This document shows positions 1-64,000 of a stretch of DNA of 64,000 bases, in pieces. The stretch covers positions 57,846,001 through 57,910,000 of the forward strand of contig OZ249436.1 in NCBI GenBank assembly GCA_965235115.1. Direction: 5' to 3'. Position 1 is the first letter of the stretch, and each line of letters begins with the position of its first letter. A program made the translations under genes and the position numbers. The stretch is from Laetmonice hystrix (lineage: Eukaryota). The notes beneath the pieces are model-generated. The model did no database searches. It saw only the letters and a program-made list of their open reading frames with translations, and had not been told where the DNA came from.

Positions 1-823
1 TGTTGGTAAAGTTCTCAGACTGTACTGTACAAAGACAATACAAAACGACCAGGTCATTTTTCTAGTCCCTGTTGCCGATCTTGATGGAGAACCAAAGAAA
101 AAGAAGATGATGATATCAGTTTTTGGACCTTTGTTTTGTTGTGAATTTCTTGCTTCTGAGTAAAGCTGGCTATGGCTCTAAGAGCTTAAGTATGTGGATT
201 TGAGAAATGGTCATATGTAATCAATCTATTAACGTGTGTGTTTTTATACGTTAGGGGTGTATACATATTTATAATAATTTTGACAAAAGTATGATTACAA
301 ACGATTAACGAGGTTTTTGAGCGTTTGTGATTCATAGACAACGTTCAGATAATTTTAAATATCTTCAGTGGGAAGTAAATTTAAGAGACGTAAGTAATAA
401 AGTGCATACCCGTATACACCCGTAATGTTTCTGACTCTGGTGGTTTAACATCCTGTTTATCAGCCAAAGAAATTGAACTTGATTTATAATAAAGTGATTT
501 TGGTGTTGGAGAACGTTATTAATTTGAATTTTTGTTTGGCGCTCAATATAACATAAAAGTGGTTCAGTCTTTTTCTTTTCAAGTTTTCTGATCAAAGCTG
601 GTTGCAGTCGAAATTTACACGGTTTCTCGGTGGTAAAAAGGGAGAAGACCACCAAATAAGATTTATACAGTATCCTTTCTTCACTTCCAAATGAGCTTAG
701 TCTGTCTACAATCTGCAACATGTCAACTTAGCCTTCTTTTGAAACGAGAGAGGAACTGAACAAATCTGGAGGTTGGCTTGATTTGATAGCTTTGTTGTGT
801 TTTATTTTTGGTTTTGTCTCCAG

Positions 824-910
824 CATGGAAGGATGTAGACGACGAGTCATCGATCTCACAAACATCCACCAAATGTGGCTGTTGTAGATGTAGAAATCGA
901 GATGCTCCCC
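824..910 (+). CDS. Cav3: Cav3 exon, end of I-II linker ([28 protein letters not shown]), 87 bp, phase 1-1
   Basis: Strong acceptor ttttggttttgtctccag and donor GTGAGT at 911. The frame is open, and the phase-1 end (C) joins GT at 9019 to give Arg. Confidence 0.75.
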
Positions 911-3900
911 GTGAGTAGGGTCTATGTGGGAAACAGCCACTGTTCAGACTCTTCAGAATCACCATCCTATTTTGGTAGAAATTGGCCCAACCAAACAACC
1001 AACCACCACTTGGAAAGAGTACGTTTAAACGTAGTCAGAGCCATCCGGTACATGTTTGAATTAAAGAAAGGGCAATCTCCAGGCGTTATGTTCAATAACA
1101 GTCCAATGTGCATTCCTTATTTCTTCCAAAATAAGGGTGATGGTGTTTTTGAGGGCTGTCCTGGCTATTTTCAAGTTGACCGTAGGACAGTGACTTTCAA
1201 CGCTTCTGCTTCCACAAAGCTTTGTGATTGTATTTCTGGAGTGGGGTGTTTAGAGCTTGTTTAAAAACCCAAATGAGTTATAGCTGGTCGTCAAATCCAG
1301 TAAAATCTGGTTTGGTCTTGTACTGTTTGAATAGTATTGGTTTCTGGGATGCTTGGCCCTTTCATTTTTTTTCAAGTTGGTTTGGAATCTGTAACCCCTC
1401 TCACCAACCCCCTACCCCCACCTCCAAAAACAGATGTTCCACCATGCTGTTAGCCTATACACACATTGATCAATACTGTGTATATCTCAAGTGTATTCAT
1501 ATTGTATGTCTGATATAATTGTAGTGGAAATATTCTGTTCATCTTTTGAAGGAACAATAATTTCAGCCTCAAGCTGGTAGTCAAATACGAATTGAAAGGA
1601 AACCAGGAATCTTTCTGTAATTGCCATGCACATGTAGCAAACATAAAACCCTACTTACATGAATACCAACTTGTTTCCACTCTCAAGATTCGACATTAGT
1701 GTCACAAAAACATAATTTTGTCAGGCTTAGTGGTGGTACCATTATTGAGGAAAAAAATGACCTTGTTCTTTTCCCTAGTGTCTGAGATTATTGTTCGCGG
1801 CAGTAAATTCAATATTGTAAACCTATGGGAATGTGTCTGGCGTAAGTCGTGTCTATGTCTCATATAATAACATTTAATGTTATACGGACATGTATCTGAA
1901 TGTATTGGGAACACTGGTCATCCACTCTTAAATCTGTCCTCATGGCTTTGATGACTTACCAACAAGGTTTTGTCGTGAACGTTACGTGTTGGAGTGACGT
2001 ACGATGGCTTGATGTTATGTACATGTATCGGTTAACAATCCAGTATGGAACGGTAATCGTCAAAATGTTCGTCTTTTGTCATCTGTGCAGACACCGCCAT
2101 GGGTACGACCAGTACACTAGAAACTTATTATCACATTATTAACCTGAAATTTAGGAATAATCTCAACAGAACATAATTTCTGGGGATGTTTTTTTTTTCT
2201 GCCTTTCAAAAGCCGTGCCCTGGGAGTACAGTGCTTTAGAAATGTAGATTTTGCTAAGCAAGCATCACACAGATATAACTGCATTTTCTGCTTTCAATCG
2301 AAGAGCCGTTCTCGTTTATTCACACTTTCACATTATGATCGCTTATTTAGAATTTCCTTCGGTCATTTTAAAGGATAAGAAAAAAAGAAAGAACTCTTCG
2401 TAACTGTGTTGATACTAATTTGTATTTTCGGCAGCCTACACGCCATAGAATGTAGACAACTAAACCTACAATATATTGGCAAGTTTTAATGTACAGTATG
2501 AAACAAAAGCTGCACGCACTTTTATGATAATGACCATTCTAGAAGCCCCCGATTTGCGTAAAAACCTTGCCCTATGAAAAATACCTATAATTCCTGATAT
2601 AGCACTAGTGGAACACAGGTTTAACCACAGTTTTATAGTTGGCCACTGAATCTCGCATTAGATGACGCATCCGTAAACGATCACGTTTACTAGATGATGC
2701 CAACATAGATGGTTAGAGTTGATGCTTATACACAATTAGGTTTGCTGTGGTGAAATATTAAAGCACGGGTTCTATCATATTAAATACACACGCGTCCATA
2801 GTAAGGCCTTCGTTTGGCGCGGTTTCTAGCGAGTGTGAGGCTGAATTGAGAGGCATGTTCAATCGCTGTTGACTAACATGATACGCACATGTTGTAAGTA
2901 TGATGGATCGACAGAGTCGGCACAACAGGTGGGTCAGTATGTCACATATGATCTGTCGCCATGTGTTTTTATTGACATAGACTTGGTCATTTCTTTTTCA
3001 GATTTATTTGTTCTCATACCAATACGATAATGTTGGGATAAAATGATGGCGAATCATATGGATTTTTTTTCAGTGCATCTAGTGTGATTTTGTATGTGGC
3101 TTTGTGACCTTTAAAAATGTGTTTTTCCCTTTTCTTGGAGGCAAGCCATCGTGTTCTAGCAGTGCCTATTCAAACATCAGCAGAATCAGTCGGACGATGA
3201 TCCACAGAATGTATTCCGGCTGTTGTAACAGTCTATTGAATCTTGCGGATCCTTTACATCATTGAGCGAGAGAAAATTATGGCGAGACTTGTGGTGCTTC
3301 GATGAGGGCCTTCTTCATTGAGACAGGCAGATTGCGTTGTATGGGATTCCATATTGTATCAATAGATGGAGAGCTACATCCCTAGTCTAAAAGCGTGTAT
3401 TCACTGAGGATCGGGCCTCCCGACATCTCGAGCCACGCATTGTCGACCACGCAGTGAAAACATCAATGCGGGTGAAGTAATACCAACCAACCAAGACCCA
3501 AAACCACTTTCCTTGTTACTCAGCACCGACTTCCTGCCAGGCTCATCGCTAAACCTTTCAAAGCACAATCGCCAGCAGGCCGATCAGGCTCCTCGCCTTC
3601 TCGCCAGTCTCAGGAAGTTGTCTCAAGGCGTTGTTAATTATGATAAACATAATGAGCGCCCGATGAGATAATTTGATAACAGACGTGCCAAGGAGATTAC
3701 ATTGTGCCCGAGGAGGGATGAAATAAAGCTGTTACCCTTGATAGGTTCATGGGCAATGAACCATTTCAGGGGATGCTATAAAAGGCGTGAAGAACCAACA
3801 GTCTTAAACAAGATGCTCAGCAAACTTGGAAGTTACAGACGTAAGTTAGAGTTACAAAACGACCTTGGTCTCATCATGACCTTGACAGCTCGAATTCAGC

Positions 3901-6900
3901 AAACATAATAATAGTAGTAGGATGTGAGAGTGTAGTCAGAATTATTATAGTGATTATGATTTGGGTTACTTTGGGGTACAATTCATTCAACATTCACCAA
4001 AGTAAGGAATATCCTTCGACGTGAATACTGGGGTCGGGGATGCTGTCGTTGTGTTCTGACCTTCAGGGACCACCGTTATAAAGCGGCCAATTACACTAAT
4101 GCGTTTACGTTTGTGTAATCGTATAACATGCTGATAGACATCGTTAGGAGTGACCATCAAGGCGGCATACAAGCCAGTGTCCTTCAATCGACGGGTTGGG
4201 CAGTCTGCCAGCAGTTCTGGGACGGGACAGGGCCTTTGCCCAACCCCTCTTGGATGAATGCCAGGCAGACGGGCTGCTGTCCTTGGAGGAAGTGTTTGTA
4301 CGTCCTAGTGTCGCGGGTAGATGTGCTCGCTGTATAGTTTCCAGTCGTGGCATACTTGGCATTTGTCCTGGATGTTCTCCATGGGCTTGGCCATTTGTGT
4401 TGCCATTCTTTCATTGTCACAACTATGATTAAAGTGAAGAGCACGCAGATTGAAACCGAAAAGGGGGGATATCTGAACAGCTCCTAGGCATGGAAATAAT
4501 AATGTTTTAAATGTCGGTTTTAGCTCAAAGTGTTCCTTATACGTGAGCTGATCCCAGGCTGTAAGAGTATGTAATAGGGTGCAGGCGGTGTGTATATCTG
4601 TGTCTTAGTGATCTGGAAGGAACCTGAATAGTATGGGTGGAGGAGGATGAAGAAGTCGATAACATATAAATCGTTAACGTCCTGGACTGACAGAAAAAAA
4701 TGACACAACTGTTGCCATCTTAATCCAAGGCTGTATATTGAGTATATGTGGTGGCTCTATTCGCCCCCCCCCCCCCCACCCAATCTGTTCCATTGGCAAT
4801 TATGTCCATAGATTTATTGTCGAAGGTTGAAGGAGAATTGTGACTTAATTCTACAGTTAATGAAATAAAAATCCTTACAAATTGATGGGCTTGGAGAAAA
4901 ATATGTCCTAATTTCATCGGCCTGTGAAGGATTCCCAACGCAGCGTGTTTGTAGAATGGAACCAAGCGAAAATAATTCACTGACACCACATGCACCTCAA
5001 ACTCTTAATTAACTACCGCCTAAGATGCTCACCACTTTAATTGTTTCTGTTGACCTTAATGCTACTCTACGTGGTGCCATTATTTATATCCACCTTGACC
5101 TACCATAACACTTGAGTCATCCATCTGATTGAAGAATATTATGTACATTATGTGAGAAGGTTTGTCCGTTACCTGATGGTCGGTCGGTCGTTCCCCCCGG
5201 TATACTCTGGTCTCCTCCACCAGTAAAACTGATACGAACCTGGCGGTTGAGAAGGCGTAACCTCCGATCAACATCCAAACTCGGACCGGCTCCAGGGCCG
5301 GTGAGCCAGACCCTTATCCCCATTTCTAGCTACTACTTACTATTAGAGATTGTATCTGCAAGATGGAGCCTGTCTGGCCAAATCCATCGAGGCAGTCTAG
5401 GTATAATCTGTACCCAATGTTCAATGTTTCGGAGAATCCATTTTCATGCAATTATACAAAGAAATCTCACTATTCACGACTGTAACTTAAGGCTCGCCTC
5501 ATACATGCATTAATGGGCGCAGCCGTTTTTCTAATGGTAGCTTGAGCAGTGATTTCGACAACCTATCTAAGGAAGCAAAGAAAAAGTTCCCCCTTAATCG
5601 ATCACGTTGTAGTTATCCTTATCAGGAAAGCGGTATTTGAACAGTTATCTCACGTACAGCACAAAGCTGTATCCGAAATTACAGTGGAAATCTGTTCAGT
5701 GATTACGACTTTCAGCCTCTGGCTGGTGAAAGTCGGCGCAGGGATGGTCATTGAGAATTTGGCAGGAAAGGCGTCGGGTGGGTGGGTGGGTGGGGGGCGC
5801 TGTAGGGAGCAGGGTTCTTTGAATTTATTATAACAAGGAATAACCCGTTTAGAGCGGGAAATGTATAGGGCTAGGAATCTGTAATAACACTTTTAAATCT
5901 AATTTTAAATCTAATATTTTCCTGGATTGTATATACCAAGGTAGCCAAAGGAAAATCAAAGGTAACACTAGAGGATTTAAAGACGATTTCTCGACAGAGT
6001 GATCCTAACCGCATGGTGAACAGTGAACCGTGCGTGATTTCAAACGTTATCCACGCCAGTTGGACGGGCGTGCCAGTTGTACATGCAGGCTATAGTATTC
6101 CCTTTAAATGTCTCTCAGGTAGACCTCTCGATGTCCTTGGCTGCCCCCTCTCTATGTCATTACTGCCTGGAGAGCCGTGTTTTCAACGGACATCGCCTAC
6201 CCTGTTCCCTAAGTTGATGTCTAAGAAGATTACACAGCCGTTCAAAGCCAAGGAGCGGCTTTGGTTACCGGCCGCTCGGGTCTTGTGAACCCAGCAATTG
6301 TTGCCGCATTGTCTGCCGCCCAACACTAATCACCTCGATAGGTAGAACCTCGTTTATTTTCAAGAAGGCACTAGTTTGAATGGGGTACGACAAAGGACGT
6401 CTAGAGTACCGTTATTCGTACCATTTCTGCTGCCTGCTTCTCGAAGCTGGCACAGTTGAATTACTACGGCGGATTTTAATCCCCTGCACGTAAATGTTTA
6501 TAATTGCTTTTCTGACTTTAATCCCCTGTAATGGCGTGCTACGTGCAAGATTGCCGAGAGTGTGCTCCTGCTGACCCCGAACATCGGGCGGGGTCATCGG
6601 ATGACCCCCGCCTAGTGCTAACGGATATTTACGTCGATCTATATGTCAGTAATATCCTCCTCCCACCCCCACATACACACTCCACAGCCAGCAGCCGGTC
6701 GCCAGCCAGAACCATGTTCGATTTCTTGTATAATCCGTTGATGTACAGCGTCAGGACACGCCGACGCTTGTTTGTCTCAGACCACAGGGCTGGTAATCAA
6801 TTAATGGTGTGGCGCTTCTCGACGCACCTGGAAACCTATTTTATATACTATGGCCTATATAACGGGTATATGCAATCAATAACCTGGAAGCTTCACACAA

Positions 6901-9900
6901 TGTAGGCCTATATTCGGACTCACATAATGAGGTGGTAATAAGGAATACGTATGACGTCTACACGGCCTTGCTGCCATGCATCTCATGCGTCCGTAGAAAT
7001 AAAGGATCCGAATAACCCCGGAAAACAAGGAACATTGTAGGGGGCACGTAAACGGTTGTCATGGTTACTACACGATTTTTTTCATCGTTCGTTTCAACCT
7101 CAGATGTTCTGCAACAGAATTAATATATACCTTCTAGGCATGCAATGGGTTTCGGTTTCATAATTATGACGACATGACTATGTACATGGAACTGGTGTGG
7201 TGGCCTTTATTCGGACCTAGAGAAATGAGGTTAAATTTCTGTATGTTGTGTAAAGTAAACGTTAAGTTGTCCATCACTGGTAGAAATCCCTTATATATGA
7301 TACAACTTATTACGAACTTACCCGAGGTTTTCGTTTTGCTTTTGTTTAGGCTTACGTCCAAGTTTCCCAGTTGTAAGCAACGAAATGCCAAATGACGTAT
7401 CCGTAATACGTTATTTCGTATACATAATACAACGAAATCATTATATCAATTCATGACATGAACTCTCATAATTGTATACTTGGTAGCGTTCAATAATTAT
7501 ACATCATCAATATAAAACTTTAACCCTTCCTCATGCATGAATATTACCAGTTTCACCTCATCTTTTAGTATTAAACAAATAAAGTTTATATACTTACATT
7601 TTATCACTCACATTTTTTATTACTATGTAATCTTATCTTGTTTCATTTTATATTGAGTCAAATAAATAAGTCCATACCTGTCGTTTGTCTCCATACGAGG
7701 AGTTGCTAATGATTAAAACTTGTACAAGCATCGTTCAGTCTCATGCCAAACCCTGTCCCGCTGGTCGATTGGCACATCCCAGCGTTCAGTACCCAAGTGT
7801 TCGTTTGTACTGCTTCCAAACGCGTCTAAAATATTCTGGCTGCAAGTCGCGGACCTTGCCTTTTGAACAAACTGAAGGCGCTTCATAAAAAAACTGGTGC
7901 AGGGCGGCCGCGATTATCTCCTCGCTGAAATGCGATAATTAAAGGCCTGGGGAGAAATTATGTGCGTTAAGAAGCCCTCGATTGTTGTGCGGGTAGTGGC
8001 CAGGCCATCTCGAATACAGAATATATTATATAATAATGTTTGAAGTATACAGAAAGGAGTGTAGGGTTGTCAGGTCTATCGTTTAGGCCGGAGGTTAACC
8101 CGCCTTGGTTTTAACTCTCACATTCAATAACCGAATACAACTAGTTTAAAGAATGAAGAACAGCCAGCACGAGCTATGGAAGACAACGCTTAGCCGAATA
8201 GACTGGATTATGTCTGGACTTGCTTTCTCGCAAAAACTGACAAAAGCAAAGTTTTATTCAAGCAGGAAAAGATTGCTACTACAATTTTGTCTGATGCATT
8301 TACCAGTACATTTGACATTTCCTTGCAGTTATTCCGTGCGATGGAATTCTCCAAAAACCAAGGAAGGAAATCGGTCACTGTATTTGCAGCCGTCAGTGCT
8401 GCTCTATGTTTCTTTCCTGTACGTTAAAGTTGCATGTCGATAAGGTGGCCCAGGAACCATTGCTGTCAGTACCTGATTTGATGTGGTTACTTGTAAAAGC
8501 ATCATGTCTGACCGAAAGGTCGTGCCTTGGTGTCATGTGTACTATAGAGGCCCTAGGGACATACGTGTGTCGTACCACCCTCCCCAACCCTCAGTGTCAT
8601 CCAATTAGAAGGGATCCCCTGTAAAGGGATTAATATATACATGACGTGCCGACACAGCTATGTGTTACAGGAAAAACACTTAAGTTTCTACTTCATTACT
8701 TGGCATGAATAGAAAAATATATTGGTAATTTTGGCAGTATGAATCACAATCTACGACAAACAGTGATGTTGCGATACCTCAAAAATATTAGCCTTGGAAA
8801 CATTCTTTTTCAAATACAGGTAGCCGGAAACGCAATATTTTATTTTTTTTCTGAAAAGAAAACCTTTTAGCCCCTATCTCAGATTTTTGCCACATACCAT
8901 TAACAGTTCTAAGGAGATATTGTGATGAAAAGATTCGACATTTAATTAATTCTAATATAAGACCACGGAAGTTTCATAGTCTTGCCAGTGGTTATAATGG
9001 AGAATGTATATGTTTCAGGTTGGTGGGGTAAAACCCGAAAGTTCGTCAAATCGGGAGTGGATCACCGATTTTTCCAACGTGGAATCTTGATTGCAATTCT
9101 TGTCAACACATTAGGCATGGGTATCGAGTATCACAACCAGGTGAGTCCAATTTGTAATATTGCCCGAAACATATCAGTAGTATTGGTATTCTGTTACAAA
9201 TAATATTCTCCACATGCGCAAGGGGGGCCGGACAAAGTCTGAAAATTGAGCCATAGTCTGTCTGAGATGATATGTCACTCCAGGAGAAAAGATAGGAGCG
9301 GAGAAGAATTCAGTTTCTCGTCCAAGAAATATATTGTAACCCTTCCAATGGCGGACCGTGTTGATTCGATTTACATGCAGCTCCAGGCATTAGAATTTAC
9401 AGCATTGCTCTTTTGTGACAGAGAGATTTGTGTGAGTGAAACTTTGCATGTAGGATATCATAACCAACGGCATAACTTGGCAGGGAGGCAAGTAGTCAAG
9501 CATATTCCACTAAAACTCCCATTTATCAGTGAACGTGGACGGCAGACAGGCAACGAAGCAACAACAACCAGAGCTTAGGACTAGCAAGAACAAAAATAAC
9601 ACGATAATAGTACTAACAGTGAAATATCAAGTGATTTTATTCCCTGACTATCAACTGACACTTTCAACTCCCACGCAGTAGTCAACACGACATTTGCTCC
9701 TTATATAAGCAGTATGAAAGTCTGTCAACACCGATTATCTCTCATTTCAGTGACTCCAAAATACAGATATCTAATGAAATTCATGGCTGGATGGTGACCT
9801 AGCATTGACTTGAACAGCCAATGATATTCATCGTTGAATTACATTGGCTGTTCAAGTCAATGCCAGTTCAACAATTTTGTCACCAACCACCAATGAAACG

Positions 9901-12900
9901 ATCGCTTCATAGCCACAACATCAGGCAACTGGAATGTTGAATTTCGTTAGATTTCTCCATTTCTCTGGGTAAACATTTATTCATTTATGTAGTTTAAGGC
10001 CTTATCTAAACTAACAGCCCATGTCTGCGTTTTGGAGTCATTGAAAAGAGATAGTCGGTGTTTGCTTTAAATTCGGGTAACCTGTAACGTGAAAATATTA
10101 ATGAAACCTGGCGATGCCGTGATCTTTCCCATGTCTCAGCTTACGAGTAAACCTCCCCCCTCCCCCTCCCCCTCCCCCTCCCCCCCCTTCTACCCACCCT
10201 TCTACCGTCCATCACGTTGTCAGTAAACGCCGTCAGTGCACGTGCCCGTGATAGGTAAAATCCAATAATACGGTCGGCAGTGCGAACAGCGCGAGAGGTA
10301 TGACCACAAAGTGGTAGTATTGCATGTAATGTCGCGGCCGCTGAACTACTGGTATTTGCCCTCTTGTGCACACTTCAGTGCACACGGTATCCGCGACAAA
10401 AACCAGCTGAAGAGACTGGTTACCCCAGCAACGTTATCTCTATGTACAGACTCTCTGCTGCTGCAGGCAAAAAGCCAATTGGTTTCCGGCACGACACAGG
10501 GAGGCCTGACTCCTACTCTTGGACACTTTGTCCTCGGTGCCTTTGAAGACTTCTTTGCAGCAGTCCAATATAGCAGCTGAGCTCGACGTAATTCAATTGG
10601 TGAGGGAGAAGAATGAGAGGTAGATCACAGAATCATATTTGAGCTTGGCCTCAATCAACAGCGTTCAAGCTTATTATCAGTGAGAAGATTGGAAATTCTT
10701 CAGTCCCCATGAGGACATATGGTACGATTCTAATGAAGACTCAACTTAATGACAACCATTTCAGAGTGAATCTAGTATAATCTTAGTAAGCAACATTGAT
10801 GCCGATTCATGTGCTGCCCTGATATGGAATCAAGATGCCGTGAATAGTTCATGAAATGAAGGGCTGAGGCTGCCCACCGCTTAGACCATCAATGATATGA
10901 TATCATGTATCCAGTTATCTCCCGAAAGTCGATCTACGAGGTGTTCTATACCTGACACTCGGTGACAGTTTTTGAGACCATATAGAATCTCTGTCTCTAG
11001 TATTGGCGGAGTGGTTGTTCAGATGGTCCATGGAATGTGCAATAGATAAATCATTTCAGTGGGGTTTCTCACGCAGTCAACATAGAGTAAACCCTTTGCT
11101 TTTGTTTTTAGTGCAAACAATACAAACTATTAGGAGGGGTATATTCAAATTATTATGATTTCTAGTATAAGTAGTTAAAGAGAGCAACATGAGCTATAGA
11201 ATCTCTTGTTTGTATGTTATCGGTGGTATCGAGAGAGATCAATCGCAGAAACAAGCTTTGATACCGGCATTTAAATAGCAACTTGTAATATCATGTGTTT
11301 ATGTATCGTAATTGTCTGTGTTCAAACCGTTTATATGTATTTGAATGAAAAGCATAGTTTTTTCCCTTGCGTTGCGTGTGAAACCTGTTCCTTACAACAC
11401 GGTACTAAAACTGTTTTTATTTCCTTCCAGCCGGACACCCTCACACTGGTGCTTGAGTATAGTAACATTTTCTTCAGCGCATTATTTGCCTTTGAGATGG
11501 CTCTTAAGATAGTGGCCGAAGGACCTTTTGGTTACATCAAGAACGGCTTCAACGTATTTGACGGCTTCATAGTTATACTTAGGTGAGTGGCCCACATTTA
11601 TAGTATGTGATTAATGAAGGATATGGGTATTGTCGTTATATGGGTACAACTGTGGTATGGCTAAAGAAGGCATGAAATTCTCATGTTTTATACCAGTTAT
11701 AGAGAATGAAAGATTCGCTGTTTGATTTTATAAATGTTTTTCCCCTTTCCTTCCTTCTTGGAAATTATGTGATTAAAGAGTTCGGCTCTTAGCAAATTAT
11801 GAGTATTTTTATACTGAAAACCAGGACAGCACTTAGACGTTAGATTTGTTTGTTGCGCCATCACTACCTGTATAGGTGATCAGGTTTAACGCCTCCGGAG
11901 AAAGCCATCCTCGCGCCCTGTCTCTGTAACGACACCAACCTCAGCCATAAAATCGTCGCCTTGGGCACATGATCAGCAGCGAGTTTACGTAGTGGGAGAA
12001 AACTATTCACCCAGATCAAAGCTGGGTAAATGGTCCCCTTGGCTGACCCACCATGTCTGTAGCCCTGAGATTGTTTGATGTTAGTAGAAATATTGGCATA
12101 CACGCAGCCTTAGGTGGCTGGTGCAGATCGCGGAAAATAATCGGCAGCGATATCATGAAAGTGGTCGGTTTGTGTGTATGTGTGTGTCTGGATATGGACC
12201 GCGGACACGTACATACTCAGGACATGTGGATACATGGGAAATTCAGACAATGTATATAATAATAGAACTAGATATCGGAACAATGCTAAGAGGCACGCAT
12301 GGTAGCCGCCCAGTAACTTGTTTATACTCTAGCCTAGGTGTAAGATAAGTAATCTCCATTTATATTATTCAGCTGAAGGTAAATTATGGGTCTGTGTTGA
12401 TTTTATTTGTATAACGGACACTCCATATCCGTAGAGGTTTCATACCTCCATCATTCAAGACTTATACCCACGAGCCGAAATGCCCAAGAGTGTCACAATT
12501 TCACAATAGGCTAGTATAGTTGTATGTGACCTGTATTTATGCCAGAATCGAAGCAGAATAATGTAAAGAGTTCAGTCAAAAAGCCAAGCCCAGTAGGCCT
12601 GTGTCTGAGTAGGTATCCCTGCCAGATTAACTGATATTTCTGGGGGAATGAAGGTCCACCGTTACTTTGCACTCACTGTCGGGTAGTTTAAACACATCAA
12701 GTACTCCCCAATCTGCGCCATGCCACGTGTACATCAGCTTCAGTCTGAGTTCTGTTAGATTTAACTGACAGTTGGTCGTTCTTAGACAAACCTTGTCATA
12801 CTTGAATTGACAAGCAAAGATAACGCAGAAAGGTGGCATAGATGCTACGAGTTTTGTGGCTATGAAACGCAAGCTGAAATTGGAGTGAGTTAATGACCTG

Positions 12901-15900
12901 TGCAAGGCGATCGAACAAAGCGCGAAATTGTCGGGAATCCAGACGAAAGTAATTGTAACAGTAAACATATAGTGTACTGAAGATTAGCACTATTAGAAAT
13001 GCATGTACTTTAAATTCAGGTAAAGAGTTGTGGCTACTGGTTTAACTGTTTTCTTCCCACTGATCGTTGCAATTTTCTATTGTACATTTGTAAGAATTTT
13101 ACACCCCTACTCGGAAGTATTACATGTCCATATCCTTTCCAAGCCTGAGTGGGAATGACTGTTACTGGTCAGGTGGCTGTTTATAGGGTTTGATTGATAT
13201 TGAAGGTTTAATACAATCATCGAAATGTTACTCTACTGAACTCAAGTTGTTATTTTCCACGATTGCAGCCTTGTGGAGTTGTTTGAAGGAGGCTCGGGTG
13301 GGCTGTCTGTTCTGAGAACCTTCCGACTCCTACGAATCCTGAAACTTGTTCGGTTTATGCCGGCTCTCCGCTACCAATTAGTTGTTATGCTGCGAACCAT
13401 GGACAATGTCGCTACATTTTTCGCCCTCCTCATCCTGTTCATCTTTATATTCAGGTAAGTTTCATTCTCTGCCTTACCCACGTACTACGTATTATATCTG
13501 GATTCCTGGATGGCTTATCTTAATTGTAGCGCAATAATTTTGACCTCATCTCATCTTATTACATTTATTCATGGTACGTTTTAGGCGTTTATGATCCAAG
13601 CTATGCAATAATCATACTGGATACATTTACTTGAATTTTCAATTATTCTGTATCCCATAAAACATGAGGATAAAATGTTTCGGTATTGACATCTAACGGA
13701 GTTTTGATTATTGATATGATGTGACCCTGTCGTATGAATACCATTGTGATTACATTTAGAGATTTTCTGTGAAAGAGTAATATTGTACTGTGTCTAGCCC
13801 TCCTCCGTCGTCATTGTAAAATGTGTGGGCCAGTTATAATACTTATACAACTTAGAAACGTAAATCTGATTGAAACATATCAAGATCATTATCAGATCTC
13901 TTTGAAATAGGCTACACATAGATAAATTATTTTTTGTAAGTGTTAAAATGTGTGTTATTTTCCTTCCAACCCTTATCCAATTACTCCCCAACCATGTTGG
14001 CAGTGATAATACCTTTTTGTGCTATGATTTATTCCTTGCCCTCTCTGCCTTAAACCAACCCATCTTTCTCGTTCTACTCTTTGTAAACTTTCCCATTTAA
14101 TGTATTGTTGCATGCATCTTTCTCTCTCTTGCCTCAGGTCTATTTTTTGTATATTACCATACGTTCTAGAGATTTTAATGTCATAATGAAAAGCGATTTA
14201 TTCAGTTTAAAACCTCTGATGAGTTGAAATTTCATTTTAGGTTTCAAATGTAGGCGAAAATGAGCATTTAATGTTGTAATGGTATCGTTCTGCATTGTTT
14301 CTAATGACATGCCGTCTTTTCTAAGCATCTAGCATTAAACAAAATATTGTCAGCCTAGTGAAGAGCAAAGGTATCGTGTTACAACGCACAACTTCTGACT
14401 CGACAACACCCTATGATTGCTCGATGTCTCTCGGGTGTAGACACGACTGATTTTTGCTATGCTTGTGGTTGCCTCGCACAGCATTCTGGGTATGAACCTG
14501 TTTGGGTGCAAGTTTTGCGAGAAGCTGAAGAACGGACGAGAGAAGTGCGGCCGCAAGAATTTTGACTCCCTACTGTGGGCCATAGTAACTGTGTTTCAGG
14601 TAGTAACACTTGAGGGCGCTGTGCACCCTTCGCATGAGAGTCTGTCATGGCCATGTCACTGTTAGTGTTGCCAGCTCGTTTATATATTCTCTATATTTCA
14701 ACATGTTTTGTGAGCGTAGGTCAAGTATCAGTTTTAGTTGTATAAGTTATCATTGCATCCACGTAACTGTCGTTCTCTGTCTTTCTTTGGTAGCTGTTCG
14801 TTTATGTTGACGCGTAGTTTAGGTTATGACGTTATTTCATTGTCATGAAAGTCCCTTTTTCCAAATCTAGCGAACGTTACTAAGTGAACTGCCATAGTTG
14901 TTGTGCAATACGGCATCTAACAAAGTTCGTGTCTGTGAATTTGTCAAGGCCCGCGAGGTCTCAACAGTATTGCAGTATTGATGGGCAAAACCAGCAATAC
15001 GGAGTTGTATAGAAATGACAGATGAGCATTAATTATGAAAACAGTTTGAAACGGCGACGCTAAAATTTCAGAGTAACATTATGCCCTCTATTCTGCTCAC
15101 CTCCGTTGAGGGGCCCAGATAATGTCTCTCTCACTAGCACCAGTTCCTACGGGCTATATGGACCAGTTCCTACGGGGTTTAGTCGGGGGAGGGGGGGGGG
15201 CTGGGTGGGAAATGGTCTATTTTAGGGGGATTTGCCATCGTCCTAGACAAGCATCCCGTTTTATGATTTCAATCATGGCTTTATTTTTGGATTGTGGACA
15301 TTCTATAAGATTTAGGAACTATTTTTGTAGTCGCTCCATCTTTTCGAGAAGTAGTGAAGACATTTCGAGTGTGAGTGTGTGCCTGCGCGCGTCGGTCTGT
15401 TTACGTACCAGAGATTGAACAATGAGTCACAATTTTAAACACAAGAGCTCATCTTCTGTACATATACAGGGCACCTGTGTAGCTCACCTACCGACACCTA
15501 TCTTACCCTTAGAGACCATGGCACGCTGCCCAATGAGCGGTCCATTGAGGTCTCGGAAATAACTATTTCCCCATCTTACTTCTTAGTACCGACTCGTCTA
15601 CATCAGTGTGTCAAGGTCTTGGGGTATGCTAAATGTTGTCTAACTAACTCCTCAAAGGGTCCTGCTGTTCATACTAAACATCACTCGATAAAGCAAAGTA
15701 AACGTCATGGCTGAAAGAAGTCGCTTCAATCTGAAAGAAACCTCAAGTCTAACAACAGCAATGGCTGAACATCCAAGGAATTGGTGTTAATGTTGAACGG
15801 CAGCAGGATCCACTTCTCCTCTCAAACTTCGTGACCTTCCTACACTTCCTTTCTGTCCACCTTAATGACTCACCTCTGCCCCCGGCCCCCTGCCCCCTGC

Positions 15901-18900
15901 CCCCTGCCCCTGCCCCCTGCCCCCAGCATTTCCCCCAGCATTTCACATCTCACAAGACACAAAGCGAGAACACGGGCGGACGAGAGCTGCGACACATCAG
16001 TGCGCTACCGACGACAACTTAAGTTCTGTCACAGTGTTGTTTTTCGTTTGCATGTGCAGCGTACTTGGCATGCACTTGTTTGGCGGTAAGTTCTCTGAAC
16101 ACCCGGATGGGTCCCCCTGTTCCTGTGACGCAATTCGCAATGGCACGCTCTGCAGGGTCGACAGAAAAAATTTTGACACCCTTCTTTGGTCTCTGATAAC
16201 AGTGTTCCAGGTAAATACTGCTTTGTTGGTTTTGTTTTAATATTCGGGTTATATCAGCAATTACTTTATAATTGAGTGACATTTACAGTGGTCTACACAG
16301 ATGATTATTATGTTAATTGATGGGGGAAAAAGAGAAAGGAAGAACTCTATGAAAAAAGGCCCGGGGACCGATATTGCTAGGGGGTAGAGTGACTGAAGTT
16401 AAATGTATTTCGGATCTATGTTGGCTTTTCCACCAAACATAGAGTTTTATAAGTCTAGTTTTCGACAAGTGGATTATTTGTAGTAAATTATTTTTCCAAG
16501 TGTTGGCGAAATACTTCAAACGACATCAATGGTCACTTGATACTGCATTACTGTATTCTGAAAATAGTGCTGAAAAGACACACAATGTCAAAATGCCTCT
16601 TATTATGACATTCAGGTATAGATATGTATGGAAAATCAAAAATAATTTGGCCTATGGCTAATACATGTTCGAAAATTTTCCAAATTGAAATCTGGTTATA
16701 AGATGGAAGAATACAGTATATGTACTCATTGATGTACTTCAGTATATTATTGTACCTTCCTGTATTTGATGTACATATTGTATCTATCTGTACCATGGCT
16801 AGATTTTACGGCAAGCATTTGCAATAGTCCGCTTCCAACTACCCCGTGTGACATGGTGTTGAGTGCTTTCTTTAATGGTTAATAGTTAAACTTTTTCCCA
16901 TCTGTGGACACTGTATCTTTGTGAACCTTCTACGGTTGTTAAGTATACATTGGCATTTTCTAACAAAAAGGGATTCGCTTCATTATATGACTCTCTTATT
17001 AGCAACGGTGCTTTCAGTGCTAAAGTAAAGTAGAACTGGTTTTTGCTGACCACTGATTTTAATGGAGATAATTCTGGGGGGTTCTGTTAGATATAGTTGG
17101 TCCAAGTGACCGTGTTGTTGGAGTAGAAGCCACCATATAGGACGACTCGGAGACAGCCATAGCGCCAGCCATGATTTGCAAATAAGAGATTTCGTCAAGT
17201 TGTGTCTTGACGTTATGGATTGCTAGAGGCACGACTTCGTTAACAGTGTATGACGGTCCGGAGAGGAAGTCGGCCCTCTATAGTTGTTTAGAATGGGTTG
17301 GGAGACTGGTGCTTACCTGGGGCTTAAGACATTTAGCTCAGGCGAGTTTTCTGGGAGGACGGTCTGGTAAACAAATATCGGCCATTTGAAATCCTTTTAG
17401 GAAATGTGCTAATCTGGTCTGTAAATTCTGCCAAGTAAAAGCAGTCGCAGGTTATGTAAATGGTATCAAATGCCTCTTTCTGCGACATCGATAAAATCGG
17501 ATTTCTTTGCGACTGCTACAACGCCGTAAACGAACTTAAAAAACTCGAGTTGAAGGATTGTCGGCGAGAATTTACTGGCTGGGATGTACATTAAAGATGC
17601 ATGAATTGGTTCACAACGTACTTGTGATGGCATTTCTTAAGATGGATTAGGTTTGTCACTCCAGACTATGATGGCTACACATATGTTATGGATGCTTTTC
17701 CTAAAGGTTCTGTACAATAAAAGTAATGAATAAATAACTATGAATGAATAGAGTCAAAATGATAGAAGAGCGTGAGTTTAGAAATGGAGAACAACTGAAA
17801 AATAATGGATCTTGGTAGCTCTCGAGAGTGAGTCGTGGCCTGAAATTAGCCCGTGCCGAGAGAAGAGGTCATAGTTTTGCCTTGTGACCTTACAAAACGG
17901 TATGCCGATACACTAAACGTCGTGTAGCAGCCAGAAACATGTGTCAGGTGTGTCATGCAGTGTCGAGTTTGAAACTGTGCAGCGTTAACCTCTGTCAGAG
18001 GAACACTGCCTGTCAGTACCGACAGTCCAGTGTACGCATTCACTATTTCTTCAAGCCGAGCTATACGCCCGTAAATCTAGCACCACGAGGGTCCCCTCCA
18101 CGGTGATATAACCTTATGGGGCCTGGGCTGCTGCAGGTCGTATTATATAACAGTGGGGGCACTTATCGCAGCTATAATATAGGGAGACGACAGGTATGGG
18201 TCTCCGCATGGCCAGTCGTTACGTGTCCTGAATAAGGCACCTGAGGCTTCCCGAGAAATACTCTCACCAAACAAACGCCTAGTTAACATGAAACATAAAT
18301 TTGGCTCCTTGGAGTCGTTCAAAAACCGTCCAAGTATTGGCGCGTCCGGCAACCTGACCATGCATAATATATATACCAACAGCACAACGTGAAAGAATAA
18401 CATATAGAGGGAGAAAATGCAATTTTGTTTTTATTTTTCATGCCTGACACAGGCTTACCACTGAATGTTGACTGAATTACTCAAAACGTTGTGATAAACC
18501 ATCTTGGTAATTGTCAAATCTGAAGGCTGAGTGACCTTTAACATATCACGATTACTATCGAGATTTATACGATTAAAAATTTGTGATTTACACGTACGTC
18601 ATGGATGTTTATCGTGTTACAGACTATTGTAGGGTTTGTATCTAATTGAGGTTCCTCCATCCCTTTAGATCCTCACCCAAGAGGATTGGAACGAGGTGCT
18701 TTATAATGGAATGCACAAGACCTCTGCATGGGCTGCGCTCTACTTTATCGCCCTAATGACATTCGGAAACTATGTTCTCTTCAACCTACTCGTCGCCATC
18801 CTTGTTGAAGGCTTTTCAACAGAGGTAAGAACCCCATTTTTATAATACTGGGTAGATACAGCCTAGATAATATTATCTGAAGGAAAGGTATTGCCACTAA

Positions 18901-21900
18901 TATATTTGGAGTTCATTATGTATGATGTATTACGACATGTTCTTTCAGCGGACGACAACAGAACCTTGTCACTTTTATAACATACATCATTTCGCTGACC
19001 AGTATTTTCTTCTTCTTGTACGTGTTACAGGATTTTTTTTCGGTGTGAAATGGTTGACATTAGAATGCGTTCCCTTTCTGATTCTGATGGTAATACGTGT
19101 TGGAAATGTCGACACTGACAGCACTCCGGTTAGGGCGAGTTCCGTAGCCCGGGCATAAGCGATGCCAACGGATTTAGCAGCGGAGGAAGCTCTGCTGGCC
19201 TCTGGTGGACATGCGCGACCTTTGCTGACCTCAGCTCGGACCACGTCAGTTTTGTCTGACCCCAGTCGTGACCCGTGTAATGTAAGATGGCGCATACGTT
19301 GCCTGCACGGGCCGATATGGAAGAGATGACTGTGGAGCCCGCCATCAAGCTTAACGCGACAATACTATACATTTCTCCTTGATTGTGCAGCCGCCCTTCT
19401 ATTTCTGGAGTCATCATATACCGTGTATCGAATATTTTGGTCTTCAGGCCCACAATTCTCAGATTTGTTGACCTTTCAGTGGAAATATAATTTGGGGGGG
19501 GGGGGGAGGCCTTCAATCTTGACCATCTGTATTTCTTACTTGATCTAATGTTGTAAATATAATTTGGAGACACCCTTACAAGTGTGGGAGTAATGCACTG
19601 CTGTGGGTGCGTGTGTAGTTAGATGCGTGTTTGGTGGGGATCAACCGTTTAATAAAGAGGTCTAGGTTTTCCCCATCTGAGAGGGCAATGAAGACTAGAC
19701 TGGAGCAGGGACCGCTCTGTGCTTGAGACTTGCAGCCTAAACGTATTGGTGTTCTCTGCCCATGTACTGACGAGAAGCTTATGTTGTGGAATGTAGACAG
19801 GGGATTTTCGGTAGCACAATGAAAAAGCATACCCTCAGTAGCCTTGCATAGAACAAGATGTATGGGCGAGTGTATTGGCATCCTTTGTAAATCTCTGGCA
19901 AGTAAAGGCAACCCCTTGAGATCGTTCTATCTTCCCGATCCCAACGTAAAACACATCGTGACAGTGATGGTCTTGAACATGCCAAGCGGGGCCATGGTCT
20001 TGGCAACAGACTGGGGGATATTTTCCAGTTCCCGAGGTACAAAAAGTGGGTCCGAGTTATTACTTCCTGTGACGACGTAAACCCGGCAGACGAGAGACAC
20101 AGTGGTGGTACCGTGGTAAATGGGCGTTCATGACACATCAGATTCTGTCAGGGTCGCCGCTCCGTGGCGCGGTCTCTAGCCGTGATGCTGCTGATCGACA
20201 CCCGCGATTGGTAGGGGAGTTAGCTAATGCTGATTGATTGGAAATGGTTCATCCTAGCTAAGGGCCTCATAGATCTGAATCAAATCTTCCCCGGATAATA
20301 TCGCTGTGGTGGATGTCCTCGAGGAGCACCCATGGAAACAACCAGGCCCAAGGGGCGGGCTTAAAGGCACCGTGGAGGACCTGCAGATGTGTTGGGTGTC
20401 TTTTTTTGTTTGTACGGATAGTTTGGAAGTTAGGAAGATTGGAAGATAGTTTGAACCTGTTACCCTTAACATGTGTAACTATAAATTATTCGTTGCCACA
20501 TTTACCCTTACCGAAATGTCTGGTTGTGACGTAGAAGTTGTCTGTCACGAAGAGTCTCCGAGTCATCAAAATTGACGAAACAAAAGTCCACACGTCAATG
20601 GCCATCATATATCCAATCCAATATTGCGCTAATTTCAGTGATTCTATAAATAGATTCCAGAAATATAGATATAATTACATATTAGGTGATTATCTGGGGT
20701 TCATCATTCATTGTCGATTGCTTTATCCTGAATTTTCACATACAGTCTCGATGCTTACATAGGTTATGGCATAGATTGCTGAGGCTTTGTGTATGATAAG
20801 ACATTGCCTGATCCCTGTCCTACATTAACAACAAAAGTCAATGTTTATATCGACGTAGCCATTACAGGCCTAGACAGAGCTGAACTGAATATCCCCCATC
20901 TCTCGTTTACCAGATGAATGAATGAACTATTAGCATTTGTTATTCAATAGATACATGCCAACCAAAATGATCATCCCCAAGACGGTAAATACAAAAGAGA
21001 ACGTTAGGCACACTAATATATAATACGAAATAGAGAAAAAATCCATGAACGTGGGCAGTCAGTGTTATCTGTGTGAATTCTGATGTCGATGTCTGGGTCT
21101 TAAATCGAAGAATAGCATAAAGGAAACTAACCTCAATTTTCAAGGATGATGATAAGAAGAAAAACAAAGAAGAAGAAAAAGAAGAGGGTGATGATGATGG
21201 TGAGGAAGAGAAACCAGTGGATGAGAATGAGGGCGCTGACGATGTGAAGGTAGACTGTACTAGACCGTCAAGTGCACATCGTAGTGGTGTTATAAGGTTC
21301 AGGTCGCCTAGCCTTCCTTCCCGACCCTCGGACATCTGTTGGTAGGCGTACGTTCATCTCGGGCGTCGCACAATTACTATTTCACATGTATTGAACCGCT
21401 AACACAGGACCCTTTGGCCGTATATCGTGTCCCGCTTTGATGGGACAGCCAAAGTTGTCACACTGCCCCACGGGCAGAACGTTGGTATCTATATGGACAT
21501 ACTTCAAACAGATACATGTGAAACAGTTTGACGTACCAGTAGATGCAAGCTAGGCTTGTGTCTGTTGCCTAGGCTTGTACCGGGAAGGTACATTTGCACT
21601 GACTCGGCATGGTGTGGGAGTGTTTTCATTAGCAGTGTTTCTTTTAAGTTGAAGACCACGCTTTCTATGTCTTCCCAGCGCACAGCCTGAGGGAGAGGTC
21701 CACAAGTAGGGTAGATGGGGGTGAAGCAGGAGTCCCACGCCTACTAAAAGTGCACACTGTCTCTCCCTTTCAGAATAATATGGTTCACCAGAGAAAAACC
21801 ATGTCGTTTTTCTCTGGCCCTTCTTCACTGTTACGATGATTAAGTTCTACCTTAATATCATCGTCGCCACGTACCTATCTGTTGATCTATCTAGCTCTGG

Positions 21901-24900
21901 TGTGGCGCACACTGCATCGTAATGTATCATTATCTTTTTAAGTTGGTAGTCCTGCTCAAAATCCATGAATAAGTTTCCAAGCCAAAGTGAAGGAAAGAAG
22001 GAAAGAATAAACAAATACAAAGAAAGAGAGAGAAAGGAAATTTTGTAAGGCAGAGCTAGAATAGATAGAGTTAAGTTATACCAGTACTAGTAGCTTTTTG
22101 GGCTTGAATTATCTAGAAAAAAAATAGAGAGATGTTTTCATAGTTTTTACACTTTCACTTTGAGTTCTCATACATGTGTGAGCATCACTGTCTATTTTCG
22201 TATAGACTCTGAATATAGCTCCCCTCATCACATAATATAGTATCAAGTCACCCTTGGAGTGCTCACTTATTATTCGGATTATAATCTGCCGTGTCACCCT
22301 AAACTCAGAACACACAGGGATGTGCAGAACGTAACAATTCCTACGTTTTGTGCAGTATGAGAAGGTTGTTCACTGCTTCTTAAAAAAGAGCACTGTATAA
22401 CGCCGAATGGGGAACTAACCATGGCGATTAATGCTTTTGGTTTTAATGCTCATTTAATATTTTACTTTTGTGGCTGATTTTTGAGCTCTCCCATGCTGGG
22501 CATCATTACCAGCTGCAGATAAAACAAAAGGGGATTTCGTACAATACCTTTTTTTGTAAGATAACTTAACCGATTTCACCTTCTTTTCTTAGTTAAGCTC
22601 TATAGAGAGACGATTCTCTTCATGATATTAAAAGTACGATAATATAATAGCTAGTCTATAAAAATCATGAAAATAACTATCAACTGAGTATTTACGTTTG
22701 ATTATTTTTGCTTTTGATATAATTATTTCTTTGTGGTTTGATTAAATATAAGTATAATACCGAGGCCATGTAAAACTTAAGTAAGACCGAAGCACATTAA
22801 CTATTTAATTATGTTGTCGCCACCACTCTGTAGTCTTAAGTGTATATATATATGTCTACAGTATCCTGTTAGTATATAATCTGTTCTTAAGGAAGCTAAT
22901 TACGAACTGTTGTTTGCATGTATGCATGTTACATTGCCGTCCCATCAGGAGGGAGAAGAAAGTGAATTAAGAGCAGTCGAACTTGCAGAGAATCTTGAAA
23001 TGGAATTGAAGGAAAAGGAAATGGCCGTGGTAACAGAGGTAATACCCCATGAAATGACACTCTGATACGCTTGACATCTTAGAACCCCTATTCGGTCCAA
23101 TGATTAGACAACACCGCTTTCGTTAAGGACGAGGATAGTCGTAGTTCACGTACGTTAGACCTCCCTTTCCCCTGATGTCACATGTTCCTGGTTTTAGGAT
23201 ATTCTTGACATTCTTGACATTTCGTTTACAGGTTGAAGACATTTTGCAGATGTGATTGACAGACTGGTATCATGACACTGATCACTGTTTTCTTGGAGAA
23301 CGTACAAAAAATGTGTAGACCTCCTATTGCAGGTTTCTAGGCATTGTTCCATTGTGTGTATCGTTAGACAGACAGATGTCACACTTTTTTTTTACAGTTG
23401 TAAAATGATACATGCAGACTATACCCCATGAAAATCATTGCTTACAGTGTGGTTACATAGTTAGCAAACATGGTCGCTGGTGACTTACATATGAGACAGT
23501 TGCACAGTGTGAACGCATGGTTTGGAAAAATGTGACCTGACCTCTCATGGTCATGATAAATCTCTCTTTAAAATTGATAAGTGGTCAGAAAACAAACCCT
23601 CTTCTTCTGCAAACGCTTAATGTCATCTTACTGGTAAACTTCAGGGTGAGGATCAGAAGAAAAAAGAGGAACAAGAAAAAGAAAAAGAAGCAGAGGCAGC
23701 AGCTCTAGAAGCAAAGAAGATTGAAAAGGATACCAACAAGCATGTCATGAAACAGAAGGCCGTCAAGGTCAATGAGGACTGCCATGACAACGACGACCCA
23801 AACGATGTGAAGAACAACAAGGAAAAGGGTGAGTGATAAACGAATGGTTGAGGCTGTCTGATTAATTCTTCTCTGTCAGAGAGTCGGTTGTGTGGGTTCG
23901 TAGTGGCCGTCACCGCCAGAATGAAGGGTGGGGGTGGGGGGGGGGGGGTCAGAGAGACGATGCTGGATCGGGTTCGTGATGAGAGGAGGGAGAATTAGTG
24001 GGAGGGTTGTAGGGACGTGGGGGAGGGAGAATTGGGTTAGTGACCGAACACACATACACTGGTTCGAGCAGTGCAAAGGGCCTGAAAGCGACATCTAGGC
24101 CTACTTATGCAAAGTGCTAAAATTTCAGAATTTTCGTAGAAATCCTATGGTTTGTGATCCCTCAAATTAATGTTTCATTTTCGTATCAGTCTCCCCGATT
24201 TGCGAATCAAGTTCTTCACATAATCTCTCTTTTTCTTTCTTACCGAAAGTTGGCGTAATAATGAATTGTGTTTGGTGTTGGGTCACAGAGAAGAAGATGT
24301 TGGGCCTGCCTCCGTCTGTGTCAGTAACGAAGGATGAGAATGTGAATATGCCGCTACCACTGGCCGTCACCTTTCCCGAGAGTGGGCCTCTAAACCCACC
24401 CATCATCACCCACACGGCTGCCACGCCGGCAGCCACACCACAGGGATCCCCTAACGAGGCCTCCAATAACAAGGACATGAAGAACAACCTGTCTGTGGCC
24501 AGAGCCTTCGATCTCAGCTCCCTGTCGATTGATTCAATCGATAAGAGCTCGGTAAGTGATGTTTTTATGTTTCTAGGATGGTTGACCTGATAAGAATTCA
24601 GTCACCAGTAAAATCTTGCTGTTGTATACTGAAGTATTATACTATATGGTAGTAGCAGATTTCATCTCCACGATGTTTGTTACGGTATTGTACGTCATTT
24701 TGCCTCTCGTTTTCTCATGATCACGGATACTGGACCCGTGTTAGGTTCTTTTCATCTGGGTTTTATGTAACTTGATAGGTTCAGGTGCACTACCAATATT
24801 CATCATTCCATCTGTGCTGGCTGGATTGAACGGTAGTAAACGACTTTTAATTACTTAATCTTCCAGTCAACATTAAGTGTTCGTAGCTCCCCGAAAGTGT

Positions 24901-27900
24901 CGCCTAAACTTCACCGGAACGAAAGCGGCCGCAGCCAGAGAAGTTGGCTAGGCATCCTGAAAAACCGCGAGGACAATAAAAGTTTGGTGGACAGTCAGTC
25001 TGACAGCGGCGAGGAGGGAGAACCTGAGCTAACAAACAACAATAAACCACAGCTCAGTAGTCGGAGGAGCTCAACCAACAACTACAGGTATTGTTTTCTA
25101 GTTATAGATATGTTGATCATTTTGAGATGTCAAAAAAATATGGAAAACTTCCAACTTTATATTTGCATAAAGCACACTCTTTCTGTTGAACACTGCTAAG
25201 TTTAATATTGCTTGAAATTACTCTTCGTCTGTTGTTGTGGCAAAGAAGTCAAATGCAATATTCCATATACTATATTGCTAATGTTTTCATATTCATGAAA
25301 TAACGCTTTAATAATTACTAGAAACGAGAATGAGTTCATACAGTTGCGTTTTTGCACGTGGAAATTTAATTTATCCTGTAGCAGTTAGTTTGGAGGCAAA
25401 GTAAGAAATCTATTTATTTGGAAACGTTATAACAATTATAAAAAATTAGTATCTTTCCATTAAAACTTTAATATTTATTTATACAACTTTTGACGCTTGC
25501 TCTGTAATGGTAGATTATATTGATTCCCAGTTGTATTGAAGATGATGATGCCCAGTTTTTTATTAAGAACCTGTTGTATTGTATTTGTTTACACTTGGCG
25601 GATAAATAACTAGTGGTCGAGATATTTTAGGCTAGCTGGGTCGGGGACATGAGAAATCCAAACTTTACGTATAAAAAATAGAACATTCCAAAACCTGATT
25701 GGACAGAGTTACACGTAATATCTAGCAATCGTCTAGTTTTGTGACTTCAGACCTCATCAGATAAGAACATTTTTATAAATGTTTTTGACACTTAATTTAC
25801 ACCAGCAAAGATGTTGACTAAGATTCTTCCGACCCTCATTCAATATCATACGATCTCAACATTTTAGGACATAGATGTTCACAATGTTGAAGCCACAATG
25901 CAAAAATCTAGTGCATAAACGTCTATAATGAAAGATAACACAAAATAACACTTAAACATTTTTTAAAAATCACTTGAAAATTACTTTCCGGCATTTATTT
26001 TAAATAGACTTTGTTTATGCTTTCGCGTCAAAGCACTTTTCGTTTTATTGCTATTAGTATTTGTACATTTCTAGTAGTCTGTTAAATTTATGTTTGTAGC
26101 TGTGTGTATACATAAATGCACGCAGGTGTGATTCTAAATTATACATTTTTGGGGACGAATTAGTGATTAGTGTAGTTTTTGTTACGGTTAATATAGAAAA
26201 TGCCGTACATGTTCCATCTTACATACCATGAGTATTTAATCTAAATCCAGGTTATACCATTATTTATGCTCTGCTTATCGCATCTGTTAACATGGATAAC
26301 AGTGCGGTACACTAGCCTTTCTACACTTGATCAATACCCTGTTGTATTCAAAGCTCTAAAACTATACTTAAGATCTCAAATTGGAGGCAACTCTGCATTT
26401 CTTTTTTTAAAAACTACATGTATATTGAGATTTAAATCACCAGTCCTCGGTCGATTTACTTAGATGTATGAGGGACTTTGTGTTTTTAAATATGTAAGGG
26501 AAAATAATCTCATAGATCGTCCAGAAGCCATGAGCGATTGCATGTGTGCGGATAGTAGCGTTTTTGCTCCTCTCAAGGTTGTCCCAGTTTTTTTTTTTTA
26601 CTATAAACTAATTTACCCTAAAACACACTCCATTCTCTATCGTGCTCTCTTTGTTATTCTTAAAATTCTACACTTTGTCTTATTATGATGTATGCTTTAT
26701 CCTCCGAGAGAAAAATTATTGTTTCCCTAAACCTGCAACTTTTGGATTGAGATGGGAATGAGATTGAGGCTGAAACACAGATCCGGTACTGTCAAGGTCT
26801 AGCTGTACTTGAGAGAGGAGCAAAAGGTTACCATCTGTCTGTCGTGACTGTACAGGTTCCGTCGGAGGTCACAACTTCTACTGACCATGGCTTCCATGTG
26901 CTTTTCTCTCTCCATTCTAGCTTCTCTGTTACCTATATTTTCAGGTACGATTCTTGCTTAAATATTTTGCCATCTTATACACTCACAACGCTCTATGTAT
27001 CTCTTCTGACCACTTTCGATACTCCCGCCCTGTTTATTGAATCGTTCCCACCAAAGGAACACTCAGCCATAGAGGTCACGACAACATCAAACATAACCCC
27101 ATTGTCCACTATCTCCGACACACACACCTTACAAAGTTGATCACACATTTACCAGTCGCCACCCACTCCAAGCACCCAAAAACAGCACATTCTTCAGGGA
27201 GGCACTCCGTTGCCAGCAGTAGCCGGGGCGTGCGTACTAAAGTCATTTCCATTCCATTTTTTATGCTGACACCGACAGTGATTCTTTCCTTTTTTCGACA
27301 GTTTGCCACATCCCGTGCAGCCTGCCCGTTATATGGTTCTTGAGGTCCCCTCCGGCTTGCAAGAGTCGTACAAATACTCGTTAATATATACTAGCAGGCC
27401 CACGACACCCCTTAGTTCTCCACATAGGTAGACACAGTTTACTGGTTTTCAACATTGTTCTATGTAAACCTTTTAAGTGTCATTGCATTCCATGATACTG
27501 TCTCTTACTTTTCCTTATATGAAGTATGCATGCTCCCGAGGTGCGCCTCACGAGTGAATTGTTTTAGCTCGTTATTTTTTCAAATTTCGTTCTATTTTTT
27601 TAAACCAAACTTTCGGGCTTTATTACGTTGAGTTTGATAAAAGATGGCTCAATCCGGTTTCCATTGACGAAACCAAAAAGAGCATTTATTTACTTCCAAG
27701 AATTGTTATTCAGTCATGCGTTTCCTTTCGTCTCTCCCTCCTTCCCATGATGCGGTTGTGTAGCGATGGTAGCGCCACCTATATTGCGAGGTTGCCCTGG
27801 TCCGAAAAATGGTCTATGCATAAGGAAAAAATGAAAAAGGATTCTGAGCGAATTTCAACACCTAAATTGAATTTCATTGTGGTATTTCCCCATATACATT

Positions 27901-30900
27901 TCATGTTTATTTCTGTATCTGGTTGTGTGTCTCATTAAGATAACCCATGTGTTATTTGGGTTGGCATTTTATTACAAAGATTGTTAAAAAGCACAAACAA
28001 AAATTAAATGGACAGTTTTAGAGTTACATGCGGTGAGGGAAGAGTTTTTGTTAACAAAAAATTATAGGGTAGAATGATATTTCTAAGTGAAAATGTATCG
28101 CCAAGCTTTCCTTTTATCACATCACGTTCGGCTTCCTTTGGGGTTAAGCATGAAATTTGTATGCAGGAATCCCTTTTTCATTTGTCACCATTTTTATTGT
28201 CGATGATTTATATCGTTGGCTGGCTGACATTTTAATGATAGTCTAGATTGCACAGTTTTTTAGTGCTCAGTAGGTCATACGCTGCACCTGCTCCAACTGT
28301 CATGTAGATATATACGATGAAATTATACAATATATATGATGAAGACCATGCTAGATACCTATATGAAAGGCATCCGTGCACTTCCCTCGTAAAAGGACCA
28401 AAATAATGTTCTTGAAAAAAGTTGAATATCTAAATCCATTTCCCCCATTCATTATCCCTCTCACCTCGTTATGTGTGAATTATGTTACCTGTTTTAAGGC
28501 GAAACTATTGTACCAGAATTAAACTATTCCCGTAAGTTTGTAGAAAGTCTAAGAAACTGTTTTGGAAAATAAAATCGTGAATTTAATTTGATAACGTAAT
28601 TTGATTATGGACAAAAAATTGTATTCGTTTATTGTATAGAAATAACATATTTTATTCGTACTTTAAAGACAGTGACGCAAAATTGTGGGTTCCAAATTAC
28701 ATTAGCTGTCCGATTCGATCAGTAACAGGTTCTTTGCATACATTACGATTATGGCCTCTTTCCGAGTTTTTCTGGTCCTATTCCGAATTTTGTTATTACC
28801 TGGAGCATCTCATCTCTGCACTAGAGCGTTAGGTCCCTCCCCCACTCCGGACCTCCTGCAACTGAGTCGAACCCTGTCTGTTCTGTCTTGACACATTCAC
28901 CCAGCTAGGACGAAACTAGATTAGTTTACTGGTGAGAAGTACTGGTGCCCATCCCAGTCCCGTCACAGTGTGTCACCATACTCCCCTATGCAGTGCATCC
29001 CAAACTCTAAGTCCCAGGCGAACTCCTGTGCATGCATCACTCCCATCTTTTAGGACCTAAGTGGAACTCGATCAAGATGCTAATTTGGTGTGCTCAGATG
29101 CAGACCTACATGGGGAGGAGCTGCCATGTCTTGCATGTATAATTAAGAGTTTAATGCATAGATATTTAAAAGAAATACCACTTATGTTTTTCGAAACTTT
29201 ATTTTTTGGTCGAGCATGATATTAATATAGGATAATACAGCAATAGGTATTACCATGTGCTTAATTAATTAGTTCATATCGCCGGCTGTTTGCTTTGTGT
29301 CGAACATGTTAACCGACCAAATAAATCAGTTCTAGATTATTTGCATGCTCGCAGAATTTACCGTTCTAAGAAAAGGAAAATGATACCTATGTAGAGATTA
29401 TTTTTAGGGTCGATGGCATGCTTGGCGAGTAACCGCCTGCTTCAAGTTTTTCAAATGTTTTTTCACCTTAAATACTGGCACGCTGCATGTTGTCGCCGAC
29501 AACCAAATTGCTACTTTCAGTTCGCTACTTTTGTCGATTTCAGCGACTGCAATGGCCACGCACCACTGAACAACCAGAGAACGTTGAGTCCCCAAAATTC
29601 CATTAAGAGTTACCACACTTTAAGTCCGCGAAATTCCATCAAAAGTCACCAGAGCCTCAGCCGACAGAACTCGCTGAGCAGTCGCGGCTGCAGCCGACAG
29701 AACTCATTCAGTCTGAGCCGGCAGAATTCCATTAACAGTCACCGGACCCTGAGTCCACAGAACTCGATAGGGAGTGGGGCTCCCAAGGATGAGTACAAAC
29801 CTAACAACCTGACCGGGGCCCCGGACTTGAAGAACCTGGGTGAGGACGGTGAGAAGGGCGGTGAGGACGGTATCTCCGATGCCGATGATTCCAAGGTCAG
29901 TTGTCTGTTATTGCCTGCCGGTTTGGTAGGCCGTTAGGGCCTTTACTCAAGATCACCGCCGTACATTGACCCCCACTCGGCTTTGGTTCGACTCACCATT
30001 GCTCGTCACTGGGGAGTTGGGTCCCATCAGACTCGGTCCAAGTCAATGTACGGTGGCCTATAGAGTCTTCATGATTGTTTAAAATCGCAATACCTCTGTG
30101 GCCTTACAAAACGTCCCGACCCCTCTTGAGTTTACCTGACGATATACATGTGTACGTTGTATTCGTTGACAGCAATGCCCGTGTAAGTTCTGCCCGGAAC
30201 CGACGGGGTGCTTCGAGGAGAGGCGAGGGTGGCCCCTCTATATCATCCCTCCCGACTCCCGACTCCGGAGAACATGTTTACATCTCACAGAACAAAAGTG
30301 GTTCGACTACACAGTCCTCTTCTTCATCGCGCTCAACTGCATCACTCTCGCCATGGAACGGCCAGATATTCCACGAACTAGTATAGTAAGTATTAATACT
30401 TGAAATTGTTGAAGAGGTAGTAATGAATTCAATTAAGTCCATTGTTTTTGTTTTTAATTGACAAGTACTGAGGTGAAGACGTATCCTAAACTTTTACAAC
30501 CTTTTTGAAGTAACAAGGATTTCAAATCAAATTTTTCAAATCTTTTATTAGTTTTTTTTTGCTTTGAACTTTTTATTTTACAAATCTGTTTATCGTCCGG
30601 TAAAGGGACTTACAGATACGCGTTTTCAGTGAAGGTTACGAAGTAGTAAATATAGGTTATTTATTAATGATCATGGCCTAGTATAAGGTTGTAGCCGATT
30701 CTTGTTTTGACCATCAGTTTTAGATTTATCTGTGACCGGTTGCTTTATCTCTCCAAACAGGAACGTAAATTTCTCACCGGTGCCAATTACATCTTCACCG
30801 TCATCTTCACGTTTGAAATGGCTGTAAAGGTGAGTCGGTCACTGCCCCCCGCACCGTATAATGGCAAGGTACCCATGATACAATGTTCTTCTGATTATTT

Positions 30901-33900
30901 CCGTTTTCATTATTAACTCTGCCAACAGCAATCGAAAGATGCCAGGGATACTCACTCCGTGCATTCATCACTTGGTAACAGTTACCAACTGATACGGTTT
31001 ACTTCAGATTGTTACTAAATCACCTCTCTTACCTCACCTAGTTGGCAAGTAGCACTGATCTAAAAGTGGCATTTAAAACCCTTGTGAGCTCCAGAATATG
31101 TGGCTTTGCTTATGCCAGCTTTAGAATACAGTTGTAATCAGCCGCATAAATGTAGAACCCGTAGTGTTTAGCCGCATAAATGTAGAATCCGTAGTCAAAC
31201 ACCAGAGAGAGTCGTGAGTAGTATATGGAAATATGACATTGTTTCAGGCGACTGCACCAGAAGATGTCTTCAAACGGTGCCATGGAATGTCTTGTTTTGA
31301 CTGGATTATTTTGTTTTGATCGCTCTAATGATGTCGACGCAAATTCTTAATAACAATATCGTGTCCGTTTTGCAGGTTTTTGCCGCGGGATTCGTCCTTG
31401 GCAAGCGCACGTATTTAAGGAGTGGTTGGAATGTTATGGATGGATTCCTTGTCATCATTTCTCTCATTGACATCGTCATCTCACTATCTGCCTCCAGCAG
31501 CCCACGTATTTTTGGCATTCTGCGCGTCTTCAGGTTACTGCGGACGCTTCGACCTCTCAGGTATGGTGATATCCTTGCCCGCCATGTGGCAGCACCTGTT
31601 GGCCGTTAGCACGTCTGTATTCTAGCGTTGACATTGAATATACATTGTAAATGTCTCAGTGAGAGAAGACAAAAAATGATTATACACCCGGGTAGGAAGT
31701 CGGTATGCTCGTCAGAGGCTAAATAGTGAACTGACCCCTCCTTTGTTGAGCACTAGTACGTATACTGACCGTTTGTACAGAATGAGTGATGTCTTTGTCT
31801 GTCGTTTGTAGAATGATCACTAGATTTTACAGACGTTTGTGTCTGTCGTTTGATGATTAGATTTTACAGATTTTTGTGTCTGTCGGTTGTAGAATGATCA
31901 CTGGATTAACAGATGCTTGTATCTGTCAGTTGTAGAGTGAGCACTAGATTTACGGATGTTTGTATCTGTCGGTTGTGGAGTGATCACTAGATTTTACAGA
32001 TGCTTGTGTCTGCCGGTTGTAGAGTGAGCACTAGATTTACGGATGTTTGTATCTGTCGGATGTAGAGTGATCACTAGATTTTACAGATGCTTGTGTCTGC
32101 CGGTTGTAGAGTGATCACTAGATTTTACAGATGCTTGTGTCTGCCGGTTGTAGAGTGATCACTAGATTTTATAAATGTTTGTCTCTGTCGTTTGTAGAGT
32201 GATCAGCAGAGCGCCGGGCCTGAAGCTGGTGGTGCAGACTCTACTGTCCTCGCTGCGTCCCATCGGAAACATCGTGCTTATTTGTTGTACATTCTTCATC
32301 ATCTTCGGTATCCTGGGAGTCCAGGTTAAACATACAATTTTATTTCCTTGGAAAACGCCATTTTAATTTGGTCCGATTTCTATGCTGTGTATAATCTAAT
32401 ATCTTACACGATTTCAGAAAGTATGATGATCTGTATAACTCTAAATATAAAAATACTGCTTGATCCTAATTGTAAGAGTGCCTCAAACTGCAAGTGGTCC
32501 ATATGTATGGTTCTTTCCATTACAGTTGTTCAAGGGAACATTCTACTATTGTGAGGGGCCTGACGTGTACGACGTGAAAAACAAGACTGACTGTCTAAAC
32601 AAAGGGCCTCCATTCCGTTGGGTCAATCGAAAATATAATTTTGATAATTTGGGTCAGGTAAGGTGAAGATTGCGGTGTGTTTTCTAATAGGATCCGGTCA
32701 CTTAGACGATGGCTGATTTTGAGATCTGTAATCAGAGTATTTGTTGGAGTAACTGCGGGGAGAACTTGCTAACATGAGTAGCTTAAGCTTGCTAACCTGA
32801 GATAACGATATCTGAATATTTCGTAGATAAAGTACCGGTACTATGACTAATGCATGGCGTTTAAAGACATTTCATAGAAGTCGGGATCTCGTTCCACATA
32901 CTGGCGTGTAAAAATGTCATGTACGAATGAAACGTATCAATGGAAAGGAGAATTGTGTTGTAAAGAGTGGAAGGATTTGGAGCACATTGAGTCAATGGAA
33001 CATTGTGTTTTCTGACTGTCCAGGCGCTGATGGCGCTGTTCGTGCTGGCGTCTAAAGATGGCTGGGTGAATATAATGTATACGGGGCTCGACGCCGTGGG
33101 GGTCGATCAACAGGTACGGACTTAGGGCTAGTTTTTCAAATTTAGGTTTTTGCTTTAGCTTCCGAATCGGAAGCTTTAGGACTAACCTTAAACAAAAACT
33201 TAAGTTTTGAACCTGTAGTAGCCAAGGAGTGCATCGAGATGACTCTTTAATTGTTTTATTTCCTTGTACCTTTTATTCACTTACAAGTGATGATGATTCA
33301 ATATTAGGAAACAGTTTCTCCGTTGTAGCATAGTGTGTATGATGACGACGAGTCCGGCTGAACTTGTTGGTGAAAATAAAGGCTTAATGTATCAAGAGGC
33401 CGAAATATTTTTGCTGCGACGGCAATTTTTCTAGCCGACCGCCACTAACCTTTAGTGTGAGCCGATTAGTCTGAACACTTTTCATCATGGCATCCTTGTA
33501 ATGCGCGTGTACACTTCCTTCACAGCCAGTCGAAAATTATTCAGAGTGGCGACTCTTCTACTTCATCTCATTCCTTCTACTGGTCGGATTCTTTGTGCTC
33601 AACATGTTCGTCGGCGTTGTCGTCGAGAACTTCCACAAGTGTCGAGAGAGTCAAGAACAGGAGGAACGCGCCCGCCGCGCCGCCAAGCGCGCCAAAAAAC
33701 TGGACAAGAAGCGGCGAAGTATGGAATCACAAGACAGTGAATCAGAGAAGCAGGCTGGTTGGTATCGTGATACTGAGTCTGGCGCTTGTAACAAGGCTGG
33801 CGTCATTGTGGTTGGTCACCACTGGATGACGATAACTCCCTAATACGGATTGGTTTGGAAACTACCGCCTCTCACTGGCTAGCTGTTGTAACTACACCAG

Positions 33901-36900
33901 CCGACTAATCTGTTGGCGAGACGCTTCCAGCGCCTCTTGCTCTATACTACTCACTACCCTGTTAACACACCATCCCTGGGGTTGTCAGTAATCTCTATAG
34001 TAATGCTATTACTCGGATACGATTCTCTAAATGATAGAATGTTTCAATCCCATTTGTGATTTGAGGATCTTCACGGCCCACGCCGCTGAAATGTATCCAC
34101 GTGAGCCTTGTTAGGAAACCTGTCAATGGATGGCATACAGTGACGGTGATCACCTGCCTGACGGCAACAAAATGTCTCCGACACCTGTCATTGTATGCCA
34201 CTCCCAGACCCCCCCCCCCCCCCCCCCCCCACCGTCTGCAAACCCGTCAATCTATCCAGCTACTCTCCTCCACTGTCTGCACCCTGTATGTCGGCATGCT
34301 AGTCCTAACGCTCACCCAGGCGTGCTCGTATCAGTGTCTCTCATTTACCTCGTCATCAGTTAAAACGTTACACATTCACACTTGTGTGTACGTGTAGCCC
34401 TAAACTTCGCCGACTGATCATGGGTAAATGAAAGCAGTGATGAAGATGTGTGTGTACCCAATAGTTTTCATTAACACAGTGTCTGTGACTGCCGCATGGG
34501 ACTATGTTTCTGTACAATACAGTGCATGCATGGACATGAACTAAATCTATACAGTGCATGCATGGACATGAACTAAATCTATACAGTGCATGCATGGACA
34601 TGAACTAAATCTATACAGTGCATGCATGGACATGAACTAAATCTATACAGTGCATGCATGGACATGAACTATAGTGTGCATGCATGGACATGAACTGGTG
34701 GTGGTATTAAATTGAAATATGTCCGGTCTTCAATAGCCGTTTCGTTTGAAAAAGGAAAGAACACATTTAACGAGGATTTCATCATAGAAGCTATGATTGT
34801 GCGTGTCCAATGACTAGCTACGGCGAAGTAAAGATATTTTAGTATAGGTTTTAGACGCCCTCCGGTACAAATGTCACGTTTAACCATTTTTCGCCAGCTT
34901 ACTATACAGTATATCAAGTATATCTGTTAGAGGGTCATACAAATTAGGATCTGTTCGATCTATTCGTTCCCCAATGGAGGCAAGGGGCGTGAACGATTAT
35001 TGGTTCATAATGAAAAATACCGATATACCGAGGTCTTATTTAGTTCCCTGTATATATGACAAAACCTAAAATAACTCAATTTGTATACATTTTTAACCCG
35101 ACCTGATGTAGTCTTCTCTACAAACAACGGATTCCCAAATGATCATAATGCATGAACTTACGGAAAGTGTCGAAATTACGGAAAGTGTCGACAGTTGAAA
35201 GGAGTTCGTATAGGTCCCTCTGACAATTTTCATGACTGTCCTTGCCGGCATTCTCCCGGCCAGCAATAGTAATTCGTGTTGCTCTCTCCCTGCTGTACCC
35301 AACGTTAATTCTTTGTCAGTGACATACGTGTATTTATAACATATCGTGTGTTGTGACGACTGAGGTAGCAGCACCTGTAGTGCATTTAGTGACAGTGTGG
35401 TATGCCCCCACCCCACCTTCACCTCCCTAAAGATAATCCCATTGTTGTGTTGTATGGCCCTACTTGTCACCCTATCCAACCTCCCAACCTATGGTTTATA
35501 TTCGTGTGTTATTTATAACCAAGTCTCCACCCAGCCAGACTCAGTACAACATCCCAATGTTCAGGGTGACTCTGCCGGACCAACCAGCCCTGATCACATA
35601 ATGTACCTGTCGTCACCCAACTGTAGATATTAATATTTTTATCTTTTCATTCTCTTTTCGGGCACAACTTATTTAACAAATATAAGAAGTACAAAGACGA
35701 CAGAAAATTGTCAGTCTTATGGGAACCCATTTTGCATTTGTAGCTGGTCAGAATTGTAGGCTCGATATGTGTGTGAACTCTACTGTACGATTGGCTATTA
35801 CTTTGTAACGTCGGAACCAAAAAACAGGTGTAGGTCCACCTCAAATCTCTGTCACCCAGCAAGTAAATGACAAGGACAAGTTCCAAAGTGGGTTCCCCTT
35901 ATATTATCTACTGTTGTATAACTTGTACATGTATTGATAATAGTGCGAGTAATTCTTTCCATCAAACGGCCAAAATCGATCCACAATCGGAATTCCAGTA
36001 GAAGGTAATATTTGAACGAATGGCTCCTCTGGGTTGAAAAGCTCTCACACATGGGCCGCTGCCGTATCTGGTCAGGGAAGTCATACTAAAGCAAAATCAC
36101 AACATGTGTTATCTTCTCAGGTCCATGAGCAAGCATCTGGATAAATACTACTCTGAAGCAGTGTTTTTTTTTAAAGAAAAAGTTAATTAAGGTTCACATC
36201 ATGACCCAGACACCCAGTTATACCGAACTGATAAACCCGTACCGTACTTGCACCATGAGATTACCTTTTTCTATGTCCAGGAGTTCCTTGTTCGCCTTTT
36301 GTCTTATTATCAAAACCCGATTCTCATAATTCACCATCCAGATCATAGATGAGTTATTAAAAACTGAAGGTTCTTTTCTACCTCAAACCACTTCTATAAA
36401 ATAGGTGCCCAGTTGTATGTACCTACCTGTATGTATAATATAGTATACTATATGCTGACTCTCCACACCACCAAGACCTATAGAAATGAATGTAATCCAC
36501 AACTTCCCGGCCCCTCTCTACTGAATCGGGGGATTATGTTGCATGAACAGACCTAAATTTCTAGAAAGGAAATGTGTTGGGGCTTCTAGCTAAATTAGCA
36601 TTAGGCCTACATTGATTAGTAAAAAGTAACTCGTAGTTGCTATATAAGACTATATGTAACTAACATAAGAGAACATGTAAATTTATCCTAAATGACGTTC
36701 TGAATGAAATGACCGTAGAAGTATTACATATTGAAGACGATAAGTAATGAGTAAACAGTAGAAGACAGATATTTAACATTGGATGTTAAAGCTGCACAGC
36801 ATAACTAAAAAAACACGCCTACTTGTATACTTCAGTTCTACAAAGTAGAAGTATAGTACTTCGATAGTACTAATAATTTAGTCAGTGTTCTAAATCACGT

Positions 36901-39900
36901 TTTAATTAATGATTTTAATTATAGAAAAATAGAAACAGTTTGTAGTTGACATGAACAGTTAGTTCCTTGTCGTTCATTCATAATTTGGAATTCTTTACAT
37001 TAAATACATTAAGAGGAAGAGAGCATCAGCACGTATGACGCTAATGGGTACTCGAATAGATTTGTTAAATAGATAATCCAGTACTTTGTGAAATCCATGC
37101 GTCTGAAGGGCGGCTCAAGATCTTTAGTATAACGTTGAAAACATGTAATTCTTAGCAAGTAGATAAAGGCGGGCACGATCAAATCAAATTAATAACAGTA
37201 AACCTTTCTCTGGAGTTAGGTCAATATACATGGTGTACATTGTCTCTGATTTCTCACATAATTATTGTTCTAATTGTATATTTGTACTTTGTGGAGATTG
37301 ATTTGTTTATGGCCAACATAATGTTCACTGTTTAACGGTAGATTTACAACCCATGTGATTCTCTAGAGATGCGCGAACCTCCTTACTGGGCGAACTACTC
37401 GTCACTTAGACTCGTCATACACACGGTCTGCAACAGCAAATATTTTGACCTCGCCATTGCCGGAGTCATTGGGCTCAATGTCATCACCATGGCAATGGAA
37501 TTCTACATGATGCCTGAGGTAGGTTTCGTCACCATTCCATGTGGGCCTTGGTAGCAAGAAAAGAACCCTAGGGCCTAATGTCCTTTTTAAAAAAATGCAT
37601 TTACTTTTTTGGTGATAAATATCAGTACCTGGCGCATCAAATAAGGTCGACTGCTGTGAATGTATAGGGCGCGCTTTTTTTCGTCATGCGTGTGCTTCTG
37701 GGAGTTGTAGACAAAAGGAACTTCCCTGGCAATTCTTCTCTGTCGAGCTGGTTTAGGACCACCATCAAAGCATTCCATATCTTCTATTTTGATCTGCCAA
37801 AGTGCATCTACTTCATTGTAAGTGCTGTTTGTATTAGCATGCCACGTCTGCAGCGCCGGACGAGTCTCTCGTCACAATTGGCTAGCTCGTAGTCAATGAC
37901 CGTATGGTATCGGGCCCAGGAGCATGTTTGCAATTTGCCCCTGAATGACCGTCCATACGTCAGGCGTCTGTGGGCCGACATGAAAGCAGATTGGCACTAT
38001 CATAGTCAGTTGTCTGCTGAATCACATTCCGCTCTTTGGCAACTATCGGAAGGCGTCGGTGACCGGCCCAGCGGGCCCGGCCGGCAACTGTGCCCCGACC
38101 ACCGGCAGTCGATTACCGTCCGCCGGCGTGACGGCGGTGGCGGGTGGGCAGCAACATACCGGCCTCGGTTGGTGGTCACGTCGGCGGTAAGACAACGGCT
38201 AAAATAGCGACGATAAGACCTCCTCACTGAGGCTCCCTGACCCGCGGCGAATCCGAACTGACAACCGTAAAGATTGTCCCGCCTTATAGTCCAATCTGTG
38301 TTAACGGTGACACACGTGGCTTCAGTAAAAGCCGGTCGTGGTCGGGGATGATGGTGGGGGATGGCGAAATGTCGACACGGACGAATGGGTCGACGGATAT
38401 AGGAGAAATAGGGGCTATGGTAGGCTAGAGACGTGAACAAACAAGTGTTATAGCTTTAACAATAATGGTTCCCAAGTACTGACGAGAGATAGGCCGACGG
38501 CAAGGCCTGCATTTATTAAAATCGTTTTGCACTTTTCATTAGAAGCTCTATCAAGGCCTACATTAGGACCTCTTCGCTTAGCTGGGCACCCATATTGTCA
38601 ATCGCAACATCTCTTTCCGTATTTCTCAACCGGAAATGGCCTCGGAAGTTCCGATTGCCATAATGTGAGACAGAAAGGGACAAATTACAGGCGATATCCG
38701 AAAGGAAAAGTAGTAAAGGTCTTCAACCTATGATATTGAAAGTAAACTTCCTTTATCCCTACCTGATAGATCTATCCCGCATGAATGACAATACTAAAGT
38801 GTTATTATATACTTTAGTATAATAAAACGTACAAAAACAACGTTCAGGGTCAACATAAGTGGGCAGGTAATGAAAATTGATGAATTCATAGTTGTTGTTA
38901 ACCACTCTTACAGGAGCTTCAATTCGCCCTCAAGATATTCAACTACTTCTTCACGTCTGTCTTTATCCTGGAGGCTATGGTTAAGATCGTGGCGCTAGGA
39001 TTCATGAGATACATCAAAGACAGGTAAAGAAACAAATCTTCATTGTCCTTGAGAGATATCCGATATGGTAATAAAAACGTCTTCAAGAACTCAACAATTG
39101 TATAACTCGCCTATTATCTGTGCATTGTACTCTTTGTATTCAAATGATAACGGGCTTATTAATGTTTCTAAATTGACTTGGATTTGCTGAACGTATGGCG
39201 TTATACGAGGACGGTATTTGTACACCGGAGTAGTATTAGTGGCGGATGCAAGGTTGAAATCACAGGTGTGACAGAATGTAGTTCGCCTCCTGCTTACTCT
39301 TCTGCCTGTCCTTTTTGATCCTGCATTCTGTTGTCATGTATCCATACTGTCTGGAGGCCAAGATTAGTTTGTGGGTAAATTCAGATTTTTACGGGATAGC
39401 ATTTGTTTATGATAAGAAATAATTTCGATTCGAAGTCATTATGTTTTTCCCTTGATACTGTAGACGGGGCTAGCTATAGTTCTTCGGGCATGTTCTTTGT
39501 TAATATATTATACATCGTGTATGACTTGATGATATTGTAGTCGGTAAGTGCCATTGATCAGATTTAGGTAAGTTTTCTTCCCCCATGTAGGTACCCAGTT
39601 TACTTCTTTGACCAGGGGAGTGTTCATTGTTTTAGTTTATACTAGGTTTGAACTGATCGTTGGAGAGAATGTTTCTACATTATCTTATGTGTTGAAGTTC
39701 TGTTTAGTAGCTTCTAAGTTGATTTAGGTTCTGGAAAACGTTGCGATTAACCAGTGAAGGTGGTGAGACAAATAGAGAAACTAGACGCCACATGGAAGTA
39801 TATACAAGTATGACATTCCGTACAGACGCACCTTGTTTGGGTTCGGAGTTTATACATTTAAAATATGCCACGGTTCTTTGGTGGGATCAAATAGGGCTTA

Positions 39901-42900
39901 GGGCGCCAAGGCATGGCGCCCGCACCAGTAGAACTACCACATTCGACGTTTAGCTGTTTTTCTTCTTCATCCTTTCTTTGTTTTTCCGATGTCTTTCTGT
40001 TCCTTCTTGCGTTTCTCCATTTTTTCAATAATTTTATTTCACTTCTGATTCTCCTGGAGATGACGGTCACATTCCTAACCGTAGTTCCTGAAGAACAAAT
40101 TACAAACCTGTGGGCGCTGAAAGAGGTAGTTCACTGGTGCACGGCTCATAGGTTCTCTGTAGGCTCTCTTTGAATTCTTGGCTGAACCAGTTGTGTACTC
40201 ACCAGTTCTTGCTACATCGTTGAAAGTAAGCCACACAAAGGCACAAGTTACACTGACCAATCTCACAAGTTCCATACCAACACCCTGTTTGTGCCCCCCT
40301 CCCCCCGAAATTTTAGCATGCGAATCGCTTCTCATTGCGCGCAATAAGATTGAGGTAGATGCCAGTCAGCCATGTGTAGAAGCTTTGTGAGCGAGTAGGC
40401 CCGTGTATTATTAGCACACTGCTGTACAGTGTTATTGTTTCAGTAGGCCTATATCTACGTGTGTCACGCCTTCGCTTTTTATATGTCTCATTCACCATTT
40501 ACAGCATTTTAGTATTCGTGTTCAGTACACAGGATGTTAGATTATCACAAAGGAACTAACCAACCCTAGCAAAATGCAACCTCAAAAATGGATCATACTT
40601 GAAAGAAGAACAAAAAGGGTGAAAATTATTTCAACGTAATCGTATCAGGTTTTTTTTTTCTGGAATCAAAGGCCCTTTGTTTTGTTTACGAGTCCAGAAT
40701 AAGGGTATGCGGTATGCTGTGATACGAAGGAAGCGTGATGCCTGTTAGAACACCTCTTCCTATAGCCTCGGTAGAACATGTAGACAGCAGTAGTATCAGA
40801 TGCCAACACGACTGCACAGACATTTGGTATCCCAGAAAAAGTCAAGTTACCGTGGCATTTTCCTTAAATGTGTTCTTCTCTCTCCATCTCCCTGCCACAC
40901 CACTGCGCCACAGTGAAGGGTAAATGTGAAACATCGGTGACCAACGCCGACCATTATTGTTCCACTTGACTATAGATTCATCATTCGAACTTTATTATCT
41001 ATACATACTTAATCTTTCTGACGAGAGGACGTGCAGCTTTTGATATTTACTTTGGGGAGTATATTCTCAGCTTAGCTTTGTTTGCCATGCGTTTTATTTT
41101 CTTCATTTTTTTAAAACATTCTTTAGTTGGTCTTTCGATTTCATGCGCATTCCGTTTTTGCATTTTGTCCCTATAAATCTGGCACTATTGGCACCCCCTG
41201 GGCGTTTCCCTGAGAAGTCACCTGAGCATGACACATTAATCTCCACTGCATCCATATTCCAATGCCCCCCACCCCCATTCGCCTTTAATGTGCACTATTT
41301 TTGAGCATGCTTGTATCAAAGTTTCGCAATTTCTGCGGTATTATCCCTCTCATTTTTTTTTCTGTCTGAAGATTTTTTCAAATATCTGTTCTTCAGAGGA
41401 TAGACCTCACCCCTTTCGTTTTCAGTCACTAGAACTTAACACCAAGTTAACACATACGCCACATAATGAAAAAGTGTAGGGAATACTCCGTTGAAGACCG
41501 TGACACGCATTCAAGCATGTAAACCATATAATTACCAACCGATGGTGAAATAGTAAAAATGCAAGTCTGTCCGAGACGAGGTCCAGCATGGGATTTAAAA
41601 CGCATGACAACCAATTGCCTGACAAAGACGACGTGATTTGTTAAAGAGCCATTCATACGGCAGTTGTATCTCAGACATGTCATCTTGCTGAGCTCTATGT
41701 CTCTCTGTATGTTTGCACTCCATATTTAGAATTTGGTCACGTGGTTTTCTTGGCGGTTCACCTGAAGTGTAGCCTTCCGTGCCGTTGTCTAAAGATTGGT
41801 TATCGAAATACAGAGCGGCCGTTGTCTAAAGATTGGTTATCGAAATACAGAACGGCCGTTGTCAGCAATCGATTCCGACTGCAGCATCGAATTTATCGAT
41901 CTAGGAACCAATACGGAATGGCTGGTCTGGGTGTGGAGGGCTTCACTTGTACCGTTAATTATTATCATTAATGCACCTTAATTAATCCGAGACCCAGATG
42001 AATCATGGACTGTCTCAGCTAAGCCCTATAGGGATTATAGATTGAAGCACATTCTCTTATATTATAATAATAATACCACATTGTTCCGGCAGGTTTATCG
42101 CTTACTTAGATTTGCACTTTAATCCACCAAGTTTGTTTGTTAATACTCTCCGACTGCACACACACACAATCTGAACTTATTGCGTGCCGCTTTGAGCGAG
42201 AGTGATAGCCAGTTAGAATACTTGATAGTTTTAATAGAGATAACATTGATGCGGTTGTATAGTGAAACACCAAGACACCTTAGTGACTGACAATTAGAGT
42301 CTGTAAGAACGATGAATCCTGTTGTCATCCTAATTCAAACATTCGGGTACAGCTAGAACAGGTCCCAGCTGTACCACTTCTTGAGATGAGTTATCGATTT
42401 GTGCTACTTTCTGAAGGGACAAAGAAACATGTTTGTAGATCAAGCATACAAAACAAAACCAAAGTAGTATGCGGAGATGGTTTGATTGCAGAACGGGGCT
42501 TCCCATAGCATTCACCTTGAACACTCACTTAGATAAGCCGAGAATTGTTAGTTTTCGCTCGTTCTCTCAGGGCTTTGGTTTATAGTTAGGTAGATATCGA
42601 AAGTTTGCCTTAGGCGTGCCAGTCAGGATCACTAGAGGCCGACCGGGGAACCTACACCTCCTCCATTGTTGGTTTTCACCGTTTTCATTCGACACCCGTT
42701 TTCCTGTCATTTGATGATGACTAAAATGTGCATATTTGATATGCTAATATAGCCTAATACATGTATAGCCTTACGACTACATTCAGCAGTGGGGGAGCTG
42801 TTGGAACTTGATAAAAAAAGGTTCTGCAACCATTCTAGACTCATAAGTAGTTAAAAGGATGACAACAGACAATGTACAAAGAAATATATCCATTTAATGC

Positions 42901-45900
42901 CATGGAAGCACCGCTTTCACAAGCAGAGGGAACGTGCTAATGAGTGGCTGTACTTGTGATTGTAATCTAAGGTATTTTTTATAGATTGTGGAACAGCTAT
43001 GATATCGAACCATTATTGGCGAACAAAGATGCACCGTTACCTGATACCGGTATAAAGACTTGTTATTAAGATAGAGAAAACAGCCGTGAAGTGGGATTAT
43101 TTGAAGATTAGAAAAGTTAATGAGATAATAGCAATCGGTACCTAATCGTACCTTTTTTATAGCAACCTGCGTCTAAAAGAATAGTAGGCCTGGTATTGTA
43201 GCAGTAACATCGATTATGCCAGAAACGATCGTTACTTTAGATGTGGCAATTCGACCTTAGCAGTTCAAAGAACCCAAGGATTTAAAGTATGCATACTCAT
43301 ACTTTGATACGTATAACAATTTAGATAGGGTAGGTGTTAGGGAAGTAGCCTATATATTCACACGTCAGCGTCCGTTAAGCTGACAATTGTTATGGTATGA
43401 GAGTTAAGACACCACGAAACGTTAACATACAGTTCCGTGTAACATTCGACAACAGGTACCGTCGCAGTCAGCCGGTCTTAGACTTCGCTCGTCACAGTAT
43501 ATAGGGGCGAGGGTTCCGTACATGGTATAGATCTGTGTGTACTGATGTCCGCTTTTCTCCACTTGTAGATGGAATCAGCTTGACATAGCTATTGTTATAT
43601 TATCCATCGTTGGCATCGTCCTCGAAGAGATGAAGTCGAACGTAATACCCATTAACCCGACCATCATAAGGGTTATGAGAGTATTGCGTATCGCTCGCGG
43701 TAAGTGGTCTCAGCTTGACCGCTGAGTTTCTACATTGTCATCAAATGTTACTTCCGGTATGGTGGATTTACAAATTCAGATTTCATTGTGGAAAGGAAGG
43801 CGCGGTTTTAAGGTCATGTTCGTAGTTGAGTTTACTCTTGTGAATTAAATTTTCTTAATAGATTTTCTTGTTTCCTTCAGTCCTCAAACTTCTAAAGATG
43901 GCGAAGGGAATCCGAGCCCTTCTGGACACGGTTGTGCAGGCGCTCCCACAGGTTGGAAATCTGGGACTATTATTCTTTCTCCTGTTCTTCATTTTTGCTG
44001 CCCTTGGAGTCGAACTCTTCGGTCGGCTTGGTGAGTAGGCCTATATTCATTTAACCTATCTAGGCGACTATGTCAAAGTTTGATTAGAATTGAAAAAAAA
44101 CTGATTTTATAAAAATGGATAAGTGACAGTACTGTTGACCCCCCCCCCCCCCCCCCCGGTAGGCCTTACGTTCCCTGACTTTTTCTCCCGGCTGTGCTGT
44201 GAAAGTGTCCGGCATTTTATTATTTAAACACCCCCTAGGGCGGAGACAGAGGCCTGTTTCACTGTGGCTGAGCTGTCTTTGGGAAAGAAGTCTCTGGAAA
44301 GTTGTTATTTTAGCGACAGTTATTAACAAGTACCTGCAGCCACAACTTGAGTGATGGGGCACGGTGATTTGGGGCCCATTCGTCAATACTTTATTATACG
44401 GGCGGCGGCCAGATGGAGGGGTTAACTCATAGGGAATGTAAGCATATATTAGCAGTCTGGTTATTCAAAATATATAGTAATAGGCCTAACAACAGTCTGG
44501 TTTAATTTGTTCTCACAGAATGTTCCGAGGAGCATCCTTGCGAGGGCCTGAGCAAACATGCCCACTTCCAGAACTTCGGCATGGCATTCCTGACTTTGTT
44601 CCGAGTCGCCACTGGTGACAACTGGAACGGGATTATGAAGGATACATTACGGGAGGACTGTGACGCGGGTGATAACTGCGTGCGCAACTGTTGCGTCAGC
44701 CCCATCATAGCACCAGTCTTTTTCGTCGTCTTCGTGCTTATGGCACAGTTCGTTCTTGTGAACGTGGTCGTCGCTGTGCTTATGAGGCACTTAGAGGTAC
44801 GCTTTTCTCTGAACGAACCGCGAAATGTTAACATATCGCTCTCATCAACGTAATATGTCAGCCTCATAGATAATAACTGTAAGTTGTAAGTGTAGATATA
44901 GATTTATGTTTACTGTTGCTTTGTGTAAGCCAGAGGTGACTCGTAACGGTTATAATAATGTAATTGATATCTTAAGATAAAGCACCTTTCGGGAGCTGAT
45001 ATTTTTCTCTAAAAACGTTGAACATTGTTTGCGTCATGACATCACGGAAATTGGGGTTGTTTTAGATTTCAGGATGTTTTCATAATCTTGTTCATGTCTC
45101 ATACTTTGTATTTGTAAACTCTTTGTCTTAACATCAAGCACCTTCATAACAATTTTGGAATTTCTTATACACGATATACCACTTACTATCGCACCGACTT
45201 CAAGAAGGCACCTACCTAGTTAATTAGAAGCACCTTTTACATCTCTCTACTTCACTTCACATTTCTTACCTCATATTCATGTCTTGTCATTAACAAACAC
45301 TCACATTTTCCCTTGAACTGTCAAGATTCAAGGCTGACAAATCTTTCCCGGTTAGTTTTCTTCACTTTACATCTGTAACGTTTTTATATTCAGTTCATTC
45401 TCTTTGAAGAGAAATGTTTTCTTTGCCCCGGCGTGGTGTGACGGTCATTGAAGCGTTTGTTTGTGTTCCTTGTCTCGGTTGGTTATTTACTCATTGTTTA
45501 CCCTCCATACAACTCATGTTACCACTAGGAGTCGCACAAATCGATGGATGATGATGCAGAACTTGAAGCTGAAATCCAGCGCGAGATCGAGGAAGAAGCC
45601 CGCGCTAAGATTGAGCAGGAAGCTGCAGCCTTGAGAGAAAAAGAAGACGTAAGTGACCACAACGCACAGTTGAAATACTACACACATGTAATAATAAACA
45701 TGGCGCAGCCTTGACATGGCGCCGCGCACGCACTCCGAGATCACGTGATGCGCTGTGATCACGTGACAGACGTCGAACCTAGTGGTGGCCCCCCTCCGTG
45801 GAGCGCCTAGGTTAGCTAGCACACCCAGCCTTTCCTTTCAGTGAGATGCCGAGGTGTGAAAAGCCTATCCATCAGCATGGGCATGTTTTTTTTTTTTAAA

Positions 45901-48900
45901 CCAAGAACAGTTACTTGACAGACACAGACATGAAATTATCATGGTTATTTTTGTTCTCATTGAAGTAGGTTGTAAATTTTTTCATGAAGAGCTTTTTCTT
46001 TACATTTTCCTTGTTGCGATGAAATCTGCCTTAATTTTGTTAGGCTATTGACAGCATCGAGGTTTTTCAGCTGTTTTGTTATTTTGAGACTGATTTCTTT
46101 TCTTCAACCGCCAATCTTTATATTATCCTTTTATTGATATTTCATGTCTGTGTGTGGAGATATACGAATAATTTTTGATTCTAAATTTTCTTTTTGTTAT
46201 TTTGGACTTTTGTTGACAAAGAGACTCCCAGGTCTTTATACAACAGGGCACACAAAAGTGGTCAGCTCGTTCTTTGTTGCTTCTTCCTAATTGAAGTTTT
46301 CAACGGCTGCCTCTGACCCTGCTTTAAAATTGGCATCTACCGATGAAGTATTTTCAATTTTGATATTGAAAATTTTTCATTACCGTGCCCTGTTGTTAGC
46401 AAAATTATTTTCCTTTTTATCTTTCATTTTAAGAAATGTTTCCAGAACGCGTTGTGAGGTATTTAGACGTGCATGCATTTTTCGCATGTCCAGTGAATGC
46501 GGATAGGATTACCGAAGCAAGTTTCTTTGGACTTTTTTTTTTAAATCCCCCTTCCTTTTCCAACGTGAGGTTTCGGTTTTTAGTGGATCACACGGTTTCT
46601 TTCATTTTTTTTCATTTTTTTTGTCTCTGAACGTGTGCGGGGTGTTCCTAGCGTGACGGTTTTCAGATCAAAGAATCCACTTCAAATGCTGATTTGCGAC
46701 TTTTTTTTGTTATTTGCCTGGCATTCCTAAGGACGAAGATGCAATAACCGATGAGATATCGGACAACTGGTGTGACGTTGTGAGGCCCCGTTTACCTCTC
46801 TCGGCCTCCGCTACACAGCTCGATACACAGCTCGATCCGGTACACTCGACGGCCCCACCTGACACACCAGGCGGCGCTACGGCTCTTGGCGCCACCTAGG
46901 GAGGACTTTAGAAACGAATAAGCCCCCAACCTGTATTACTTTATAGCGCAGGCTCCGCTCTATCAAAACGGATAGTCTCAAACGTTATAACCTGAAGTCG
47001 ATAATGGAGACAATAATGGCCTACACTGCCCTAGTTCGTTTCTAGCTCAGATTGAAATTAAAGACGTTTAAAGCTGGGCCTACTTTAGGTACCTACGCGG
47101 CCTACCTCTGCGTGCACAATATGCATAGGGCCTTGAACCGGCTATCAGACAGTTTTCATCAGGCGTTTCTACAGTCATCCCTAGTGTCGCTTATGAAATG
47201 TTCTATTGGTACGTGAGGTGATATTGGATGAACATCCTAAGAGAAGCCTCCAACCTGGCACAGCCTTGTCGACTGACTGCCAAGGTCCCCGAGGCGCAAA
47301 TCTCTTCTTGCCGAGTCCATGGCAGATTCCAACCATAATATTGTCTGTTCAATAAGTTGATCGGACGAGGTTCTCTAGACACTAGGACTCTGGAAATATA
47401 TTCAGATATCCATGCATTGATATCAGGAAGGCCGGATAGAAGAGGAAGCGTGCGTTTTTATAGAGCTATGTGGATAGTAAAATATTACACAGAGAAATTC
47501 TATTGGTGCGCCACCTGTGAACAGGTTCGCGTACCATTATCTGGAAGGCGGGTCAGACAACACTTTCCCTTTCCTATATTCAAGTTTTAGGACATGTATA
47601 TATTATTTCCCGAGGAGACAAACCAGCTTTGGCCAATGTTATAATTCTGCTGGGTGGATGGATAAATCTATTAAAACCACTTCCATGTTGGTAACCATGG
47701 CGACTATCTCAGATATAGCCGGAGTAGATGATTTATCCTAATTATTAATGTAAACCAGTGGTTGGGAAGTTTTAGTTTGTTTAATGTTTAATGGGTACTG
47801 CAGTCATTTGGTGGACAGGCCGAACATGTTGTAAAGATTTACAGCGAGAGAAATGAATGCATGAAAAACGAAGTTTTGCAAAATGGTCAAACAAAGAGAA
47901 CCAGTATAGTCACTGTTTAACATGTACAGCAGTAAGTGGTCAACATTGAAGACTGACGATGTCAGAGTTTACGGTAACATTAGTCGATCTATCTGTCAAA
48001 GATATAAAGTTTCAATATAAGATGATCGTATATTGAGTAGGACCGTTTCGTTCGCTCTCGTCCTACCTATATCACAAACTGTTCTTTCTCCTCCCATACA
48101 GAACGCCTACAACGATACGTTCTTGGATGAAACGGCCAAGCGTAAGGCACTCTCAAAGCAAACATCTCTCCCGCCTAACTTTTGCTTTAACGTGAGGCCT
48201 CCAAGTCCCGACTCTATACACAGAGGGGATGAGGATGAAAACGCCGGTAAGTATTTCCGTATATATAAATGTTATCGTATTCCAAGTAGCATTCTCATTC
48301 TTAGATACCTTCATTTTCGTGATAGAAGAGGAGTCTAGTAGTATTGTTTTTATGATCGGATAGGGTAGACTTATTCGTTTAAGGCGCTTAGCGTCTTTTA
48401 TCAAGTTTTATTTATGGCGACTTTGAAGGTGAAGACACAACAATTATATTGGTAGGCCTAAGAGATCCAAAGTTATGTATGATTTCTGTTCTGAGCGCCC
48501 TCTCCCCCCATTTGGACCGAACATTACGATTTAAAGCCAAATTATCATAGTCTTGTTGAAGATTGTTTGCGCAATTTTGGATCTTAACCCACGCTTTGCT
48601 TGGCGCACTTAGTTGCCAAGTTACGTTGATTTTTACAGGCTGCTGATTGTTACACCTTTGTTTATCTCTTACACGCTGTATAGTTTCACATTGTTTTGTC
48701 ATGGTGTGTTTTCAGGCCTCAGACGACCGAAACATGTAAATTTCAATAGAAAACCATCAGTAGGTCAGTGACAGGGAATTAACACATATATGCATACATT
48801 TCAACCTGTATAATGTACATGTACAATACATATCTCGTGTCCAGTTTTCTACACGTAACAACTAGTAGTGTTCCCCGAGTGACATCTATCTGAACTCTAC

Positions 48901-51900
48901 ACCGGACCGATATATCCCGGTATAACTCTTCTCTCCAGTCGTCTTGATGCCTTTCCTTAAGTGTTATGGAATGTGGTAATGGTCGACGTGGAATGTCAAG
49001 GAAAACTGGTGTAACCTACTCTACAATGGCCGTAACATCTTTCCCCTTCCCTAGAGTGACCCCTATTGTTTGTTGATTTGTTGGTGGTGTGTAAATGGCT
49101 CTTTCTAATAATTGTTTGAAATGCTATTACAATATTTCTGGAAGTTACCTCTTGCCACATGTTTTTCTCTATTTCATTTTGTTATTTATTTCGGTAATAA
49201 ACGTCAGGTAGGCCTAATCCTCGCGGGATGTTTCCTTTTACTGTCACAGACTGGGGTCAGGACCTAAGTTGGCTCCCAAAATAGTTCTGGCAGAGGTTTA
49301 CACAGTCAGGGCACTGACCCGGGGCCAGTTGGGTGATGGCCATACTTGTATCGTAATAATAGTATGTGGTTGCTCACAGTAAAGTGTTCTGGAGAACGTT
49401 TGAATCGGTGCCTCTAAAAGCTGTGTTTACAGGGCCATAAGGTTGTAGATTGGTTCAGACAGTATTCAGTGAGTGTAGCCTCTTCAGGCATGTAAAAACT
49501 CGTTTGTGAATCTTTCCAATGATATCTCTCTTACTCTACTTGGGGCTATCATTTTATTTTCTGTGATATAAACACGACATACACCAGGTGCGCCTTTTTC
49601 TTGTGAAACATACATAGAACAATATCAACATAGGGTTTTAACGAGTAGGGGTTTCAGCGATATGGTATTATAACGAGGTATCCCCAGAAATAAATAACTA
49701 AAGGTTGGGTTACTGGACACATTTCTTCTATCGCGTATGTCTCCTGAAGTTTGTTTGTGCAGGTTTCTAGTTGTTAAATGGTTTTGTAACGTAGCAAAAT
49801 GTGTCGTATACAGGCTTACCGATCGTGTGTTTTGATACCGGTATTAGGACCTGGGGGTGTTTACGCGTCGGGTCGTCCGACCGGCGACGGAGAGTCTGTT
49901 TCTTGGTTTGTAGGGCCTGCAATTTTTGGTCTGTCGCCGGTCGGACGGTCCGACGCGTTTACTGAAACACAACCCATGGCGTTCACGGAATAATTATGAC
50001 AAAGTTACAAATATCACGAGGAGACACTTTGACATTTGTGTCTTGCTCAGTCACAAAACCATTCGTTCAGGGTTGTAAGCGCCTTTTATCTAGTTTTATT
50101 TACGGTGACCTTGAAGGTAAAGACACGTAAAATGTATTGGTAGAGATCCAAAGTTATGTATGACTTGTGTTCTGCTATTGAGCGCCCCCCCCCCCGCCAA
50201 TTTGGACCGAACATTACGATTTAAAGCCAAATTTTGACAGTTTGAATTTTGGGACACCTTGCACGGTTTCCTTGAGGTTTGGACCTTTTGGATTGAGGGG
50301 AGGGGGTAGCTTAGGGGTAGGATTTTTTCTAAAGATACAGTTAGAAATACTTATTTTAGAGAAAGCCCCCCCCCCCGAAAAAACGGACCTGTAAGAAACC
50401 CAGAACATCGTTAAAATAAAATTCTTGCTCAGCTTTGGAGTGAGCTATTCTTGGTAGGCATAGACCACTTTGAGTCGCACTGAAGTCCTCCCGGGCAAAT
50501 GTACTCAGAGGAGGGCAAAAATCGAGTGGGCAAAGGTCCTGTGACCCTTTCAGCCAATGTTTACGGGTGATTGCCTTTAGAGTGATTTGTATTAATGTTC
50601 GTACTGTTTGAAAACGTTTCAGAGAACCGTCTGACACCGACGGCGGTCGATTTCTCCTTCCCTACCGAACACAATGACAACATCTACTCGGGTTACCTCG
50701 ACGAGGACTACCCACTGACACTGGTGGTACCCACGCTGCCTGGCCATGACTGGTCTAAGGGTGAGAGACCACCCATACCGGAGAACTCCGAGCCGTCAGG
50801 GTTCAAACACCGGCCGCGGGGCTGCGGTGGCCTCGGCTACCTGCCCCGCCAAGCAGCCGTTCAGAGGGGCAGCAGCGGGAGCCTGGCCTCGGCCTCGGCC
50901 TCGGCGTGTAGCGAGCCGCTAACCCCGTCAGATAGCGGCTCCATATCGCAGCTCATGCCGCCTGGAACCGACGATAGAACATTCCAGAACCTCCACGGCA
51001 GCGCTCCTAATGTGGCTGCCCGCGGAACCAGCCCAACCCTGGAGGAGCCGCAGTTCGGCCTCAGACATCATTCCCATCCGTCTTTGTTCTACGCCCCTCT
51101 GTCTGCTTCCGAAGCAGGCGGAGCTACTGCTGCTGCTGCTGCTGCAGCTCTTGCACCGCCGCCCGAACAAGATTATCGCCAGTTATATCATCATCAGCAA
51201 CAACCACAGCATCATAATTATTATTCACCAGAGTCACCGCGTGAGTACTTTCCGACATTACCGCCACCACCAATGAGCATCGGCAGTCCTGTCCAGCCGG
51301 CCATGCCCTTGCAGACATTCAACATCAGTGGTGACGAGGACAGCGACGGGGGTAGCGACCAAGAACTGCTCAATGCCAACACCATTTTCTGCCCCCGTGA
51401 GGACGGCCCGCCGGCCTCCTACCACGAGGTGAACGCCCCCTACGTCACCGGTCCCGACGGCACCGTGCTGGGGCCCGTACCTCATCCACAGTGGTTGGAC
51501 GATGAGTGTGATCTAGAGGTCCAAGACATTGTGCTAGCCTGTTCTCCGGGTGAGCAGCCGCTAGAGGCGGAGACAGAGACTCCGCCAGAGTCAGCTCCTG
51601 AGCTCGGCCTGGGATTAGGCGGGGCTGGAGATGAAGGGGAGGGTTTGCCGCGTCATCTGACTGATGACGTGGATGATTGTAATACTCAGTCTCTATGTGA
51701 TCCGGGACGTATGGCTCCCCAACCCAGGACCTACAGTCAAGGTGGGCTGACAGAAGCCGGCACAGGCCCAGATTTAACGTCGGCGTCGAGCCTAGACAAT
51801 CATGGAAGTTTGTTTTTACCTGCAGATAGGACGTCATGTCCACCAGAACAGGTTGCTGGTGGCGACGCACACGGTTCCAGTGAGGACAATTCTCTGAGCT

Positions 51901-52112
51901 CTGAAGGCAACGTCAGAACGGATGGAGTTGACGGGAACAAAAATACAAGCGAAGGTGGCGATAGCGTATTGTGGGAGCAGAATATAGGTCAACTGAGTGA
52001 GTGTGGAGAGCCGGAGAACCTCATGACGTGTGACGTACCACAGGTTCTTGTTGCCGCGGACAGCAGCACGGACTGCGAGGACGTCACGGCAGACGCAGAG
52101 GAGTACGTATGA
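824..52112 (+). CDS. Cav3 (CACNA1G/H/I-like): T-type voltage-gated calcium channel alpha-1 subunit (Cav3), 5'-partial spliced gene, 27 traced exons plus alternative exons
   Basis: Hand-spliced exons join in frame with GT-AG boundaries. They give S4 segments [30 protein letters not shown] and [16 protein letters not shown], pore loops TQEDW, SKDGW and TGDNW, and Cav3-typical motifs [22 protein letters not shown] and LMRHLEES. Confidence 0.98.
9019..9140 (+). CDS. Cav3: Cav3 exon, IIS1 ([40 protein letters not shown]), 122 bp
   Basis: tttcag acceptor, GTGAGT donor; [21 protein letters not shown] is the Cav3 IIS1 motif. Confidence 0.95.
9788..9890. repeat. Hairpin / short inverted repeat
   Basis: Perfect 22-bp arms at 9802-9823 and 9842-9863; outer arms tggatggtgac and gtcaccaacca. 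Confidence 0.85.
10152..10190. repeat. (CCCCCT)n C-rich simple repeat
   Basis: Read directly from the sequence. Confidence 0.85.
11431..11582 (+). CDS. Cav3: Cav3 exon, IIS2-S3 ([15 protein letters not shown]...[11 protein letters not shown]), 152 bp
   Basis: ttccttccag acceptor, GTGAGT donor; matches part of ORF 11293..11586. Confidence 0.97.
13269..13454 (+). CDS. Cav3: Cav3 exon, IIS4-S5 ([29 protein letters not shown]...FIFIF), 186 bp
   Basis: ttgcag acceptor, GTAAGT donor; S4 voltage-sensor pattern. Confidence 0.97.
14482..14599 (+). CDS. Cav3: Cav3 alternative domain II turret exon, short 12a type ([39 protein letters not shown]), 118 bp
   Basis: cacag acceptor, GTAGTA donor, phase 2-0; paralogous to the exon at 16060. 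Confidence 0.93.
15877..15943. repeat. (CCCCTGC)n 7-mer tandem repeat followed by two CCCCCAGCATTT copies
   Basis: Read directly from the sequence. Confidence 0.9.
16060..16210 (+). CDS. Cav3: Cav3 alternative domain II turret exon, long 12b type ([50 protein letters not shown]), 151 bp
   Basis: gtgcag acceptor, GTAAAT donor, phase 2-0; same start and end motifs as the exon at 14482. Confidence 0.93.
18669..18824 (+). CDS. Cav3: Cav3 exon, domain II pore and S6 ([15 protein letters not shown]...[15 protein letters not shown]), 156 bp
   Basis: ccctttag acceptor, GTAAGA donor; hand translation (not in the ORF track). Confidence 0.97.
21145..21249 (+). CDS. Cav3: Putative Cav3 II-III linker exon, acidic ([35 protein letters not shown]), 105 bp, phase 0-0
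   Basis: ttttcaag acceptor, GTAGAC donor; purine-rich open frame in the correct phase; no homology support visible. Confidence 0.6.
22949..23038 (+). CDS. Cav3: Putative Cav3 II-III linker exon ([30 protein letters not shown]), 90 bp, phase 0-0
   Basis: cccatcag acceptor, GTAATA donor; open frame in the correct phase. Confidence 0.65.
23645..23828 (+). CDS. Cav3: Cav3 II-III linker exon, charged ([25 protein letters not shown]...KNNKEK), 184 bp, phase 0-1
   Basis: cttcag acceptor, GTGAGT donor; needed to bridge phase 0 to the phase-1 exon at 24289. Confidence 0.8.
24289..24551 (+). CDS. Cav3: Cav3 II-III linker exon (KKMLGLPP...[11 protein letters not shown]...SIDKSS), 263 bp
   Basis: cacag acceptor, GTAAGT donor; contains the Cav3-conserved PPxIxHTAATP motif. 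Confidence 0.92.
24867..25087 (+). CDS. Cav3: Cav3 II-III linker exon ([17 protein letters not shown]...[10 protein letters not shown]), 221 bp, phase 0-2
   Basis: aatcttccag acceptor, GTATTG donor; Ser/Arg-rich open frame with compatible phases. Confidence 0.85.
29544..29895 (+). CDS. Cav3: Cav3 II-III linker exon ([19 protein letters not shown]...DADDSK), 352 bp
   Basis: gatttcag acceptor, GTCAGT donor; DCNG motif; lies within ORF 29413..29937. Confidence 0.9.
30173..30385 (+). CDS. Cav3: Cav3 exon, end of II-III linker and IIIS1 (QCPCKFC...[30 protein letters not shown]), 213 bp
   Basis: ttgacag acceptor, GTAAGT donor; IIIS1 motif, read in a different frame from ORF 30075..30386. Confidence 0.96.
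30761..30829 (+). CDS. Cav3: Cav3 exon, IIIS2 ([23 protein letters not shown]), 69 bp
   Basis: ctccaaacag acceptor, GTGAGT donor. Confidence 0.97.
31376..31560 (+). CDS. Cav3: Cav3 exon, IIIS3-S4 ([23 protein letters not shown]...RLLRTLRPL), 185 bp
   Basis: ttttgcag acceptor, GTATGG donor; S4 motif. Confidence 0.97.
31788..32205 (+). repeat. 43-44 bp minisatellite, about 10 units, the last unit overlapping the 3' splice site of exon 32198
   Basis: Unit gatgcttgtgtctgccggttgtagagtgatcactagattttaca repeated in tandem. Confidence 0.95.
32198..32324 (+). CDS. Cav3: Cav3 exon, IIIS4-S5 ([42 protein letters not shown]), 127 bp
   Basis: tttgtag acceptor, GTTAAA donor. Confidence 0.97.
32526..32657 (+). 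CDS. Cav3: Cav3 exon, domain III turret ([23 protein letters not shown]...YNFDNLGQ), 132 bp
   Basis: ttacag acceptor, GTAAGG donor. Confidence 0.97.
33024..33113 (+). CDS. Cav3: Cav3 exon, domain III pore ([30 protein letters not shown]), 90 bp
   Basis: gtccag acceptor, GTACGG donor; SKDGW filter motif. Confidence 0.97.
33526..33718 (+). CDS. Cav3: Cav3 exon, IIIS6 and III-IV linker ([16 protein letters not shown]...[14 protein letters not shown]...KKRR), 193 bp; alternative donor likely at 33737
   Basis: ttcacag acceptor, GTATGG donor at 33719 (phase 1); a second phase-1 donor GTGAAT lies at 33737. Confidence 0.95.
34518..34696 (+). repeat. 32-bp minisatellite, 4 full plus 2 partial units
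   Basis: Unit tacagtgcatgcatggacatgaactaaatcta starts at 34518, 34550, 34582, 34614 and 34646. Confidence 0.95.
37367..37518 (+). CDS. Cav3: Cav3 exon, IVS1 ([18 protein letters not shown]...MEFYMMPE), 152 bp
   Basis: ttctctag acceptor, GTAGGT donor. Confidence 0.97.
38914..39023 (+). CDS. Cav3: Cav3 exon, IVS2 ([36 protein letters not shown]), 110 bp
   Basis: cttacag acceptor, GTAAAG donor. Confidence 0.97.
41781..41863. repeat. 37-bp tandem duplication, about 2.2 copies
   Basis: gccgttgtctaaagattggttatcgaaatacaga at 41781 and 41818; a third start at 41855. Confidence 0.9.
43569..43699 (+). CDS. Cav3: Cav3 exon, IVS3-S4 ([21 protein letters not shown]...[17 protein letters not shown]), 131 bp
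   Basis: cttgtag acceptor, GTAAGT donor. Confidence 0.97.
43881..44030 (+). CDS. Cav3: Cav3 exon, IVS4-S5 ([49 protein letters not shown]), 150 bp
   Basis: tttccttcag acceptor, GTGAGT donor. Confidence 0.97.
44519..44796 (+). CDS. Cav3: Cav3 exon, domain IV turret, pore and S6 ([16 protein letters not shown]...[13 protein letters not shown]...VLMRHLE), 278 bp
   Basis: tctcacag acceptor, GTACGC donor; TGDNW filter motif. Confidence 0.97.
45529..45648 (+). CDS. Cav3: Cav3 exon, proximal C-terminus ([40 protein letters not shown]), 120 bp
   Basis: accactag acceptor, GTAAGT donor; continues HLE-ES and resembles the Cav3 DAELxAEI helix. Confidence 0.93.
46732..46899 (+). CDS. Candidate alternative Cav3 C-terminal exon ([24 protein letters not shown]...ALGAT-stop), or a cassette ending at 46839
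   Basis: T-rich tract plus cctaag acceptor; phase 0 matches the upstream exon; GC-richer open frame; weak donor GTACAC at 46840. Confidence 0.4.
   Translation, partial: DEDAITDEISDNWCDVVRPRLPLSASATQLDTQLDPVHSTAPPDTPGGATALGAT
48102..48246 (+). CDS. Cav3: Cav3 C-terminal exon ([48 protein letters not shown]), 145 bp
   Basis: Long pyrimidine tract with atacag acceptor, GTAAGT donor, phase 0-1; SLP motif typical of Cav3 tails. Confidence 0.88.
48373..48543 (+). repeat. Dispersed repeat, copy 1 (copy 2 at 50061-50233)
   Basis: Shared blocks agagatccaaagttatgtatga and atttggaccgaacattacgatttaaagccaaatt. Confidence 0.85.
49853..49975. mobile_element. Short MITE-like fold-back element
   Basis: About 29-bp GC-rich inverted arms at 49863-49891 and 49930-49958 (3 mismatches), plus partly paired outer ends gggggtgttt and aaacacaaccc. 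Confidence 0.6.
50061..50233 (+). repeat. Dispersed repeat, copy 2
   Basis: Same orientation as 48373-48543 with shared identical blocks. Confidence 0.85.
50623..52112 (+). CDS. Cav3: Cav3 terminal coding exon, long acidic, Pro/Ser-rich tail ending AEEYV-stop
   Basis: gtttcag acceptor in phase 1; lies in the 505-aa ORF 50595..52112; GC-rich coding-like composition. Confidence 0.88.
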
Positions 52113-52412
52113 CGCCAGGACAATGACGTAGTTTGGTTTACCAGTGGTTCGAGGCGACGACTTGTCAGCCTCGCCTGGGCCCAGCGCAGGCCGTCATAGT
52201 GATGTGTGTACGTGTAGCTTGTCCTCTGCTTTGGGCCAGGTCTGGGCTAGGTCTGGACCTGTCAAGCAAAGTACACACGGAGTTCACCTGTGTGAGTAGA
52301 CTATGTCGTTGGTGACTGTGTCTGCGCCAGTCTCGGCGACCAAGTTCTACTGCATGCACGGTGTTGTGCGCAGTTCTGTGCGTGGACTTCTCTTCAATCG
52401 AGAGAGAACGAA

Positions 52413-52477
52413 AATAAAATGCGTCAGAAAAAAGTGAAAAAATGACTTTAAAAAAAACACACAAAAAAATCAATAAA
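52413..52477 (+). terminator. Candidate polyadenylation signals (AATAAA at 52413 and 52472)
   Basis: Two canonical hexamers 300-360 bp after the stop codon; use not demonstrated. Confidence 0.3.
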
Positions 52478-55342
52478 TGCAACTGGATAAAATTCATGTA
52501 CAGAATAATGGTATTGAAGGTTTACAAGAGAAGGATAAGAAGAGTGAGGTTTGGTGATAAAGAGAAGTCGTCAGCACGAATGGCGTCTATGTGATTGGTT
52601 ATCTCTCGATGTAATGTTACAACGAAGTGGAGTCGTGGCTGGGACGCCCGGTGGTGGGCCCGTGACTACGTCCTTGCCGCCCGCGGGGTGTGTGCGTCTT
52701 ACCGCACGCACACATGTTGTGTGCGTCCTAACGTACACATCAGGGCCGGTAGGGCCGGGCATGTGGCTCAAACTTCCGTCATGACGCCCTCTAATGGCAC
52801 GACTCTACTGAGCCAGGCGGACGATCTGTCTTTCACTCCTGTTACCGAGAGTGCTACTGGGATCAGAACGTGTAGGTCCACCTATCAAAGAGGACCGCGG
52901 ATGTGCTTTCATTAATCAAGCCTTAACAAATGGATTATAGAAAAGGTCATCAGTATATAATGGGAAATGAAGCCAATCTTTATTGTGTAAAAAGATGCGC
53001 GACTGTTAATAGATCGTTAACGTTTATAAATGAATATTATAATGTTATATATTATCTATACAGTATGAGGCCTGGGATGCTTTGGTGGGCATTGGGGCAA
53101 GGCTCGTGTCTTGACACTGTACTATACAAACACGTGTATAAATTGCAATTTGAGGATCGTTTTGTCCAAGACAACACTTCGTACTATCTGTAGCGGAGCA
53201 CATCGGGTACACGTCTAGCGTTTAGTAATTGTTGTCACTGTCGGCTTTATTCACCATGTACAATTGAGGATATTTTTGAACTTATGAAGAATATTCTATG
53301 AGACTGTTATGACATTGAATCATTGACCAAAGTTGTTGGCAAGTATTTCTGATAGGCTACTATACTACTACTACTTCTACTATTACTACTACACACGTCT
53401 TGACTCGAGTCCTGCCTTGCTGTCTCAGATCTGGTCCAAATGCAAGAAATCCCTCTCTACGCCCGGGTGGGTTAAGACAAAATCTTTCCCTATTAAGACT
53501 GGGCGAGACCGGGGGCATTCTGTCTGCAGTGGTGCGATTGAAAATTGTACCGGTTCATAACGACCGCGGTCAGTCGAGCGTTCGTAACCTCCGTAGTCAC
53601 CAAACAAAGTTGTCGACACCTTTTAAATGTATACTTAGGCCATTATAAATAACAGAATCATATTGACTATGACTGTTAACGTATGTAGCCACGATGTGAA
53701 AAACGCAACTTTAAATGCAAGCGGGTACTGGTGACAGTCTGAAAAAAAGTCAGACTGGGGTTTTTGTGATACCGTTCAGAGACGTCAATCTACTTCACTC
53801 GTGCACATTAAGTGCCGACTATGTATGCAAACATAAACTGTTATTAAGACACTAAGTAAGGACGGCTTGGAAAGTTTGGGTGGTGGCTTGTCCGTGCCGT
53901 CAGGTGGGACGATAGTGATTGCATGGAGTATCTGGTATAATGACGTGTGCGGCTGCCCTTGTAGGCCGAGTAAAACAGTCTTACGGAACTAAATCTGGCG
54001 TGGTGGTTTGGGCCGGAGATGACCAGTAGTGGTTGCCTGAGTCTAAGTTTATTTATACAATAACGGTACCCTTCCGTTATCCGTTTACGGAATCCGTGCA
54101 TTCCAGTCACTCCTGGCGGCCAGGATGAGAAGCTTGGGACCGGGTGATCTTTGTATGTAGACAAAAAATACAACGTGTCTTTAAAAACACGACTAAATAG
54201 AGGGAAACTCAAGAGGAGCAGGTTATCGAGAGCTGTGAAATTCACTGTATAAATGCTAAGCTACGTTTCGAGAAATTTACAAGTTTTGAAAGTTTGATAT
54301 TACATATATGGACCAACGTATATATATTATATATACACATAAATATATATACATACACACACTATCGAAATCAGCAATGCCTTGACTGTTTTAGCTGCGA
54401 GGTATGAAGTCTAGTGAGGATACTACAAGAGCTCCCTACAATTGGCGCGATGCAGACAGGTGATCGGTTGTGCTAAGGTTCGCGAAGGTTTTGGAGTAGT
54501 TAATCCCTGTGATTGCAGGGTAGGATGCCGACAGGGCTAGACTTTGCAGGTTGAAACGGAAGATGACTAGTAACAATTGATTCACAGCGTAGTTTGGGGC
54601 AAGTGGCACATATGAAACAGATCAATACCAGCTGTAATATAACGGTGAATGGTTAAATAATGATTGTTGACTTTCCACAACTGGTAAATATTGGGTACGT
54701 TATTATCATAGACAAAATATCCCAGTCTAAAACACACTTAGGTGGTCACCAATGTCAAGGGACCATTAGATGCATTGCCGTAGAAAATCACACATCCAAT
54801 TCGTTACTTAATATACAGAGCAGTTTCGGTAGGGTGTTAAGTTACGTTGTTTTTAATTGCGGTTATTGTTACTTACCATCCACTTGTTATTATTGCGTGT
54901 TCGATCCAAAAAAAGTCTGGTTCGGCTCGATGAAGTCCGTTCCGATTCCTTAATTGTACAGCCTTTATTTTTGTATGGCTCTCAAGGCGGGTCGAGCGGG
55001 AAAGGGTGGATCTTGGTACAATCAATTAATGCTGGCGTTACCATTTTAGCTTGGCTGCAGTGTGCTTAGAACGATTCTGATAAATTAACACTTATAAAAA
55101 CTGTGCCAAAGCATTGGAACTCTTAAAAGGGCACGTAAGTTTTAGGTACGTCTATTTCGCCCAACCATCATGTGTGTCCGACATGGTCAAGTTGAAAAAG
55201 GATAAGTTTGTCAATTCTTTGTTTTGACGTTTTTGTGGTGGCTGTGTTTGGAATATTGGATGTATACGTTCAGTGCATGGTATGTTCGTTTTGCTTTGTC
55301 ATGTTTCACATTGGTTGGTGTGGTGTTTGTTGCGTACCCTTT

Positions 55343-55975
55343 TGTAATAACGGTCACTATTGTAATAACTATTACAATAGCGGGCGCGAATGCACAGCAA
55401 CCTCCACCACTATTGTAATAAATTATTACAGTTATAGCCGGCGCGAATGCACGGCAAACTCTACCACTATTGTAATAAATTATTACAATAGCGGGCGCAA
55501 ATGCACGACAAACTCAACCACTATTGTAAAAAATTATACAGCTGCTGTTGCGTCGCTTTATACTGGAGTCTGCGGGAAGGCATGTCAAGAGAATGACCTA
55601 TAAATCTGTTTATATATTTACAGTTTAGCTTTAAGATGATTCATCCCTGCTAGTTTGGTTGTAACAGCAGCTCTATTGAAACAAAAATTCGTTCACTTCA
55701 CATTTAATGTGGACACAGACGCATTCCTCCCAATAATCTGAAACAGCTATGTTTAACAATTTATTACGATAGCGGTTGAGTACATTTATTACAATAGTGG
55801 GTGAGTTTGCCATACATTAACAACCGCTATTGTAGTAATTTATTACAATAGTGGTAGAGTTTGCCGTGCATTCGCACCCGCTATTGTAATAATTTATTAC
55901 AATAGTAGTTGAGTTTGCCGTGCATTTGCGCAATAATTATTAATTATTAGGCCTACAATAGTGACCGTTATTACA
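55343..55975. mobile_element. Fold-back element with modular inverted arms
   Basis: Perfect 22-bp terminal inverted repeat tgtaataacggtcactattgta; about 54-bp subunits on the left (55356, 55409, 55466, 55520) with reverse-complement copies at about 55790-55975. Confidence 0.75.
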
Positions 55976-58900
55976 TGTAATAGCGGTTGCAACAGATGTT
56001 TGGCCATTGGTGTTTAATGAATCATGCGTGGTGTGTAAGGTAGGTCAGTGGTGTGGAATGTATACTGCCTACACGTTGTCGGAGATGTTTCATGTTATCA
56101 GTGAAGATTGGCTCTGTTGAAGAGATACGAATAACGTCCTGCCTACCGATTATATACACGGGCCGGACGCAGTCCGATCTAAGGACGTCACCAAGCGCAA
56201 CTTAAGCATTATCTGTGGCGCACGATGACCGAAAATAGATGCATTTTTACTGTAGTTCAGTATATAATTATATATATATTATATATTCATATATTATGCA
56301 TATTAAAATGCGGTGCTCCTGTCCGCAATTTGAATGATTAGGACGGGTGGACGTGAGGAATGAAGCAACTGTGATGCAAAAGAAACAGCATTTAATCGGC
56401 GACTTTTGACAGGTGGGGTGTGAGGAGGGCGGCGTTAGAACGGTTAACAGTTCCGATGAGGGATATTCCAAGATTCTACGTCGTTCCAGTCCCAGGATGC
56501 ACGTAAAACTAAGACTTGTCCCTGTGTATATAATATATAGATAAGTCGTATTGAAATACAAAGGAAGAGGATCTAACCAAATTCGAAAATTGACGTTTTT
56601 TTTTTATTACGGGAAGATTTTAATTCTAGTTCTTGATGGAGAATTACTGTTAGGACAGATTGATATTGTAAATATCCGACCAGGATACGTAAGGTCGTGA
56701 CATCTCCCGAATATCACCCTTGTCGAGTTTACCGGAGGAGACCAGTATATATATATAATATTATAAGCATTGGTATATTGTAAATTTTAAATCTACATTG
56801 TGCTGATGAACTGGATCTGTGATGTGTAAATGTACATGTACAAAGACACAAATGCGTGTACTGCAATTTTGATGGGTCATACTTCAGTGTTGATACATAT
56901 CATTGTCATCGTGAAGTGTGTGTCGTGTCATGTTGGTGAAACACCTCTGTTTAAATCTGGCTAGTTTTTCAGTCATCATTTGGTTGTGTATTTTAGTATT
57001 TCGTGGACGACTAGATACTATGAAACACGTACATATACACTACGCATATACACAGTTATACATTGCTGTACCCGATTATGATTGGCATTCAACATATAGT
57101 AAACATGGGACATATGATACATGGCCCAATGCAATGATTAGGAAATTGTGTATAGATGATGTGATCAACTGGGGTGGTTGTTGGCCGCCTGCGGGTTGGT
57201 TGTATGGCACGCCGAGTGGATACTAGGTGGTAATATAGAAGTAATTGTATAAAACTCATGAGGGTGTTACAAGATGTTCCAATATTAGTGTTGATGGCGT
57301 TCCGGCCACACTGCAGCCAACATCCTGAGAGAACATGCTTGTCCATTACAAATCTATGTTGGACTCCTCCATGGGTTGGAAGAGTTCGTCAGAAGGTTCA
57401 CACGATGTGAACTGCCCCGTTATTACGGCGTGTTAGCTGCACTCGATTCCTGCCCTCGGAAAACAGCATATGTTTTTTTTTTAAAAAGGTCGATTCTGTC
57501 CGTTCTGCTGTTCATGTATGTTTTTGTCTTCGCAGTTCTGTTGGCTGGCTTTGTGTGCTCATTTTTAATAAAGAAACTGCATAACTAATTTATGGCTATT
57601 TTAGTTGTATCTTAATTCCATTCGTCCGATTTCCGTCTGAAAATATCAAGCGTCGTAACCCGTTTGCGTTTCAACTATGTGCTCAAGAATCAAAGCATGC
57701 ATGCATTCTTTCATTTTTCCATATCACACCTAGAACATTCTCTTTTTATCTCAAATTTGTTGTCTCTATAGTCAGCAATGGTTGTATCTAGGTAACGGTT
57801 GTAAGAACACACGTGATTTGTCTCCTGACTGGCATTAGTCATTTTTAACATAGACGTACATGTATCGATGATGTAAGCGGCCCTATCCGGGGAGTTGGCT
57901 GCGTCATGATTGGTTGTTCCGGGCGTGCGCAGTTAGTTAAGTCACGCCACGTCATCACGCCTCTTGCTCTTACATTGAATACTTAATTTTATTAACCATA
58001 TCCTTATCGATGTTACTTATACAGTCGGCCATTTGTGAATAATTGTTATTCAATGGACATTTGATGTAAAATGGTTTATTGATTCAGATGACCATGGTCA
58101 TGCGAGGTTAATTAGAATTAATTATACGAACGGGAGTCACTCTAATTGTACTTCATGTTGTTGACGGGTTGAAGATTCTCCGTTCATATGGTCATGCACG
58201 ATAATATAAACAAAGGTAGTATTACTGAAAAACAGGTCTACATCTTAACTCCACAGTCAGCTTCCGTATATATGTGTGTCTTTCACTTGGTAGTAGATGG
58301 GAGCGACATAATAGTAGACCACTTGGGTATTTTTATTCTTCTGACACTTAAACACAGCACGTTCACACTACACGCCCCAAAGCACCCAGCTTATTACAGA
58401 CACACATACACTGCACATCTTATAATAGATCAGGGGTTGCCTCTCGGAACCTAGGAACATTTATGTTTATATTTTTGCTAAATTATTTTCATGATCTTGG
58501 TAATAGCTGTAAGTGCTGAGGGTCTTTGTATTTTGATATTGTACAGCGTATGTTTGAACGATTCTACGCCAGTCAATAAAATGTAATGGACATCAGGGAA
58601 GACACATTTATATAAATAAAACTGGAATGAAATCTCTCTGGTGTTGCGTCCTGTTTGCTTCCGTCGGAAAATTTTACACGAACATCGCGAAATCCAAGAT
58701 TTTACATCCTAAGGAAGTTTATCAAAGGACTTATTGGGTAATGAAATACTAGTAATAGTGCCTTCTAAACCTTTGCAAGTCCTGTACAATGAGATGTCGG
58801 AACAATGTTCTGGAGCACTGAACCGAGTCAAGATTTGTCCTTCTATTATGGTAGGACTATAATTACTTTGGGCTGTCATCACGAACCAATGTTCTGCTAA

Positions 58901-60754
58901 AAATTGTTTAACTGAATGCGGAATCGTCAACGCATTACAAAATGTCATGAAGGGATATTTTGACATTCTCTTTGATAACCATCTTTTTTTATCTGTCTTT
59001 TCCATTCAATATTTCTCCCCCTTGAACGACTTGCCTAACAGAAAAGCTCCACCCTCCACCCAACAAACAATATGGCAGTGCCCACATTGCGGATGAATAT
59101 TATGTGCCTTGGGTGTGCCTTTCGGTTTTTTAAATTCCCGTTTTTTTGTGAGAAAAATGCGAATTTCCTCAATGAAAAGCGGAATCCAACGCATTGATAA
59201 ATTAAATAGGATTTTCTTTGGTCTTGACCCTGGGTTCATACTGGTTATTCTGCCCTGGTCTGAGAATAATGCTCCAAATGGAACAATAAATAGGACCACG
59301 GGTGCCAGAGTCGTGTGCAGGTCAACATTTTCGTGTCGTGTGCAGGCCAACATTTTAAACTCTGTTAAACGGTAGGTTACCCATGATATAACATGGCTCA
59401 TGGTGGCAAGAAATGGATATCTATAACTAGCGATCTAACCCTAAACTTGAGGCTACCTTTGACCTCGGTATGCCCAGCCTTCCGCAATAACTTATGCCTA
59501 TTTCTAGTCCTGTCCCTATACTAATCCCTGCTTCCATTGACGTAAGAATATAGAAAAATAGCCCATTGAACACATATTTCACATATCTCACTGAAGCGGC
59601 CAAGCCGACTCTCACATGTTGTGTTATTATGGTGTATAAAATGGTCATTATGGTGATGCGGTCAGGTTGCATTCCGATATGGAATTACCACTTAGGCTGA
59701 CCCTATGACCGCGGCTATAGTATAGTGCCAGAGGTTTACGTATAACCCGGTAGAGGTCTCGTCAGTGACACAATCTCTGGACATAAAGTGCGACTTAACT
59801 CCGCGTGGAGGGGCGATTGCTCGAACAAGTCATTGGTGGTGTGCATGAAATGAATATGAAATAGAAAGATGACTCAAAGGATATACTTTGTAACCGTGCT
59901 GGTTGAGTAGGAAAGGGGTTAAGTGGGGTCAAGGGATCGAGTGGGTTTTTTTTTCAGATTCCTGGACGGAGGAATTTGAAAATGGGGGAGGAATCTGAAA
60001 ACATTTATAAATCCCGCTTCACGCGTAGACAATGTGAATGTACAAGTCATTTTCAAAGTGCAGGTTCCATAGGCGTTCACGTGTCACTCTTCACCCTCAC
60101 GAGTCACGCGTAAATCAATGAACCGTTTTCTCTGACGTGAAACGTCAACCTATGGTAAGCATCTAGCTCCCCAAAATGTGTCGGGTCGGAGCGGTAAGCG
60201 AACATTTGACACTTTTCTGACATGTGATTTCAGAAACGATACATTGCCTTTAACCCGAAACCTAACCTTAATGCTCTGATTGGTAAATAAACTAGGGACT
60301 TATCTATCTCAGCCCACCACTAGACACGCTGGGAGAAAACACTCTCTTCTTGAAGGAGAGACCAACAGAACTCTCTCATCTTCGAAGAAGAGAACATGCA
60401 TGCGTATCGGGTCCAGCTAGCATATTTAAAAGGCTGACTGTGGGACCTTTCGAAAGTTAATTTCTGTTCCACATCTCTTGTTCACTGCCAAGAACGTTTT
60501 GATAATAGAGAAAGTTGAAAAGTAGTTTCTTGTACTTGCTTCCGGCCACGCTCCATACAAGGAGCCTCGAACCACAAATAGATTTCTACCTGCTATGGCC
60601 ACCCAATGCCTATTTCTTTATTCTACGGGATCATGTCCATATAGTACTATAGTCAGGACAACAAATTATTTTAGACCCATATTTATTTACATGTTTTTCG
60701 CACAGTAATGGCCCTGCTATACCCGACACTCGATCACTTCCCCACACCCGTTTT

Positions 60755-60953
60755 CAGGGCCGTATCCTGCCAAGTGGCCGGGGGGGGGGGGGGGTCACAA
60801 TGTCTGCGACCGCATCAGCACCCTTAGTGTGGCTCCAATATAGGTTAAATATTTTTTTAAAAAGTCTATAATTTATTTTTAAGGCTGGATCCGGCAAGGG
60901 GGGGGTACAGACACCCTGTACCCCCCCCCCCCCCATCCCAGGATACGGCCCTG
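60755..60953. mobile_element. MITE, 199 bp
   Basis: Perfect 15-bp TIR cagggccgtatcctg / caggatacggccctg; CGTTTT directly on both flanks. Confidence 0.85.
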
Positions 60954-61690
60954 CGTTTTCACCCAATTTTTCGCCTTGAACTTATCATCCCCTGACGGGG
61001 ATCTGTTTACGCATCACCTGAATAGTAGATCTGTATACGCATCGACAGTAAAAGGGTGCGGGCTGGTTTTGTCGTCAGTCCGTGACGTACCGCTGTCACA
61101 TGGCAGCCTCTGACATTCCATACAAGAACTCGATGGAGGTCGAAAACTCAGCTAGAGAAACGTCTTAACGTTATAGGCCTATAGATCTAATTTAAAAAAA
61201 AGAAAACCTCGTGCAAAAAAACGTGTTGAAGCCACCTTCTTAAAATCGTGAACATTTCAAGTCCTGATGTGGAGGTAGTCCTCTCCACCACGCCCATCTA
61301 TCAGTAAATGCGGGTGTTGGGACTGCAAGTTAAAAATTGGCTTTGGGTACCAGCTGACCCCGAACCTATGGTTGGTCTGGGTATAAGGGCTAAAATTACC
61401 TTGCGCTGGTTTTGGGTATGGGTTGAACCTGGACGGGGTTAGGCGCGACGTGACACAGAACTCAACCCAACCATAGCGTTTGACATAAACTGGGCAAAGC
61501 TACCAGAAACATCTCTCATCAGTTGATTTACATGTTAGGTTTATATGTGAGAGGACTATGGACTCTAGGTCTATGGTATAATTAAATACATCAGAGAATA
61601 AGTTTTATATATGATACAAGTTATCCTGAATAGTTCTACAGGATGTATATTTTAAAAAAGTATAGTACACTCAGAAAAATGAAAAAGAAA

Positions 61691-62070
61691 AAAATTCAAG
61701 GTTTCAAACAGGATCAGAAACCATAAGAGGCAAATAGCATGTGCTAGGTTTACTACCTTGGAATAGAAAAACTCTTACTCCTCCATATGACCGCCATTTA
61801 TTTACATACAGCTTTGCACCCTCTTCAGCATATCCTTCGACGCGGCTATAGGCTTGCTTCGGCCACAACGCCACCTGTCAGAACCCTACGAAGTGTTCCA
61901 GCTGCCAGCGTGATCATCCGGCCGCATCGGAGGATCTGCTGAGGATGGTGCAAAGCTGTATATGTAAAGACATAAGGAGGACTTAGAGTTTTCCAAGGAA
62001 TAGGTAGTAAACCTAGCACATGTTAAATTTGCCTCATGGTCTCTGGTCCTGTTTGAAACCTTGCATTTTT
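61691..62070. mobile_element. Fold-back / MITE with about 140-bp imperfect inverted arms
   Basis: 61691-61835 is the reverse complement of 61932-62070 with scattered mismatches and indels (caaggtttcaaacagga, catgtgctaggtttactacct, tacagctttgcacc). Confidence 0.8.
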
Positions 62071-62923
62071 GTGCGCCAGTTAATTTTAAAAGCAACGGTT
62101 CAGAGTTAACTCGTAAGAAACGTCCGAATTATATATAAACTGATCTCAATGAGCTCCAAATATGAAAATAAAATCATTGGCCTCATTGTTGTCAATACAA
62201 ATGTAAATTTATGCAAAGTGAAACATAATAATTCGAAAAGGTTGCTTAATAGAGCCAGTAATCGTGAATAGGCCTATACGTACTTTGCGGTCAATGCCCG
62301 ATCATGAACTCTGTCGTCTGTGAACCCCCCACCCCCACCCCCACCCCGACCCCCACCCCCACCCCAACCCTAACACCAACAACCAATCCCATGCCCACCA
62401 CCATCCGAACACGGCGCACCGCCCACCCCTCTCAATGTCGCCGTTCATAAGTTCAGGAGCATAGATGCATCACCCAAGGTTGGGCAGGATCCAACGGTTG
62501 AGTGAATGCCACAAACAGTTTCAATACGGAACTGAGCAGGTGGGACAGAAGTTGTTGTTCGACTGGTGACCGAGTAATACGACAGGCACGGTGACACACC
62601 GGTCCCTCGTCCATCCCACTCTGTGGATCCGACCACTCGCGTCAACATCGCACCTCCAGGTTATAGGTAAGTCTATTTGGGATCACTTTAAAAGGAACTC
62701 GGATCTGTTTTGGTCTTGTTTATTGACGATTTTTAACAGCACCCTTACAAGACTTTGGTACTGCAGTGATATCGGAAGCTTTGGTGGTGGAGGGGGGGGG
62801 GGCTGTTCCCTGTTACAAACATTTAGGTTGTGTGCGCGGCAGGTAAGATGGGCAGACCTCGGCCCTCTCGTCCACTGATGGTGGAGGAGGGCAAAACATT
62901 TGGTGGTGGTGGTGGTGGTGGTG

Positions 62924-63297
62924 CCCAGATAGCACCGCGTTGTCGGGCCGATGGCGGTTCTCAGCGGCAACAAACTGAGCTGTCGGGCCAACGTCGGCCC
63001 ACGGTCGGCGCCAGTGTGACACCCAGTGTCGGGCTGATGGCGGCTCTCAGCGGCAACAAACTGCTGTCGGGCCAACGTCGGCCCACGGTCGGCGCACATG
63101 TAGACACCCAGTGGCGGGCCGATGGCGGGCCGGTGGCGGCTCTCAGCGGCAGCAAACTGCTGTCGGGCCAACGTCGGCCCACGGACGGCGCACATGTAGA
63201 CACCCAGTGTCGGGCCGATGGCGGACCGATGGCGGCTCTCAGCGGCAGCAAACTGCTGTCGGGCCAACGTCGGCCCACGGTCGACGCACAGCCTGGG
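62924..63297. repeat. GC-rich tandem array of 84-96 bp palindromic units bounded by CCCAG...CTGGG
   Basis: Near-palindrome gggccaacgtcggccc at 62985, 63069, 63165 and 63261. Confidence 0.85.
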
Positions 63298-64000
63298 ACA
63301 TTCGGGATTCCCTCGGGCATATGACGTCATATCTGCATACCCTCGGGTGAAATGGGCGCCATTGGCAACCAGATACATGGCGAAATCGACCTGTGTAGCG
63401 AGGCACTGAGTGAACCGTCATATCCCATCGAGCCAGAAAGTAGTGCATTATTGAAACCTGCTTCTTGGCATCGTATGTGCAAATATATATATTTTGTGGT
63501 ATGAAGGGGAACGTTTGAACTGAATAAATCAATTACCTACTTTACCTAAATGGGCGTGATACGGTAATTTATTAAATTATGGGAAGCAATATGGCCGCGC
63601 CCATGAACGACGGCACCACGACAGATGGTACGATTATTTGTATCATGAACATGATACTCTCGTAATATTCCCCACTGACTATGGGGAAAACACTGGAGGC
63701 CTATTCTAGTTGCTTCCATGCCTGATGCAGGCAAAATACTGCAAGCACTGCCATGCTGGCGAGAGTCCCAGCTAAATGTACCCGAGGTGCAATGCTCAAA
63801 ATGGCGCCTATTTCACCCGAGGCTACTTTCGAAGATATGGCTGAGGATTCCCGAATGAGCCTGGGATTTCAACCGGAAGTAACCGTGGAAGCCGCCGTTA
63901 CAGTCGCCATCTTGAACGATCTAAACCATGTAAACATTGTGCATATGTGCATTGCACGTTGCAGCATATTGGCCGTTTAGTGTCGCGGGTACGCTCTTTT

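What the first reader, a model, noticed from the sequence alone, without database searches (positions are those of the whole stretch)
14482..16210. Mutually exclusive domain II turret exons: a built-in Ca/Na permeability switch
Seen: two paralogous exons (118 and 151 bp, both 3n+1, phase 2-0) lie between IIS5 and the domain II pore exon. Including both gives an immediate stop (CGT ACT TGG CAT GCA CTT GTT TGG CGG TAA), and skipping both shifts the frame, so only one can be used. Known: in Lymnaea LCav3 and other invertebrates, alternative exons 12a (short) and 12b (long) change the turret, and 12a makes the channel much more sodium-permeable. Vertebrate Cav3 genes have a single exon here. Inference: this animal makes two T-type channels with different ion selectivity.
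Basis: partly seen in the sequence, partly recalled or inferred. Interest (0 to 1): 0.72.

Follow-up and report, generated by a model that had tools for sequence, protein, structure and literature searches.

The report
Worm T-type channel alternative turret exons
An annelid-like worm's single T-type calcium channel gene carries the already known pair of either/or "turret" exons. The residue that makes this pair a sodium/calcium switch in snails is the same in both worm exons, and conserved GCAUG signals beside them suggest how the choice is made.

Summary
Exons 14482-14599 (118 nt) and 16060-16210 (151 nt) are paralogues with AG/GT borders, lying between the IIS4-S5 exon and the domain II pore exon of the genome's only Cav3 gene. 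Using both gives a stop after 9 codons, and skipping both shifts the frame.

They are orthologues of exons 12a/12b of Lymnaea LCav3, a system already described from flatworms to annelids, so the kind is known. Both exons are under purifying selection against a deeply diverged relative.

The "Ca/Na switch" inference is only partly supported. In snails and nematodes the switch is Lys (12a, DRKNFD) versus Ala/Met (12b, DRANFD). Here both exons carry Lys. Exon 12b has also lost cysteines 1 and 5 of the usual five.

New here: GCAUG lies +33 nt after the 12a donor, and UGCAUG lies 11 nt before the 12b acceptor. The same layout occurs in five further annelid-like genomes and in Lymnaea. It is absent where 12a or 12b stands alone. 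This fits an Rbfox-type toggle that favours 12a.

No RNA data exist for this species, so use of both exons is inferred.

The parts
13270..13454 (+). Constitutive exon for domain II S4 to S5 (exon 11 equivalent). It ends with 2 bases of a codon and has the consensus donor CAG|GTAAGT.
   Evidence: Translation LVELFEGG...LILFIFIF matches human Cav3.2 residues 638-692 at E 4.9e-25.
14482..14599 (+). Exon 12a: short turret of 39 aa after the shared Ser, [39 protein letters not shown]. It has the CxxC...C tri-cysteine pattern, Lys in RKNFD, and a weak donor CAG|GTAGTA.
   Evidence: It is 82-87% identical to 12a of relatives L008 and L011. pN is 0.08 against L008, with synonymous sites saturated.
14632..14636 (+). 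GCAUG element 33 nt downstream of the 12a donor, in the position where Rbfox binding enhances an exon.
   Evidence: GCATG is the only one of the 1024 5-mers present in the 190 nt after 12a in all six annelid-like loci that have both exons. It is also at +162 in Lymnaea. It is absent within 400 nt in two 12a-only loci.
16049..16054 (+). UGCAUG element inside the 12b 3' splice-site region, with its first base 11 nt before the exon. This is the position where Rbfox binding represses an exon.
   Evidence: GCATG lies at -8 to -37 in 6 of 6 both-exon annelid-like loci and at -8 in Lymnaea. It is found in 0 of 16 distinct 12b-only loci. It is the only 5-mer present in all six 40-nt upstream stretches.
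16060..16210 (+). Exon 12b: long turret of 50 aa after the shared Ser, [50 protein letters not shown]. It keeps Cys2-4 only, has an NGT sequon, Lys in RKNFD, and the donor CAG|GTAAAT.
   Evidence: pN is 0.21, pS 0.61 and dN/dS about 0.19 against L008.
18669..18824 (+). Constitutive domain II pore exon (ILTQEDWN...). It carries the selectivity-filter Glu and the adjacent 'beacon' Asp, and starts in phase 0.

Best explanation
These are the orthologues of exons 12a and 12b of invertebrate Cav3 (T-type) channels, in the only Cav3 gene of an annelid-like worm.

Shown:
- The two paralogous 3n+1 exons encode alternative IIS5-to-pore-helix turrets.
- Only single inclusion keeps the frame.
- Both exons have been kept by purifying selection.

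Inferred:
- Both exons are used, and mRNAs with double inclusion or double skipping are removed by nonsense-mediated decay, as found for the homologous cca-1 18a/18b pair of C. elegans.
- The choice is steered by an Rbfox-type protein. GCAUG 33 nt after the weak 12a donor would enhance 12a. UGCAUG in the 12b acceptor region would block 12b. Rbfox-positive cells (typically muscle and neurons) would then make 12a, and other cells the default 12b.

The two channels differ in three ways:
- Turret length differs by 11 residues.
- The Cys of FGCKF, which in 12a and in human Cav3 is bonded to voltage sensor I, is Gly in 12b.
- 12b alone has an N-x-T sequon.

They do not differ at the Lys/Ala site that sets Na+ versus Ca2+ preference in snails. 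The most likely effect is therefore on gating kinetics and on how tightly the turret is tied to voltage sensor I. A difference in permeation is possible but unproven.
For: - Anatomy and frames.
- Identity of the gene: one search places the tblastn hits on exons from late domain I or the I-II linker through domain IV. The filter residues are E(D)/D/D, and the IV L6 loop has 4 Cys.
- Both exons map to the same human Cav3.2 segment.
- Single locus in the genome.
- Literature on 12a/12b: PMC7382465, PMC9694082 and PMC10120453.
- The Lymnaea exons were read directly from P0002/L084.
- Selection: pN 0.08 (12a) and 0.21 (12b), with pS 0.6-0.9, against L008.
- Same exon order with intact splice sites in L008, L011, L015, L016, L017, in bivalves and in Lymnaea.
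- GCAUG pair. The per-locus chance of having both elements is 0.002-0.0085 by shuffling. The neighbouring intron is unalignable (50-60 matches per 100, against a shuffled mean of 49).
- Control flanks are empty: 0 of 6 upstream of 12a.
- Rbfox position rule and the egl-15 precedent: PMC2777236.
- cca-1 18a/18b (130 and 151 nt, 3n+1) were validated as mutually exclusive and partly NMD dependent: PMC4165533.
- An Rbfox RRM exon (QFGPILDVEIIFNERGSK) is present in this genome.
Against: - No RNA run holds this locus. The three runs that hold it are genomic DNA from one sample. So neither exon's use, nor tissue specificity, nor NMD is shown for this species.
- Rbfox binding is inferred from a 5-6 nt motif only.
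- Two bivalve loci have the element after 12a but none before 12b.
- The relatives are unnamed contigs whose kinship is judged from sequence alone.
- The functional consequences of the turret differences are extrapolated from Lymnaea.
Confidence: 0.8

Rival explanations
1. One reading: the pair is a Ca2+/Na+ permeability switch as in Lymnaea, with 12a giving a sodium-permeable channel and 12b a calcium-selective one.
For: - The exons are orthologous to the Lymnaea pair.
- 12a has the CxxC...C scaffold and the Lys.
- The domain II Glu-Asp pair and a four-cysteine IV L6 loop, both needed for high Na+ permeation in LCav3-12a, are present.
- Turret length and disulfides do differ between the isoforms.
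Against: - The residue that alone converts 12a into 12b behaviour and back in Lymnaea (K1067A, A1078K) is Lys in both worm exons.
- The authors restrict the neutral residue to molluscs and nematodes.
- Removing turret disulfides raised Na+ permeability in both Lymnaea isoforms. A 12b that has lost one cysteine pair and keeps Lys could therefore be sodium-permeable too.
Confidence: 0.35
2. Only one of the two exons is still used. The other is a decaying relic, as expected from the relatives that have lost 12a or 12b.
For: Lineage-specific loss is real. L013 and L014 have 12a only. L001, L006 and many gutless-oligochaete contigs have 12b only.
Against: - Both worm exons have an open frame, AG/GT borders and strong amino-acid conservation, while synonymous sites are saturated.
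- No variant lies in either exon where the sample's contigs cover it.
- The flanking GCAUG elements are kept exactly in the genomes that keep both exons.
Confidence: 0.05
3. The conserved GCAUG elements are not Rbfox sites. They could belong to an extended splice-site or branch-site signal, to another factor's site, or to an RNA structure.
For: - In four loci the upstream element sits in a longer shared string (UUUUUGUUUGCAUG-like), which could serve another protein such as a U- or GU-binding factor.
- No binding data exist.
- An inverted repeat flanks 12b (15929-15948 and 16310-16329).
Against: - GCATG is absent from the acceptor region of 16 distinct constitutive 12b exons, so it is not a general 3' splice-site feature.
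- The same pentamer, and no other, recurs in a second place after 12a.
- The two places match the known Rbfox rule.
- An Rbfox gene is present in this genome.
Confidence: 0.25

Closest known systems
Lymnaea stagnalis LCav3 exons 12a/12b (Senatore, Spafford and colleagues; PMC7382465, PMC9694082)
   Same: - Same place in the gene and same order (12a, then 12b).
- Same phase and 3n+1 lengths.
- 12a has 39 aa and 12b 50 aa in both species.
- 12a has the FGCKFC...C pattern, and 12b has GG in place of GC.
- Same GCAUG layout: +162 after 12a and -8 before 12b in Lymnaea.
   Different: - Lymnaea 12b has Ala at DRANFD and five cysteines.
- The worm 12b has Lys and only three cysteines: Cys1 is Ser and Cys5 is Val.
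- The worm 12a reads CGRKNFD where Lymnaea and most other animals read CDRKNFD.
C. elegans cca-1 exons 18a/18b (PMC4165533)
   Same: - Homologous mutually exclusive pair in the Cav3 gene.
- Both exons are 3n+1, and 18b is also 151 nt.
- About 44% amino-acid identity between the two exons, against 46% here.
- Exclusivity is backed up by NMD.
   Different: - The nematode 12b keeps the GC cysteine and has Met at the Lys site.
- The intervening intron is only 97 nt, against 1460 nt here.
Rbfox-controlled mutually exclusive exons: egl-15 5A/5B in C. elegans and FGFR2 IIIb/IIIc in mammals (PMC2777236)
   Same: UGCAUG sits just upstream of one exon of a mutually exclusive pair, in its branch-point or 3' splice-site region, which represses it and hands the choice to the partner exon. 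A downstream GCAUG sits at the enhanced exon.
   Different: Here the regulation is inferred from conserved motifs only. In egl-15 the repressed exon is the upstream one and SUP-12 cooperates. No GUGUG partner site was looked for here.
Vertebrate CACNA1G/H/I exon encoding the IIS5-P turret
   Same: 12a aligns without a gap to human Cav3.2 residues 694-732. It shares the FGCKF cysteine and [17 protein letters not shown].
   Different: Vertebrates have one exon, one cysteine and no alternative.

Membership tests
Invertebrate Cav3 exon 12a/12b mutually exclusive turret exons | Lies between the IIS5 exon and the domain II pore-helix exon of a Cav3 (T-type) alpha-1 gene | tested here: met
   The flanking exons match Cav3.2 residues 638-692 and the ILTQEDWN pore. 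Cav3 exons run through the window.
Invertebrate Cav3 exon 12a/12b mutually exclusive turret exons | Two homologous exons that can only be used singly | tested here: met
   118 and 151 nt, both 3n+1. Double inclusion gives a stop after 9 codons, and double skipping shifts the frame.
Invertebrate Cav3 exon 12a/12b mutually exclusive turret exons | 12a is short (38-46 aa) with the tri-cysteine pattern CxxC...C | tested here: met
   39 aa, [16 protein letters not shown]. The range comes from PMC7382465.
Invertebrate Cav3 exon 12a/12b mutually exclusive turret exons | 12b is longer (48-55 aa) | tested here: met
   50 aa, with an 11-residue insertion relative to 12a and to human Cav3.2.
Invertebrate Cav3 exon 12a/12b mutually exclusive turret exons | 12b has the penta-cysteine pattern C...CxC...CxC (stated for 'most protostomes') | tested here: not met
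   Only CxC...C remains; Cys1 is Ser and Cys5 is Val. Of 136 distinct 12b turrets, 127 have both cysteines, 5 (all annelid-like) lack both, 4 lack Cys5 only and none lacks Cys1 only. Orthology to 12b still holds by best matches and by position.
Invertebrate Cav3 exon 12a/12b mutually exclusive turret exons | Both isoforms are present in mRNA | not testable with these tools
   No RNA run holds the locus. The three holders are genomic DNA.
Lys/neutral-residue Na+/Ca2+ selectivity switch of mollusc and nematode Cav3 | Lys in 12a (RKNFD) but Ala, Met, Ser or Thr at the same place in 12b | tested here: not met
   The worm has GRKNFD in 12a and DRKNFD in 12b. Lymnaea has DRKNFD and DRANFD. The rule is stated.
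Lys/neutral-residue Na+/Ca2+ selectivity switch of mollusc and nematode Cav3 | Domain II filter Glu followed by the 'beacon' Asp, and a four-cysteine IV L6 loop | tested here: met
   ILTQEDWN at 18669 and [14 protein letters not shown] after GDNWN near 44614.
Lys/neutral-residue Na+/Ca2+ selectivity switch of mollusc and nematode Cav3 | Different PNa/PCa of the two isoforms | not testable with these tools
   This needs electrophysiology.
Rbfox-regulated alternative exons | (U)GCAUG in the upstream flank of the repressed exon and in the downstream flank of the enhanced exon | tested here: met
   UGCAUG at 16049-16054 (-11 of 12b) and GCAUG at 14632-14636 (+33 of 12a).
Rbfox-regulated alternative exons | The elements are conserved where the surrounding intron is not | tested here: met
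   6 of 6 annelid-like both-exon loci plus Lymnaea. GCATG is the only 5-mer of 1024 present in all six, in either flank. The neighbouring intron is at random-level identity. 0 of 16 12b-only loci and 0 of 2 12a-only loci have it.
Rbfox-regulated alternative exons | The organism has an Rbfox protein | tested here: met
   An exon encoding QFGPILDVEIIFNERGSK lies at G000:C1:58066407-58066514(-). The near-exact match validates it.
Rbfox-regulated alternative exons | The splicing ratio depends on Rbfox and on the motifs | not testable with these tools
   This needs a minigene or knock-down.

The most novel reading that the evidence does not exclude
The choice between the two Cav3 turrets is set by an old Rbfox toggle, shared by annelids and a gastropod: GCAUG after 12a and GCAUG in the 12b acceptor. 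In annelids this toggle does not flip the Lys/Ala sodium switch. Instead it changes how the domain II turret is tied to voltage sensor I, and it changes the turret's glycan and disulfide scaffold. This would make the sodium switch of snails and nematodes a later add-on to an older gating switch.
Probability: 0.35. Interest if true: 0.6.

Novelty: new variant of a known kind. Interest (0 to 1): 0.42.

Why it matters
The exon pair itself is textbook for invertebrate T-type channels, so finding it in one more worm adds little. Two points are worth a specialist's time.

First, outside molluscs and nematodes the proven sodium-switch residue is Lys in both exons. Some annelid-like lineages have also dropped one cysteine pair of 12b. 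So the common assumption that 12a means a sodium channel and 12b a calcium channel should not be carried over to annelids, and probably not to arthropods, without recording.

Second, nobody in the searchable literature has said what chooses between 12a and 12b. A GCAUG pair conserved from annelids to Lymnaea gives a simple hypothesis that a minigene can test. It would also explain why 12a is the only isoform in the snail heart.

Tried and rejected
- RNA evidence. The one run search (5.6 kb query, kind rna) returned only three runs of one sample. Laid on the stretch, they are colinear genomic contigs without joints. The long, mostly intronic query may have hidden RNA runs.
- A third exon copy: none in the window or in the genome.
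- Docking/selector RNA pairing as in Dscam. Six short inverted repeats turned up, 73-93% complementary, and I did not test whether any is conserved. One pair flanks 12b. I did not pursue this.
- The Pfam Fox-1_C search of the genome gave nothing, but it also gave nothing in the control genomes, so it is uninformative. I replaced it with an RRM peptide search.
- The supplementary alignment of PMC7382465 is machine-read and unreliable. I read the exons from database proteins instead.
- Structure prediction was not run.
- The Owenia locus was withheld.
- The full-length protein searches returned no protein of this species.
Full report
**1. What is in the sequence**

- An exon ending at 13454 (…LILFIFIF, donor CAG|GTAAGT) leaves two bases, AG, of a codon.
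- Exon 14482-14599 is 118 nt. Exon 16060-16210 is 151 nt.
- Each starts with a C that completes AGC (Ser), and each ends on a full codon (…TVFQ).
- The next exon, at 18669, starts in phase 0 with ILTQEDWN.

Joining e11+12a+e13 or e11+12b+e13 gives an open frame. Joining both exons gives …[12 protein letters not shown]. Skipping both shifts the frame into stops.

The two peptides are 46% identical. They share the ends (LGMxLFG…RKNFDxLLWxxxTVFQ) and differ in the middle. No other copy lies in the window or in the 627-Mb, 35-contig assembly. Genomic contigs from the one public sample that holds the stretch show no variant in either exon where they cover it.

**2. What gene it is**

- The upstream exon matches residues 638-692 of human Cav3.2 (9ayg_A) at E 4.9e-25. 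This is well ahead of Cav1, Cav2 and Nav chains.
- Both alternative exons match the same residues, 694-732: 12a without a gap, and 12b with an 11-residue insertion.
- tblastn with full-length Cav3 proteins places hits on exons from late domain I or the I-II linker through domain IV across the window.
- Filter residues are E(D) in domain II, D (KDGW) in III and D (GDNW) in IV. The IV L6 loop has four cysteines.
- The closest named proteins are Capitella teleta (78% identity over matched exons) and the nemertean Tubulanus polymorphus (highest summed score). I therefore call the animal annelid-like.
I did not test that.

**3. Comparison with what is known**

The system is described in the literature.
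- PMC7382465 states that mutually exclusive exons 12a and 12b occur in most non-vertebrate Cav3 genes. 12a is 38-46 aa with CxxC…C. 12b is 48-55 aa with C…CxC…CxC.
- C. elegans cca-1 18a/18b (130 and 151 nt, both 3n+1) were validated by RT-PCR as mutually exclusive and partly dependent on NMD (PMC4165533).

So the kind is known, and the worm's 12a fits it exactly.

**4. The sodium-switch inference**

In Lymnaea a single residue carries the switch. Changing K1067 of 12a to Ala makes the channel calcium-selective. Changing A1078 of 12b to Lys makes it sodium-permeable.

I read the Lymnaea exons from a database protein and from its genomic locus:
- 12a: …[14 protein letters not shown]…
- 12b: …LCSCDRANFDNLLW…

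The 11-residue offset between positions 1067 and 1078 equals the length difference of the exons. This puts the site at DR[K/A]NFD. Nematode 12b has DRMNFD at the same place.

The worm has GRKNFD in 12a and DRKNFD in 12b, so Lys is in both. All twelve annelid-like 12b exons that I aligned keep this Lys. So do 96 of 136 distinct 12b turrets in my collection; Ala appears in 26 and Met in 10. The authors themselves limit the neutral residue to molluscs and nematodes.

The proven determinant therefore does not distinguish the worm's two isoforms. Human Cav3 channels also have this Lys and are calcium-selective. In Lymnaea, breaking turret disulfides raised sodium permeability in both isoforms. The direction of any permeation difference here cannot be predicted from sequence.

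**5. How the two worm turrets differ**

- 12b is 11 residues longer.
- 12a has the FGCKF cysteine, which in human Cav3 and in mollusc 12a is bonded to the S1-S2 loop of voltage sensor I. 12b has Gly there. Mollusc 12b uses an inner cysteine instead, and its kinetics are faster.
- 12b carries an N-G-T sequon. An N-x-S/T sequon is present at this place in 8 of the 12 aligned annelid-like 12b exons. 12a has none.
- 12b has lost Cys1 (Ser) and Cys5 (Val). Across 136 distinct 12b turrets, 127 have both, five lack both (all annelid-like), four lack Cys5 only, and none lacks Cys1 only. This joint loss suggests that Cys1 and Cys5 form one dispensable disulfide. That is an inference and has not been tested structurally.

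**6. Are both exons alive?**

Compared with relative L008, which has the same exon order and intact AG/GT borders, synonymous sites are saturated (pS 0.6-0.9). Amino-acid change is low:
- pN 0.08 for 12a, the same as for the constitutive exon 11 (0.07);
- pN 0.21 for 12b.

Relatives show every state.
- Both exons: L008, L011, L015, L016, L017, bivalves and Lymnaea.
- 12b only: L001, L006 and many gutless-oligochaete contigs.
- 12a only: L013 and L014.

Loss does happen when one exon becomes dispensable. That makes retention of both here informative.

**7. A regulatory signal not in the finding**

In the window, GCAUG lies 33 nt after the 12a donor (14632-14636). UGCAUG lies in the 12b acceptor region (16049-16054, with the exon starting at 16060).

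The same layout holds in all five other annelid-like loci that have both exons:

| Locus | GCAUG after 12a donor | GCAUG before 12b acceptor |
|---|---|---|
| L008 | +41 | -8 |
| L011 | +184 | -17 |
| L015 | +18 | -20 |
| L016 | +26 | -8 |
| L017 | +74 | -37 |

A scan of all 1024 5-mers, blind to the motif, gave the following:
- GCATG is the only 5-mer present in all six 40-nt stretches before 12b. The next best are in four.
- GCATG is also the only 5-mer present in all six 190-nt stretches after 12a.
- Shuffling each intron gives a per-locus chance of 0.002-0.0085 of having both elements.
- The adjacent 100 nt of intron align at random level: 50-60 matches against a shuffled mean of 49.

Controls are clean.
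- GCATG is in 0 of 6 stretches upstream of 12a, and in 2 of 6 stretches downstream of 12b, which is about chance.
- It is in 0 of 16 distinct 12b-only acceptors. These come from roughly four lineages, so they are not 16 independent cases.
- It is in neither of the two 12a-only loci within 400 nt after the exon.

In Lymnaea, the species in which tissue-specific use was shown, UGCAUG lies +162 after 12a and GCAUG lies at -8 of 12b. The bivalve loci (two distinct sequences; L002 and L024 read alike) have only the element after 12a.

(U)GCAUG is the Rbfox site. Upstream sites repress an exon and downstream sites enhance it. In C. elegans egl-15, an upstream UGCAUG represses one exon of a mutually exclusive pair (PMC2777236).

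Several further points fit this reading:
- The 12a donor is weak here (GTAGTA) and in every relative. The 12b donor (GTAAAT) and its pyrimidine tract are better. 12a therefore looks like the exon that needs help, and 12b like the default.
- The genome holds an Rbfox RRM exon.
- The same gene has an array of twelve UGCAUG at 34523-34686.

No paper in the searchable library links Rbfox to these exons.

**8. Verdict**

- Homology to the known 12a/12b pair is secure.
- The functional label "Ca/Na switch" is not carried by the sequence.
- Use of both exons and the Rbfox toggle are inferences. The first is well supported and the second reasonably supported. Both await RNA and minigene data.

Noticed in passing
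window 34523-34686: Twelve UGCAUG copies in a short tandem array inside the same Cav3 gene, as another first-stage note (s1-353782) said. Together with the 12a/12b elements, this suggests the gene is a multi-site Rbfox target.
   Followed up: partly
L010:1001-6751 (unnamed relative, 514-kb ENA contig): A complete Cav3 protein (P0199, 1916 aa) with a three-cysteine 12b turret is encoded by one uninterrupted 5751-nt open frame. This intronless copy is probably a retrogene made from a 12b-containing mRNA.
   Followed up: no
G000:C1:58066407-58066514 (-), about 156 kb beyond the window's end: An exon encoding QFGPILDVEIIFNERGSK, the core of the Rbfox RNA-recognition motif, lies on the same chromosome as the Cav3 gene.
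   Followed up: partly
L013, L014 (12a only); L001, L006, L019-L064 (12b only): Annelid-like relatives have repeatedly lost one of the two turret exons. Many marine gutless-oligochaete metagenome contigs carry 12b alone, with a short intron in place of 12a.
   Followed up: partly
window 14551-14556 (12a, CGRKNFD): In this worm and the five annelid-like relatives with both exons, the Asp that precedes Arg-Lys in nearly all other 12a exons, and in human Cav3 (DRKNFD), is Gly. It is Trp in the two 12a-only relatives. The effect is unknown.
   Followed up: no
window 15880-15927 and 15185-15200: A CCCCTG-type microsatellite and a G run lie in the 12a-12b intron. Public contigs break or differ there, with a G inserted after 15190. 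A 4-nt insertion (TGAT) after 14413 is polymorphic upstream of 12a.
   Followed up: no
window 15929-15948 and 16310-16329: A 20-nt inverted repeat (85% complementary) brackets exon 12b and could loop it out. I did not test whether it is conserved.
   Followed up: no
If that is real, this channel has two independent alternative pore-region modules.
   Followed up: no
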